Of a stretch of 64,000 nucleotides of DNA, positions 1 through 64,000 are shown piece after piece. This DNA is from Escherichia coli O127:H6 str. E2348/69 (lineage in GTDB: Bacteria > Pseudomonadota > Gammaproteobacteria > Enterobacterales > Enterobacteriaceae). The position numbers and the translations under genes are program-made. Position 1 is the stretch's first letter; every line of letters starts with the position of its first letter. The notes under the pieces were generated by a model. The model worked only from the letters and a program-made list of their open reading frames with translations. It was not told the origin of the DNA and searched no databases. Location of the stretch: NCBI RefSeq assembly GCF_000026545.1, contig NC_011601.1; one strand, written 5' to 3'.

Positions 1-13
1 AGGGAACAATCTC

Positions 14-901
14 ATGAAAACTGAACGAAAAAACGAGCATTACCTGGCGCTACAACAGGCGTTTGACGCGCCATGGCCTGGGCCTGTAGGAGAGTTAGTG
101 ATGCTGGAAAAAGGCAATATTCACCTGCAGATTTATCCGCATGATGGTGCCAGGATAACCTCGTTAAAGGCATTTGGTTCTGAAGTATTACGCCAATGGC
201 AGCCGCAGCGCAGAGCTTTTCAGTATAGCTGTTTCCCAATGGTGCCGTGGGCAGGGCGACTGGGGAATGCGACGCTGAATGCTGGTGGGCAATGTTATTC
301 TTTACCCGCCAATAAACCACCACATGCGTTGCATGGTATGGCTTGTTACTCAACGTGGGAAATCATCGACAAAACAGCAGATTCCCTGACTTTACGTATG
401 CCCCTGGCTTCACCGTGGCCCTGGCAAGGGGAAGTGATTCAGACTTTTTTGCTGGAGAACGATGCGCTGGTTTTGCAACTGGAAGTCCATTCATATGCCG
501 ATACATTCCCGGCCTCCGCAGGCTGGCATCCGTGGTTTGCGAAAAAGCTGACTCCGCAAAATACAGAATCGTTGCAGGTGCTTTTTGATGCGGACTGGCA
601 AGAAGAAGCGGGTAGTGATGAACTGCCAACTGGAAATCGTATCTCTCCTCAAGTTGGTCCCTGGGATGACTGTTTTGGTTTTTATGACGGGGTGAAGGTT
701 AAGTTACTGTGGCCTGGTAAACTCGCGATGACCATGACCTCTTCTGCAAACAGTCTGGTGGTATTTGATAAACAGCCCGATGCCACCTGTATTAACCCAC
801 TGACTCAGGCACCTAACGCAATAAATCTAACGCCGGAATTTGTGACACCAGATAAGCCGCTGGTCATCGAAACTCGTTGGCAATTTACACCTGAATCTTA
901 A
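14..901 (+). CDS. aldose 1-epimerase family protein (YihR-like)
   Basis: 295-aa ORF; motifs resembling the aldose-1-epimerase fold (FPMVPWAGRL, HALHGMACYSTWEI, AGWHPWF); AGGGA SD-like sequence just upstream of ATG at 14. Confidence 0.6.
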   Translation: MKTERKNEHYLALQQAFDAPWPGPVGELVMLEKGNIHLQIYPHDGARITSLKAFGSEVLRQWQPQRRAFQYSCFPMVPWAGRLGNATLNAGGQCYSLPANKPPHALHGMACYSTWEIIDKTADSLTLRMPLASPWPWQGEVIQTFLLENDALVLQLEVHSYADTFPASAGWHPWFAKKLTPQNTESLQVLFDADWQEEAGSDELPTGNRISPQVGPWDDCFGFYDGVKVKLLWPGKLAMTMTSSANSLVVFDKQPDATCINPLTQAPNAINLTPEFVTPDKPLVIETRWQFTPES

Positions 902-1041
902 CCATTCATCTATTGCGAAAAAGCCAGTGAAATTACTCTGCTTTTTCGCAATCAGCATCACAAGATTACCCTTATTGCCACATAGCCAAACCCATCCTTT
1001 CCCGCTACAGTTAATTTCTTGTGGCGCGAAAGGAGGCAAAA

Positions 1042-1641
1042 ATGCTCTATATCTTTGATTTAGGTAATGTGATTGTCGATATCGACTTTAACCGTGTGCT
1101 GGGGGCCTGGAGCGATTTAACGCGTGTTCCACTGGCTACGCTTAAGAAGAGTTTCCACATGGGCGAGGCGTTTCATCAGCATGAGCGTGGGGAAATTAGC
1201 GACGAAGCGTTCGCAGAGGCACTGTGTCATGAGATGGCCCTGCCGCTAAGCTATGAGCAGTTCTCCCACGGTTGGCAGGCGGTATTTGTTGCGCTACGAC
1301 CGGAAGTGATCGCCATCATGCATAAACTGCGTGAGCAGGGGCATCGCGTGGTGGTGCTTTCCAATACTAACCGCCTGCATACTACCTTCTGGCCGGAGGA
1401 ATACCCGGAAATCCGTGATGCTGCTGACCATATCTATCTGTCGCAAGACTTGGGTATGCGCAAACCTGAAGCACGAATTTATCAGCATGTTTTGCAGGCA
1501 GAAGGTTTTTCACCAGACGATACGGTCTTTTTCGACGATAACGCCGATAATATAGAAGGAGCTAATCGGCTAGGCATTACTAGTATTCTGGTGAAAGATA
1601 AAACCACCATCCCGGACTATTTCGCGAAGGTGTTATGCTAA
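1042..1641 (+). CDS. yihX: alpha-D-glucose-1-phosphate phosphatase, HAD family
   Basis: 199 aa from ATG 1042, preceded by AGGAGG at 1031-1036; N-terminus [10 protein letters not shown](I)VDID is the HAD motif I; the track ORF begins at an upstream GTG. Confidence 0.9.
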
Positions 1642-2507
1642 AAACCATTCAGGACAAAGCCAAGCATCGTACCCGTCCACTATGGGCCTGGCTAAAACTA
1701 CTCTGGCAACGCATTGATGAGGACAACATGACAACCCTGGCAGGTAACCTTGCCTATGTGTCGTTGCTCTCATTAGTGCCGCTGGTTGCCGTTGTTTTTG
1801 CGCTTTTCGCCGCTTTTCCCATGTTTTCCGACGTCAGCATTCAGTTGCGTCACTTTATTTTTGCCAACTTTCTGCCTGCTACTGGCGATGTTATCCAGCG
1901 ATATATCGAACAGTTTGTCGCCAATTCCAACAAAATGACCGCCGTCGGGGCGTGCGGGCTGATCGTCACGGCGTTATTGTTGATGTACTCCATCGATAGC
2001 GCGTTGAATACCATCTGGCGCAGTAAACGAGCGCGACCCAAAATTTACTCGTTTGCCGTGTACTGGATGATTTTAACGCTGGGGCCGCTGTTGGCAGGGG
2101 CCAGTCTGGCGATCAGCTCCTATCTGCTCTCTCTGCGCTGGGCGAGCGATCTCAATACTGTCATCGATAATGTGTTGCGTATTTTTCCGCTGCTGTTGTC
2201 GTGGATCTCTTTCTGGCTGCTGTACAGCATCGTTCCTACCATCCGTGTACCTAACCGCGACGCGATTGTCGGCGCGTTTGTCGCCGCGCTCCTGTTCGAA
2301 GCAGGAAAGAAAGGTTTCGCGCTTTATATCACCATGTTCCCATCATATCAGCTCATTTACGGTGTGCTGGCGGTGATCCCCATTCTCTTTGTTTGGGTCT
2401 ACTGGACATGGTGTATCGTCTTGCTTGGCGCGGAAATTACTGTCACTCTCGGGGAATACCGCAAATTAAAACAAGCTGCTGAACAAGAAGAAGACGACGA
2501 ACCATGA
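1635..2507 (+). CDS. yihY: YihY/virulence factor BrkB family inner membrane protein
   Basis: 290 aa, multiple hydrophobic segments; overlaps the yihX stop; matches K-12 gene order and size. Confidence 0.9.
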
Positions 2508-2941
2508 TTGCATTAATTCAACGCGTAACCCGTGCCAGCGTCACCGTGGAGGGAGAAGTGACGGGTGAAATTGGCGCGGGACTTTTGGTGTTATTGGGTG
2601 TCGAAAAGGATGACGACGAACAGAAAGCAAACCGTCTGTGCGAGCGTGTGCTCGGCTACCGCATCTTTAGCGATGCCGAAGGCAAGATGAATCTCAACGT
2701 GCAACAGGCGGGCGGCAGTGTACTGGTGGTTTCCCAGTTTACCCTTGCCGCAGATACCGAACGGGGGATGCGCCCAAGTTTCTCCAAAGGCGCATCACCG
2801 GATCGCGCAGAGGCGTTATATGACTATTTCGTCGAACGCTGCCGTCAGCAAGAGATGAACACGCAAACAGGACGCTTCGCTGCGGATATGCAGGTATCGC
2901 TGGTCAATGATGGCCCCGTGACATTCTGGTTGCAGGTATGA
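2504..2941 (+). CDS. dtd: D-aminoacyl-tRNA deacylase
   Basis: 145 aa, N-terminus MIALIQRV; 4-bp overlap with yihY. Confidence 0.93.
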
Positions 2942-3927
2942 GCCAGCTTCCAGGGTTGTCACGGGAAACAAGAGAGAGTATCGCTATGTATCACCTTCGG
3001 GTTCCACAAACAGAAGAAGAATTAGAGCGTTACTATCAGTTTCGCTGGGAAATGTTGCGTAAGCCCCTGCATCAACCAAAAGGTTCGGAACGCGACGCGT
3101 GGGATGCGATGGCGCATCACCAGATGGTCGTCGACGAGCAGGGTAATCTGGTAGCGGTAGGCCGACTGTATATTAATGCCGACAATGAAGCGTCCATTCG
3201 CTTTATGGCCGTTCATCCCGACGTGCAGGACAAAGGGTTAGGCACGCTGATGGCGATGACCCTGGAGTCGGTGGCACGTCAGGAAGGCGTTAAGCGCGTG
3301 ACCTGTAGCGCCCGTGAAGACGCGGTGGAGTTTTTCGCCAAGCTGGGGTTTGTTAATCAGGGAGAAATCACCACGCCAACCACCACGCCGATTCGCCATT
3401 TTTTGATGATTAAACCCGTCGCCACTCTGGATGATATTCTTCATCGCGGCGACTGGTGCGCCCAGCTCCAGCAAGCGTGGTATGAACATATCCCGTTAAG
3501 CGAAAAAATGGGTGTGCGCATTCAGCAATATACCGGGCAAAAATTTATCACCACCATGCCGGAAACCGGCAATCAGAATCCGCATCACACGCTGTTTGCC
3601 GGGAGTTTATTCTCGCTGGCTACGCTCACCGGTTGGGGGCTTATCTGGCTGATGCTGCGCGAACGCCACCTCGGCGGAACGATTATTCTGGCGGATGCGC
3701 ATATCCGCTATAGCAAACCGATTAGCGGTAAACCCCATGCGGTAGCCGACCTTGGTGCCTTAAGTGGCGATCTCGACCGTCTGGCGCGCGGACGAAAAGC
3801 GCGGGTACAAATGCAGGTCGAAATCTTTGGCGACGAGACGCCGGGTGCAGTGTTTGAAGGCACGTATATCGTTCTGCCCGCGAAGCCATTTGGCCCGTAT
3901 GAAGAGGGCGGGAACGAAGAAGAGTAG
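2938..3927 (+). CDS. yiiD: bifunctional GNAT acetyltransferase/thioesterase-domain protein
   Basis: 329 aa; size and position after dtd as in K-12. Confidence 0.88.
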
Positions 3928-3944
3928 GGGCGTTTTACTTGACT

Positions 3945-3973
3945 GAAAAGGTTTTCAATCTGAAAACCTTTTC
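3945..3973 (+). terminator. perfect 12-bp stem hairpin (GAAAAGGTTTTC-loop-GAAAACCTTTTC) after yiiD
   Basis: inverted repeat read directly; lies between yiiD (+) and the convergent esterase gene (-). Confidence 0.6.
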
Positions 3974-3990
3974 TGGGCCCTGGTCCGGAG

Positions 3991-4941
3991 TTACCTTCCC
4001 GCTCTCCAGGCAACATCCCGTAGCGCCGATCGCGCAGCCTCACTGATACCACCTAACTGAAAAAATCCGTGGATAACGCCAAGGTAGCGTTGGCAGGTGC
4101 ATTGCACTCCTTGCCCTGTCATGCGGTGATACAACGCTTCACCTTCATCGCAAAGTGGGTCGTATTCAGCGGTAATGATATGTACAGGTGGCAATCCATT
4201 GAAATCATTGCGCCAAATAGGGCTGGCTTCAGGATGCCTGCGTTCAATGCCTGGCAGGTACATCTCAAAGCCGCTCAGTAAAGTGTCGCGTGTGATGATG
4301 TAATCGTGACCATTGCGTATGTAGCTTTCGAAATGCGCAGTCGCATCAAGCATAGGATAAATTAAGATGAGTTGTGCTGGTTGCCACTCGCCAGCACGCT
4401 TCAATCGCAAAGCAGTTACCTGCGCCAGATGCCCTCCCGCACTGTCACCGGCAAGAGTTATTCGTTGTTTATCAACGCCGAGTCGTTCGGCGTGTTGCCG
4501 GACTAATTCTGCACCTCGTTGTGCATCATCATGGGCGGCGGGGAAAGTATGTTCCGGTGCCAGCCGATACTGGACGGCAATAATCCGACATTGCCCGTAA
4601 TAGGCTAACTGGCGCAGCTGGTTGTCGTGAGTTGCGAACCCGCCGCTAACAAAACAGCCACCGTAGTAATAAATTATCGTCGGGAGTAATGTCGGGGCAT
4701 TCAGCGGTGACACTATTCGTAAGGTCATCCCTTCAAGTTCGATAGTCTGAATATCTACCCGCGTTTCTGTCTCACCCGCAAGGACAGCGCTGGCGATATA
4801 GCCCTCTCTGCGCTGCGTAATACTTTGTTGGCGCGATGAGGGGCGACCCGCAGCGATAAACTCTTCGACTAACTCTGCAATTCCTTTTTCCAGTGCCATA
4901 GTAGAACTCATTTTGCTGTATGAATGTACAGTTTTATACAC
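3991..4941 (-). CDS. alpha/beta-hydrolase fold esterase/lipase (Aes/HSL-family-like)
   Basis: GDSAGG nucleophile-elbow motif and YGGCF oxyanion-hole-like motif; true start uncertain (candidates at M1, M11, M15 of the track ORF); not expected at this position from K-12 order. Confidence 0.7.
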   Translation of the reverse strand: MYKTVHSYSKMSSTMALEKGIAELVEEFIAAGRPSSRQQSITQRREGYIASAVLAGETETRVDIQTIELEGMTLRIVSPLNAPTLLPTIIYYYGGCFVSGGFATHDNQLRQLAYYGQCRIIAVQYRLAPEHTFPAAHDDAQRGAELVRQHAERLGVDKQRITLAGDSAGGHLAQVTALRLKRAGEWQPAQLILIYPMLDATAHFESYIRNGHDYIITRDTLLSGFEMYLPGIERRHPEASPIWRNDFNGLPPVHIITAEYDPLCDEGEALYHRMTGQGVQCTCQRYLGVIHGFFQLGGISEAARSALRDVAWRAGR

Positions 4942-5073
4942 CCGTTTTTACTGGATGGATACAGGGAAATTCACGGGCGTGAAAAATCTGGAAAGCGCCT
5001 CGCAAATGTAAAGACAAACCCGGCAGAGACGTGGTTTTGCTGGAGCACTATCAGTAAGCTAGTGGTTTCAAGG

Positions 5074-5090
5074 GTACGTCAATGACGTAC
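5074..5090. promoter_or_regulatory. perfect palindrome GTACGTCA-A-TGACGTAC upstream of the toxin-antitoxin pair; putative antitoxin operator
   Basis: 8-bp inverted arms read directly, about 40 bp upstream of the higB-like ATG; a TATAAT hexamer also sits at 5121-5126. Confidence 0.4.
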
Positions 5091-5127
5091 AAAAAGGATT
5101 GTTACTCTAAGCCAATGGCGTATAATT

Positions 5128-5439
5128 ATGCTCTTCATCGAAACGGAAATTTTTACTGAAGATGTTCAAAAACTGCTGACCGACGATGAATTCAGTCGTT
5201 TTCAGTTTTTCCTGGCCTTGAATCCTGACTATGGTGAGGTAATACCTGAAACTGGTGGGTTAAGAAAGGTTCGATGGGTGTCAGGAGGAAAGGGGAAACG
5301 TGCTGGTGTCAGGGTTATTTACTTTCATCAGGTTAAACATTATGAGATCAGATTACTGCTTATTTATCGTAAGGGTATTAAAGATGATCTGTCTCCCCAG
5401 GAAAAAGCAATGCTCCGGTTGTTAAATACGAGGTGGTAA
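5128..5439 (+). CDS. RelE/HigB-superfamily toxin (type II TA)
   Basis: 103 aa, basic, toxin-first order, stop abuts the antitoxin ATG; sequence style typical of HigB-like addiction-module killers. Confidence 0.7.
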   Translation: MLFIETEIFTEDVQKLLTDDEFSRFQFFLALNPDYGEVIPETGGLRKVRWVSGGKGKRAGVRVIYFHQVKHYEIRLLLIYRKGIKDDLSPQEKAMLRLLNTRW

Positions 5440-5730
5440 ATGGATAAGGCACTTTTTGAGCGGTTGACTCACAGCATGGCCCAGATGAATGAAATTATTG
5501 AAGGAACGCGACAGCCTTCGCGGACTTTTGAAGTTGATGCTATGAAAATCAAAGAAATACGCCGCGCTTCAGGGTTGTCACAATCTAAATTTGCCGATCT
5601 TATTTCTGTAAGCGTAGACACGTTGCGTAACTGGGAGCAGGGGCGACGTTCACCGACCGGGCCTGCAAAGGCTTTGCTGCGAGCGATTGCCAATGATCCG
5701 CAACATGTGCTGCAAGCACTTAACCGTTAG
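5440..5730 (+). CDS. XRE-family HTH antitoxin (HigA-like)
   Basis: 96 aa; HTH signature SGLSQSKFADLISVSVDTLRNWEQGRR; ATG immediately after the toxin TAA with GAGGTGG SD inside the toxin 3' end. Confidence 0.7.
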   Translation: MDKALFERLTHSMAQMNEIIEGTRQPSRTFEVDAMKIKEIRRASGLSQSKFADLISVSVDTLRNWEQGRRSPTGPAKALLRAIANDPQHVLQALNR

Positions 5731-6198
5731 AGGCATGGTTATGCCATACAGAAAGCACCAGCATTCAGAACTCCTGTGAAAGCGGCGTAGTGCCACCTGC
5801 TCAGGAGTTTTGCTATGACCCGTAATCGTGCTGACCGTTGCCACCCTATGATGCGATTAAAAAAACTCATCGTCGCGCCGATGATTGACGTCAATGCTAT
5901 CGGATGATGTCAGGGGTGTTCCGGAAGGAATTCCTTGTTTCCCGAACTGTTACCAACAAAATTATAACGATGAGCAAGTTAAGACCGGTTGGTAGCAGTA
6001 CTGACCGGTCTGTGATGGATGATTAATTTCACCTTAAATCCGGGTGCTGTTAGGATGCTGACATTTTTCGGCTACACCATTCAGATTATGCAATTAAAGA
6101 TCCAATCAAAAAATAAACATCCCTGTATATAATATATTCATAGCACCTATAATTCATTTTGGGCGATAACTAAACCATTTTTGAGTAACAAATGAAAC

Positions 6199-6242
6199 AA
6201 CTGCAACGGACTTATTATTTCTGGAAAACGTCTCGCAAAAAC
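6199..6242. repeat. copy 1 of a ~45-bp motif (AACTGCAAC...TCTGGAAAACGYCTCGCRAAA) upstream of yiiE
   Basis: direct comparison with the second copy at 6647-6691, roughly 75 percent identical by eye. Confidence 0.5.
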
Positions 6243-6334
6243 AAAACAATATGAAAAAATCCGCTTTCGTTAATTAACTTTCCGGCGTAATTTTCGCACA
6301 TACATTAATGAGTAATATATGTAAGGTGGTGGTA

Positions 6335-6553
6335 ATGGCGATGAATACGGTTTTTCTTCATTTATCAGAAGAGGCAATTAAACGGCTGAACAAGCTTCGG
6401 GGATGGCGTAAGGTTTCGCGCTCTGCAATTTTACGCGAAGCGGTAGAGCAATATCTGGAGCGGCAGCAATTTCCGGTGCGTAAGGCAAAAGGCGGCAGGC
6501 AAAGGGACGAGGCAGTTGGTGTTGAAGAACTATGTAAGCAGCATAAGGAATGA
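6335..6553 (+). CDS. yiiE: ribbon-helix-helix (CopG/MetJ-like) small regulator
   Basis: 72 aa from MAMNTVFLHLSEEAIKRL; position between yiiD and fdhE; symbol could equally be the paralog yiiF. Confidence 0.6.
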   Translation: MAMNTVFLHLSEEAIKRLNKLRGWRKVSRSAILREAVEQYLERQQFPVRKAKGGRQRDEAVGVEELCKQHKE

Positions 6554-6646
6554 CAAAAAGATTTTTTCATTCTTGAATATAAAAACAAAAAACCAGATGA
6601 CCTTATTCTGGTATTAATACAAGGTTGTTTTACTTGAACTTATAAT

Positions 6647-6691
6647 AACTGCAACTGTTACATCATATCTGGAAAACGCCTCGCGAAATAC
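6647..6691. repeat. copy 2 of the ~45-bp motif, downstream of yiiE with no ORF following
   Basis: see copy 1; nothing of at least 60 aa lies between it and the fdhE stop. Confidence 0.5.
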
Positions 6692-6776
6692 GAGAGATTT
6701 TGCGGGAATAGCAGGTGTCGTCACACCCTATGAGCTGTAATCCGGGCGACCAGCGCCACCCGGAAAACGTCAGAGA

Positions 6777-7706
6777 TTACTCCCCTTCACCCGGAAACAG
6801 GAACGGGTTAATGGAACTACGGGCATAGCCTTCTTGCTCCATTCGCGCGTCCAGTACCAGAGAGGCGAGGTCATCTGCCACGGCTTCAACTTTCGGTTCT
6901 TTTTCCTGATAAAGAATCTTCAGGTAAGTGCCGCAGTCATCGCAGCTTTCGGCTTTAATCGCGGCCTGTTCGTCATCCAGCGACCAGTAATGCAGTTTGC
7001 CGCTCTGTTCACAGTTGCTGCATTTTACGCGCACTACGTGCCATTCAGTTTCACACAGGTTGCAGCGCAGGTAACGCAGACCCTGAGTGGTGCCAATTTG
7101 CACCATGCTGGACACCGGCATAGAGCCACATACCGGGCAATATTGACGTTGTTCGCCGTATTCAGCGCGGGCTTTGCCGGGGATCAGATTAGCCATCTGC
7201 GCCCAGTAGAGCGACAGCGCAGCCCAGATAAACGGCGCTTTATCGCTGCTGACGGACGAGAAATCAGAGGCAAACAGCGCGCTGGCCATATCTTCCAGCT
7301 CCTGAGTCGATGCCTTCTCCAGATTCTCAATCACTGCCAGCGCCGGGCCGCTCATTTCAGGTTTCAGCTCAGCAATTAGCGCCATCAGCAGCTTTTGCCA
7401 GTGCTTATCACGCGGCAGAACGTGAATATCCAGCGGGGGCTTGCCCTGTGCGCTGGCTTCTTTAATGCGCGCGGTCAGATCCATCTCCAGCGGATGGTCG
7501 TACAGCACCACTTCCTGGGCGTGGGCGATAAGCGCAGCAAAGCGCAGGTAATCACCCAGCGGATTATTTTCTGCCAGCTCGCGCAGACGCTCGGCGCGGC
7601 GGTTGTATAAATTCTTGAGCCGAGGGAACAATAACGGCGGAATCATATCCGCCGTACGTTTCTCGCTCGAACCCAGCTCATCTTGCGGGATTATGCGAAT
7701 ACTCAT
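6777..7706 (-). CDS. fdhE: formate dehydrogenase accessory protein FdhE
   Basis: 309 aa; CxxC pairs; K-12 order. Confidence 0.93.
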
Positions 7707-8338
7707 TCAGCTTTCTTTTCCGTTGTCTTGCGGACCTCACGGTACCAGCGCGGGTGATGTTTCTTTGCCCAGGCGCTGGTCACCCATCCTTCCACCATGG
7801 CGGTAATCGTGCCTTTCACCCAAAGGGCGGCGTAGATATGCACCATGATAACCACAATTAACGCCACTGCGGCAAATGAATGCAGCATTAACGCGAATCG
7901 GATCACCGGGATTGAGAAAGCAGGCGCAAAATAAGGACGCCAGATAATCACGCCGCTCACCAGCAGCAGAACCAGGAAAATAATCGCCGCCCAGAAAACG
8001 CATTTCTGACCGAAGTTATAACGCCCGGTGTCACCTACTTCCTCGTTGACGACGATCTTACGAATATTCTTCGCCCAAAAGATATCATCCCGATTGATTA
8101 GGTTGTGATGCCAGTAACGGAAAAACATGATGATGAACGAGGCAAACATAACCACGCCGACAAACGGGTGCAGAATGCGCGCCAGCTGCGGTGTGCCCAT
8201 GATTTGCATCAACCAGTTGAAGGACGGGAACAAAAAGCCCAGCCCGCTCACCGCCGCCAGGATGAAGCAGAAGGCGGTGATCCAGTGGTTGATACGTTCC
8301 GGCGCGGTGTAGCGCACGATGGTGTCACGTCGTTTCAT
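7703..8338 (-). CDS. fdoI: formate dehydrogenase-O cytochrome b556 subunit
   Basis: 211 aa, four hydrophobic helices, overlaps fdhE and fdoH. Confidence 0.93.
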
Positions 8339-9237
8339 TTGCGCTCCTCGTCTTTCTCTTCGTGCAGATTATTCTCTTCCTCATCCGCACGGTTCGGACC
8401 GACACCCACGTAGTGGAAGATACTGGCTGCGAAGGTAGCCGCAAAGCCAACAGCTGCGAGCGGTTTCCAGATGCCTTTCCAGAATTTCACGGTTTCGCTG
8501 ATTTCCGGGTTCTCCGGCAAGCCATGATACAGATTTGGCTTGTCAGCATGGTGCAGCACGTACATAACATGTGTACCACCGACGCCTGCCGGGTCGTACA
8601 AACCCGCATTGTCGTAACCACGGGTTTTCAGCTCCGCCACGCGCTCGCTCGCCAGCGTTTTCATCGACTCTTTCGTACCGAAGTGAATCGCGCCCGTTGG
8701 GCAGGTCTTCACGCAGGCCGGTTCTTGCCCAACCACCACGCGGTCAACGCACAGCGTACATTTGTAGACGCGGTTGTCTTCCGGGTTGAGGCGCGGAATG
8801 TCGAACGGACAGCCCGCAATGCAATAACCGCAGCCGATGCACTGCTCGGACTGGAAGTCGACGATACCGTTGGAATACTGAATAATTGCCCCTTCCGCCG
8901 GGCACGCTTTCAGGCAGCCTGGATCGGAACAGTGCATACAGCCGTCTTTGCGGATCAGCCATTCCAGTTTGTCGTTCTGCTCCACTTCCGAGAATCGCAT
9001 CACCGTCCACGATTTGGCACTTAAATCATTGGGGTTGTCGTACACCCCAATGTTATTGCCGACGGTATCGCGAATGTCGTTCCACTCTGAACACGCCACC
9101 TGACAGGCTTTACAGCCGATACAGGTGGTAACGTCGATGAGTTTCGCCACTTCTTCCTGGAAGTCCCGCGCCTGAGGCGCGGGGGTCAGACCGTTAGTCG
9201 CGGAACGACGAATGATATCTTGCGATTGATAAGCCAT
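8335..9237 (-). CDS. fdoH: formate dehydrogenase-O iron-sulfur subunit
   Basis: 300 aa, multiple CxxCxxCxxxCP ferredoxin motifs, C-terminal TM helix. Confidence 0.93.
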
Positions 9238-9249
9238 ATGTCGTCTCCG

Positions 9250-12200
9250 TTACACCTTTTCCACATTCACAAGGAAGGACTTAAACTCCGGCGTCTGCGT
9301 GTTCGCATCACCGACGAATGGCGTCAACGTATTGGCAATAAAGCCTTTTTTCGCAACACCTTCATAGCCCCAGTGAATCGGAATACCGATGGTATCGATA
9401 TCTTTGCCGTTTGCTTTCAGCGTGCGAATACGTTTGGTCACTACCGCTTTGGCTTTGATATAGCCACGGTTGGAGGAGACTTTCACAGTATCGCCCTGGG
9501 CAATGCCAAGTTTATTCGCCAGCGACTCCCCGATTTCCACAAACTGCTCTGGTTGCAAAATCGCATTCAACAGCGCGTGTTTGGTCCAGTAGTGGAAGTG
9601 CTCGGTCAGACGATAGGTGGTTCCGACATACGGGAACTTATCGGCTTTACCCAATGCTTCGGCGTCGTCTTTAAAGATACGCGCAGCCGGGTTCGAGATA
9701 ACGTTTGGATGCAGCGGGTTAGTTCCCAGCGGCGTTTCAAACGGCTCGTAGTGTTCCGGGAACGGACCTTCCGCCATCTTATCGAGGGCAAACAGACGTC
9801 CCATGCCTTCCTGCTGCATGATAAACGGCCCTACGCCGCTGCCCGGAGGCGCTGCGCTGTAGTCCGGAATATCCCAGCCGGTCCACTTAGTGCCGTCCCA
9901 TTTCAGCAACTGACGCTTCGGATCCCATGGGTTACCCTGCGGATCTGCGGAGGCGCGGTTATACAGAATGCGGCGGTTTAGCGGCCATGCCCATGCCCAG
10001 CCCAGCGTGTTACCGAGGCCAGACGGATCGGCGTTATCACGACGCGCCATCTGGTTGCCTTCCGGCGTCCAGCTACCGGCGAAAATCCAGCAGCCACAGG
10101 AGGTTGTACCGTCATCGCGCAGTTGGGCGAACGAGCTAAGTTGTTGGCCTTTCTTGACGATAACCGCACCGGTTGCCGGGTCGGTAATATCGGCCAGCGC
10201 TTTGCCGTTGCTCTCCATTGCCACTTCTTCTGAAGATGGCTCATGCGGAATGGCGTAGTTCCAGGTCATGTTCAGCACCTGGTCCGGGTTCGCGCCACCC
10301 TGTTCGGCATACATCTTGCGCAAGCGCAGGAAGATACCGGAGAGGATCTCGCCATCAGTCAGCGCAATCCCCGGGGCGTCCGCACCTTTCCAGTGCCACT
10401 GTAACCAGCGACCTGAGTTAACGATAGAACCGTTCTCTTCCGCGAAGCAGGTCGATGGTAGACGGAACACTTCGGTCTGGATCTTCGACGAGTCAACTTC
10501 GTTCAGCTCACCGTGGTTCTGCCAGAAGTTAGAGGTTTCAGTGTTCAGCGGGTCGATAGTCACGAGGAATTTCAGCTTCGACAGACAGCCGATCACTTTG
10601 TTTTTGTTCGGGAATGAGGCAACAGGGTTAAAGCCCTGGCAGATATAGCCATTGACCTTGCCTTCTTTCATCATCTCGAAGTATTGCAGGACGTCGTAGC
10701 CTTTATCCCACTTCGGCAACCAGTCAAAGCCCCAGCTATTTTCCGCCGTCGCTTTATCACCAAAGAAGGCCTTCATCATAGAGACGAAGAATTTCGGGTA
10801 GTTGCCCCAGTAGTTTACCTGGCCTTCCAGCAGCGGTTTTGGCGTGTTGGCGGTAAGGTAGGTTTGCAGATCGGTCTGCTTCTCGCTTGGCAGCGTCATG
10901 TAACCTGGCAGGCTCTGCGACAGCAGCCCCAGGTCGGTCAGCCCCTGAATATTGGAGTGACCGCGCAGGGCGTTAACGCCGCCGCCAGCCATCCCCATAT
11001 TGCCGAGCAGCAACTGGATCATCGCCATCGTACGGATGTTCTGCGCACCGATGGAGTGTTGCGTCCAGCCGAGCGCGTAAAGGAACGAGGCAGTTTTATC
11101 GTGAGCACTGGTTTCGGCGATGTATTCGCAGACTTTCAGGAATGCGTCTTTTGGCGTACCACAGATGTTTTCAACCACATCTGGCGTGTAGCGGGAAACG
11201 TGCTGTTTCAGCAAGTTCCACACGCAACGTGGATGTTGCAGGGTAGTATCGCGTTTGGCGAAGCCGTTTTCGTCCAGTTCGTAAGTCCAGGTGGACTTAT
11301 CGTACTTGCGTTTTTCCGCGTCGTAGCCGGTGAACAGGCCATCTTCAAAGCCGTAATCCTCACGCACGATCAGGCTAGCGTTGGTATAGGCTTCGGTGTA
11401 TTCGCGGTTGAATTTTTCATTGTTCAGCAGGTACAGCAATACGCCTGACAGGAAAGCAATGTCAGTACCGGAACGGATAGGGGCATAGTAGTCAGCCACC
11501 GCCGCTGTACGTGTAAAGCGAGGATCGATCACAATCAGCTTCGCGCCGTTGTGAATTTTGGCTTCCATCGCCCAGCGGAACCCGACCGGGTGAGCTTCAG
11601 CGGCGTTACCGCCCATCACCACGACGAGGTTGGCATTCTTGATGTCGACCCAGTGGTTGGTCATCGCACCGCGACCAAATGTTGGAGCAAGACTTGCTAC
11701 CGTTGGTCCGTGTCAGACACGCGCCTGGTTGTCGACCGCGAGCATACCCAGCGCGCGGGAGAATTTTTGCGTTAAATAGCCGGTTTCGTTACTCGACGCG
11801 GAAGCACACAGCATCCCGGTGGAGAGCCAGCGGTTAACAGTCACGCCTTCGGCGTTTTGCGCAATGTAGTTCGCATCGCGGTCTTCTTTCATCAGTTTGG
11901 CGATGCGATCAAACGCCTCTTCCCAACTGATTTGCTGCCATTTATCAGAACCTGGCGCACGGTATTCCGGAAACTTCAGGCGGCTTTCGGAGTGGATGAA
12001 ATCCACCAGGCCAGCGCCTTTCGGACAAAGTGCTCCGCGGTTGACCGGGTGATCCGGGTCACCTTCGATATGGAAGATAGATGCTTTGGCGTTTTTTGCT
12101 CCGTCACCGAGGCTGTACATCAACAGCCCACAGCCTACGGAACAATAGGTGCAGGTATTACGGGTTTCGCGGGTGCGCAGCAGTTTATACTGCCGGGTTT

Positions 12201-12300
12201 CCGCGAGTGCTACGCTGGGTGCAAAACCCAGTGCCGCTGCCGTGGTGCCTGCCATACCGCCAGCGCAGATCTTAAAGAACTGCCTTCTGCTGACCTGCAT
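9250..12300 (-). CDS. fdoG: formate dehydrogenase-O major subunit, selenoprotein (in-frame UGA = Sec at 11713..11715)
   Basis: track ORFs 11713..12300 (195 aa, Tat signal SRRQFFK) and 9250..11664 (804 aa) are in one frame separated only by TGA; joined length is 1016 aa. Confidence 0.92.
11668..11712 (-). other. SECIS-like hairpin immediately 3' of the fdoG UGA
   Basis: mRNA reads UGA-CACGGACCAACGGUAGCAAGUCUUGCUCC..., a stem with an AGUC-type apical loop resembling the fdhF SECIS. Confidence 0.6.
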
Positions 12301-12493
12301 GGATTGCTCCTTGTTTCGACATTGTCACGTCCCATTTACATTCGCTTGCTGCGTGTGCAGGGAGTGGGAGTTATTTTTCTTTGCGGAAGGGGCCGCAAAG
12401 GTCCAGAATTGGCTCAATTTCCCTCCATCCAGGAAGGGTTTGTAACAGAATACCATAATGTTGGTGTGTGTGTTCTTATCTGGTTAATAGAAA

Positions 12494-13330
12494 GTGAAAA
12501 AAACACAGCAAAAAGAAATCGAGAATGTGACAAATATCACAGGTGTTCGTCAAATTGAGTTATGGCGGCGTGATGATTTACAACACCCACGGTTAGATGA
12601 GGTGGCGGAAGAAGTTCCCGTTGCGCTGGTCTACAACGGCATTTCGCATGTGGTGATGATGGCGTCGCCCAAAGACCTTGAGTACTTTGCGCTCGGTTTT
12701 TCGCTTTCCGAAGGAATTATCGAAAGCCCGCGCGATATCTTCGGCATGGATGTCGTTCCTTCCTGTAATGGCCTGGAAGTACAAATTGAGCTTTCCAGCC
12801 GCCGCTTTATGGGGTTGAAGGAACGCCGCCGGGCGCTGGCGGGACGTACGGGCTGTGGCGTATGCGGTGTAGAACAGCTTAACGATATCGGTAAACCGGT
12901 GCAGCCGCTGCCGTTCACCCAGACGTTTGATCTCAACAAACTGGATGATGCATTACGTCATCTCAATGATTTCCAGCCAGTGGGGCAACTGACTGGTTGT
13001 ACTCACGCCGCTGCATGGATGTTGCCATCTGGCGAACTGGTCGGCGGGCATGAAGACGTGGGTCGCCATGTGGCGCTGGACAAACTGTTAGGCCGCCGGT
13101 CACAAGAAGGGGAAAGCTGGCAGCAAGGTGCGGTGCTGGTTTCCAGCCGTGCCAGTTATGAAATGGTGCAAAAGTCGGCGATGTGCGGCGTAGAGATTTT
13201 GTTTGCGGTGTCTGCCGCGACCACACTTGCTGTAGAAGTGGCTGAGCGCTGTAATCTGACGCTGGTGGGCTTTTGTAAACCGGGTCGGGCAACGGTTTAT
13301 ACCCATCCGCAGCGTTTGGTTCATAATTAA
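12494..13330 (+). CDS. fdhD: formate dehydrogenase sulfurtransferase FdhD
   Basis: 278-aa ORF from a GTG start, divergent from fdoG. Confidence 0.9.
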
Positions 13331-13337
13331 AGAAATA

Positions 13338-13373
13338 CCGCAATTCTGATTCTGGATTGCGGTTTTATTTTTC
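13338..13373 (+). terminator. rho-independent terminator after fdhD
   Basis: CCGCAAT...ATTGCGG stem followed by TTTTATTTTTC. Confidence 0.65.
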
Positions 13374-13640
13374 TATTAAATAATCCTCAATATATTATTC
13401 AGCATTTAAATAATAATTTCACCACAATAAATTATCTCGTTAATTCCGGTTTATATCGATATACTCCGGTCGCATTAATCCTTTAAGAATTAATCATTAT
13501 TTATATAAGACATTTTGTTTTAATCATCGCGTCAATAAATAAATGTTTCTGATGAGTGAATGCAAATAACAAACCTTGCACCGGTTGTAAAAACAGCAAT
13601 GTATTTTCAATAGTGGGTGATGGATTATGAGTATTGAAAA
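13374..13640 (+). promoter_or_regulatory. strongly AT-rich leader/promoter region upstream of the Hsp90-paralog cassette
   Basis: GC roughly 25-30 percent by eye; TTGCAC at 13576-13581 as a possible -35; no precise promoter assigned. Confidence 0.3.
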
Positions 13641-15476
13641 ATGAGTACATTACAGTTACCTGGCAGTTCATATTCTACTGAAGTTAATTTAAACGGCTTA
13701 ATTGAGGTGCTCAGTAAGCACCTTTACTCTACCCCCGTGGTCGCCGTGCGCGAGCTGGTGCAGAACGGACACGATGCGATCGTGCGCCGCAGGATTGAGC
13801 AGCCCGATGCGCCAAAGGATAACCAAATTCGTGTGGTGGCAGACGTGGCGAAGTCCACCATCACCATTACCGATACCGGTGCGGGTTTGACAGAAAGCGA
13901 AATTCACGGCTTCCTGGCAACAGTGGGCGTGGGTTATACCCGAATGTTGCGCCAGCAGGATGACAACACCGGTTTAATTGGTATGTTCGGCCTTGGTTTC
14001 TTGTCAGCATTTGTACTTGCAAAAGAGGTCACGGTGTTGACCACATCCTGGCAAACGCCGGATCAGAGCTGGAAATACCACTCTACCGACGGGCAAAAAT
14101 ATACCGTTACGCCGCATCAGTCCTCGGAAACGGGAACGCAGGTGATTCTGACGCTCAAAGAAGAGTACAGCCATCTGGCGAGTAACAATTTGCTGAACCG
14201 CGTTCTTTCCCGCTACTGTGTATTGCTGCACGAACCGGTCTATGTCGGCGATGCCAGCGAGCCGGTAAATAAACTTCAACCACCGTGGCGTGAAGTTGCC
14301 CCCGAAGGCGTAACCATACACCGCGCGCTGGTACAGCGTAAAAATCTCGCCTTTGCCGCCCAGTTTGAATCCTCCTTCGAACCGATTTGCACCATTCCGG
14401 TGGTGCCAGCGGGAATGAGCGACGCGGTTGGGATTTTATGGATTCAGGATGGCGCGACCTACGGCACCAGCGATAACCGCAACCTGTCGTTGTTTTTGCG
14501 CGGCATGTTACTGGATGATGAAGCGCGTGAGTTGTTACCGCCCTGGGCCGGATTTATTGGCGGCGTGATTGAGTCATCGAAACTGACGCCGACGGCGAGC
14601 AGGGAAGATCTCCAGCGGGATGCAACCTGGGTTGCGGTACAGGAGGCGTTAAAAGAGGCGCTGATTTCTGGTTTGTCCGATCTCGCACAAAATCAGCCAG
14701 AAATCTGGCGGCGGGTATTAATGCGCCACAACGAAGCGTTGCTGGGTGCGGCCTTGTGTGATGACCGTCTGTTTGATTTGCTCAAAGATCGCTTGCAGGT
14801 GCCAACGTCAAAAGGGGCGCTGCTGGCGAAGGATTTACGCGTTAATAACAGCATTCATATTCTGTTAAGCCGCGACGGCGGTTTTGAAGAGATGTTGTTC
14901 CATATTCTGCAACGGCCTGTAGCCCGTGGCGATCGCTATGCGGTGGTGCCATTTTTACGCCGTTGGGCGCTGTTATATCACTGCCGGATTGTCGAAGTCG
15001 GTACGCAAACGGGTAATGAGCAGTTGTTCAGCCTGGCAGAATTACCCAAAGAGCAGGTGGCTTATCTGGAAGAGCATCTCTGCGACGGCGAGCAATTAAT
15101 TATCTCACGCTTCGAACCCGCCGTTTTACCGTTAGTGGTTACACCAGACCGCGAAGCAGAATTAAAACAAATTCTCGAACAGGATGACGCAGATAAACGC
15201 ATCAGTACCGCAGCGTTAATGCTGGCGCGGCAATTTACCTCGCAAATCCAAAAATCTAAAACTTCAAGTCTGTATATCAACCTTAATAACCCCTGTGTCA
15301 TGCAACTGGTGACGGCCTTACAACACCATCAACAGCCAGCGGCAGCATTACGGTTATTAAAATCGCTGAAAGTGATTTTGTGCTCCAGCGGTAATAAAGA
15401 ACAGCAGTGGGATTTACACCAGGCACTGGAAGATTTTACTCAGGTTATTCCTGTCTTAATTAATCAAGGAAAATAA
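13641..15476 (+). CDS. divergent Hsp90/HtpG-family paralog (GHKL ATPase with Hsp90 middle domain)
   Basis: 611 aa; N-terminus aligns by eye to HtpG: YSTEV..LYS..VRELVQNGHDA (HtpG FQSEV..LYS..LRELISNASDA), ITDTGAGLTESE (ISDNGVGMTRDE), GLIGMFGLGFLSAF (QLIGQFGVGFYSAF); middle domain LFLRGMLLDDEARELLP...IESSKLTPTASREDLQ (LYVQRVFIMDDAEQFMP...IDSSDLPLNVSREILQ). Confidence 0.8.
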   Translation: MSTLQLPGSSYSTEVNLNGLIEVLSKHLYSTPVVAVRELVQNGHDAIVRRRIEQPDAPKDNQIRVVADVAKSTITITDTGAGLTESEIHGFLATVGVGYTRMLRQQDDNTGLIGMFGLGFLSAFVLAKEVTVLTTSWQTPDQSWKYHSTDGQKYTVTPHQSSETGTQVILTLKEEYSHLASNNLLNRVLSRYCVLLHEPVYVGDASEPVNKLQPPWREVAPEGVTIHRALVQRKNLAFAAQFESSFEPICTIPVVPAGMSDAVGILWIQDGATYGTSDNRNLSLFLRGMLLDDEARELLPPWAGFIGGVIESSKLTPTASREDLQRDATWVAVQEALKEALISGLSDLAQNQPEIWRRVLMRHNEALLGAALCDDRLFDLLKDRLQVPTSKGALLAKDLRVNNSIHILLSRDGGFEEMLFHILQRPVARGDRYAVVPFLRRWALLYHCRIVEVGTQTGNEQLFSLAELPKEQVAYLEEHLCDGEQLIISRFEPAVLPLVVTPDREAELKQILEQDDADKRISTAALMLARQFTSQIQKSKTSSLYINLNNPCVMQLVTALQHHQQPAAALRLLKSLKVILCSSGNKEQQWDLHQALEDFTQVIPVLINQGK

Positions 15477-15477
15477 A

Positions 15478-17784
15478 ATGGATACATGGGAGTGGTACAA
15501 CAAATATAGTCAAGAGTTGCGTGATGCCGGGCAAGAATATATTCCGCAGCTTATTGATGATTTTTCAGAAAGTGTTTTGCACCTACAAATAGAAAAATGT
15601 GATTCGCTATTGCCGGAAATGAAAGCACTGAATCAAGTCGCCAAAAATCCGTGGCTGGAAATATTTATTGGTCACTGGGAAATGCGTCATCGCCTGACTA
15701 ACTATGAAGAAGGTGAAAAGGTGCTGCCAGACGTGGTAGCGCTGTTTGAAAAAGCGCATCGGGAAGAGGCGAAAGATTGCCCGCAATCTATCTGCGTTAC
15801 CCAGGATTTATCAGCCTGCTACGAAAATATTGACGCACCAGGCTGGGCGAATGAACGCATGGCGGTGTGTGAAGAAACCATCGCGCGCATTGATCCGACC
15901 TGGAGCTGTTTTCAGTGTTTGTCCACTGAATATGCCAGCGCACTGATAGATTCCAAAAGAACAGAGGAGGCACTGGCTTATCTGGATCGGCAAATCGACG
16001 CAGTTAAAGCAGCCGGGAAAGATGATATTGATCCATTACTTTATACTCGCGCCGATATTCTGATTGAACTTCAGCGTTATGATGAAGCACGCAAATTGAT
16101 TGATGAGCTGACAGAAGCCAATGATTACTGGGGCCGCGACCGCATTAGTAATCACCTAAAAAAACTGTACATCATGGCGTTATGCGGGCAGGACGAAGAA
16201 GTCTGGGAGGAATTACCGCGTTGGTCCGATCTGACTCCGCATTCATGGGGGTCATGGCTGAAAATCATTACTGTGTTACTTCCCCGTCATCCACAAAGAA
16301 ACAACTGGCAACTGGCGCGCATCATCCAGAAAATGCTGGAGCAACGTTCACAGGCCGGGGCGCATCGAAAAGTGGTTAATCTGGCAAAACTACAAATCAC
16401 CCTGGCGCTGGAGCGTGAATCCGTCTGGGTTGCCAAAATAGCGATGAAACTGGCCCAGCGACACATGCCAAAATTACGCGCGTTACTGGGCGTCGATCGC
16501 GAGTTTCTCGAACTTAGCGAAAAAATCGCCACCAAAGAAGCAGAGTTGCTTGCTCGTCCGGTTGTAGAAGTACCTGAAAATAGCGACGAAGAAACGCAGC
16601 CAGATCCAGAAAAAGACGTCGAAATATTCCGCCGCGCTTATCTGAACACACCAGACGATGCAGAGTTACTGGGCAAACTGGTCAATGCGTTAAATGCCTG
16701 TAATGCGATTAATGAGTCAATTGAACTTCTGCAACGCTATGTTGAAAGCCACCTCCATGAAGATAATGGTCTTTGCTTCGATCTGTTGGATTTATTGCTC
16801 CACCGTGACGATCTGCAAACCATTGAGCACCTGGCGAAGCAGTATGAACAGGCGGGGCTGCTACATATGGCCTTGTGGTTCCGGGCGCGAGTGATCAACC
16901 AACAGGAAGACTGGAGTGAACTGGAGTCGATTGGACAACAGTTGCTGCAAAACGAAAAAGGGCGTGAGTGGGTTGGCGTTTATCGCATGTGCTCCTGGGC
17001 AGCACAAAAACAGGAAGCCTGGGATCGACAGCTGGATTATTTACAACAATTGCAGCAACTGATGATTAGCCGTGAAGAAGATATTCGTAATCTCCAGTGG
17101 GATATCATGGCGACCGCCAGCATCCTGCAACAATGGGATTTGGTTCGTGCTATTGCTGCTGAACTGGAAATCGAACTCACGGAAGGTGAAGGTTTTATTG
17201 ACGAAAAATGGGGGCTGCTAAACATTCGCTTCCGGGAAAATTATGAATACCGCTATTACTATGCTCAACGTATTGGGCCGGTAACCGCAAGGATCATTGA
17301 GCCAACTTACCGGACCGATTATCCGCAACATGTTGATGAGGTTGTGGTATTCGATGCAGAAATGTTGAATACCCGACCAGAGGATGAGGAAGAGCAGAAG
17401 AATTTCACTCCGCTTTATGGGTGCCTGAAAACCATTATCCCGACCGAATACGGCGAGTCCTGGTTCTGCGAAGGTGTCATGCCTGGTGAAGAAGAGTTTA
17501 ATACTTTCCGTGAGGCGCTCCGTGAACGAAACTGGTACTACTGGAGCAACAGTAATGACGACTATACGTTAACGGACAGTCATCAAGGAGAAGGCGCTGA
17601 GCCGCTGTCTGCATTCTATTTTGTTATCAGTGCGCCGCGTTCAGTTTCTAAAGGTGATATCGACAAGACCTTGCACGAATTGACCGCTGACTGGAAACAT
17701 CCGTTGTGCTGGTGGCGTCTTGCCAAAGAAGCCGGGGCGAATGAAGAGAAACATGCTGCTATTGCCGAGAGATATGGAATGTAA
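15478..17784 (+). CDS. 768-aa acidic, predicted all-helical repeat protein of unknown function, coupled to the Hsp90 paralog
   Basis: ATG one nucleotide after the upstream TAA; long uninterrupted ORF; TPR-like amphipathic segments; Trp/Tyr-rich C-terminal region; no catalytic motif I can name. Confidence 0.65.
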   Translation: MDTWEWYNKYSQELRDAGQEYIPQLIDDFSESVLHLQIEKCDSLLPEMKALNQVAKNPWLEIFIGHWEMRHRLTNYEEGEKVLPDVVALFEKAHREEAKDCPQSICVTQDLSACYENIDAPGWANERMAVCEETIARIDPTWSCFQCLSTEYASALIDSKRTEEALAYLDRQIDAVKAAGKDDIDPLLYTRADILIELQRYDEARKLIDELTEANDYWGRDRISNHLKKLYIMALCGQDEEVWEELPRWSDLTPHSWGSWLKIITVLLPRHPQRNNWQLARIIQKMLEQRSQAGAHRKVVNLAKLQITLALERESVWVAKIAMKLAQRHMPKLRALLGVDREFLELSEKIATKEAELLARPVVEVPENSDEETQPDPEKDVEIFRRAYLNTPDDAELLGKLVNALNACNAINESIELLQRYVESHLHEDNGLCFDLLDLLLHRDDLQTIEHLAKQYEQAGLLHMALWFRARVINQQEDWSELESIGQQLLQNEKGREWVGVYRMCSWAAQKQEAWDRQLDYLQQLQQLMISREEDIRNLQWDIMATASILQQWDLVRAIAAELEIELTEGEGFIDEKWGLLNIRFRENYEYRYYYAQRIGPVTARIIEPTYRTDYPQHVDEVVVFDAEMLNTRPEDEEEQKNFTPLYGCLKTIIPTEYGESWFCEGVMPGEEEFNTFREALRERNWYYWSNSNDDYTLTDSHQGEGAEPLSAFYFVISAPRSVSKGDIDKTLHELTADWKHPLCWWRLAKEAGANEEKHAAIAERYGM

Positions 17785-17881
17785 GCGGCACTAACGTTTG
17801 TCCGACTCTGGTGTAGCTGAACGGTGAAATCCCAGGTCGGACAACAAACCGTACTAACGGGGGGCCCAAAAATTGTGTCTC

Positions 17882-19630
17882 TCACCCCTGACGAAGTAAC
17901 GCCATAAACGCTTCATACCCTGTTAACCTGGCAATAGTTTCCGCCGGATGCTGACACAGGACGCTGGCAAGATAGCTGAATATTTTCAACTCGTGACGCG
18001 CATCGGCGGCGGCACAGGCGATCAACACGTGGTTAATGACTTCGTTATTCACCTCGATCGGGTGGGCGAGGGTAATAAAAAATCCACGAAAACGTCGCTC
18101 CTGCTCGCTCCAGCAATGTGGGATGGCGAGGCGATTAACAATCAGGTTTTCACCTTCGCCTTCGCGGGCGATGATGCGTTGTGCTTCATCGGTGGTAATA
18201 TGGTGTTGCGTCACTAATTGCGCACAAATTTGCCGGGTAATATGTTGCCAGCTTTCACCGCGTACATTCGAATAATGAAAACTTCCGGGGGCAGAGAAAA
18301 AACGCTCCGGTTGCTGGCGAATAAATGCCGTCGCCAGAAAATGTTTTATTTGTTCGATACCGGCAGCCGTAATGATATTTTTTACGGTGATGTAATTATT
18401 TACCGCGTCATCCAGTAAATAATGGCTGTTGTTAATGATCAATAACGGCTCAATTTCTTCGCGAATGGCAACAAGTTCGCTTAAGCTACGGGCAATAATC
18501 ACCCGACAATTTAAAACATCGCGCTCAATGGCGAGCTGATTAATAGTGGCAATCGCGTTCTGATCAGAGAGCAAAATGATCGGCTGGCGTTCGTTTTGAT
18601 GCCGTTCCAGCGCACAGGCAAAATACAAACCGATCAGATCGCTGTCGAAAAGGGGAATATCGAGTTGTTCACGCAGTAGCGTAATAAAGTGCAGACTCAT
18701 ATCAAAGGCCGCAGGCCAGGCGGCTTTCAGGTTATTCATGCTGCTTTGGCGGTGCTCACCAATCCACACCGGCGCGGCAAGGCAACGTAATAAATGCCCG
18801 GTAATATTCTCAACCAGCTGCGTATCAATAATATTCAATGACGCGATGCCCGGCACCCTTTGCAGCAACCCCTGCACATTATCGGCAGAAATTACCTGTG
18901 CTTGCTGATGCTGTTTCTCTATCAAACCTGTCAGGGTTCTTACAGCGTTATCACCAAGAAACATGCCGCTTTGTTCAACGATTTGTTTTATCTCGTCACC
19001 GGGATATTGCGGCCACTCATCGGTCAGTTGATTACGCAGGGCGTAAATAGCCAGTATCAGGCTGGAGAGATAATCACCCTGCATAAGCGGCAAGCGGTGT
19101 TGGTTGTCGCAGGCTGTGGATAAATGCTGAAGGTTGTCTCGTGTTACGCCAGCCAGAGGAATTAAAAACGGATCTTTGCGCAGCAAGTTCGCCAGCAAAA
19201 TAACGCGTTTCTCTTCTGTCTCATCAATGAAATGGCCCAAACCGGGGCGACTGGCCAGGCAGCAAGTGCGCTCATAACGTTGCTTTAATCGTGGCAGACG
19301 CTCTGCGACCCACGTTTCTGGCAAATTAAGCGCCGAGGCGAGCTGCGCACGGGGAGTAAAGGTATTCAGTAATAACAACGCCAGCAGCCGATCGTCGTTA
19401 TCGTGCTTTTGCAGCAACTGAAAAAAGCTGCGGCGCTCGAAGATTTCCAGCTGATAGCCCGCACTACCACTGGCAGAAATGCGGGCTTTGCCGTTAAGGG
19501 TAAAGTTGAGATAGTCAATATCACGCAGTATGGTCCTGCCAGAAACGCCAGTCTGTTGCGCCAGCTCACCAGGCGTGCGCGGCTGTTGCTCCAGCAGATC
19601 GACAATCTTTAACTGGCGTTCGTTTAGCAT
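17882..19630 (-). CDS. frvR: frv operon transcriptional regulator
   Basis: 582 aa, N-terminal HTH, K-12 size and order. Confidence 0.9.
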   Translation of the reverse strand: MLNERQLKIVDLLEQQPRTPGELAQQTGVSGRTILRDIDYLNFTLNGKARISASGSAGYQLEIFERRSFFQLLQKHDNDDRLLALLLLNTFTPRAQLASALNLPETWVAERLPRLKQRYERTCCLASRPGLGHFIDETEEKRVILLANLLRKDPFLIPLAGVTRDNLQHLSTACDNQHRLPLMQGDYLSSLILAIYALRNQLTDEWPQYPGDEIKQIVEQSGMFLGDNAVRTLTGLIEKQHQQAQVISADNVQGLLQRVPGIASLNIIDTQLVENITGHLLRCLAAPVWIGEHRQSSMNNLKAAWPAAFDMSLHFITLLREQLDIPLFDSDLIGLYFACALERHQNERQPIILLSDQNAIATINQLAIERDVLNCRVIIARSLSELVAIREEIEPLLIINNSHYLLDDAVNNYITVKNIITAAGIEQIKHFLATAFIRQQPERFFSAPGSFHYSNVRGESWQHITRQICAQLVTQHHITTDEAQRIIAREGEGENLIVNRLAIPHCWSEQERRFRGFFITLAHPIEVNNEVINHVLIACAAADARHELKIFSYLASVLCQHPAETIARLTGYEAFMALLRQG

Positions 19631-20700
19631 TAATCCACCTGACGGAACTGGCTAAACGCGTTGACTTTCTCCGCAGTTAAGGTCGTCAGAAAATCCCGTA
19701 TCAGCATGAGCAGAGCATCGTAATCGGCTTTTGAAATCATGCCGCTGTTAGCGTGCAGATAACGAGTTGGCAGACACAGCGCAACAACCGGACGCCCGCC
19801 GCCCATTACGTTGTAGCGCCCGCCATCCGTCGCACCGGTTTTCATGGTGGAAAATTGCAGCGGTAAATCATTCTGCGTGGCACAGCTTTTTAACGCCACC
19901 ACCAGCTTCTGGTTGGGGAAGTAGCGTTTATCAAACAGCATCAGCCCCGGCCCCTGGCCCAGTTTTAGCGGGTATTTAATGTTATCAATGCCCGGAACAT
20001 CGCCTGCGACGGCGGTATCCAGCACGATCACAACATCCGGTTTAATGTGTTCCGCCGAGGTTTGCGCCCCGCGCAGGCCAACTTCTTCTTCCACACTGCC
20101 AACGCCATACAGCGTAATTTCGGGATTATTCACCGTCTGCAATAGCTCAGCCATCATTGCGCAGCCGATGCGGTTATCCAACGCCTTGCCGACCACTTTA
20201 TCTTCGCCCCAGCAGGCAAAATTGGCTTCCGGGCTAATAAAATTACCAATTTCCACGCCGCATTTTTCCGCTTCTTCGCGGCTGTTCGCGCCAATATCAA
20301 TGAACATCTCATCAAATGACAGCGGTTGTTGCTTTTGCTTTTCGGTTAACGCATGTGGCGCGACGGAACCAATCACACCAAGGATTTTAAATCCCTTGTG
20401 TGTGCGTATGGTTACCCGGTGGTTGAGCATCGACTGATTCCACCAGCCACCAATGGTGGTGAAACGCAGAAAACCGCTCTCGTCGATGTGGGTGACCATA
20501 AAGCCGACTTCATCCATATGCCCGACAACGGCAACTTTTGGACCTTTATTCCCCTTACGGGCAACAAAGCTGCCCAGACCATCAAAGGTGATCTCATTAA
20601 TGCAAGGTTCCAGCGTGTTTATCAGAATGTCGCGAACTTCCTGTTCATCGCCGCTAACGGCGCTGGCTTCGCACAACTGTTGCAGTAACTCAATGTTCAT
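19630..20700 (-). CDS. frvX: M42-family aminopeptidase/cellulase-like protein
   Basis: 356 aa from MNIELLQQL; the track ORF starts two codons upstream. Confidence 0.9.
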   Translation of the reverse strand: MNIELLQQLCEASAVSGDEQEVRDILINTLEPCINEITFDGLGSFVARKGNKGPKVAVVGHMDEVGFMVTHIDESGFLRFTTIGGWWNQSMLNHRVTIRTHKGFKILGVIGSVAPHALTEKQKQQPLSFDEMFIDIGANSREEAEKCGVEIGNFISPEANFACWGEDKVVGKALDNRIGCAMMAELLQTVNNPEITLYGVGSVEEEVGLRGAQTSAEHIKPDVVIVLDTAVAGDVPGIDNIKYPLKLGQGPGLMLFDKRYFPNQKLVVALKSCATQNDLPLQFSTMKTGATDGGRYNVMGGGRPVVALCLPTRYLHANSGMISKADYDALLMLIRDFLTTLTAEKVNAFSQFRQVD

Positions 20701-22141
20701 GGACAAGCTCCTGTTGTGCGGCTTTCGCTTTGCGGCGTAACCACAATCCTTTCAGGACGATAATGAATGAAATGTTCAGCGCCAGACCAATCGCCAGCAC
20801 CAGATAAAACGAACCTACCGGCGACATCAGGCCGATCAGCGGGTCAAAGATACCTAAACCCGGTGCCAGACGTTTGATTCCGAAAGCGATCACCAGCACG
20901 CCGGTAATGCCGCCCGCCAGCGTATTGGCGGTAATCATCGGCAACGGAGCTGCCAGAGCGTAAGGAATAGCTGGTTCGGTTGCGACTGTGGCACCGACCA
21001 CAATGGCACTACTGGCAGCCTCTTTTTCCTGTTGAGTAAACAGTTTGGGCGCAATGAACGTCGCAAGACCCGACGCGACGGGCGGCATCAGCGCGACAAC
21101 GCCGACGATGGCGTACCAGTCATAAATGTGTTTTTCCAGCAGCGAGAAGCAGAAGAACCAGGCAGTTTTGTTGATGGGGCCGCCCATATCGAACGCCAGC
21201 ATCGCACCAACCAGAAACGCCGCCGCAAACTTCATTGACGGAGGAATAGTATTCAGGAAGTGCAGCAGCCCGCCCATGAGGTCGGACATCACCGGCCCGA
21301 TAACGTAGTAAGTGAGCACGCCAAAAACCAGCAGAGTAACGAACGGGATCAGCATTGAACCGAGCAGCGGTTGTAATGCTTTGCCAAGGCGCACTTTGCG
21401 GAACCAGAAGACGAAGTAGCCAATTGCCAGCCCCAGCACCACCGCACCGAGGAAGCCCGCGCCAGACTGGGTGCCGAGCAACGCTTTGTCGTTCGCCAGA
21501 TAGCAAACCAGAAACGCCGGAGCGAAAGCGGGTTTATCGGCAATCGACGAGGCAATATAAGCGCCCATGATGGGGATCATAAAGGTGAAGCCGAGATAAC
21601 CGATGGATTCAACCACCCAGGTAAACGACGGCGCGCCTTTCGACATATCGGTATACGGCAAACCGAACTGCACCAGCATGTTGGCAAGCGCCACCAGAAT
21701 ACCGCCGCCGATGACAAACGGCAGTGCCGCAGAGACGCCCGCCATCAGGTGGCTCATCACGCTGCCGCTTTGTACTTCCTGTTTGCCGAGCTTTACGCCG
21801 CTATCTGCGGCAAAAAGCTGCGAGTTTGTCGGTAATTCACTGAAAATCTGGTCGATATTTTTCAACGCCTGGGAGATGGCAATCTCATAAACCTTCTTCC
21901 CGGCAAACCGCGCGCGATCGTCGCCGCTCAGACCACGCCCGGTGGCGAGAATCACGTAATCGGCAGCGGCAATCTCTTCGCTGGATAAGCGGTTTTCAAC
22001 GCCGCTTGATCCTTGAGTTTCCACTTTAATGGTATAGCCGAGAGAACGGGCTTTCTGTTCCAGGGCTTCCGCCACCATGTAGGTGTGAGCGATCCCGGCA
22101 GGGCAGTTGGTGATCGCGACAATACGTAAGGATGACTCCAT
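20690..22141 (-). CDS. frvB: PTS fructose-like EIIBC component
   Basis: 483 aa, N-terminal IIB Cys motif (NCPAGIAHTYM), polytopic C-terminus. Confidence 0.9.
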   Translation of the reverse strand: MESSLRIVAITNCPAGIAHTYMVAEALEQKARSLGYTIKVETQGSSGVENRLSSEEIAAADYVILATGRGLSGDDRARFAGKKVYEIAISQALKNIDQIFSELPTNSQLFAADSGVKLGKQEVQSGSVMSHLMAGVSAALPFVIGGGILVALANMLVQFGLPYTDMSKGAPSFTWVVESIGYLGFTFMIPIMGAYIASSIADKPAFAPAFLVCYLANDKALLGTQSGAGFLGAVVLGLAIGYFVFWFRKVRLGKALQPLLGSMLIPFVTLLVFGVLTYYVIGPVMSDLMGGLLHFLNTIPPSMKFAAAFLVGAMLAFDMGGPINKTAWFFCFSLLEKHIYDWYAIVGVVALMPPVASGLATFIAPKLFTQQEKEAASSAIVVGATVATEPAIPYALAAPLPMITANTLAGGITGVLVIAFGIKRLAPGLGIFDPLIGLMSPVGSFYLVLAIGLALNISFIIVLKGLWLRRKAKAAQQELVHEH

Positions 22142-22151
22142 CGCTACGTCC

Positions 22152-22598
22152 TTATGAGCTGAGGGTTTGATTTAACAAAGCAAGCACCTGGTCGGCGTCG
22201 CCCTGTCGCAGTTGGTTGATAAAATCCTGGTGGATAATTTTGCGACATAGTGTGCCGATGAGTTTGACCTGATCCTCTTCGCCGCTTTGCGGTACGCCGA
22301 GGCAGATCCAGCAATTGACGTCTTCGCCATCGCTGGCTTGCCAGTCAATGGCTTGTGTTTTACGTGCGAACAGCACGAACGGTTGTTTAACGCAGGCGCT
22401 TTTACCGTGCGGTACGGCGATGCCGGAACCAAAACCGGTGGAGTGCATTTTTTCGCGCAGTAGTAACGTTTGCAGGAATTGGTGTGAGTCGGTGATAAAA
22501 CCGTTTTGTAACGCTATTGTCGCCAGTTGCTTCAGAATGGAATAAGCGCCGTTGCCCTGAATATTCAGGTCAATACAGCTTGCAGTAAGTGCTGCCAT
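22152..22598 (-). CDS. frvA: PTS fructose-like EIIA component
   Basis: 148 aa, PTS IIA fold signature with conserved His. Confidence 0.9.
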   Translation of the reverse strand: MAALTASCIDLNIQGNGAYSILKQLATIALQNGFITDSHQFLQTLLLREKMHSTGFGSGIAVPHGKSACVKQPFVLFARKTQAIDWQASDGEDVNCWICLGVPQSGEEDQVKLIGTLCRKIIHQDFINQLRQGDADQVLALLNQTLSS

Positions 22599-23073
22599 TA
22601 TCAGACTCCATGAAAAATATTTCAGTTAATTGTAATCGCGGGGCGGGTTTGTGATGAGCGCGGATATGTCACGAAGTCGCGACAATATAAAGCAGAGTGA
22701 AAGGTAAAATTTGCGGTACCAGACACATATCAGTAGATAAAATAAACTTTGTGAATAAAGTATTATTATTTAATGATTTTGTGAATGTTTAAATGCCCAG
22801 GATATCTTGCCATAACGTTATTTATATTTGTGGCTTATGAGTCAGCGTGAATTATATCTAATATTTTTTACGATATTTAGTTAAAAACGGCACTATTGTT
22901 ATATTCCTCACATTCCAGGAAATCAGCGGATTTACTCATATTATGCAGCGGGATACTATCCATCGGCCTGCTGAAGTTGGATTAAAAATTCGAAAGTGCA
23001 CACCTTATATTTCTCTATATACGTATTCCTTTTGGAAAGCGTAGGGTCTCCTTTATTTCAGGGAACGTAAATA

Positions 23074-24468
23074 ATGAAAAAATCGACATTATCTTTAGCC
23101 ATCGGTTTATTATTGGCATGTAGTACCGGTATGGCAAAAACACAGCATTTAACGCTGGAACAACGCATGGCATTGCTGGAAGAACGCCTGGAAGCGGCAG
23201 AAATGCGGGCAGCAAAAGCAGAGGGGCAGGTTAAACAGCTTCAGACACAACAAGCCGCCGAGATCCGCGAAATTAAGATCGCACAGGGCAACACGCCGGT
23301 AAACGGTCAATCAACGACGGAGTCAGAGAAGAAAAACGCCACCCCGCCTAATCTCCTGCTTTCAGGGTATGGCGATTTAAAAATCTACGGTGACGTAGAA
23401 TTTAATATGGATGCGGAAAGTAATCATGGCCTGCTGGCAATGACCAACGCTGATGTGAATAGCGATCCCACTAATGAACAGTGGAATCTCAATGGTCGTA
23501 TTCTGTTAGGTTTTGATGGTATGCGAAAACTGGATAATGGCTATTTCGCTGGGTTCTCCGTACAACCGCTGGGGGATATGCACGGTTCAGTAAATATCGA
23601 TGATGCGGTTTTCTTCTTTGGCAAAGAAAACGACTGGAAGGTCAAAGTAGGCCGTTTTGAAGCCTACGATATGTTCCCGCTGAATCAGGATACCTTTGTT
23701 GAACATTCCGGTAATACTGCGAACGATCTTTATGACGATGGCAGCGGTTATATCTATATGATGAAAGAGGGCCGCGGGCGTTCTAACGCTGGCGGTAATT
23801 TCCTCGTCAGCAAACAACTCGATAACTGGTATTTTGAATTAAACACGTTACTTGAAGACGGAACATCTTTATATAATGACGGTAATTATCATGGACGCGA
23901 TATGGAGCAGCAGAAAAATGTTGCTTATCTGCGTCCGGTAATTGCCTGGTCGCCGACGGAAGAATTCACCGTTTCCGCAGCGATGGAAGCGAACGTAGTA
24001 AATAATGCTTATGGTTATACCGATAGCAAGGGTAATTTTGTCGATCAGTCCGATCGTACCGGCTATGGTATGAGCATGACCTGGAATGGCCTGAAAACGG
24101 ATCCGGAAAATGGCGTCGTGGTTAATCTTAATACCGCCTATTTAGATGCTAATAATGAGAAAGATTTCACTGCCGGGATTAACGCGCTGTGGAAACGTTT
24201 CGAGCTGGGTTATATCTACGCACATAATAAGATTGATGAATTTAGTGGCGTGGTTTGTGATAACGATTGCTGGATTGATGATGAAGGAACATACAACATT
24301 CACACCATTCATGCGTCTTATCAGTTCGCTAATGTGATGGATATGGAGAACTTTAATATTTACCTCGGCACGTATTACTCCATTCTGGATAGCGACGGCG
24401 ATAAGATACACGGCGACGATAGTGATGACCGTTACGGCGCACGCGTTCGCTTTAAATACTTCTTCTGA
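23074..24468 (+). CDS. putative outer-membrane beta-barrel porin with N-terminal coiled-coil (carbohydrate-porin-like)
   Basis: 464 aa; signal peptide MKKSTLSLAIGLLLACSTGMA; heptad-like LTLEQRMALLEERLEAAEMRAAKAEGQVKQLQ; alternating aromatic/polar strands; C-terminal ...RFKYFF; AGGGA SD upstream; absent from K-12 order as I recall it. Confidence 0.6.
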   Translation: MKKSTLSLAIGLLLACSTGMAKTQHLTLEQRMALLEERLEAAEMRAAKAEGQVKQLQTQQAAEIREIKIAQGNTPVNGQSTTESEKKNATPPNLLLSGYGDLKIYGDVEFNMDAESNHGLLAMTNADVNSDPTNEQWNLNGRILLGFDGMRKLDNGYFAGFSVQPLGDMHGSVNIDDAVFFFGKENDWKVKVGRFEAYDMFPLNQDTFVEHSGNTANDLYDDGSGYIYMMKEGRGRSNAGGNFLVSKQLDNWYFELNTLLEDGTSLYNDGNYHGRDMEQQKNVAYLRPVIAWSPTEEFTVSAAMEANVVNNAYGYTDSKGNFVDQSDRTGYGMSMTWNGLKTDPENGVVVNLNTAYLDANNEKDFTAGINALWKRFELGYIYAHNKIDEFSGVVCDNDCWIDDEGTYNIHTIHASYQFANVMDMENFNIYLGTYYSILDSDGDKIHGDDSDDRYGARVRFKYFF

Positions 24469-24508
24469 TGAAAGGGCGGTGCTGGATATTATCCGGCACC
24501 GCAACTCA

Positions 24509-24823
24509 TTAAGGCAGGTAAAACACTTCTTGCAGTTCGCTACTGACTGGGCTGTTATCCGCATTAGCGGGCATAACGTCGATCATATATTTCCACCAAC
24601 GTTGGCAAACATCTGTACTGGCAACCGCATTCCACCGCTCTTCAGATTCAATCTCTATCGTGGCAAATAGCAGATTACGCGCTTTGTCGAGATAGATGGC
24701 GTAGTTATGCGCACCGTGAGATTTCAGCACTGCTTCCAGTTCCGGCCAGATGGGATTATGCCGACGCTGATACTCTTCGTGGGCGTCGGGGTTTACCTGC
24801 ATGACAAAGGCTTTGCGGATCAT
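24509..24823 (-). CDS. rhaM: L-rhamnose mutarotase
   Basis: 104 aa, [22 protein letters not shown]. Confidence 0.93.
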
Positions 24824-24832
24824 GTTTGCTCC

Positions 24833-25657
24833 TTACAGCGCCAGCGCACTGGCGAGTGGTGTAACGCCGAAACGCTGGCCGAGCGCTATCAACTCTTCAC
24901 GACTGATGGTCTGTTTCATGCCGCCCATCGAATAAACCTTCACTAATACTTGTGCTGATTTTTCTGCGGTGTCGATTAAACCGAATGTTTCATCCAGTGT
25001 CGGACCGCTGCCGAAGACGCCGTGGAAGGGCCACAACACCAGCGAATGTTTTTGCATTTCCTGTGCGGTCGCCTGGCCGATTTCGTCCGTGCCGGGCACC
25101 ATCCACGGCAGAATTCCAACGCCATCCGGGAACACTACCAGACACTCGGTGCTGCCTTCCCAAAGCTGGCGAGTGAAGACCGCGGTGTCGTTTTCCAGTA
25201 CGTAGGTAAGGGCGATCAGGTTGGTGGCATGGCAGTGCATGATCACCCGATCTTTACCGTTGGTGGCTTTAATGCGCTCGCAATGAGAGAGAAAGTGAGC
25301 CGGAAGTTCGGATGTCGGGACGGCTTCGTTGGTTAACCCCCAGAGAATATGGTAGCCCGCGCCGTCGCTGTCGACTTTTACGACGCCTAAGTTAGCCGCA
25401 GGATCAAGCTGGACGTTACGGAAGAATTTGCCGGAGCCGGTGACAATAAACGGTGTATTTGCCAGTAAAGGCATGGGCTGGCTGAGCGGGATATAGCGCG
25501 GTTGTGCATGAAAGTTGCCGTGATAAGGCGCGATATCGGCGTCATCCAGGCGCAGCGTCAGGTTACCACCATTGCGCTCGTCCCAGCCTTTCAGCCAGGC
25601 ATCGGTGGTGGCTTTGATCATTCCCTGGACAAACCAGGACTGGGTTATGTTTTGCAT
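24833..25657 (-). CDS. rhaD: rhamnulose-1-phosphate aldolase
   Basis: 274 aa. Confidence 0.93.
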
Positions 25658-25699
25658 GTTCTGTGTTCCTGTTAATTGGACGTCCGTGCCTGTTGCCGG

Positions 25700-25845
25700 A
25701 TGTACGATCTGTAGGCCGGATAAGGCACTCGTGCCGCATCCGGCATTTGAGCAGGATGCCTGATGCGACGCTGTCGCGTCTTATCAGGCCTACAACTATT
25801 GCCGACCCGTAGGCCGGATAAGGCACTTGTGCCGCATCCGGCAGT
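25700..25845. repeat. BIME: three REP palindromic units between rhaA and rhaD
   Basis: GTAGGCCGGATAAGGC...GCCGCATCCGGCA twice and GCCTGATGCGACGCTGTCGCGTCTTATCAGGCCTAC once. Confidence 0.85.
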
Positions 25846-25847
25846 GT

Positions 25848-28860
<3,013 letters not shown>

Positions 28861-29697
28861 ATGACCGTATTACATAGTGTGGATTTTTTTCCGTCTGGTA
28901 ACGCGTCCGTGGCGATAGAACCCCGGCTCCCGCAGGCGGATTTTCCTGAACATCATCATGATTTTCATGAAATTGTGATTGTCGAACATGGCACGGGTAT
29001 TCATGTATTTAATGGGCAGCCCTATACCATCACCGGTGGGACGGTCTGTTTCGTACGCGATCATGATCGGCATCTGTATGAACATACCGATAATCTGTGT
29101 CTGACCAATGTGCTGTATCGCTCGCCGGATCGATTTCAGTTTCTCGCCGGGCTGAATCAGTTGCTGCCACAAGAGCAGGATGGGCAGTATCCGTCTCACT
29201 GGCGCGTTAACCACAGCGTATTGCAGCAGGTGCGACAGCTGGTTGCACAGATGGAACAGCAGGAAGGGGAAAATGATTTACCCTCGACCGCCAGTCGCGA
29301 GATCTTATTTATGCAATTATTGCTCTTGCTGCGTAAAAGCAGTTTGCAGGAGAACCTGGAAAACAGCGCATCACGTCTCAACTTGCTTCTGGCCTGGCTG
29401 GAGGACCATTTTGCCGATGAGGTGAATTGGGACGCTGTGGCGGATCAATTTTCTCTTTCATTGCGTACGCTGCATCGCCAGCTTAAGCAGCAAACGGGGC
29501 TGACGCCTCAGCGTTACCTGAACCGCCTGCGACTGATGAAAGCCCGACATCTGCTACGCCACAGCGAGGCCAGCGTTACTGACATCGCCTATCGCTGCGG
29601 ATTCAGCGACAGTAACCACTTTTCGACGCTTTTTCGCCGAGAGTTTAACTGGTCACCGCGTGATATTCGTCAGGGACGGGATGGTTTTCTGCAATAA
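28861..29697 (+). CDS. rhaS: AraC-family activator RhaS
   Basis: 278 aa, cupin N-domain plus C-terminal AraC HTH. Confidence 0.93.
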
Positions 29698-29770
29698 CGC
29701 GAATCTCCTCAACGTATTTGTACGCCATATTGCGAATAATCAACTTCGTTCTCTGGCCGAGGTAGCCACG

Positions 29771-30619
29771 GTGGCGCATCAGTTAAAACTTCTCAAAGAT
29801 GATTTTTTTGCCAGCGACCAGCAGGCAGTCGCTGTGGCTGACCGTTATCCGCAAGATGTCTTTGCCGAACATACACATGATTTTTGTGAGCTGGTGATTG
29901 TCTGGCGCGGTAATGGTCTGCATGTACTCAACGATCGCCCTTATCGCATTACCCGTGGCGATCTCTTTTATATTCATGCTAACGATAAACACTCCTACGC
30001 TTCCGTTAACGATCTGGTTTTGCAGAATATTATTTATTGCCCGGAGCGGCTGAAGCTGAATCTTGACTGGCAGGGAGCGATTCCGGGATTTAGCGCCAGC
30101 GCAGGGCAACCACACTGGCGCTTAGGTAGCGTGGGGATGGCGCAGGCGCGGCAGGTTATCGGTCAGCTTGAGCATGAAAGTAGTCAGCATGTGTCGTTTG
30201 CTAACGAAATGGCTGAGTTGCTATTCGGGCAGTTGGTGATGTTGCTGAATCGCCATCGTTACACCAGTGATTCGTTGCCGCCAACATCCAGCGAAACGTT
30301 GCTGGATAAGCTGATTACCCGGCTGGCGGCTAGCCTGAAAAGTCCCTTTGCGCTGGATAAATTTTGTGATGAGGCATCGTGCAGTGAGCGCGTTTTGCGT
30401 CAGCAATTTCGTCAGCAGACTGGAATGACCATCAATCAATATCTGCGACAGGTCAGAGTGTGTCATGCGCAATATCTCCTCCAGCATAGCCGCCTGTTAA
30501 TCAGTGATATTTCGACCGAATGTGGCTTTGAAGATAGTAACTATTTTTCGGTGGTGTTTACCCGGGAAACCGGGATGACGCCCAGCCAGTGGCGTCATCT
30601 CAATTCGCAGAAAGATTAA
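29771..30619 (+). CDS. rhaR: AraC-family activator RhaR
   Basis: 282 aa from the GTG at 29771 ([13 protein letters not shown]); the track ORF extends upstream to 29660 and overlaps rhaS. Confidence 0.85.
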
Positions 30620-31650
30620 TTCGCCATGCCGATGCCGACGATGTTAGCGGCGACAATAATCACCACACAACCGAGGCTCAACACCGTTACCGGACGGCGT
30701 CCTGCATTGTTCCACTCTTTCAGCACCAGCCCGACGATACCGCCGCACAATACATAGAAGCTCATATGCAGCATCCAGCTGATGTAGTCATACTGCGCCG
30801 GAATGCGGGCGTGGCCCCAGGCATAGAAAAAGAATTGCAGATACCACATCAACCCGCCCAGTGCTGAGAGTAACACATTGTGAATGATCAGCGGTTTTGC
30901 CAGCGAGAAGTCGGCTTTTAGCGACAAATCTTTCACTTTTGCCAGACGAATGAAGCAGAAGCCGAGGTTGATGATTGCGCCGCCGCCCATGATGACAACA
31001 TAGCTTGGCAGAGCGACATACAGGGGATCGACGCCCAGCGCGGCAGCGGCTTCATGCATCGGTTTTGCGGCGTTCATCGCAAAGGACATCCCGGCAGAGA
31101 AAATGCCGCACATCACCGCCAGCACCAGCCCTTTTTTCAGATTGAACTCTTCGGCTTTAATGCCCATCTTGCGCTCTTTCAACTGCCCGGCGCGAGTTAC
31201 AATCCCTACGCCAATCAGCGCCACCAGAACGCCGAGCAACGTCATGCGTCCGCCTTCGGTATTAATCAGCACATCGAAATTGCCGTTGATAATTGGCGTC
31301 ATCAGCGTACCGACAATCAACGTAATGCCAATGGCGATGCCAATTCCCATCGACATGCCGAGATAACGCATGGTCAGGCCGTAGTTGATATTACCGATCC
31401 CCCACATAGCGCCGAACAGAAAAACAGGCAGCAGCGTAGAGAGACTAAACGAGCTGTAATACGCCCAGAAATTCGGTAGTAACAGGGCGCTGATGGCCCA
31501 CGGCAGGATAATCCACGAAACAATCCCACCGACTGACCACATGGTTTCCCATGACCATTTTTTTACTTTTTTGAACGGAGCGTAAAAACAGGCTGCACTG
31601 GCCGCGCCGATCAAATGCCAAAATATCCCCATCGTAATCGCGTTACTCAT
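30616..31650 (-). CDS. rhaT: L-rhamnose-proton symporter
   Basis: 344 aa from [13 protein letters not shown]; ten or more TM segments. Confidence 0.9.
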
Positions 31651-31842
31651 CTTCTTATCCTCATCATTTTTTCGTCGCGTCACATCTCCGACGAGATGAG
31701 TGTAAAAATTGAGCTGTCGATTAACCTTTCGCCTGTTGCCGCCGCTGCCGATTTACTGGCAATCACGGCATTAAGTGGGTGATTTGCTTCACATCTTGGG
31801 CATTTTCCTGCAAAACCATACCCTTATGAAAAGTACGGCATT

Positions 31843-31864
31843 GATAATCATTTTCAATATCATT
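31843..31864 (+). promoter_or_regulatory. Fur-box-like sequence in the sodA promoter
   Basis: GATAATCATTTTCAATATCATT resembles the GATAATGATAATCATTATC consensus; TATAAT at 31873-31878. Confidence 0.55.
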
Positions 31865-31935
31865 TAATTAACTATAATGAACCAACTGCTTACGCGGCAT
31901 TAACAATCGGCCGCCCGACAACACTGGAGATGAAT

Positions 31936-32556
31936 ATGAGTTATACCCTGCCATCCCTGCCGTATGCTTACGATGCCCTGGAACCGCACTTCGATAAGCA
32001 GACCATGGAAATCCACCACACCAAACACCATCAGACTTACGTCAACAACGCCAACGCGGCGCTGGAAAGCCTGCCAGAATTTGCCAACCTGCCGGTTGAA
32101 GAGCTGATCACCAAACTGGACCAGCTGCCAGCAGACAAGAAAACCGTACTGCGCAACAACGCTGGCGGTCACGCTAACCACAGCCTGTTCTGGAAAGGTC
32201 TGAAAAAAGGCACCACCCTGCAGGGTGACCTGAAAGCGGCTATCGAACGTGACTTCGGCTCCGTTGATAACTTCAAAGCAGAATTTGAGAAAGCGGCAGC
32301 TTCCCGCTTTGGTTCCGGCTGGGCATGGCTGGTGCAAAAAGGCGATAAACTGGCGGTGGTTTCTACTGCTAACCAGGACTCTCCGCTGATGGGCGAAGCC
32401 ATTTCTGGCGCTTCCGGCTTCCCGATTCTGGGCCTGGATGTGTGGGAACATGCTTACTATCTGAAATTCCAGAACCGCCGTCCGGACTACATTAAAGAGT
32501 TCTGGAACGTGGTGAACTGGGACGAAGCAGCGGCACGTTTCGCGGCGAAAAAATAA
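31936..32556 (+). CDS. sodA: Mn superoxide dismutase
   Basis: 206 aa from [20 protein letters not shown]; GGAGA SD. Confidence 0.95.
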
Positions 32557-32568
32557 TCATTTGCCGCC

Positions 32569-32639
32569 TGCTGCAATGAGGCGTTTACGCCGCATTGCAG
32601 CTTAAAAAATGAACCATCGCCAACGGCGGTGGTTTTTTT
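32569..32639 (+). terminator. sodA terminator region (two hairpins, the second followed by a T-run)
   Basis: CTGCAATG...CATTGCAG stem; CCATCGCC...GGCGGTGG followed by TTTTTTT. Confidence 0.6.
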
Positions 32640-32815
32640 GTGATCAATTTCAAAATAAAAACAATGATCCGATAAAAATAAAACAGCGTTTCAATTGGTG
32701 TGGTTTTGATCACTTTTATTGATCAAATGAATGTCTATCTTCGTTTCCATCAACACTGATGCTCCGTTGAGGAATGACGCATCAGCCCTTAAAAATATGC
32801 CGACAGGTGATGGAA

Positions 32816-33799
32816 ATGCAGATAAAACGCTCGATTGAGAAAATCCCGGGGGGGATGATGCTCGTCCCGCTATTCCTTGGCGCACTGTGCCACACCTTCT
32901 CGCCGGGGGCGGGGAAATATTTTGGATCATTCACCAACGGGATGATTACCGGTACGGTGCCCATTCTGGCGGTGTGGTTTTTTTGCATGGGGGCGTCAAT
33001 AAAATTAAGCGCGACGGGAACGGTACTGCGTAAATCCGGTACGCTGGTGGTAACTAAAATTGCCGTCGCGTGGGTGGTTGCGGCAATTGCCTCGCGCATT
33101 ATTCCGGAACATGGTGTTGAAGTTGGATTTTTTGCCGGACTTTCAACGTTGGCGCTGGTGGCGGCGATGGATATGACCAACGGCGGACTTTACGCTTCCA
33201 TCATGCAGCAGTACGGCACAAAAGAAGAAGCTGGGGCATTTGTGTTGATGTCGTTGGAGTCCGGGCCGCTCATGACGATGATTATTCTGGGCACTGCCGG
33301 GATTGCCTCGTTTGAACCGCATGTTTTCGTCGGCGCAGTATTGCCGTTCCTGGTGGGCTTTGCCCTGGGGAACCTTGACCCTGAGTTACGAGAATTTTTT
33401 AGCAAAGCGGTGCAGACGCTGATTCCATTCTTTGCCTTCGCATTGGGCAATACCATTGATTTGACTGTAATTGCCCAGACAGGTTTGCTGGGGATCCTGT
33501 TGGGTGTGGCAGTAATTATCGTGACCGGTATTCCGTTGATTATCGCCGATAAATTGATTGGCGGTGGCGATGGCACTGCCGGAATTGCCGCTTCCAGTTC
33601 CGCAGGGGCCGCGGTAGCGACACCTGTGCTGATTGCAGAAATGGTGCCTGCGTTTAAACCTATGGCTCCGGCAGCAACTTCGCTGGTCGCGACGGCGGTC
33701 ATTGTGACTTCGATTCTGGTGCCAATTCTTACCTCTATCTGGTCACGTAAAGTCAAAGCCAGAGCGGCGAAAATCGAAATTTTAGGTACGGTGAAATAA
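32816..33799 (+). CDS. kdgT: 2-keto-3-deoxygluconate permease
   Basis: 327 aa from [23 protein letters not shown]. Confidence 0.9.
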
Positions 33800-33947
33800 A
33801 CCAACTTCCTTAATCCCCACAGCCGGATGAACTAACGTTCGTCTGGTTTTCAATTGCGTTTCTGCCTGGATACTTACCGCGAAAACAGCACGCCTGACAT
33901 AAAATAAATATGGTCTAATGGGGAAATTTCTCGTGGAGAGGGAACAG

Positions 33948-34622
33948 ATGCGATATCCGGTTGATGTATACACAGGCAAGATTCAGGCTTATCCCGAAGG
34001 CAAACCCAGCGCAATTGCCAAAATCCAGGTTGATGGTGAGTTGATGCTGACGGACCTGGGGCTGGAAGGTGACGAACAGGCGGAGAAAAAGATCCACGGC
34101 GGGCCAGACAGAGCGCTGTGTCATTATCCTCGTGAGCATTATCTCTACTGGGCGCGGGAATTTCCGGAACAGGCGGAGCTGTTTGTTGCGCCTGCGCTTG
34201 GCGAAAATCTCTCAACCGACGGTCTGACGGAAAGTAATGTTTATATTGGTGATATTTTCCGCTGGGGAGAGGCATTAATTCAGGTCAGCCAGCCACGCTC
34301 ACCTTGCTATAAACTCAATTACCATTTTGATATCAGCGATATAGCGCAGTTGATGCAAAACACGGGTAAAGTGGGGTGGTTGTATAGCGTAATTGCACCA
34401 GGGTTGGTATCTGCTGATGCGCCACTGGAGTTGGTTTCCCGTGTCAGCGATGTGACCGTGCAGGAGGCTGCCGCCATCGCATGGCATATGCCGTTTGATG
34501 ACGATCAGTATCACCGTTTACTCTCCGCCGCAGGGTTATCGAAAAGCTGGACGCGAACGATGCAAAAGCGCCGACTGAGCGGCAAGATCGAAGATTTTTC
34601 CCGCCGGTTGTGGGGAAAATAA
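33948..34622 (+). CDS. yiiM: MOSC-domain protein
   Basis: 224 aa from MRYPVDVYTGKIQAY. Confidence 0.88.
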   Translation: MRYPVDVYTGKIQAYPEGKPSAIAKIQVDGELMLTDLGLEGDEQAEKKIHGGPDRALCHYPREHYLYWAREFPEQAELFVAPALGENLSTDGLTESNVYIGDIFRWGEALIQVSQPRSPCYKLNYHFDISDIAQLMQNTGKVGWLYSVIAPGLVSADAPLELVSRVSDVTVQEAAAIAWHMPFDDDQYHRLLSAAGLSKSWTRTMQKRRLSGKIEDFSRRLWGK

Positions 34623-34632
34623 CCCCCGGAGT

Positions 34633-34716
34633 GTAGGCCTGATAAGACGCTATCAGCGTCGCATCAGGCATCCTGCTCAAATGCCGGATGCGGCGTAAAC
34701 GCCTTATCCTGCCTAC
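34633..34716. repeat. REP palindromic units (two) between yiiM and cpxA
   Basis: GTAGGCCTGATAAGACGC...GCATCAGGCA and ATGCCGGATGCGGCGTAAACGCCTTATCCTGCCTAC. Confidence 0.85.
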
Positions 34717-34727
34717 AAATGCGGAGT

Positions 34728-36101
34728 TTAACTCCGCTTATACAGCGGCAACCAAATCACCAGCCGTAAACCGCCCAGCGGGCTGTCTTCTGCCTTCACC
34801 CAGCCACGATGCTGCTGAATGGCGGTTTCTACAATCGCCAGCCCCAAACCTGTACCGCCAGATTCACGATCGCGTGCTTCATCGGTCCGATAGAATGGAC
34901 GGAAAATCTGTTCGCGATCTTCCGGGCTAACGCCAGGACCATCGTCGTCCACCGTAATGGTGATACCGTCTTTATCTACCGCAAAGCCCACTTCAATCTT
35001 CGTATGGGAATAACGCAGAGCATTACGAACAATGTTTTCCAGCGCACTTTCCAGGGCGTTCGGGTTGCCGTACAGCGGCCACGGCCCAGGTGGGAAGTTA
35101 ACCGTCAACGACTTGCCCATTTGCTCGGCTTCGAACGCCGCGTTATCCAGCACTTCACTCCACAACTGGTTGGCTTTGATGGTCTCGCTAACCAGCGCAT
35201 TTTTCTGCTGATTACGTGACATCACCAACAGATCGTTGATCATGCTGTCCAGACGTTGCGCTTCGGTTTCAATACGCTCCAGTTCCTTGCTTTCACCGCT
35301 ACGACGGCGCAGTAACGCCGTACCCAGTTGCAGACGCGTCAGCGGGGTGCGCAGTTCGTGAGAGATATCAGAAAGTAGACGCTGCTGAGAGGTCATCATG
35401 CGCTCCAGCGCGGTGACCATCTGGTTAAAACTGGCACCGGCGGCAAGGAATTCCTGTGGCCCCGCTTCCAGTTCCGGGTGCTGGCGTAAGTTTCCCTGGG
35501 CAACTTCATCGGCAGCGTTTTTCAGCTTACGCGCCGGTTTTGCCAGACTCCAGGCCAACCACAACAGCAGCGGCGTACTGACCAGCATGGTGACAATCAG
35601 CAGTAATAGCGGGCGGTCAAACAGTAAGTTGATGAAATCGGATTGAGAACTGCTGGCCGGACGAATCAGATAAAGTTGGTAATTATCTTCGCCATCACGC
35701 ACGGAGAACGGACCGACCAGTTCCACGCGGCCATACTTTTTCTTCTGCGGATGATCGGCGTTATCGGCCTGACCAATAAAGTTACGAATGATCTGCATTT
35801 CGCTGCGTTCAGCGCCGATCACGCGGCCTTCGGTGGTCACCAGTAACAAACGCTGTCCTGGCGGTGCCCACTTATCAATCGCCCGGAACAGACGCCGCCA
35901 CCACATTAAATCGTTGGGCGGATCGTTCGCCAGCTCCGCTTCGACATGCTGCTCAATCATCAGACCCTGACGCTGTTCGCTATCCAGAAGCTCGGTCATC
36001 TGGCGTGAATCGAGCTTGGGTAACATCAAAACCAACATCAACACCAGCGCCAGCGTCAGCCAGAAGATGGCGAAGATGCGCGCGGTTAAGCTGCCTATCA
36101 T
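34728..36101 (-). CDS. cpxA: envelope-stress sensor histidine kinase
   Basis: 457 aa, two TM segments, HisKA H-box (SHELRTPL), HATPase. Confidence 0.95.
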   Translation of the reverse strand: MIGSLTARIFAIFWLTLALVLMLVLMLPKLDSRQMTELLDSEQRQGLMIEQHVEAELANDPPNDLMWWRRLFRAIDKWAPPGQRLLLVTTEGRVIGAERSEMQIIRNFIGQADNADHPQKKKYGRVELVGPFSVRDGEDNYQLYLIRPASSSQSDFINLLFDRPLLLLIVTMLVSTPLLLWLAWSLAKPARKLKNAADEVAQGNLRQHPELEAGPQEFLAAGASFNQMVTALERMMTSQQRLLSDISHELRTPLTRLQLGTALLRRRSGESKELERIETEAQRLDSMINDLLVMSRNQQKNALVSETIKANQLWSEVLDNAAFEAEQMGKSLTVNFPPGPWPLYGNPNALESALENIVRNALRYSHTKIEVGFAVDKDGITITVDDDGPGVSPEDREQIFRPFYRTDEARDRESGGTGLGLAIVETAIQQHRGWVKAEDSPLGGLRLVIWLPLYKRS

Positions 36102-36796
36102 GAAGCAGAAACCATCAGATAGCCGCGACCACGCAGGGTTTTAAACCACGGGTGACCATCTTTACGATCCGGCAGTTTACGACGCAGGTTGGAAATGTGC
36201 ATATCGATAGCGCGGTCGAAAGGCGTCAGGCGCTTGCCCAGCACTTCCTGGCTTAAATGCTCACGGGAAACCACCTGACCCAGATGCTGTGCCAGCAAAT
36301 AGAGCAGGGTAAACTCAGTACCGGTTAACTCCAGTGTTTGCCCGTCGAAGCTGGCTTCCTGGCGACCAGGATTGAGACTTAAGGCATCAACTTCCAGTGT
36401 CGGTGAACCGTTGTCGTTGTTTTGCTGTTGTTCGCTCCAGTGCGAACGGCGCAGGATCGCGCGAATACGTGCCACCAGCTCACGATCATTAAACGGTTTT
36501 GGGAGATAGTCATCTGCGCCCAGCTCAAGCCCGAGAACGCGATCAAGTTCACTGCCGCGCGCCGTCAACATAATGACAGGCGTCTGGTGTGTCTGGCGAA
36601 GTGCTTTTAATGTGTCGATACCATTTTTCTTCGGCATCATTACATCAAGCAAAAGTAAATCAATGCTGTCGTCCAGAAGATCAAGCGCCTGTTCCCCATC
36701 GTGGGCAACAATCACGTTGAAGCCTTCCATCTCGAGCAGCTCCTTTAATAGGGAAGTCAGCTCTCGGTCATCATCAACTAACAGGATTTTATTCAT
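36098..36796 (-). CDS. cpxR: envelope-stress response regulator
   Basis: 232 aa, OmpR family; overlaps cpxA. Confidence 0.95.
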   Translation of the reverse strand: MNKILLVDDDRELTSLLKELLEMEGFNVIVAHDGEQALDLLDDSIDLLLLDVMMPKKNGIDTLKALRQTHQTPVIMLTARGSELDRVLGLELGADDYLPKPFNDRELVARIRAILRRSHWSEQQQNNDNGSPTLEVDALSLNPGRQEASFDGQTLELTGTEFTLLYLLAQHLGQVVSREHLSQEVLGKRLTPFDRAIDMHISNLRRKLPDRKDGHPWFKTLRGRGYLMVSAS

Positions 36797-36851
36797 TGTT
36801 TAAATACCTCCGAGGCAGAAATTACGTCATCAGACGTCGCTAATCCATGAC

Positions 36852-36866
36852 TTTACGTTGTTTTAC
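36852..36866 (-). promoter_or_regulatory. CpxR box GTAAA-N5-GTAAA in the cpxR/cpxP divergent region
   Basis: plus strand TTTACgttgtTTTAC is the reverse complement of the tandem GTAAA consensus. Confidence 0.7.
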
Positions 36867-36945
36867 ACCCCCTGACGCATGTTTGCAGCCTGAATCGTAA
36901 ACTCTCTATCGTTGAATCGCGACAGAAAGATTTTGGGAGCAAATG

Positions 36946-37446
36946 ATGCGCATAGTTACCGCTGCCGTCATGGCCTCAACGCTGGCAGTCAGTTCATTAA
37001 GCCACGCTGCTGAAGTCGGTTCAGGCGATAACTGGCATCCGGGTGAAGAACTTACGCAGCGCAGTACGCAGAGCCATATGTTCGACGGCATAAGTTTAAC
37101 CGAACATCAGCGTCAGCAGATGCGAGATCTTATGCAACAGGCCCGGCACGAACAGCCTCCTGTTAATGTTAGCGAACTGGAGACAATGCATCGCCTTGTC
37201 ACCGCAGAAAATTTTGATGAAAACGCTGTGCGTGCACAGGCAGAAAAAATGGCGAACGAGCAAATAGCTCGTCAGGTTGAGATGGCAAAAGTCCGCAACC
37301 AAATGTATCGCCTGTTAACGCCGGAGCAGCAAGCGGTTTTAAACGAGAAACATCAACAACGAATGGAGCAGTTGCGCGACGTGACGCAATGGCAAAAAAG
37401 TTCATCGTTGAAGCTATTGAGTAGTAGCAACTCACGTTCCCAGTAG
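36946..37446 (+). CDS. cpxP: periplasmic Cpx pathway inhibitor/adaptor
   Basis: 166 aa from [21 protein letters not shown]; LTxxQ motifs. Confidence 0.93.
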
Positions 37447-37454
37447 TAAACCCT

Positions 37455-37512
37455 GTTTTCCTTGCCATAGACACCATCCCTGTCTTCCCCCACATGATGT
37501 GGGGGTTTTTTT
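37455..37512 (+). ncRNA. cpxQ: cpxP 3'UTR, expected source of the 3'UTR-derived sRNA CpxQ
   Basis: about 58 nt between the cpxP stop and its terminator T-run; assignment rests on the known K-12 locus arrangement, boundaries approximate. Confidence 0.45.
37487..37512 (+). terminator. cpxP rho-independent terminator
   Basis: CCCCCACATGATGTGGGGG followed by TTTTTTT. Confidence 0.85.
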
Positions 37513-37593
37513 ATCCTCAATTTGCCTGCTGCTTAATGCATTGCAGATGATTTGCTTCCGTTATACTACCGTCAGTTGATAGCGGGAGTATTT

Positions 37594-38496
37594 ATGAATC
37601 AATCTTATGGACGGCTGGTCAGTCGGGCGGCGATTGCTGCGACGGCGATGGCTTCGCTGCTATTGCTGATTAAAATTTTTGCATGGTGGTATACCGGGTC
37701 GGTGAGTATTCTCGCCGCGCTGGTGGATTCGCTGGTGGATATCGGCGCGTCGTTGACGAATTTACTGGTGGTGCGATATTCCCTGCAACCTGCCGACGAT
37801 AATCACTCGTTTGGTCACGGTAAAGCTGAGTCTCTCGCGGCGCTGGCGCAAAGTATGTTTATCTCCGGTTCGGCACTATTCCTGTTTTTGACGGGTATTC
37901 AACATCTGGTATCTCCAACACCGATGACAGATCCAGGCGTCGGGGTTATCGTGACAATTGTGGCGCTAATTTGTACGATTATCCTTGTCTCGTTTCAGCG
38001 TTGGGTGGTGCGCCGGACGCAAAGCCAGGCGGTGCGGGCTGATATGCTACATTACCAGTCTGATGTTATGATGAACGGCGCAATTCTGCTGGCGCTGGGG
38101 TTGTCCTGGTACGGCTGGCATCGCGCCGATGCTCTGTTTGCATTGGGGATCGGCATCTATATTTTATATAGCGCGTTACGCATGGGATATGAGGCGGTAC
38201 AGTCATTACTGGATCGCGCATTGCCTGATGAGGAACGGCAAGAAATTATTGATATCGTGGCTTCCTGGCCGGGTGTTAGCGGCGCTCACGATCTTCGCAC
38301 GCGGCAGTCAGGGCCGACCCGCTTTATTCAGATTCATTTGGAAATGGAAGACTCTCTGCCTTTGGTTCAGGCACATATGGTGGCGGATCAGGTAGAGCAG
38401 GCTATTTTACGGCGTTTTCCGGGATCGGATGTGATTATCCATCAGGACCCCTGTTCCGTCGTACCCAGGGAGGGTAAACGGTCTATGCTTTCATAA
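37594..38496 (+). CDS. fieF: cation diffusion facilitator (ferrous iron/zinc efflux)
   Basis: 300 aa from [14 protein letters not shown]. Confidence 0.9.
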
Positions 38497-38676
38497 TCAG
38501 TATAAAAGAGAGCCAGACCCGCATTTTGTGTATAAAATACCGCCATTTGGCCTGACCTGAATCAATTCAGCAGGAAGTGATTGTTATACTATTTGCACAT
38601 TCGTTGGATCACTTCGATGTGCAAGAAGACTTCCGGCAACAGATTTCATTTTGCATTCCAAAGTTCAGAGGTAGTC

Positions 38677-39639
38677 ATGATTAAGAAAATCGGTGTGTTG
38701 ACAAGCGGCGGTGATGCGCCAGGCATGAACGCCGCAATTCGCGGGGTTGTTCGTTCTGCGCTGACAGAAGGTCTGGAAGTAATGGGCATTTATGACGGCT
38801 ATCTGGGTCTGTATGAAGACCGTATGGTACAGCTAGACCGTTACAGCGTTTCTGACATGATCAACCGTGGTGGTACGTTCCTCGGTTCTGCGCGTTTCCC
38901 GGAATTCCGCGACGAGAACATCCGCGCCGTGGCTATCGAAAACCTGAAAAAACGTGGGATCGACGCGCTGGTGGTTATCGGCGGTGACGGCTCCTACATG
39001 GGGGCAATGCGTCTGACCGAAATGGGCTTCCCGTGCATCGGCCTGCCGGGCACTATTGACAACGACATCAAAGGCACTGACTACACGATCGGTTTCTTCA
39101 CTGCGCTGAGCACCGTTGTAGAAGCGATCGACCGTCTGCGTGACACCTCTTCTTCTCACCAGCGTATTTCCGTGGTGGAAGTGATGGGCCGTTATTGTGG
39201 CGATCTGACGTTGGCTGCGGCCATTGCCGGTGGCTGTGAATTCGTTGTGGTTCCGGAAGTTGAATTCAGCCGTGAAGACCTGGTAAACGAAATCAAAGCG
39301 GGTATCGCGAAAGGTAAAAAACACGCGATCGTGGCGATTACCGAACATATGTGTGATGTTGACGAACTGGCGCATTTCATCGAGAAAGAAACCGGCCGTG
39401 AAACCCGCGCAACTGTGCTGGGCCACATCCAGCGCGGTGGTTCTCCGGTGCCTTACGACCGTATTCTGGCTTCCCGTATGGGCGCTTACGCTATCGAGCT
39501 GCTGCTGGCAGGTTACGGTGGTCGTTGCGTAGGTATCCAGAACGAACAGCTGGTTCACCACGACATCATCGACGCTATCGAAAACATGAAGCGTCCGTTC
39601 AAAGGCGACTGGCTGGACTGCGCGAAAAAACTGTATTAA
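38677..39639 (+). CDS. pfkA: 6-phosphofructokinase I
   Basis: 320 aa from [23 protein letters not shown]; AGAGG SD. Confidence 0.95.
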
Positions 39640-39694
39640 TGATTTCGGAAAAAGGCAGATTCCTTTAGCCTGAAACCGATGACAGAAGCAAAAA

Positions 39695-39793
39695 GGCCTG
39701 ATGCGCTTCGCTTATCAGGCCTACATGAATTCTGTAATCTATTGAATTTGCAAACTTTTGTAGGCCGGATAAGGCGTTTGTGCCGCATCCGGC
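39695..39793. repeat. REP palindromic units after pfkA
   Basis: GCCTGATGCGCTTCGCTTATCAGGCCTAC and GTAGGCCGGATAAGGCGTTTGTGCCGCATCCGGCA. Confidence 0.85.
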
Positions 39794-39958
39794 ATGGACA
39801 AAGCGCACTTTGTCAGCAATATGAGGCGGATTTCTTCCGCCTTTTTAATCCCCCAACATATACTCGCAAGTTATAGCCAATCTTTTTTTATTCTTTAATG
39901 TTTGGTCAACCTTCTGGCACGCTTTGCTCATCACAACACAACATAAGAGAGTCGGGCG

Positions 39959-40948
39959 ATGAAAAAGTGGGGCGTAGGGTTAACATTTTTGCTGGCGGCA
40001 ACCAGCGTTATGGCAAAGGATATTCAGCTTCTTAACGTTTCATATGATCCAACGCGCGAATTGTACGAACAGTACAACAAGGCATTCAGCGCCCACTGGA
40101 AACAGCAAACTGGCGATAACGTGGTGATTCGTCAGTCACACGGTGGTTCAGGCAAACAAGCGACGTCGGTAATCAACGGTATTGAAGCTGATGTTGTCAC
40201 GCTGGCTCTGGCCTATGACGTGGACGCGATTGCTGAACGCGGGCGGATTGATAAAGAGTGGATCAAACGTCTGCCGGATAACTCCGCACCGTACACTTCC
40301 ACCATTGTTTTCCTGGTACGTAAGGGTAATCCGAAGCAGATCCATGACTGGAACGATCTGATTAAACCGGGTGTTTCGGTGATCACGCCTAATCCGAAAA
40401 GCTCTGGTGGCGCGCGCTGGAATTACCTGGCAGCCTGGGGCTACGCGCTGCATCACAACAACAACGATCAGGCAAAAGCACAGGATTTTGTTCGTGCACT
40501 GTATAAAAACGTCGAAGTTCTGGATTCTGGCGCGCGCGGATCCACTAACACTTTTGTCGAGCGCGGAATTGGCGATGTACTGATTGCCTGGGAAAATGAA
40601 GCTCTGCTGGCAGCGAATGAACTGGGGAAAGATAAATTCGAAATCGTTACGCCGAGTGAGTCTATCCTCGCAGAGCCAACCGTGTCGGTGGTCGATAAAG
40701 TGGTCGAGAAAAAAGGCACCAAAGAGGTGGCGGAAGCCTACCTGAAATATCTCTACTCGCCAGAAGGTCAGGAAATTGCAGCGAAAAACTACTACCGTCC
40801 GCGCGACGCTGAGGTAGCGAAAAAGTACGAAAATGCGTTTCCAAAATTGAAGTTATTCACCATTGATGAAGAGTTCGGCGGCTGGACGAAAGCGCAAAAA
40901 GAGCATTTTGCTAACGGCGGTACGTTCGATCAGATCAGCAAACGCTGA
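39959..40948 (+). CDS. sbp: periplasmic sulfate-binding protein
   Basis: 329 aa with signal peptide. Confidence 0.93.
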
Positions 40949-41054
40949 TTTCCCCAGGATAATTATCAAGCCCGGTGGTTTCTCGCGACTGGGTTTTTTA
41001 TTTGTCACGATTTTGCGTTACCCTTGCATCTCTTTGAGGTACAGGGAAAAAAAG

Positions 41055-41810
41055 ATGAAAAAAGCGGGTCTTCTTTTTTTGGTGATGATAGTTATCGCCG
41101 TTGTGGCTGCCGGTATTGGTTACTGGAAATTAACCGGTGAAGAGTCAGACACGTTACGTAAGATTGTTCTTGAGCAATGTTTGCCCAACCAGCAGGAAAA
41201 CCAAAACCCGTCGCCATGTGCGGAAGTCAAACCCAACGCCGGATACGTGGTTTTAAAAGATCGTCATGGCCCACTGCAATATCTGTTGATGCCAACGTAC
41301 CGTATTAACGGTACTGAAAGCCCATTGTTGACCGATCCGTCAACGCCTAATTTTTTCTGGTTAGCCTGGCAGGCGCGTGATTTTATGAGCCAAAAATACG
41401 GCCAGCCTGTTCCCGATCGCGCGGTATCTCTGGCGATCAACTCCCGGACCGGGCGTACGCAAAACCATTTTCATATTCATATTTCTTGTATTCGTCCTGA
41501 TGTGCGCGAACAACTGGATAACAATCTGGCGAACATCAGTAGCCGCTGGTTGCCACTGCCAGGTGGTTTGCGTGGGCATGAGTACCTGGCGCGTCGGGTA
41601 ACGGAAAGCGAACTGGTACAACGCAGCCCATTTATGATGCTGGCGGAAGAAGTGCCTGAGGCGCGGGAACATATGGGAAGCTACGGGCTGGCGATGGTAC
41701 GGCAGAGTGATAACTCATTTGTATTGCTGGCGACACAACGAAATCTACTGACGCTGAACCGTGCTTCAGCCGAGGAAATCCAGGATCATCAGTGTGAGAT
41801 TTTGCGTTAA
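41055..41810 (+). CDS. cdh: CDP-diacylglycerol pyrophosphatase
   Basis: 251 aa from [17 protein letters not shown]; the track ORF extends 64 codons upstream. Confidence 0.9.
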
Positions 41811-41832
41811 GGCGAGGAGTTTAGGAAAGTAA

Positions 41833-41855
41833 GTGCCGGATATGAAATCCGGCAC
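41833..41855. terminator. hairpin between convergent cdh and tpiA
   Basis: GTGCCGGA-tatgaaa-TCCGGCAC inverted repeat; no strong T-run. Confidence 0.4.
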
Positions 41856-41864
41856 CTGTCAGAC

Positions 41865-42632
41865 TTAAGCCTGTTTAGCCGCTTCTGCAGCTTTAACGAT
41901 CACGGCGAAAGCGTCAGCTTTCAGAGAAGCACCGCCAACCAGCGCGCCGTCGATGTCTGGCTGAGCAAACAGTTCTGCAGCGTTAGACGCGTTTACAGAG
42001 CCGCCGTACTGAATGATCACTTGTTCAGCGATGTTAGCGTCAACTTTAGCAATGTGGTCACGGATGAATTTGTGAACAGCCTGTGCCTTAGCCGGAGTTG
42101 CAGATTTGCCAGTACCGATTGCCCATACAGGTTCGTAAGCGATAACCGCACCTTCGAATGCCGCAGCACCCTGAGTTTTCAGTACCGCGTCGATCTGACG
42201 TGCACAAACTTCTTCAGTTTTGCCCGCTTCGTTTTCCGCTTCGGTTTCACCGATGCACAGAACCGGAGTCAGTCCCTGCTCTTTCAGCACCGCGAATTTT
42301 TTCGCGATCAGTTCGTCAGATTCTTTGTGGTAAGTACGACGTTCAGAGTGGCCGATGATGATGTACTGTGCGCCGATGTCTTTCAGCATAGCAGCAGAGG
42401 TTTCACCGGTGAATGCGCCGGACAGGTTCAGGTCCACGTTTTGCGCACCCAGCATGATGTGGCTGCCTTCAGCTTCACGCTTCGCCATATCGATGTACAT
42501 TTCCGGTGGTGCGATTGCAACCGCACAGCCAGCAACACCTGCCAGCTCTTTACGCAGGTTAGATACCAGCTCGTGAACCATGTGGCGGCTGCCGTTCAGT
42601 TTCCAGTTACCCATCACTAAAGGATGTCGCAT
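41865..42632 (-). CDS. tpiA: triosephosphate isomerase
   Basis: 255 aa, [14 protein letters not shown]. Confidence 0.95.
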
Positions 42633-42739
42633 TTTAATTCTCCACGCTTATAAGCGAATAAAGGAAGATGGCCGCCCCGCAGGGCAGCAGGTCTGTGAAA
42701 CAGTATAGAGATTCATCGGCACAAAGGCTTTGCTTTTTG

Positions 42740-43339
42740 TCATTTATTCAAACCTTCAAGCGATTCAGATAGCGCCAGCTTAATCGGTTCAACAGCGAAG
42801 GTCAGCCCCTTTTCGCCGTTGTCCGCGACAACATAACGCAGTGCACCTTCTGTCTCGGTGTAATAACGTTTGTTTTTCCCCGCCGTTAGTAGCGACTGCA
42901 GTTTTTTCTGGCTTTGAGTTTTGGTCATTAATGGGGTGAGTGTGCGGATCACCGCTGCCATGTATGCCTGAGCTTTCGTTTTCGCGGCTTTTTGCTCTGG
43001 CCCCTGGATGGGTAGCCAGGTTATTTGAATGCTTTTGATTTTTAAGGTACCGCGCTCCAGTGCAGTAGAAGCATACAAGTTCTCGTTAATTTTACTTGCT
43101 GCACGAGTGAGATTGGCTTTGTCGGGACTGCTGTCGATGGCACGAAATTCGTTCAGTGGCAGGCTGGGATTCTGGCTGTTAAAGTCTTCTCGAAACTGGC
43201 TGATGGAGAGATCGAAAGTAGGGGCTCCAGCCAGCAGATAAGGCGCGGTCGTTGCCGTATCTGGTGTTTGTGCATGCGCCGTTGTTGTAACGGTTAATGC
43301 AGAACATAAGAGAAAAAACAGCGTACACCCTGGCTTCAT
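42740..43339 (-). CDS. yiiQ: DUF1454-family periplasmic protein
   Basis: 199 aa with signal peptide; K-12 order. Confidence 0.85.
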   Translation of the reverse strand: MKPGCTLFFLLCSALTVTTTAHAQTPDTATTAPYLLAGAPTFDLSISQFREDFNSQNPSLPLNEFRAIDSSPDKANLTRAASKINENLYASTALERGTLKIKSIQITWLPIQGPEQKAAKTKAQAYMAAVIRTLTPLMTKTQSQKKLQSLLTAGKNKRYYTETEGALRYVVADNGEKGLTFAVEPIKLALSESLEGLNK

Positions 43340-43439
43340 TGACAGTACCTTTTGTTATGACTGGCTCCGATTAAAACGATATCTGTCGCCCTTGTCAAAA
43401 GGGTAGAATCCTGGAAAAGACAACCATCAAGGAACTTAC

Positions 43440-43880
43440 ATGACCATACAGCAATGGTTATTCTCATTTAAAGGGCGTATTGGACGCCGTGATTTCTGGA
43501 TTTGGATAGGCCTGTGGTTCGCAGGCATGCTGGTGCTTTTCTCACTGGCGGGTAAAAATTTACTTGATATTCAGACCGCGGCGTTTTGCCTTGTGTGCTT
43601 GCTTTGGCCAACAGCGGCAGTAACCGTTAAGCGCTTGCATGATCGCGGGCGTTCCGGCGCATGGGCATTTCTGATGATTGTGGCGTGGATGCTGCTGGCG
43701 GGTAACTGGGCAATTTTACCGGGTGTCTGGCAATGGGCGGTGGGGCGTTTTATCCCGACATTGATTCTGGTGATGATGCTTATCGATCTTGGTGCGTTTG
43801 TTGGCACACAAGGCGAAAATAAATATGGTAAAGATACCCAGGATGTGAAGTATAAAGCCGACAATAAATCAAGTAATTAA
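43440..43880 (+). CDS. yiiR: DUF805 inner membrane protein
   Basis: 146 aa, hydrophobic. Confidence 0.85.
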   Translation: MTIQQWLFSFKGRIGRRDFWIWIGLWFAGMLVLFSLAGKNLLDIQTAAFCLVCLLWPTAAVTVKRLHDRGRSGAWAFLMIVAWMLLAGNWAILPGVWQWAVGRFIPTLILVMMLIDLGAFVGTQGENKYGKDTQDVKYKADNKSSN

Positions 43881-44091
43881 CCTTTAATATATCTCTTACT
43901 GCTATTTTTTTCCGGGATTGTTATTTCCACGATGCAAGTGACAATGCCCGGAAAATCCTTCTGAACTCTTCACCTTAAGCAATATCAAAAAAAATGGTAA
44001 TCCATAAGATCATTACTTGTTTGTTCTTCCTTTAACGGCGCATTATTCTTAAGTCGTAATCGACAGAGAGGCGAATATACAGAGGTGCCCT

Positions 44092-44391
44092 ATGAAAGAT
44101 GTCGTAGATAAATGCAGTACTAAAGGATGTGCGATTGATATCGGTACGGTGATTGATAACGACAACTGTACCAGTAAGTTTTCGCGCTTTTTTGCCACCC
44201 GCGAAGAAGCTGAGTCCTTTATGACCAAACTGAAAGAGCTTGCCACCGCTGCATCCTCTGCGGATGAAGGGGCCAGCGTGGCCTATAAGATTAAGGATCT
44301 GGAGGGGCAAGTTGAGCTTGATGCGGCCTTCACCTTCTCATGCCAGGCCGAGATGATTATTTTTGAGTTATCACTGCGTTCGTTAGCTTGA
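44092..44391 (+). CDS. yiiS: UPF0381/DUF406 protein
   Basis: 99 aa. Confidence 0.85.
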
Positions 44392-44417
44392 TGGAGTTGC
44401 TTTAGAAGGAGTTAAAT

Positions 44418-44846
44418 ATGGCTTATAAACACATTGGCGTGGCAATTTCCGGGAATGAAGAAGATGCCTTACTGGTGAATAAAGCCCTGGAGCTCGCCAG
44501 ACATAATGACGCTCACCTGACGTTAATTCATATTGATGATGGCTTAAGCGAGTTGTATCCGGGTATCTACTTCCCTGCAACAGAAGATATTCTTCAATTG
44601 TTGAAGAATAAGTCGGATAACAAGCTGTATAAACTGACGAAAAATATTCAATGGCCGAAGACAAAACTGCGTATTGAACGCGGAGAAATGCCGGAAACAC
44701 TGCTGGAAATTATGCAAAAAGAGCAGTGCGACCTCCTTGTCTGTGGTCATCACCACTCATTTATCAACCGTTTGATGCCGGCATATCGCGGGATGATCAA
44801 TAAGTTGAGTGCGGATCTCTTGATCGTGCCGTTTATCGACAAGTAA
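44418..44846 (+). CDS. uspD: universal stress protein D
   Basis: 142 aa. Confidence 0.9.
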
Positions 44847-44850
44847 CCGC

Positions 44851-45597
44851 TTACCAGTAATGCTCCGCTGTCATATGGCCCGGTCGGCGACGTAAATGTT
44901 TCGTCATCTGCCGGGTCTCCTTCAGCAACTGTTGTGTATCGCGCACCATCTGTGGATTGCCGCACAGCATCACATGGCTGGTTTCTTTATTCATCGGCAG
45001 GCCAACCGCGCTTTCCAGTTCACCACTTTCAATTAACGCCGGTAATCGCCCAGTGAGCGAACCCGCAGCCGTTTCCCGACTGACCACCGTCTGAATGCGC
45101 AGTTTCCCCTCGTAGCGTTTTTCCAGTTCCTGCATCAGAGGTAGATAGCTTAAGTCGGCGGCATATCGTGCGGCGTGAACCAGCACCATGTTTTTGAAGC
45201 GTTCTAAATCTTTGCCCAATTGCAGAATCGATAAATAAGGGCCAATCGCTGTACCGGTTGCCAGCATCCATAGCGTTTCGCAATCTGGTACTTCATCCAG
45301 CACAAAGAAGCCAGCGGCTTCGCTAACCACCTGCACTTCATCGCCCGGTTTCAGTGCCGCCAGTCGCGGGCTTAATTTGCCATCGGGGACGGTGACCAGG
45401 TAAAACTCCAGATCCGGATTATCGGGCGAGTTAACATAGGAGTAGGCGCGCTGAACGCGTTCGCCTTCAATTTCAAGGCCAAGTTTGGTGAATTGCCCGG
45501 CGGTAAACGGAAGCACGGGAGCGTGAACGGTGAGACTAAACAGGGCGTCGGTCCAGTTCTGCACTTTAGTGACTTTGCCTGTTACCCAATCAGCCAT
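44851..45597 (-). CDS. fpr: ferredoxin/flavodoxin-NADP+ reductase
   Basis: 248 aa, MADWVTGKVTKVQNWTDALFSL. Confidence 0.93.
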   Translation of the reverse strand: MADWVTGKVTKVQNWTDALFSLTVHAPVLPFTAGQFTKLGLEIEGERVQRAYSYVNSPDNPDLEFYLVTVPDGKLSPRLAALKPGDEVQVVSEAAGFFVLDEVPDCETLWMLATGTAIGPYLSILQLGKDLERFKNMVLVHAARYAADLSYLPLMQELEKRYEGKLRIQTVVSRETAAGSLTGRLPALIESGELESAVGLPMNKETSHVMLCGNPQMVRDTQQLLKETRQMTKHLRRRPGHMTAEHYW

Positions 45598-45642
45598 GTT
45601 TTTCTCCTGTTTTGATTGACTTGCCTTATCTTCGTTCTCCGA

Positions 45643-45671
45643 ACAAAAAAATTCCAGTCCCGAAGGACTGG
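45643..45671 (-). terminator. glpX terminator
   Basis: minus strand reads CCAGTCC-ttcg-GGACTGG followed by AATTTTTTT. Confidence 0.7.
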
Positions 45672-45693
45672 AAGGCTCAATCGATCAAATCAC

Positions 45694-46704
45694 TCAGAGA
45701 ATGTGCACCTGCATTTCCGGGTCTTTACGATCCAGATAGTGGATGGACTGAATGCGACGAATGGTGCGTGATTTACCACGGATCAGCAGCGTTTCGGTAG
45801 TCGCGATATTGCCTTTGCGGCTAATGCCTTCCAGCAGATCACCTTTGGTGATGCCGGTGGCAGAAAAGATGACGTTGTCGCTGCGCGCCATATCGCCCAA
45901 ACGCAATACTTTACCGGCTTCGATGCCCATCGCTTTGCAGCGTGCCAGCTCCTGCTCGCCAATGCGACGATTCTCTTCGTTGTCGCCTTTGACGTCATGA
46001 CGTGCCAGCAGACGACCATTCATGTCGCCATCTAATGCGCGGATCACCGCCGCAGAAACCACGCCTTCCGGCGCGCCGCCAATGCCGTACAGTACATCGA
46101 CTTCACTGTCCGGCATACAGGTGAGAATTGAGGCCGCCACATCGCCATCCGGAATAGCAAATACGCGTACGCCGAGTTGTTGCATTTCTGCGATAACGGC
46201 ATCGTGGCGCGGTTTTGCCAGAATCGTTACCGTCAGTTCGCTCAACGGTTTGCCGAGCGCCGCCGCAACATTGCGCAGGTTATCCGCCAGCGGCAGGTTC
46301 AGATCAATGGTGCCTTTGGCTCCCGGTCCGACGATCAGCTTCTCCATATACATATCTGGCGCGTTGAGGAAACAGCCTTTATCGCCTACTGCCAGCACCG
46401 CCAACGCGTTAGCCTGGCCCATCGCCGTCATGCGCGTGCCTTCAATCGGATCAACAGCAATATCTACCGCGTCGCCGCGACCAGTACCGACTTTTTCACC
46501 AATGTAGAGCATCGGTGCTTCGTCGATTTCACCTTCACCAATGACGATGGTGCCGTCAATGTTGACCTGGTTGAGCATAATACGCATGGCGTTTACCGCC
46601 GCGCCGTCCGCGGTGTTTTTATCGCCGCGTCCTAACCATTTGTAGCCAGCCAGCGCCGCTGATTCGGTGACGCGGGAAAATTCGATGGCAAGTTCTCGTC
46701 TCAT
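45694..46704 (-). CDS. glpX: fructose-1,6-bisphosphatase class II
   Basis: 336 aa. Confidence 0.93.
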   Translation of the reverse strand: MRRELAIEFSRVTESAALAGYKWLGRGDKNTADGAAVNAMRIMLNQVNIDGTIVIGEGEIDEAPMLYIGEKVGTGRGDAVDIAVDPIEGTRMTAMGQANALAVLAVGDKGCFLNAPDMYMEKLIVGPGAKGTIDLNLPLADNLRNVAAALGKPLSELTVTILAKPRHDAVIAEMQQLGVRVFAIPDGDVAASILTCMPDSEVDVLYGIGGAPEGVVSAAVIRALDGDMNGRLLARHDVKGDNEENRRIGEQELARCKAMGIEAGKVLRLGDMARSDNVIFSATGITKGDLLEGISRKGNIATTETLLIRGKSRTIRRIQSIHYLDRKDPEMQVHIL

Positions 46705-46807
46705 AGCAAACTCTAAGCAGTAAGGAATGGCGCGAAGTGTAGCACAGGGGAAGGGCGGGATTATTGATGTGTGCGGGGTTGCCCCCGCACGGTTTCAGAG
46801 TCTGCGT

Positions 46808-46866
46808 GATGCCGGATGTGTATCCGACTCGTAGGCCTGATAAGACGCGCAAGCGTCGTATCAGGC
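46808..46866. repeat. REP palindromic unit(s) between glpK and glpX
   Basis: GTAGGCCTGATAAGACGCGCAAGCGTCGTATCAGGCA. Confidence 0.8.
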
Positions 46867-46874
46867 AATCATTA

Positions 46875-49251
<2,377 letters not shown>

Positions 49252-49627
49252 AATCGGATCCTGAAGAGTTAATGTTTGTTGTATGCGTGAAAGTCACGGA
49301 CCTCCACGATGCTTGTAGGCATGCTGTAAACTTATCGTTAACGAGCAAAAACGAGAAATATCGAACTTAAAATGTGTGTGCTTCGTCATAAAATGAGCGT
49401 TATCGCGCCATTTGTTCCATCTGATTGTACATGATGCATGTCTGTTAGATCATTCGCGCAACAAATTTATTAACATTTTCGATTGGTGTGGATTATGTCA
49501 CCAGGAGAAGGATGAAAAGTGTAGCAAACCGTAATCTGCAAGGCGTGCCGCTGGACAGCGATGGCGCGGCTTCATACAATCGGAGCTAACTAAAGTGCGC
49601 TCGTATTTATTAAGGCGTCACCGGTAA

Positions 49628-49921
<294 letters not shown>

Positions 49922-49976
49922 TTACACTTCATCTTTCGCGTAATTTCTTTACTGTGTAGGCCAACAGGTAACGCAG

Positions 49977-50004
49977 AAAAAAGGCACCTTGCGGTGCCTT
50001 TTCT
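49977..50004. terminator. bidirectional terminator between zapB and rraA
   Basis: AAAAAA-GGCACC-ttgc-GGTGCC-TTTTCT. Confidence 0.75.
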
Positions 50005-50005
50005 A

Positions 50006-50491
50006 TCATTCAATATCCAGCGGATCTTCTGAAAGAATAATCCCGGTATTGTCGGCATAAAGATGGTCGCCGGAGAAGAAGGTGACACCGCCAAAATTGA
50101 CGCGGACATCGCTTTCGCCAATGCCTTCGCCAGCGGCACCAACCGGAATTGCCGCCATCGCCTGGATGCCGATATCCAACTCTTCCAGGTCATCTACCTG
50201 ACGCACCGCGCCGTAAATGACCAGACCTTCCCATTCATTTTGTACTGCCAGACGCGCCAGTTCAGCATCGACCAGTGCGCGACGAACAGAACCTCCGCCA
50301 TCGACGACAAGAACACGACCACGGCCATTCTGTTCGAGCAGATCGTACAGCAACCCGTTGTCCTCGAAACATTTTACCGTGATTATTTGTCCGCCAAACG
50401 ACGCCCGTCCGCCAAAGTTGGAGAACAGCGGTTCCACGACGTTAACATCTTCTTGATAGATGTCACAAAGCTCGGAAGTATCGTATTTCAT
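50006..50491 (-). CDS. rraA: RNase E inhibitor RraA
   Basis: 161 aa, [23 protein letters not shown]. Confidence 0.93.
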
Positions 50492-50583
50492 AGGCTTAAC
50501 ATTCAGTTGCTGCGAGAATTTTCAGTATATCGCGCTATGTGGGCTGTTGGCAAAATCATCAATTGTTAATTGATATTTGTCAG

Positions 50584-51510
50584 TTATGCTGCCCACTGGC
50601 TTAGGAATATCCCTAAAACAAACAGCAGGTTAGTCAGTAACGCTCCTTTGACAGTGCGTTCCAGCATTGGTCGCATCGCCACCGGGTCCATTTCGCGCAT
50701 CACATAACGAGCTTGCTTCACCAGCAACGGTGCCGCCAGCAGGAACAGCCAGCCCCACAGGCTATGCAGCGAAAAGAGATTAAACAGCGCCAGACACACC
50801 AGAGAGCCCATCAGCAGGCAGGCATGATAACGACGTGCGTTTACTGCGCCTAAGCGCACCACCAGCGTGTTTTTGCCGTTTTCGCGGTCGCTATTGATAT
50901 CACGCAGGTTATTAATGTTCAGTACTGCCGTTGCCAGCAGGCCGCATGCGGTTGCCGGAAGGATCAGTGCCGGAATCAATGTATGAGCCTGTAAATACCA
51001 GCTCCCCATGACGCTCAACCAGCCAAAGAAAACCAGTACGGAAATATCACCCAAACCGATATAACCATAAGGACGATTGCCCACGGTGTAGGTGATAGCG
51101 GCAATGATCGACAACCCACCAAGAATCAGGAAACCGACAAAATCGGCCAGCGTATGGCACGCCACTGCAACCAGTGCCAGCCCGGAAAGACAGATGAGCA
51201 CAACGGTAATAATGAGCGCCCGTTTCATCTCTTGCTGGGTAATGACCCCTTTTTGCATGCCGCGTAGCGGCCCAATGCGGTCAGGTTTATCGCTGCCTTT
51301 TACCGCATCGCCGTAATCATTGGCGAGGTTAGAAAGGATCTGTAATAGCCCGGCGGTAATCAATGCCAGCAGGGCGACCAGTGGATCGAAGTGACCTTGC
51401 CACCATGCCAGCGCCGTCCCGACGATAATTGCAGCAAAGGCGAGGGGGAGGGTTTTAGGTCGTAAACTTTCCAGCCACGCCTGAGTTCGGCTAATTTGTT
51501 GTTCAGTCAT
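50584..51510 (-). CDS. menA: 1,4-dihydroxy-2-naphthoate octaprenyltransferase
   Basis: 308 aa from MTEQQISRTQAWLESLRPKT. Confidence 0.9.
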   Translation of the reverse strand: MTEQQISRTQAWLESLRPKTLPLAFAAIIVGTALAWWQGHFDPLVALLALITAGLLQILSNLANDYGDAVKGSDKPDRIGPLRGMQKGVITQQEMKRALIITVVLICLSGLALVAVACHTLADFVGFLILGGLSIIAAITYTVGNRPYGYIGLGDISVLVFFGWLSVMGSWYLQAHTLIPALILPATACGLLATAVLNINNLRDINSDRENGKNTLVVRLGAVNARRYHACLLMGSLVCLALFNLFSLHSLWGWLFLLAAPLLVKQARYVMREMDPVAMRPMLERTVKGALLTNLLFVLGIFLSQWAA

Positions 51511-51520
51511 AATACGCGCC

Positions 51521-51545
51521 AATAAAAATGGGGCCTTTCAGCCCC
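51521..51545 (-). terminator. hslVU operon terminator
   Basis: minus strand reads GGGGC-tgaaag-GCCCC followed by ATTTTTATT. Confidence 0.7.
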
Positions 51546-51576
51546 ATCAAACAATGATGAAAATGATTGAACGCGA

Positions 51577-52908
51577 TTATAGGATAAAACGGCTCAGATC
51601 TTCATCTGCCACCAACGCATCCAGATGTTTGCTCACATAATCTGCGTCAATAGTGATAGTTTGACCGCTTAAATCGCTGGCGTCGTAGGAAATCTCTTCC
51701 ATTAAACGCTCCAGAACGGTATGTAAACGACGAGCACCGATGTTTTCGGTAGATTCGTTCACCTGCCATGCCGCTTCCGCGATGCGCTTAATACCGGAGT
51801 CGGTAAACTCGATATTTACGCCTTCAGTCGCCATCAGTGCTTTGTACTGCACGGTAATAGAGGCATTCGGCTCGGTCAGAATACGCTCGAAGTCGCTGGT
51901 GGTCAGTGCCTGCAGCTCAACGCGGATTGGCAGACGACCTTGCAGTTCCGGGATCAGGTCAGACGGTTTCGCAATCTGGAACGCGCCAGAAGCGATAAAC
52001 AGAATGTGGTCAGTTTTGACCATCCCGTGTTTGGTGGAAACAGTGCAACCTTCTACCAGCGGCAGCAGGTCACGCTGAACGCCTTCACGAGAAACATCCG
52101 GACCGGAAGACTCGCCGCGCTTACAGATTTTGTCGATTTCGTCGATAAACACGATCCCGTGCTGCTCAACAGCGTCGATAGCATCTTGCTTCAGCTCTTC
52201 CGGGTTCACCAGTTTCGCCGCTTCTTCTTCAATCAGCAGCTTCATGGCGTCTTTGATTTTCAGCTTACGCGCTTTTTGCTTCTGACCGCCCAGGTTCTGG
52301 AACATGGACTGCAGCTGGCTGGTCATCTCTTCCATGCCCGGAGGAGCCATAATTTCAACGCCCATCGGTGCTGCGGCAAGATCGATCTCGATTTCTTTGT
52401 CATCAAGCTGGCCTTCACGCAGTTTTTTGCGGAATGCCTGACGAGCAGCGGACGGTTCCTGCTGCTGTTCGGTCTGTCCCCAGTTGTTTTTAGCAGGTGG
52501 GATCAGCACGTCGAGAATACGTTCTTCTGCCAGTTCTTCAGCGCGATAACGGTTTTTCTCGATAGCCTGGACGCGTACCATTTTCACGGCGGCATCGGTC
52601 AGATCGCGAATAATAGAATCCACTTCCTTACCGACATAGCCCACTTCGGTGAATTTGGTCGCTTCAACTTTGATGAACGGCGCATTCGCCAGCTTAGCCA
52701 GACGACGGGCGATTTCAGTTTTACCGACACCGGTCGGGCCGATCATCAGGATATTTTTCGGGGTCACTTCATGGCGCAGCTCTTCGTTGAGCTGCATGCG
52801 ACGCCAGCGGTTACGCAGAGCAATCGCCACGGAACGCTTGGCGTTGTCCTGGCCGATGATGTGCTTATCCAGTTCGCTGACGATTTCGCGTGGGGTCATT
52901 TCAGACAT
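51577..52908 (-). CDS. hslU: ATP-dependent protease ATPase subunit HslU
   Basis: 443 aa, Walker A GPTGVGKT. Confidence 0.95.
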
Positions 52909-52917
52909 GGGAGATCC

Positions 52918-53448
52918 TTACGCTTTGTAGCTTAATTCTTCGATGGTGTGGAAATGGTTGGTATAGATGCAAATGTCGCCTGCAATATCCAACGCCTTTT
53001 CAGCAATTTCACGGGCGCTAAGTTCAGTGTTTTCTAACAGCGCGCGCGCCGCAGCCTGGGCGTAAGGGCCGCCAGAGCCGATAGCAATAAGATCGTTTTC
53101 TGGCTGCACCACGTCACCGTTACCGGTGATGATAAGCGATGCAGTTTCATCCGCGACTGCCAGCAGTGCTTCAAGTTTGCGCAGCATGCGATCGGTACGC
53201 CAGTCTTTCGCCAGCTCAACGGCGGCTTTGACCAGATGGCCCTGATGCATTTCCAGTTTACGTTCAAACAGTTCGAACAGCGTAAAAGCATCCGCAGTAC
53301 CGCCCGCAAAGCCCGCGATGACTTTGTCGTTGTACAGACGGCGGACCTTTTTCACGTTGCCTTTCATTACGGTATTGCCCAACGTGGCCTGACCATCACC
53401 AGCGATGACCACATGGCCGTTACGGCGTACGCTTACTATAGTTGTCAC
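52918..53448 (-). CDS. hslV: ATP-dependent protease subunit HslV
   Basis: 176 aa, [20 protein letters not shown]. Confidence 0.95.
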
Positions 53449-53516
53449 GAGCTGACCCCTTGGTTACGAATACAGAGTACAAACCCCGTACAAAAGTACG
53501 GGGCATAATGCAATTA

Positions 53517-53544
53517 TAGATGGGGGGGATTTTGAGGGTTTCAA
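53517..53544 (-). promoter_or_regulatory. sigma32 heat-shock promoter of hslVU (TTGAAA -N13- CCCCATCTA)
   Basis: minus strand reads TTGAAAccctcaaaatcccCCCCATCTA, matching the sigma32 -35/-10 consensus; the -35 overlaps the ftsN stop codon. Confidence 0.65.
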
Positions 53545-54425
53545 CCCCCGGCGGCGAGCCGAATGCAGTTTGTATGACCCGCCATCTTCAAGCGATTGAG
53601 GGTGCTGTCTGCGTTCTCTTTGCCTTTCACCGGGCCAATCACCACACGATTCCAGCCATTGTTGGTGGTAATTTTTGAGTCAAAGCCTTCGAACGCCAGC
53701 TGAGCACGTACCGTCTCTGCCTGTTCCGCGCCTCTGAACGAACCGCACTGCACCATCCAGCGGCGTTCGTCTTTTTTCTCCGCCGTCGGTTTTGGCGCGT
53801 CAGCGGCACGAGCAACCGGCGCAGCTTGCTGCGGCTTCGACTGCGCGGTCGTGTGCGCAGGGGTTTGCAGCAGATCCTGGTACGGCTGCTGAGTAGAAGC
53901 CGGTTTAGACTGGCGCGGTTGCGCCTGTACCGGCGCGGCTTGCGACGTACGCGTCTGCTGCTGCCAGCTTTGTTCAGTCGTACGCGACTGCTGAGCCAGG
54001 CGTTGCTGCTCCGCTAATTGCTGCGCCTGACGCTGGCGCATATCAGCCTGCATTTGCTCAAGAAGCTGGCGTTGTTCTGGTGTCAGTTGCTCCGGCGTTT
54101 TCACTTCACCACCGGCAGAAGGTTCTGTAGGCGCACGCACACCCGGCTGGCGACTTTCCAGCTCTTTGATGTAGCGCCAGCGTTCTTCTGGTTTTGGTGG
54201 TAGTCCGTTTCCGGTCACTTTCTGGCTTTGCAGCGTCTCGGACTCTTCTTTCTTGTGATGCGTAATGAAGTACAGACCACCGATAAAGGTCACAAGAACG
54301 GCGGCAGCAATAGCGACCATAGCGGGAGAAACCGCAGGCAGATTTCGTTGCTTTTTCCGTGAGGTGCTCTTTTTTCGCCGCGAAGGTGCCGGTTGGCTGC
54401 GGCGTACATAATCTCGTTGTGCCAC
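53541..54425 (-). CDS. ftsN: cell division protein FtsN (shorter Gln-rich linker than the K-12 form)
   Basis: 294 aa, MAQRDYVRRSQPAPSRRKK, TM helix, C-terminal SPOR domain. Confidence 0.9.
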   Translation of the reverse strand: MAQRDYVRRSQPAPSRRKKSTSRKKQRNLPAVSPAMVAIAAAVLVTFIGGLYFITHHKKEESETLQSQKVTGNGLPPKPEERWRYIKELESRQPGVRAPTEPSAGGEVKTPEQLTPEQRQLLEQMQADMRQRQAQQLAEQQRLAQQSRTTEQSWQQQTRTSQAAPVQAQPRQSKPASTQQPYQDLLQTPAHTTAQSKPQQAAPVARAADAPKPTAEKKDERRWMVQCGSFRGAEQAETVRAQLAFEGFDSKITTNNGWNRVVIGPVKGKENADSTLNRLKMAGHTNCIRLAAGG

Positions 54426-54516
54426 TATCGTTTCGCTGTATTTATTCGTTCGTCAGCCCGCCATGTTACTTAAGCGGCGGGCCTTTGACCAGTCACGGCA
54501 GTCTTAAAGGTTTACT

Positions 54517-55542
54517 TTAAGGTAACGCGCGTGTTGATCCCCGGATGATAAGTTCGCAGTCCATTAAACGAGAGCCACTGCCAACGTGTTGCCCCTGCAT
54601 TTGATCAAGCAATAACAGCATAGCTTCCCGACCGATTTCGTAACGCGGCTGCGCGATGGTTGTCAGCGGCGGATCACAAAATTGCGTCAGGTCGATGTTA
54701 TCAAAACCGATTATGGAAAGGTCTTCCGGTACTTTCAGCCCCTGGCGTTTTGCCTGCGAAAGTGCGCCGAGCGCCATCACATCGCTATGGCAGAAGACAG
54801 CAGTAGGCGGTTGTGGAAGATCAAGCAGCTGTTGCATTGCTTTGCTTCCGGCTTCGAAGGTGAAGTCGCCACGGGCGATGTATTGCGGATCAACCATAAT
54901 GCCGCAGCGACGCAGCGCCTGAACGTAGCCTTGCAGGCGGTAGTGACACAGCGGCATCTCTTCGGGACCGGCTATACAGCCAATCCGTTTATGCCCTTGC
55001 TCATATAAATAATTTACTGCATCAAATGCGGCGGTCAGATTGTCGATATGAACTGTAGGCAGCTCCAGTTCCGGTGCAAATTCGTTCGCCATCACCATCG
55101 GCGGCAGATTACGCTGTTCCTCAATGCTGGCATCAAACGGCAGCCTTGAACCCAGCAGCAACATGCCATCAATTTGCTTGGTGATGATCAAATCGATAAA
55201 GGTTTTTTCCTGCTGATTTTGATGCGCACAGTCGCCAATCAGCACCAGATATCCGTGATTTGCCGCCGTAACTTCGATACCGCGAATAATTTCGCTAAAG
55301 AAAGGGTCGCAGATATCCGGGACAATCACCAGAATAGTGCGGGATTCATTACGCTTGACGTTGCGCCCCATAGGCTGTGGTAAATAACCCACTTCCCGGG
55401 CCGCTTTTTCAACCCGATTACGAGTGGTCTGGGAGACTTTATCGGGATTCATTAATGCTCGGGAGACGGTCGCTGTAGAGACTTTTGCCTTGAGGGCAAC
55501 GTCTTTCATGGTCGCGGCAGTTTCCTGCTTCTTCGCTTTCAC
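54517..55542 (-). CDS. cytR: LacI-family repressor CytR
   Basis: 341 aa from a GTG start (MKAKKQETAATMKDVALKAKVS). Confidence 0.9.
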   Translation of the reverse strand: MKAKKQETAATMKDVALKAKVSTATVSRALMNPDKVSQTTRNRVEKAAREVGYLPQPMGRNVKRNESRTILVIVPDICDPFFSEIIRGIEVTAANHGYLVLIGDCAHQNQQEKTFIDLIITKQIDGMLLLGSRLPFDASIEEQRNLPPMVMANEFAPELELPTVHIDNLTAAFDAVNYLYEQGHKRIGCIAGPEEMPLCHYRLQGYVQALRRCGIMVDPQYIARGDFTFEAGSKAMQQLLDLPQPPTAVFCHSDVMALGALSQAKRQGLKVPEDLSIIGFDNIDLTQFCDPPLTTIAQPRYEIGREAMLLLLDQMQGQHVGSGSRLMDCELIIRGSTRALP

Positions 55543-55697
55543 ACTCACTCCTCGCCTGGCACGTCAGGCGTACTACATCCATGTTTACTTCACATCGGCA
55601 ACATTTTTAGCAGATAGCGCGTGAAAACGGTTACAGAATTTTCATGAAAAGTGTGATGAATATTGAATTTTTCGATCCGCCTCGCATCGTGAGCGGT

Positions 55698-58055
<2,358 letters not shown>

Positions 58056-58059
58056 TTAG

Positions 58060-58311
<252 letters not shown>

Positions 58312-58324
58312 GACCGGATTTCCG

Positions 58325-58352
58325 AAAAAAGCGCCGCACGGCGCTTTTTTTG
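58325..58352. terminator. bidirectional terminator between rpmE and yiiX
   Basis: AAAAAA-GCGCCG-cac-GGCGC-TTTTTTT. Confidence 0.85.
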
Positions 58353-58371
58353 TGCCTGAATTTTGGTCGTA

Positions 58372-58980
58372 TTACCAGGAAAACAGCGGCCATTCTTTGG
58401 CGACCGTGGTGAGTTGTGGCGCGTCGAAAACGGCTTGTGGTGAAACTACCGTTTCCTCAAGCGGAATATTTTTGCCGTAGCGTTCTTTGAGCTTTGCCTG
58501 AACCAGCGGGTTACTAAGATCGAACTCTTTCAGCTTCTGCTGCTCGCCCACACGCATTCCCAGCGCATTCTGGTAGACCTTCCACACCACTTCCGAACAG
58601 TACTGGCGATCGTCGCTCCATGAGAAGCTGAAGTCATACGATTTACCGAGATAACGTTTTGCCGTTTGCGCCAGTTTTTGCTGTTGTTCAACACTCAGTC
58701 CGCCTTCAACGCGGCGAACAACGTATTTGCCCTTTTCACCATGGGCGATCCACTGCTTGAGTGGGGTGTATTTCACCGGGCCGACCGCTTCAAAAACGTA
58801 GGGCTTTTTGTTACGCATCACCAGCATACCGGTGTGGCTGTAATCGGAATGGGTCGCCAGTTGGATCGCTTTACTTTGCGATGAGCGAGAGATTTGAAAG
58901 ATGATGTCGCCAGTTTGCGGCTGCCAGGCAAAGGCAGGCACAGAAACCAGCAGGCTGAGGATCAGTAGCCTGATTTTCAT
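58372..58980 (-). CDS. yiiX: YiiX-family (permuted papain-like, DUF830) protein
   Basis: 202 aa with signal peptide. Confidence 0.85.
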   Translation of the reverse strand: MKIRLLILSLLVSVPAFAWQPQTGDIIFQISRSSQSKAIQLATHSDYSHTGMLVMRNKKPYVFEAVGPVKYTPLKQWIAHGEKGKYVVRRVEGGLSVEQQQKLAQTAKRYLGKSYDFSFSWSDDRQYCSEVVWKVYQNALGMRVGEQQKLKEFDLSNPLVQAKLKERYGKNIPLEETVVSPQAVFDAPQLTTVAKEWPLFSW

Positions 58981-59039
58981 CGTTAAACGTCCATGTATGA
59001 AAAAAGCGGCTGGTTAACTCCGCGCCGCTCTTTTCCGCT

Positions 59040-59357
59040 TTAGTATTCCCACGTCTCCGGGTTAATCCCCATCTCACGCATGATCTCTTTTGCCGCTTCC
59101 GGGATTTCGTCGCTGCGCTCTTTACGCAGGTCGGCATCATCCGGCAAAGGTTGCCCGGTAAAGGCATGCAGAAACGCTTCGCACAGCAGCTCGCTGTTGG
59201 TCGCGTGACGCAGGTTGTTCACCTGACGACGCGTGCGTTCATCGGTGAGGATTTTTAACACCTTAAGAGGAATGGAAACCGTAATTTTTTTGACTTGTTC
59301 ACTCTTCTTGCCGTGCTCAGCGTATGGGCTGATATATTCGCCGCTCCATTCAGCCAT
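59040..59357 (-). CDS. metJ: methionine repressor MetJ
   Basis: 105 aa from [34 protein letters not shown]; the track ORF extends 46 codons upstream. Confidence 0.95.
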
Positions 59358-59544
59358 GAGATACTTAATCCTCTTCGTCAATAAATTGAGGCCAGACCAC
59401 ACAATTAATATGGGTACTGACCGTAAACCCGCATAGTTTACCGTACAGGCGTTACCGTGACATCGTGTAATGCACCTGTCGGCGTGATAATGCATATAAT
59501 TTTAACGGCTATTTGAGATTTGCTCAATCTATACGCAAAGAAGT

Positions 59545-59572
59545 TTAGATGTCCAGATGTATTGACGTCCAT
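59545..59572. promoter_or_regulatory. tandem met-box-like repeats (MetJ operator) upstream of metB
   Basis: TAGATGTC CAGATGTA TTGACGTC: 8-bp tandem units resembling AGACGTCT. Confidence 0.6.
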
Positions 59573-59633
59573 TAACACAATGTTTACTCTGGTGCCTGAC
59601 ATTTCACCGACCAAGCCCAGGGAACTTCATCAC

Positions 59634-60794
59634 ATGACGCGTAAACAGGCCACCATCGCAGTGCGTAGCGGGTTAAATGACGACGAACAGTATGGTTGCG
59701 TTGTCCCTCCCATCCATCTTTCCAGTACCTATAACTTTACCGGATTTAATGAACCGCGCGCGCATGATTACTCGCGGCGCGGCAACCCAACGCGCGATGT
59801 GGTTCAGCGAGCGCTGGCAGAACTGGAAGGCGGTGCTGGTGCAGTACTTACTAATACCGGCATGTCCGCGATTCACCTGGTAACGACCGTCTTTTTGAAA
59901 CCTGGCGATCTGCTGGTTGCGCCGCACGACTGCTACGGCGGTAGCTATCGCCTGTTCGACAGCCTGGCGAAACGCGGTTGCTATCGCGTGTTGTTTGTTG
60001 ATCAAAGCGATGAACAGGCATTACGGGCAGCGCTGGCAGAAAACCCCAAACTGGTACTGGTAGAAAGCCCAAGTAATCCATTGTTACGCGTCGTGGATAT
60101 TGCGAAAATCTGCCATCTGGCAAGGGAAGTCGGGGCGGTGAGCGTGGTGGATAACACCTTCTTAAGCCCGGCATTACAAAATCCACTGGCATTAGGTGCC
60201 GATCTGGTGTTGCATTCATGCACGAAATATCTGAACGGTCACTCTGACGTGGTGGCAGGCGTAGTGATTGCTAAAGACCCGGACGTTGTCACTGAACTTG
60301 CCTGGTGGGCAAACAATATTGGCGTGACGGGCGGCGCGTTTGACAGCTATCTGCTGCTGCGCGGGTTGCGAACGCTGGTGCCGCGAATGGAGCTGGCACA
60401 GCGCAACGCGCAGGCGATTGTGAAATATCTGCAAACCCAGCCGTTGGTGAAAAAACTGTATCACCCGTCGCTGCCGGAAAATCAGGGGCATGAAATTGCC
60501 GCGCGCCAGCAAAAAGGCTTTGGCGCAATGTTGAGTTTTGAACTGGATGGCGATGAGCAGACGCTGCGTCGTTTCCTGGGCGGGCTGTCGTTGTTTACGC
60601 TGGCGGAATCATTAGGGGGAGTGGAAAGTTTAATCTCTCACGCCGCAACCATGACACATGCAGGCATGGCGCCAGAAGCGCGTGCTGCCGCCGGGATCTC
60701 CGAGACGCTGCTGCGTATCTCCACCGGTATTGAAGATGGCGAAGATTTAATTGCCGACCTGGAAAATGGCTTCCGGGCTGCAAACAAGGGGTAA
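59634..60794 (+). CDS. metB: cystathionine gamma-synthase
   Basis: 386 aa from MTRKQATIAVRSGLNDDEQYG. Confidence 0.95.
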   Translation: MTRKQATIAVRSGLNDDEQYGCVVPPIHLSSTYNFTGFNEPRAHDYSRRGNPTRDVVQRALAELEGGAGAVLTNTGMSAIHLVTTVFLKPGDLLVAPHDCYGGSYRLFDSLAKRGCYRVLFVDQSDEQALRAALAENPKLVLVESPSNPLLRVVDIAKICHLAREVGAVSVVDNTFLSPALQNPLALGADLVLHSCTKYLNGHSDVVAGVVIAKDPDVVTELAWWANNIGVTGGAFDSYLLLRGLRTLVPRMELAQRNAQAIVKYLQTQPLVKKLYHPSLPENQGHEIAARQQKGFGAMLSFELDGDEQTLRRFLGGLSLFTLAESLGGVESLISHAATMTHAGMAPEARAAAGISETLLRISTGIEDGEDLIADLENGFRAANKG

Positions 60795-60796
60795 AA

Positions 60797-63229
60797 ATGA
60801 GTGTGATTGCGCAGGCAGGGGCGAAAGGTCGTCAACTGCATAAATTTGGTGGCAGTAGTCTGGCTGATGTGAAGTGTTATTTGCGTGTCGCGGGCATTAT
60901 GGCGGAGTACTCTCAGCCTGACGATATGATGGTGGTTTCCGCCGCCGGTAGCACCACTAACCAGTTGATTAACTGGTTGAAACTAAGCCAGACCGATCGT
61001 CTCTCTGCGCATCAGGTTCAACAAACATTACGTCGTTATCAGTGCGATCTGATTAGCGGCCTGCTACCCGCCGAAGAAGCCGATAACCTCATTAGCGCTT
61101 TTGTCAGCGATCTTGAGCGCCTGGCGGCGTTGCTCGACAGCGGTATTAACGATGCGGTGTATGCGGAAGTGGTGGGCCACGGTGAAGTGTGGTCGGCGCG
61201 CCTGATGTCTGCGGTGCTTAATCAACAAGGGCTGCCATCGGCCTGGCTTGATGCCCGCGAGTTTTTACGCGCTGAACGCGCTGCGCAACCGCAGGTTGAT
61301 GAAGGGCTTTCGTACCCGTTGCTGCAACAGCTACTGGTACAACATCCGGGCAAACGTCTGGTGGTGACCGGGTTTATCAGCCGTAACAACGCCGGTGAAA
61401 CGGTGCTGCTTGGGCGTAACGGTTCCGACTATTCCGCGACACAAATCGGTGCGCTGGCGGGTGTTTCTCGCGTAACCATCTGGAGTGACGTCGCCGGGGT
61501 ATATAGCGCCGACCCGCGTAAAGTGAAAGATGCCTGCCTGCTGCCGTTGCTGCGTCTGGATGAAGCCAGCGAACTGGCGCGTCTGGCGGCTCCCGTTCTT
61601 CATGCCCGTACTTTACAGCCCGTTTCTGGCAGCGAAATCGACCTGCAACTGCGCTGTAGCTACACGCCGGATCAAGGTTCCACGCGCATTGAACGCGTGC
61701 TGGCCTCCGGTACTGGTGCGCGTATTGTCACCAGCCATGATGATGTCTGCTTGATTGAGTTTCAGGTGCCCGCCAGCCAGGATTTCAAACTGGCGCATAA
61801 AGAGATCGACCAGATCCTGAAACGTGCTCAGGTGCGCCCACTGGCGGTTGGCGTGCATAACGATCGCCAGTTGCTGCAATTTTGCTACACCTCAGAAGTG
61901 GCCGACAGTGCGCTGAAAATCCTCGACGAAGCGGGATTACCTGGCGAACTGCGCCTGCGTCAGGGGCTGGCGCTGGTGGCGATGGTTGGGGCGGGCGTCA
62001 CCCGTAACCCGCTGCATTGCCACCGCTTCTGGCAGCAACTGAAAGGCCAGCCGGTCGAGTTTACCTGGCAGTCTGATGATGGCATCAGCCTGGTGGCAGT
62101 ACTGCGCACCGGCCCGACCGAAAGCCTGATTCAGGGGCTGCATCAGTCCGTCTTCCGCGCGGAAAAACGCATCGGCCTGGTATTGTTCGGTAAGGGCAAT
62201 ATCGGTTCCCGCTGGCTGGAACTGTTCGCCCGTGAGCAGAGTACGCTTTCGGCACGTACCGGCTTTGAATTTGTGCTGGCAGGCGTGGTGGACAGCCGCC
62301 GCAGCCTGTTGAGCTATGACGGGCTGGACGCCAGCCGCGCGTTAGCCTTCTTCAACGATGAAGCGGTCGAGCAGGATGAAGAGTCGCTGTTCCTGTGGAT
62401 GCGCGCCCACCCGTATGATGATTTAGTGGTGCTGGACGTTACCGCCAGCCAGCAGCTCGCTGACCAGTATCTTGATTTCGCCAGCCACGGTTTCCACGTC
62501 ATCAGTGCCAACAAACTGGCAGGAGCGAGCGACAGCAATAAATATCGCCAGATCCACGACGCCTTCGAAAAAACCGGGCGTCACTGGCTGTACAATGCCA
62601 CTGTCGGTGCGGGTTTGCCGATCAACCATACCGTGCGCGATCTGATCGACAGCGGCGATACCATTTTGTCGATCAGTGGGATCTTCTCTGGCACGCTCTC
62701 CTGGCTGTTCCTGCAATTCGACGGTAGCGTGCCGTTTACCGAACTGGTGGATCAGGCGTGGCAGCAGGGCTTAACCGAGCCTGACCCGCGTGATGACCTT
62801 TCCGGCAAAGACGTGATGCGCAAGCTGGTGATTCTGGCGCGTGAAGCGGGTTACAACATTGAACCGGACCAGGTACGTGTTGAATCACTGGTACCTGCCC
62901 ATTGCGAAGGCGGCAGCATCGACCATTTCTTTGAAAATGGCGATGAACTTAACGAGCAGATGGTGCAACGACTGGAAGCGGCCCGCGAAATGGGGCTGGT
63001 GCTGCGCTACGTGGCGCGTTTCGATGCCAATGGCAAAGCGCGTGTGGGCGTGGAAGCGGTGCGTGAAGACCATCCGCTGGCATCACTACTGCCATGCGAT
63101 AACGTCTTTGCCATCGAAAGCCGCTGGTATCGCGACAACCCGCTGGTGATCCGCGGGCCAGGTGCAGGGCGCGACGTCACCGCCGGGGCGATTCAGTCGG
63201 ATATCAACCGGCTGGCGCAGTTGTTGTAG
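60797..63229 (+). CDS. metL: bifunctional aspartokinase II / homoserine dehydrogenase II
   Basis: 810 aa, 3 bp after the metB stop. Confidence 0.95.
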   Translation: MSVIAQAGAKGRQLHKFGGSSLADVKCYLRVAGIMAEYSQPDDMMVVSAAGSTTNQLINWLKLSQTDRLSAHQVQQTLRRYQCDLISGLLPAEEADNLISAFVSDLERLAALLDSGINDAVYAEVVGHGEVWSARLMSAVLNQQGLPSAWLDAREFLRAERAAQPQVDEGLSYPLLQQLLVQHPGKRLVVTGFISRNNAGETVLLGRNGSDYSATQIGALAGVSRVTIWSDVAGVYSADPRKVKDACLLPLLRLDEASELARLAAPVLHARTLQPVSGSEIDLQLRCSYTPDQGSTRIERVLASGTGARIVTSHDDVCLIEFQVPASQDFKLAHKEIDQILKRAQVRPLAVGVHNDRQLLQFCYTSEVADSALKILDEAGLPGELRLRQGLALVAMVGAGVTRNPLHCHRFWQQLKGQPVEFTWQSDDGISLVAVLRTGPTESLIQGLHQSVFRAEKRIGLVLFGKGNIGSRWLELFAREQSTLSARTGFEFVLAGVVDSRRSLLSYDGLDASRALAFFNDEAVEQDEESLFLWMRAHPYDDLVVLDVTASQQLADQYLDFASHGFHVISANKLAGASDSNKYRQIHDAFEKTGRHWLYNATVGAGLPINHTVRDLIDSGDTILSISGIFSGTLSWLFLQFDGSVPFTELVDQAWQQGLTEPDPRDDLSGKDVMRKLVILAREAGYNIEPDQVRVESLVPAHCEGGSIDHFFENGDELNEQMVQRLEAAREMGLVLRYVARFDANGKARVGVEAVREDHPLASLLPCDNVFAIESRWYRDNPLVIRGPGAGRDVTAGAIQSDINRLAQLL

Positions 63230-63241
63230 TGATTATTGAAC

Positions 63242-63268
63242 AAAAGCTGGCAGTTGCCAGCTTTTGTT
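63242..63268 (+). terminator. metL rho-independent terminator
   Basis: AAAA-GCTGGCA-gtt-GCCAGC-TTTTGTTGT. Confidence 0.85.
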
Positions 63269-63330
63269 GTCACCCCTAAACCTCTTCCTGGGGAAGTGGT
63301 GATTGATTGTCATTTTGCCTTTGGTCAGTG

Positions 63331-63358
63331 CCCCCGGTAATAAGGGGGCTTTTGTGTT
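63331..63358 (+). terminator. second hairpin plus T-run downstream of metL
   Basis: CCCCC-ggtaataa-GGGGG followed by CTTTTGTGTT. Confidence 0.5.
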
Positions 63359-63446
63359 GAGCGATGAAGTAACAGAGTGAATGGTGAAGTTATTAATGAC
63401 AATTACAAAATGACATTAAGTAACAATATCTAAAATGTCACCTAAT

Positions 63447-64000
63447 TTAAAATTGATAACCAATAGTAGTATAGGTTCCCCATCCTGTATTTTTTAATTC
63501 AAATGGACCATCTCCGAAGTTAACCTTCTCTCCCGCATTCCATTGTCCACCGTTGTGAAAATAACGTAGTGTAAATGCAAATTTCCAGTGTTCATATAGA
63601 AGGGAAAGGATATGGCTTGAAGCAATAGCATTACTGGTTCGTTTATTATTGTGTGACTTGTCCGCAAGATCGGAGCCAAAATCAAAGTTAGTAAAACTAT
63701 TGTATACCAATCGTCCTCCGAATAAATTTGTAAGAGGGATGCTATATTTTATTTTGAATCGATATCCGTCCCATTCATTTTCATTAGCGGCACCATAGTT
63801 TTGCCACTGATACTTGGCGTATATATTGGCAGAAAGCTTAATTGGTAGACCCGTGTCGATATCTGTACCAAGCCCCATATACCATGTACTTTGCCGGGAT
63901 GACTGGTTGTCACCCATATCATAGACATAGTTGTTTGCAATGAACCATTCTTTAAATGGGCCGAACGCAAGATTTAATCCGGTCAATTTGTCAATGGAAA
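63447..64000 (-). CDS. Tsx-family nucleoside-specific outer-membrane channel paralog (partial; 5' end lies beyond the window)
   Basis: C-terminal ~180 aa align closely to E. coli Tsx (FGPFKEW..ANNY.YDMG...[18 protein letters not shown]...[26 protein letters not shown]...GWG.Y...GY.F); the reading frame continues open to position 64000 (..SIDKL..). Confidence 0.8.

Follow-up and report, generated by a model that had tools for sequence, protein, structure and literature searches.

A rare in-frame 75-bp deletion between short direct repeats in ftsN of Escherichia coli E2348/69, which probably recurs independently in other lineages

Deletions between short direct repeats, which are formed by replication slippage or by short-homology recombination, have a classic anatomy, in which one copy of the repeat is kept. 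Spontaneous deletions of this kind were reportedly described in the lacI gene of E. coli by Albertini et al. in 1982, and a RecA-independent, slipped-strand form of such deletion in the same species is said to have been described by Bzymek and Lovett in 2001.

The published map of FtsN (Boes et al. 2020, PMC7939390) places a cytoplasmic tail at residues 1-33, a transmembrane (TM) helix at 34-53, the helices H1, H2 and H3 at 62-67, 80-93 and 117-123, the domain EFtsN at 75-93, an "unstructured Q-rich linker" at 129-225, and the SPOR domain at 243-319. EFtsN is essential, and sufficient when overproduced, and the SPOR domain is non-essential (PMC7939390 and other published FtsN work); the role of W83, Y85 and L89 in the essential domain is likewise taken from published FtsN work. 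An engineered FtsN 1-130 (Boes et al. 2020, PMC7939390) has established that the core activating function does not depend on the sequence beyond R130, and the periplasmic EFtsN alone suffices for it according to Gerding et al. (2009), as cited in other FtsN work. Published FtsN work also reports that a triple mutant of the conserved residues of helix 3 complements normally, and that its effect when D5N is used to sensitise the cells is no more than two-fold. In the published view, the long flexible linker allows the SPOR domain to seek denuded glycan near the synthase, and our literature searches for experimental work on the length of the linker, or on deletions in it, returned only general statements of this long-flexible-linker type.

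The window, i.e., the whole stretch of 64,000 nucleotides analysed here, comes from E. coli O127:H6 str. E2348/69 (NC_011601.1), an EPEC strain, and carries on its minus strand an open reading frame (53541..54425) with cytR upstream and hslV-hslU downstream, as seen from the ORF listing and the neighbouring genes, which is the canonical chromosomal context of ftsN (cytR-ftsN-hslV-hslU). The GTG-start reading frame, this context, a C-terminal Pfam PF05036 SPOR domain at residues 221-288 (E = 6.8e-18), and the megablast annotation, with a gene annotated ftsN found in 5,425 of 5,426 complete E. coli genomes, together identify the reading frame as ftsN. Residues 217-294 match PDB 1UTA, the solved SPOR domain of FtsN, with a sole difference at the first aligned residue, and the protein has the bitopic topology of FtsN, with a basic tail that includes D5, one TM helix, and residues 1-53 the same as those of K-12. 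In an alignment of 39 FtsN sequences, P76, P79, W83, Y85 and L89 are invariant, and conservation is at least 90% both at D5 and Y6 and at L114, E117, Q118, L122, Q124 and D128 of the helix-3 block. The ftsN matches occupy one place per complete E. coli genome at the median. The ORF call for the neighbouring cytR (window 54517-55548, minus strand) reaches a GTG start that gives 343 aa, and the RefSeq protein has 341 aa (1,026 bp) in all the related genomes, which is a trivial start-codon difference. The features of the ftsN locus are as follows.

53541..54425, minus strand: ftsN coding sequence, Δ(132-156) allele, 294 codons plus TGA, GTG start; RefSeq WP_000068850.1.
54327..54425, minus strand: cytoplasmic tail, residues 1-33 (the FtsA-binding part), identical to K-12; limits from PMC7939390.
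54267..54326, minus strand: TM helix, residues 34-53, identical to K-12; AlphaFold2 (AF2) helix 34-56.
54147..54203, minus strand: essential domain EFtsN, residues 75-93, including W83, Y85 and L89, intact in comparison with K-12.
54033..54086, minus strand: residues 114-131, with helix 3, the half of the second conserved block of the periplasmic part that this allele keeps; from the 39-sequence alignment.
54032-54039, minus strand: deletion junction, the sole kept copy of the 8-bp direct repeat GCGCCAGC, gene nt 387-394; the plus strand reads gctggcgc.
53973..54080, minus strand: one unbroken helix predicted by AlphaFold2 at residues 116-151 of the 294-aa protein.
53775..54032, minus strand: remaining linker, residues 132-217 (K-12 157-242), which varies in sequence and length between genera.
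53544..53774, minus strand: SPOR domain, residues 218-294 (K-12 243-319), identical to K-12.

An earlier note on this DNA, made without database searches, had put the K-12 protein at 319 aa and had described the FtsN of 294 aa as about 25 residues shorter, with its N-terminal cytoplasmic/TM part and SPOR domain intact. The pairwise alignment with K-12 ftsN, which it had named as the test, bears this out at the level of both DNA and protein, given that the lengths differ by a single in-frame gap of exactly 75 bp, or 25 aa, against both an MG1655 derivative and SCU-115 (each 960 bp and 319 aa), with no other difference in length from either of them. The two intact ends are identical to K-12, the essential domain is intact too, and the gap falls where it had been placed (…EQMQADMRQ/RQAQQLAEQQ…). 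The peptide absent from the window protein is QPTQLVEVPWNEQTPEQRQQTLQRQ, residues 132-156, which the repeat permits to be written equivalently as 130-154. The rest of the window gene matches SCU-115, the closest full-length allele, at 100% identity, and the protein differs from that of K-12 by one substitution, T versus S at K-12 position 203. Among the ftsN matches listed, every one, including that of SCU-115, spans 960 bp and aligns in two pieces.

The cause that is visible at this site is the repeat. The ftsN of SCU-115 has perfect copies of GCGCCAGC at gene nt 387-394 and 462-469, whose spacing of 75 is the length of the deletion; a deletion made in silico between the two copies yields the exact 294-aa protein, and the junction in the window holds exactly one copy, with neither filler nor scar. 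One copy and the intervening sequence would thus have been lost from a full-length ftsN, probably through replication slippage or short-homology recombination, of which a single repeat copy at the junction, together with the 75-bp spacing, is the signature. The homology between the copies varies among backgrounds, with 7 bp (CGCCAGC) in that of RM7190 (B1) and 6 bp in K-12 (GCGCCA, with the right copy GCGCCAAC), and 16 of 30 evenly spaced genome rows match through the last base, so that about half of E. coli have the G that completes the 8-bp repeat. As for a contribution of secondary structure, the 103-nt parental region folds as single-stranded DNA at -20.3 kcal/mol (z = -1.04), and 29 of 200 shuffles fold at least as well, a result that leaves hairpin-promoted slippage unsupported. 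The GCGCCAGC repeat alone is the visible cause of the deletion, and nothing further accounts for its recurrence at this site.

Only one strain among the complete genomes has the deletion, which is therefore a rare allele rather than a common length polymorphism. Over the 22 kb of window positions 42000-64000, three complete genomes show 100% identity, namely E2348/69, "E2348/69 variety 2", and an engineered derivative of variety 2, and the next best match (99.4%) has a full-length ftsN. A junction-spanning 43-mer, window 54015-54057, designed so as not to seed on full-length ftsN, matches 3 of the 5,426 complete E. coli genomes, all of them E2348/69 assemblies, and the 75-bp segment is kept in 5,422, which with the three carriers make up all 5,425 genomes that have ftsN. 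The polymorphism of length proposed in the earlier note is, on these counts, not one in the sense of common variation, and the survey across E. coli that it had called for did return many rare in-frame indels of the linker, but found the 294-aa allele in just those 3 of the 5,426 complete genomes. Two of the ftsN matches are to records that bear a plasmid label, and one of the 5,426 genomes labelled E. coli is without any ftsN match. The original GenBank protein, CAS11785.1, carries the same 294-aa allele, which is thus already public, annotated simply as FtsN (WP_000068850.1), and no paper that pairs FtsN with E2348/69 was found in the literature searched. What is new is minor, namely that the allele is private to E2348/69 among complete genomes, that the same repeat gives rise to it recurrently, and that it removes a conserved stretch.

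The recurrence became visible in a collection of 15 billion proteins, in which the exact 294-aa protein is found on 18 contigs, in five nucleotide backgrounds, of which one is identical to the window and the other four (L004-L007) differ from it by 55-148 positions over 6,885 bp, with 4-11 synonymous differences inside ftsN itself, on both sides of the junction. Another pair of 294-aa variants, P0007 and P0008, which differ by an additional substitution or two, share this DNA junction in backgrounds that are different again, so that the identical junction is present in at least six nucleotide backgrounds besides that of the window. Pairwise comparison of all the deletion backgrounds gives 55-165 differences per 6,885 bp, 3-14 of them within ftsN, flanking the junction on both sides. 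The backgrounds were also compared with full-length complete genomes from which nt 394-468 (75 bp) had been taken out, and each of L004-L007 then shows 0 differences over 6,885 bp to a full-length relative, these relatives being of different lineages, as listed here.

L004: relative RM7190 (O91), from pig faeces.
L005: relative ATCC 11775, the type strain.
L006: relative CFSAN061763, from raw-milk cheese.
L007: relative SK1144.

These comparisons are read most simply, and by a wide margin, if the same deletion arose independently in at least 5-7 lineages, and each of the occurrences looks recent, given that no divergence has accumulated in the flanks. The GCGCCAGC site is, in this sense, a deletion hot spot. 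A rearrangement of another type was seen in the same neighbourhood in strain 23779 (H117, NZ_CM190130.1), in which an ISEc52 (IS3-family) insertion lies within priA-cytR-ftsN-hslVU-menA, and the match is in three pieces that extend over 8.2 kb.

The deletion begins just past H3, at the start of what the literature calls the Q-rich linker. The location in a low-complexity linker, which the earlier note had proposed, holds to the extent that the lost residues lie within the published limits of 129-225, but the segment is a conserved stretch rather than one of purely low complexity. Conservation was scored, as the mean fraction of residues identical to that of E. coli, in 39 full-length FtsN proteins with 88% down to 28% identity. 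The values obtained were 0.87 for EFtsN (75-93), 0.73 for residues 114-131, 0.53 for residues 132-144, 0.28 for residues 145-156, 0.12 for residues 157-172 (66% gaps), and 0.55 for the SPOR domain (243-319), so that the first half of the lost peptide scores 0.53 versus 0.55 for SPOR. Residues 132-144 (consensus PTxLxEVPxN) close the second most conserved periplasmic block, 114-144, across the Enterobacterales, and residues 145-156 (TPEQRQQTLQRQ) hardly vary among Escherichia, Citrobacter, Salmonella and Enterobacter. The hypervariable linker starts at about residue 157, and it is from exactly there that a divergent 315-aa allele of E. coli swaps its sequence.

AlphaFold2, run with the 39-protein alignment, gives for the full-length protein a helix at 116-129, a loop at 130-145 and a helix at 146-171, with pLDDT values of 88-90 over residues 151-170, and for the 294-aa allele one continuous helix at 116-151, with pLDDT of 84-93. 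In the model, helix 3 of the deletion allele is thus predicted to run on into what is, in the full-length protein, the distal part of helix 146-171. The lost residues comprise the end of the conserved block after helix 3, the loop, and the first 11 residues of the predicted downstream helix. Residues 114-171 as a whole, of which the window keeps the part at about 53973-54086, combine a conserved LTxEQRQLLxQMQADMRQxPTxLxEVPxN with the confidently predicted helix 146-171, inside the so-called unstructured linker, and the literature found describes no function for them beyond the minor helix-3 effect.

The 294-aa allele is one of several rare variants in length. A close-homologue search returned a dominant 319-aa cluster of 4,156 member sequences, together with rare E. 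coli and Shigella proteins of 349, 341, 331, 307, 301, 292, 289 (three), 285 (two), 281 and 270 aa, all of whose changes in length map between residues about 119 and 243; the 281-aa variants are on 18 and 6 contigs. The DNA that encodes the linker contains nine exact direct repeats of 8-9 bp, and the reading frame is preserved in events between them because all of the spacings found are multiples of three. Deletions and duplications between repeats were simulated, and the products compared with the natural variants, with the following correspondences.

CAGGCGCA repeat, spacing 102 bp: gives 285 aa (P0010).
CTCAGCAG repeat, spacing 102 bp: gives 285 aa (P0013).
GCGCCGGT repeat, spacing 114 bp: gives 281 aa.
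CAGCAGC repeat, spacing 147 bp: gives 270 aa.
Imperfect TPEQRQ-coding repeat, spacing 90 bp: gives 289 aa by deletion and 349 aa by duplication.

Duplications are also present in natural isolates. For example, the complete genome of APEC E18005 (NZ_CP126946.1; L017:3001-3993) encodes a 330-aa FtsN with an 11-aa tandem duplication, TTEQSWQQQTR, which corresponds to a 33-bp unit between CGCGTACG repeats, and the 341-aa variant P0003 has two extra copies. In-frame slippage between repeats, the mechanism suggested in the earlier note, is thus in keeping with the 8-bp GCGCCAGC that flanks the lost 75 bp and with the many similar rare indels, but it would have to be the slippage of a specific pair of repeats, and not the simple slippage of a low-complexity tract.

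Other alleles of the linker have a different character. The divergent 315-aa FtsN is found on hundreds of E. coli contigs (P0017, P0021, P0022, P0012, P0014), with an E. fergusonii-like Q-rich stretch in place of K-12 residues about 157-205, and 14 complete genomes in the 90-95% identity band of the ftsN megablast are listed with this allele. The 314-aa forms have the look of mosaics, and so point to breakpoints of recombination within the linker. Finally, the 282-aa P0039, on a 4.85-Mb contig, has an internal out-of-frame stretch of linker (…PASTSSRTRSAANPCAHDRAVEAAAAPVARA…), is annotated from an internal Met, and looks like a compensated double frameshift.

Taking these observations together, the ftsN of E2348/69 bears a genuine in-frame 75-bp deletion, which very probably arose between the repeats, has recurred independently elsewhere and is tolerated, being near-neutral or slightly deleterious rather than favoured. 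An artefact of sequencing or assembly, or an error of annotation such as a wrong start codon, is extremely improbable, given that the same allele is present in three independently assembled complete genomes as well as in the original GenBank record, that the gene has the same start codon as the 319-aa genes and agrees with them at both ends, and that an 8-bp repeat is too short for an assembly to collapse; the concurrence of the three E2348/69-derived assemblies with CAS11785.1 excludes an assembly artefact in particular. The identity of the junction in all carriers, and the existence of ftsN alleles (L011 and L012) only 3 bases away from that of the window, could also be read as a single ancient deletion allele that spread between lineages by homologous recombination. 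L004-L007, however, have lineage-specific synonymous sites close to the junction repeat, within 6-25 bp on the left side and from about 90 bp on the right, and each matches full-length genomes of the lineage to which it belongs at every one of the 6,885 bp. Recombination from a single origin would need imported tracts shorter than about 100 bp, which is the reason for preferring independent origins, and with the full-length relatives at 0 differences and the lineage-specific SNPs in the flanks it was rejected as very unlikely.

A more serious possibility, although on balance a doubtful one, is that the deletion is a strictly neutral polymorphism of a hypervariable, low-complexity, Q-rich linker, which floats freely in E. 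coli. The annotation of residues 129-225 as an unstructured Q-rich linker (PMC7939390) would favour it, as would the dozen or more other in-frame variants of FtsN length in E. coli, the variation between genera from 314 to 336 aa by way of the linker, and the health and robustness of E2348/69. On the other hand, a freely floating allele is hard to reconcile with a deletion found in just one strain among 5,426 complete genomes, with occurrences whose full-length relatives are identical over 6,885 bp, so that the alleles are young and unspread, or with the loss of the conserved residues 132-144 rather than the hypervariable 157-172. The opposite reading, in which a shortened or rigidified tether, or the loss of the 132-144 motif, evolved in parallel under positive selection in some niches, is unlikely. 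It would draw on the identical change in at least 5-7 unrelated backgrounds and on a lost segment that is conserved and predicted to be partly structured, so that its loss could have a phenotype, but the 8-bp repeat is a sufficient mutational cause, the other pairs of repeats nearby also yield rare variants, which points to variation driven by mutation, there is no clade-level expansion among the complete genomes, and the relatives (from pig faeces, a type strain, cheese and clinical isolates) have no evident ecology in common.

A tolerated deletion, near-neutral to mildly deleterious, therefore remains the most likely reading, on the basis of the viability of a widely used strain and of what is known of the domains. 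The deletion leaves untouched the tail with its D5, the TM segment, W83, Y85 and L89, the SPOR domain, and those residues of helix 3 that are conserved, and it is because all the parts known to matter are intact that the shortening and the local fusion of helices are expected to be tolerated. The 294-aa protein would still activate FtsWI/FtsQLB and still bind denuded glycan through a tether about 8% shorter (25/319 residues), and the cells would divide; that it supports cell division may be inferred, since E2348/69 is viable and no other copy of ftsN was found in it. The neutrality assumed in the earlier note is plausible, but a mildly deleterious but tolerated deletion is at least as likely as a strictly neutral one, because residues 132-144 are conserved, the allele is rare despite its recurrent supply and is confined to the tips, and no older deletion-bearing clade was found among the complete E. 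coli genomes. As these residues are as conserved as the SPOR domain, the segment presumably does something, and its deletion may carry a cost or a specific effect. A bolder proposal, which we regard as quite unlikely, is that residues 114-171 are a functional helix-loop-helix module, either a secondary contact for FtsI or PBP1b or a spacer between EFtsN and the glycan bound by SPOR, that Δ132-156 would convert into one rigid helix, with an altered timing of constriction or behaviour of the envelope that was selected in particular hosts; if this were true, the FtsN of E2348/69 would be a natural separation-of-function allele.

These results do not overturn the current understanding of FtsN, given that the mutation is of an ordinary type, and their practical value is modest. 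Those who work with E2348/69, or who use the K-12 numbering of FtsN, should note that residues 132-156 are missing from this strain. The recurrent allele is also a natural experiment, which indicates that cells are viable without the conserved stretch that follows helix 3 and without the first part of the predicted helix, and ftsN offers a clean natural case of hot-spot deletions at 8-bp repeats in an essential gene.

In comparison with the systems already described, the FtsN of E2348/69 shares with that of K-12 (319 aa, WP_000068828.1) the same gene, the cytR-ftsN-hslVU context, the tail, the TM helix, EFtsN, helix 3 and the SPOR domain, and is 100% identical outside the gap to the common allele WP_000068834.1, and it differs from both in the absence of residues 132-156 (75 bp). 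The other natural variants of E. coli and Shigella are, like the 294-aa allele, rare in-frame indels that are mostly reproduced from in-frame direct repeats, but they involve other pairs of repeats and remove or duplicate other segments, and the 294-aa allele is the variant that is fixed in a reference pathogen strain. With regard to the engineered proteins, the natural deletion starts right after Q131, near the endpoint of FtsN 1-130 (Boes et al. 2020), but keeps the SPOR domain and most of the tether, with expression from its own locus, whereas the engineered truncations lack SPOR or need overproduction.

The likeness to the deletions reported for lacI and for slipped-strand events lies in the 8-bp flanking repeat, the single copy kept, the length equal to the spacing, and the recurrent endpoints. 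Unlike those cases, the ftsN events are natural alleles of an essential division gene, drawn from genome collections rather than from a selection experiment, and may have arisen by slippage that is independent of RecA.

Follow-up and report, generated by a model that had tools for sequence, protein, structure and literature searches.

A second Tsx-family channel gene, tsx2, in an already described nucleotidase island between metL and metF of Escherichia coli

Directly after metL, the chromosome of Escherichia coli O127:H6 str. E2348/69 carries a genuine second gene of the Tsx family, here called tsx2, as a preliminary description of the sequence had proposed; the full gene, found intact in strain CFT073, passes the family threshold. 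The observation is confirmed yet mostly ordinary, as tsx2 is part of an annotated and already described five-gene island. We consider it probable that tsx2 is an intact, expressed and selectively maintained Tsx paralogue whose channel has been co-opted into a periplasmic nucleotide-scavenging module. The window analyzed is a stretch of 64,000 nucleotides, the right-hand end of which holds the following features:

60797..63229, plus strand: metL, aspartate kinase / homoserine dehydrogenase II (ORF list, CFT073 annotation)
63230..64000, no strand: left end of the 7640-bp metL-metF variable segment (CFT073 c4894-c4898; 'GR 31'; blastn, GC content, genome survey)
63239..63268, no strand: perfect 13-bp hairpin flanked by an A-run and a T-run (fold -21.1 kcal/mol on the plus strand, -20.6 kcal/mol on the minus strand)
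63330..63349, plus strand only: G+C-rich 6-bp stem with an 8-nt loop, then TTTTGTGTT (terminator scan, fold)
63447..64000, minus strand: 3' two thirds of tsx2, codons 104-286 plus stop (translation, full gene in CFT073)

The tsx2 gene and the metL-metF segment

The minus-strand frame 63447..63998 is open up to the window edge from its TAA stop codon (63447-63449), and the remaining two minus-strand frames over the gene are rich in stops. The 183 residues inside the window (SIDKLTGL...TIGYQF) correspond to residues 104-286, or 64%, of a 286-aa protein whose start codon lies 307 bp past the window edge. Extension beyond position 64000 recovers the N-terminus: the complete gene (c4894 / C_RS23130 / WP_000275563.1 in the CFT073 annotation; product labelled Tsx in RefSeq) occupies L001 12218-13078 in CFT073 and is followed by the nucleotidase island. 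Aligned in full, the CFT073 protein shares 169 of 262 residues with K-12 Tsx (65%, E = 9e-128), which agrees with the initial reading of the frame as the C-terminal two thirds of a Tsx protein, and the 10-residue segment that had been set against DMGRNKDGRQ is indeed paired with it. A frameshifted pseudogene is ruled out, the gene being whole in CFT073 and annotated as a CDS in every genome match listed. Also ruled out is that tsx2 is standard at the K-12 metL-metF junction, which holds 199 unrelated bp. There, metF begins 348 bp past metL, the order that had been expected, and the canonical tsx is distant as stated (431 kb, versus 4.13 Mb for metL).

Homology to K-12 stops exactly at the metL stop codon (K-12 1-767 matches L001 11233-11999 and then breaks), and in a blastn comparison of K-12 with CFT073 the 199 bp stand where CFT073 carries L001 12000-19639. 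metL is the last core gene ahead of this variable segment, which runs on for ~6.9 kb past the window edge and contains tsx2, two UshA-like 5'-nucleotidases (nt1 and nt2; c4895 and c4896), a "cytoplasmic protein" with a zinc ribbon (c4897) and, 132 bp from the gene for the latter, a third nucleotidase (nt3; c4898) that is transcribed divergently within the segment. The AT-richness remarked on earlier is evident, with 43% GC in the segment versus 57% in the flank, and 38-42% in the tsx2 region (39% in tsx2 itself) versus 58-59% in metL. A classical mobile genomic island was considered and rejected: the CFT073 annotation contains no integrase or tRNA in the segment, a search for flanking direct repeats found 8 bp as the longest word common to both ends, and nothing in it resembles a transposase except the 374-aa zinc-ribbon protein, which has a weak IS1 InsA-type zinc ribbon.

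Both hairpins that had been read as metL-proximal terminators exist. The one at 63239-63268 (z = -5.6 on the plus and -5.2 on the minus strand, with no shuffle equally stable) is probably a bidirectional intrinsic terminator that would serve metL on the plus strand and the convergent nt2-nt1-tsx2 genes on the minus strand. The hairpin at 63330-63349 (L001 12101-12120; window offset +51229) folds at -16.2 kcal/mol (z = -2.3) and is a weak candidate for a terminator-like site. Judging by gene order, a minus-strand transcription unit nt2-nt1-tsx2 would end with tsx2; the intergenic gaps within it are 40 and 76 bp. A promoter scan returned fewer sites than in shuffled sequence, with one promoter-like site directly upstream of tsx2, and no Rfam matches were found within the island.

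Family, predicted fold and divergence of Tsx2

In a profile search Tsx2 scores 492.8 bits against NCBIfam NF011686 (cut-off 311) over residues 2-286, and PF03502 (Channel_Tsx) is a precomputed match for P0001, a protein identical to Tsx2. The sole match in a PDB sequence search is Tsx itself (1TLW/1TLY/1TLZ, E = 7e-115). An AlphaFold2 model (pLDDT 83.5) has 12 main strands and superposes on 1TLW_A/B with a target-normalised TM of 0.92 and an rmsd of 1.8-2.0 Å at 61% identity, so that Tsx2 is predicted to be a monomeric 12-stranded β-barrel as in PDB 1TLY/1TLW. Judged by eye with the usual rules, the N-terminus is a Sec signal peptide, MYIKKHWIALSILLIPCIGNA/QE, and the C-terminus (...TIGYQF) has an aromatic end with the GYQF signature intact.

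[quoted passage not shown] All five residues listed there are identical in the alignment of Tsx2 with K-12 Tsx (F45, G46, S231, G253 and G254). These same five positions are kept across the whole Tsx family and so do not discriminate nucleoside from altered specificity. Nucleoside-specific diffusion across the outer membrane is predicted for Tsx2.

The preliminary description also placed the divergent segments in extracellular loops, a claim that suits the phage T6 receptor sites better than the protein as a whole. With loops and strands assigned from the AlphaFold2 topology, Tsx2 and K-12 Tsx agree at 59% of loop positions and at 69% of the positions in strands and periplasmic turns combined (Fisher p = 0.12), whereas the orthologue pair K-12/Salmonella Tsx is 57% identical in loops versus 94% in strands plus periplasmic turns (p = 1e-11). 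Strands S1, S2, S11 and S12 of Tsx2 have diverged as much as loops L3, L5 and L6, and the two proteins do not differ in loop L4 (YGAANEN) or strand S6. A restriction of the divergence to loops is not significant and was rejected; on the modelled topology, even a concentration in loops is only weakly supported. Tsx2 is about equally distant from all Enterobacterales Tsx (55-69%) and is sister to E. coli Tsx in 0 of 200 neighbor-joining bootstrap replicates, which together rule out a recent duplication of E. coli tsx. From the strand-wide divergence, unlike that of the orthologue pair, and the bootstrap result, Tsx2 looks like an old paralogue lineage.

The T6 receptor determinants of K-12 Tsx are given in the same source as segment 198-207 and Asn249/Asn254 (PMC6499177, citing Schneider 1993; Nieweg and Bremer 1997). 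In the alignment Tsx2 does not retain this set: residues 202-206 (five residues, in loop L5) are deleted, other amino acids stand at 198, 200 and 207, and Pro268 takes the place of Asn254 in loop L6, with Asn249 kept as N263. Because surface loops L5 and L6 are without the determinants named there, phage T6 is likely unable to use Tsx2. This predicted loss of T6 receptor function is likely a side effect.

Partner genes, distribution and possible roles

The three nucleotidases carry Sec signal peptides and share 55-64% identity among themselves and 26-28% with UshA. The nt3 sequence is the one in PDB 3IVD/3IVE, titled 'Nucleotidase'. Alignment to UshA finds D41, H43, D84, N116, H117, D120, H217, H252, R410, F429 and F498 kept in all three, with Q254 replaced by His and R375 and R379 without a match; every metal ligand of UshA is kept, as are its catalytic dyad (His117/Asp120) and the aromatic base clamp (Phe429/Phe498) expected of a C-terminal nucleotide-binding domain. 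Against the NCBIfam equivalogs for UshA, NadN and CpdB the three proteins score 99-166 bits, far under cut-offs of 436-600, which rules out orthology to any of these. By sequence they are assigned to the periplasmic UshA-like 5'-nucleotidase/metallophosphatase family. The 374-aa zinc-ribbon protein gives an AlphaFold2 model of pLDDT 43.5, confident only at the zinc ribbon (residues 60-110). Its matches in Pfam, NCBIfam and PHROGs are confined to a weak InsA/IS1 zinc-ribbon signal, and PADLOC gives none. Judging by synteny it behaves as a host gene in many genera, and it is a likely regulator of the island.

The 771-bp stretch 63230..64000 is carried by 660 of 5426 complete E. coli genomes (12%). 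tsx2 is at least 80% covered in 658 genomes and annotated as a CDS among the matches listed, and its DNA in the window is 100% identical in CFT073, Nissle 1917, LF82 and ATCC 25922; the island occurs in B2-type strains such as CFT073 and Nissle 1917. Carriers of tsx2 also appear to retain the canonical tsx, since two Tsx-like places per genome are found among the matches listed. The whole segment is absent from two thirds of E. coli genomes and the tsx2-nt1-nt2 part is lost in another fifth, giving three allelic states of the metL-metF locus. Citrobacter enshiensis carries the same island at the same locus, collinear and at 75-81% nucleotide identity versus 85% for the flanking core genes, which implies long maintenance. 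Codon comparisons show purifying selection on tsx2, with 11 synonymous versus 3 non-synonymous codon changes among E. coli alleles and 98 versus 41 between E. coli and C. enshiensis.

Beyond these species, the zinc-ribbon/nucleotidase pair is widespread at metL-metF in Enterobacteriaceae and probably ancestral. Most species with the zinc-ribbon/nt3 pair have no adjoining Tsx-like gene, so Tsx is an optional add-on. In E. hormaechei, E. asburiae, E. vonholyi, Citrobacter sp. wls619 and some Escherichia, Tsx-like genes lie in nucleotidase/zinc-ribbon clusters that are arranged in another order. Tsx-like genes have thus entered the nucleotidase module in two or more distinct arrangements. In Aliagarivorans, genes for distant zinc-ribbon homologues neighbor nupC, add, deoC and a Tsx-like gene; in Enterovibrio they neighbor an nt3-like gene.

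The scavenging-module reading favored above builds on family membership, predicted fold, transport residues, signal peptides, catalytic residues, purifying selection and recurrent linkage; its coupling of channel and nucleotidases is read from gene linkage. The Tsx2 barrel would pass nucleosides, and possibly closely related compounds, over the outer membrane at low concentration, the three periplasmic enzymes would remove phosphate from nucleotides, and the nucleosides formed would flow to inner-membrane nucleoside transporters, with the zinc-ribbon protein as the likely regulator. General porins let nucleotides into the periplasm, so that a nucleotidase pathway has no strict need of a nucleoside channel. 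The AT-rich DNA of the island may be silenced under laboratory conditions. Over-expression of TosR raises c4894 by 3.3 log2 (PMC5956150), and this transcriptome was the only literature found for the island locus tags and PDB codes. No transport, enzymatic or genetic experiments on the five genes were found in the literature, which holds only that transcriptome table and a bioinformatic description.

Three other accounts of tsx2 were weighed. It is rather unlikely that the gene is kept mainly for escape, as a back-up channel invisible to T6 and its relatives and to colicin K that makes the canonical tsx dispensable under attack. The deletion of five of residues 198-207, the three substitutions and the proline at Asn254 would suit such a role, the determinants being those given in PMC6499177. 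So would the variability of L5, which exceeds that of any other region across Tsx lineages and also in the comparison of E. coli with C. enshiensis Tsx2, where it takes 6 of the 29 changes in the mature protein. Tsx is, in addition, the module component with the lowest conservation (59% identity versus 72-93% for the nucleotidases). Yet the divergence from Tsx is not loop-specific, the Tsx2 loops hold no amino-acid changes among E. coli alleles and thus no sign of ongoing diversifying selection, and escape leaves the tight, repeated linkage to nucleotidase genes unexplained.

In a second account, which we regard as improbable, Tsx2 would have a changed substrate range, admitting phosphorylated or differently modified nucleosides (NMPs, cyclic nucleotides or NAD-like/dinucleotide compounds) excluded by canonical Tsx and feeding the three nucleotidases as a complete uptake and hydrolysis pathway. 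It draws on the embedding of tsx2 among three paralogous nucleotidases, none of them an UshA, CpdB or NadN orthologue, on strands S1, S2, S11 and S12 being strongly unlike those of Tsx, on the less acidic mature protein (net charge -6 versus -12 in Tsx, although net charge is a crude proxy) and on strand motifs such as DLYPEY and TLRYF common to the other nucleotidase-linked Tsx lineage. It is opposed by the unaltered residues that PMC6499177 names for nucleoside passage, and monophyly of the nucleotidase-linked Tsx lineages is unsupported (3-46% bootstrap). A silent relic, horizontally acquired or decaying and without current function, would fit the AT-rich DNA of tsx2, the report of expression only under regulator over-production (PMC5956150) and the patchy occurrence of the segment. 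It is nonetheless very hard to credit given a reading frame intact at ≥95% identity in ~660 genomes, the excess of synonymous changes, the collinear C. enshiensis island at an identity comparable to that of flanking core genes, and the intact signal peptide and C-terminal signature.

We also speculate, with little expectation of its being right, that Tsx2, the three nucleotidases and the zinc-ribbon protein form a dedicated regulated pathway for a nucleotide-type compound unhandled by canonical Tsx/UshA, with channel specificity altered and the zinc-ribbon protein a new type of regulator that responds to nucleosides or nucleotides and descends from an IS1-like transposase. Its substrates could then be, for example, host-derived ATP, AMP, NAD, or cyclic or dinucleotide signals, and adenosine generation by B2 ExPEC/AIEC with an influence on host purinergic signalling could follow.

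Significance and comparison with known systems

Tsx is a classic entry point for phage, colicin and antibiotic. A second, surface-different Tsx in many B2 ExPEC and probiotic strains (CFT073, Nissle 1917, LF82) bears on phage host range and on the prediction of resistance through receptor loss. Having a channel and three exported nucleotidases in one cluster points to accessory nucleotide scavenging, which could aid fitness in nucleotide-rich host niches, and the zinc-ribbon protein, of a small, uncharacterised and consistently linked family, offers a clear, testable genomic-context hypothesis.

K-12 Tsx (b0411; PDB 1TLY/1TLW/1TLZ) is a nucleoside-specific channel and the receptor for phage T6 and colicin K. 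Tsx2 shares with it the Pfam/NCBIfam family, the 65% identity, the predicted barrel and the architecture of signal peptide and C-terminal Phe. Unlike tsx, which stands alone at yajD-yajI, tsx2 lies inside a nucleotidase cluster at metL-metF and is limited to 12% of complete E. coli genomes. Its product is 8 residues shorter, with the L5 deletion and, at the L6 determinant cited in PMC6499177, Pro for Asn254.

K-12 salvages periplasmic nucleotides with UshA, CpdB and AphA together with Tsx and the NupC/NupG transporters. The island likewise combines an outer-membrane nucleoside channel with Sec-exported calcineurin-like metallophosphatase/5'-nucleotidases that have the same catalytic residues. 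The K-12 parts are scattered, whereas the island is clustered and has three paralogues and an uncharacterised zinc-ribbon partner; its enzymes, distant from UshA, fall under every curated equivalog cut-off.

A closer counterpart is a nucleotidase-linked 293-aa Tsx lineage of Enterobacter, Citrobacter and some Escherichia (P0076, P0086; L009, L020, L021, L038, L040, L043), whose Tsx gene also lies within an nt1/nt2/nt3-type cluster divergent from a gene of the same zinc-ribbon family. Its nucleotidases and those of the B2 island share 72-93% identity, but its Tsx is only 59% identical to Tsx2, its genes run nt1-tsx-nt2-nt3 and flank the zinc-ribbon gene on the nt3 side, and it sits at another chromosomal locus. 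A common origin with Tsx2 is unsupported.

The same DNA, CFT073 c4894-c4898, has been described as 'GR 31 (metL..metF)' of ExPEC/APEC (PMC12928451, PLoS One 2026), with ORF 131 (861 bp, 67% identical to Tsx) and three UshA-domain ORFs, for which that study independently makes the same functional guess, a coordinated nucleoside processing and transport system. With tsx2 annotated as Tsx and the island so described, current understanding is not overturned. Beyond that description, the present analysis covers the zinc-ribbon gene, the T6 receptor residues, the three allelic states, other genera and PDB 3IVD/3IVE. What it adds is that transport residues are kept while T6 determinants are altered, that divergence extends barrel-wide, how the zinc-ribbon/nucleotidase genes are distributed, and that at least two Tsx-module architectures exist.

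A second Tsx gene between metL and metF

Translation of the minus strand gives a TAA stop codon at 63447-63449 and no stop from there to the window edge; the remaining two minus-strand frames carry many stops. Because the complete gene in strain CFT073 (c4894, here tsx2) has 286 codons, the window holds codons 104-286. BLASTP aligns the protein, Tsx2, with K-12 Tsx at 169 of 262 identities (65%, E = 9e-128), and Tsx2 scores 492.8 bits on the NCBIfam Tsx model (curated cut-off 311). The Tsx resemblance that the preliminary description read from the C-terminal part is thus borne out, and the ten-residue pair quoted there, one member being DMGRNKDGRQ, is present in the alignment.

Features of the metL end and the adjoining segment (L001, the CFT073 metL-metF locus; L004 and L006-L050, loci in other genomes)
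63239-63268, folding equally on both strands: hairpin 1, a perfect 13-bp palindrome-like stem with A- and T-runs on either side
63330-63349: hairpin 2, weaker, a G+C-rich stem followed by a T-run
63447 to window edge, minus strand: 3' part of tsx2, codons 104-286, from translation and the full CFT073 gene
L001 12218-13078, minus strand: complete tsx2, 286 codons, WP_000275563.1, annotated 'nucleoside-specific channel-forming protein Tsx'
L001 16598-17722, minus strand, ~4.3-5.4 kb past the window end: c4897, annotated as a 374-aa 'cytoplasmic protein', with relatives in L004 and L006-L050

Both hairpins reported 3' of metL were found, as was the AT-rich DNA, GC falling from 58-59% in metL to 38-42% after it, so that the original observation is confirmed in every detail. 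Hairpin 1 may serve as a terminator for both convergent transcripts. It is part of the island sequence; the K-12-type metL 3' region differs and contains a REP-like element.

Extension past 64000, run on CFT073, recovered the N-terminus and a five-gene segment up to metF: metL, tsx2 (-), nt1 (539 aa, -), nt2 (516 aa, -), the 374-aa hypothetical gene (-), nt3 (517 aa, +), and metF. K-12 homology breaks off precisely at the metL stop codon; it restarts 149 bp before metF, 199 bp of K-12 corresponding to 7640 bp in CFT073. The GC content of the segment is 43% vs 57% in metB-metL; neither an integrase nor a tRNA gene was found in the CFT073 segment, nor were terminal repeats longer than 8 bp. The region is therefore not standard at the K-12 junction, and the CFT073 gene is complete, with synonymous change in excess, rather than a frameshifted pseudogene; with both objections removed, the first identification of a second Tsx gene stands as right.

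The final 771 bases of the window are shared at 100% identity by CFT073, Nissle 1917, LF82, NRG 857C, ABU 83972, ATCC 25922, and E2348/69, and the stretch occurs once per genome, always on the chromosome, in 660 of 5426 complete E. coli genomes. With tsx2 as query, sensitive blastn matched 5423 of the 5426 genomes at 6084 places altogether. If the 660 genomes with a best match of at least 95% identity count as carriers, sampled carriers have two places per record, and the other genomes have only a ~70% match annotated tsx. This total is consistent with retention of canonical tsx in essentially all carriers, and the gene is an additional copy, as first proposed, not a moved tsx.

Two side observations concern the wider window. 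The gene cytR, whose product represses canonical tsx and the nucleoside catabolism regulon, lies at about 54517-55542 (-), ~8 kb upstream of tsx2, a proximity that is probably coincidental because K-12 cytR occupies this position too. Rfam matches elsewhere, at 11660-11718 (-), 25714-25790 (+), 34636-34713 (-), 39717-39758 (-), 53446-53503 (-), and 58040-58092 (+), are routine: a SECIS_3 element, two copies of naRNA4 (REP-derived), ES036, the ClpQY (hslVU) promoter element, and the L31 ribosomal-protein leader upstream of rpmE.

Predicted channel function and the receptor surface of Tsx2

The only solved structure matched by the Tsx2 sequence is Tsx itself. In an AlphaFold2 model built with 51 homologues (pLDDT 83.5), Tsx2 forms twelve main strands and superposes on 1TLW, Tsx with thymidine, with a TM score of 0.92 and an rmsd of ~2 Å. 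Mutations of Phe27, Gly28, Ser217, Gly239, and Gly240 are described as yielding transport-defective Tsx (PMC6499177), and all five residues are identical in Tsx2. Profile score and predicted fold thus place Tsx2 in the Tsx family with export signals and these transport residues intact, and its transport capacity is predicted to be kept at the residue level. Two E. coli alleles differ by 11 synonymous vs 3 non-synonymous codons, none in loops, and comparison with the Citrobacter enshiensis orthologue (86% identical) gives 98 synonymous vs 41 non-synonymous differences, a pattern of purifying selection on a gene that is not a pseudogene.

The preliminary description placed the divergence from Tsx in extracellular loops and read it as receptor-surface diversification. 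To define loops, topology was taken from the Tsx2 model (L1-L6 extracellular, five periplasmic turns, the usual periplasmic N-terminus assumed), which makes the known phage-receptor residues extracellular. Loops L3, L5, and L6 do diverge, yet strands S1, S2, S11, and S12 diverge as well, and L4 is identical to K-12 Tsx. Identity between Tsx2 and K-12 Tsx is 68% in strands, 72% in turns, and 59% in loops (55% if the longer sequence per region is the denominator, counting the L5 deletion as mismatches; Fisher p for loops vs rest, 0.12), against 94%, 92%, and 57% between K-12 and Salmonella Tsx (p = 1e-11). Tsx2 is 55-69% identical to each other Enterobacterales Tsx, was sister to E. coli Tsx in 0 of 200 neighbour-joining bootstraps, and fell within the K-12/Salmonella clade in 16% of the replicates. 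These comparisons indicate a divergence that is not loop-specific, as in an old paralogue that has diverged along its whole length, and unlike an orthologue whose loops evolve fast. Another Tsx paralogue, P0004 (L005 10001-10849, GCA_002979035.1), is 66% identical to Tsx2 and groups with it in 77% of bootstraps; its gene lies in an enterobacterial genome between sprT/endA (endonuclease I) and an MFS transporter gene/metK, another nucleic-acid-related neighbourhood.

The T6 determinants, by contrast, do fit the receptor idea. PMC6499177 links residues 198-207, Asn249, and Asn254 to receptor function of the T6 type; in Tsx2, 202-206 are missing, 198, 200, and 207 are substituted, Asn254 is Pro, and Asn249 is retained. 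T6 is therefore predicted not to use Tsx2.

Nucleotidase and zinc-ribbon neighbours

The products of nt1, nt2, and nt3 (c4895, c4896, and c4898) all have a Sec signal peptide, are 55-64% identical to one another and 26-28% to UshA, and score far under the curated cut-offs for UshA, NadN, and CpdB equivalogs. They retain the UshA metal ligands, His-Asp dyad, and both base-stacking phenylalanines, roles described in the UshA literature; by sequence, tsx2 has as neighbours genes for exported enzymes whose 5'-nucleotidase active sites are complete. The nt3 protein is identical to PDB 3IVD/3IVE ('Nucleotidase'), structural-genomics complexes with uridine and cytidine; a literature search found no paper on these entries.

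The c4897 protein has no signal peptide, two four-cysteine (Cys4) clusters, and a single family match, a weak IS1 InsA-type zinc ribbon; beyond residue 110 no known domain was found. Its family is rare (145 cluster representatives in 1.84 billion) and possibly derives from an IS1-like transposase. In Enterobacteriaceae the gene is always divergent from an nt3-type periplasmic nucleotidase gene. Distant relatives (25-28% identity) occur in two Aliagarivorans species, flanked by a transaldolase-nupC-add-deoC run and by Tsx-like and TatD-family hydrolase genes, and in an Enterovibrio, directly following an nt3-like gene. Such repeated linkage in varied architectures suggests that the protein belongs to nucleoside/nucleotide scavenging, most simply as its regulator, and makes the family a candidate new regulator.

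States of the metL-metF locus among 5426 E. coli genomes
Full island (tsx2, nt1, nt2, zinc-ribbon gene, nt3): 660 (12%)
Short form (zinc-ribbon gene and nt3 only): ~1180 (~22%)
Empty, K-12 type: the remainder (~66%)

In the short form, a clean 4.6-kb gap relative to the full form runs from the metL stop into the final 37 nt of the zinc-ribbon gene, whose 3' end then overlaps that of metL. Scanning one genome per species, we found the divergent zinc-ribbon/nt3 pair at metL-metF in many Citrobacter species, Klebsiella pneumoniae, K. oxytoca, K. spallanzanii, Kosakonia, Phytobacter, Superficieibacter, Pseudocitrobacter, Kluyvera, Salmonella arizonae, and Escherichia whittamii, with nt3 87-98% identical; the pair is therefore probably ancestral there and K-12 a loss state. 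In C. enshiensis the full island is collinear at 75-81% nucleotide identity, near the 85% of flanking metL and metF, which argues for long residence over recent transfer. That island has an additional 327-aa ORF between tsx2 and metL (L004 11292-12275), its only similarity a marginal one to MFS sugar porters; at this position CFT073 carries non-coding DNA (217 bp) that includes both hairpins.

A separate 293-aa Tsx lineage (59% identical to Tsx2, ~60-63% to K-12 Tsx) lies within nt1-tsx-nt2-nt3 clusters that are placed across the zinc-ribbon gene, on its nt3 side. Such clusters occupy chromosomal sites away from metL-metF and were seen in Enterobacter hormaechei, E. asburiae, E. vonholyi, Citrobacter sp. 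wls619, and some Escherichia. This third Tsx lineage is part of the larger cluster, nt1-tsx-nt2-(nt2)-nt3, divergent from the zinc-ribbon gene, that occurs at a second locus of E. coli SCPM-O-B-8794 (L020) and at L040, L021, L043, and L009. Strains of this kind would carry up to three Tsx-type channels. Tsx-like genes thus appear to have joined the nucleotidase module independently, and this repeated association is the main evidence that channel and enzymes work together.

A putative nucleotide-scavenging module

We consider it probable that Tsx2 is a nucleoside channel within a periplasmic nucleotide-scavenging module, its gene and neighbours being repeatedly linked and maintained by selection. 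With gaps of 40 and 76 bp, nt2-nt1-tsx2 may form one transcript, ending at the bidirectional hairpin common to metL. The enzymes would dephosphorylate extracellular nucleotides in the periplasm, the nucleosides then being imported, and Tsx2, once the module is on, would let more nucleosides, or more of a related substrate, through the outer membrane. The gene c4894 was among the most induced upon over-production of the regulator TosR (3.3 log2; PMC5956150), an effect that suggests low laboratory expression through silencing of AT-rich DNA.

That escape from phage and colicin is the main driver would fit the altered T6 determinants but not the spread of divergence beyond the loops; we regard it as unlikely, though compatible with the scavenging reading as a side benefit. 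Slightly less likely still is a changed substrate range including phosphorylated compounds: the divergence of strands along with loops would fit it, but the five transport residues are identical. That tsx2 is a silent relic, as low expression might suggest, is highly improbable given the excess of synonymous change.

The gene is annotated in RefSeq, and a 2026 ExPEC genome comparison lists the region as 'GR 31, metL..metF' (PMC12928451), so gene, island, and the obvious functional proposal were already known. To these, the present analysis adds the residue-level prediction that transport is kept and T6 receptor function lost, a divergence that is not loop-specific, a three-state metL-metF polymorphism in which K-12 is probably the loss state, and, for the rare zinc-ribbon family, a coherent hypothesis drawn from genomic context.
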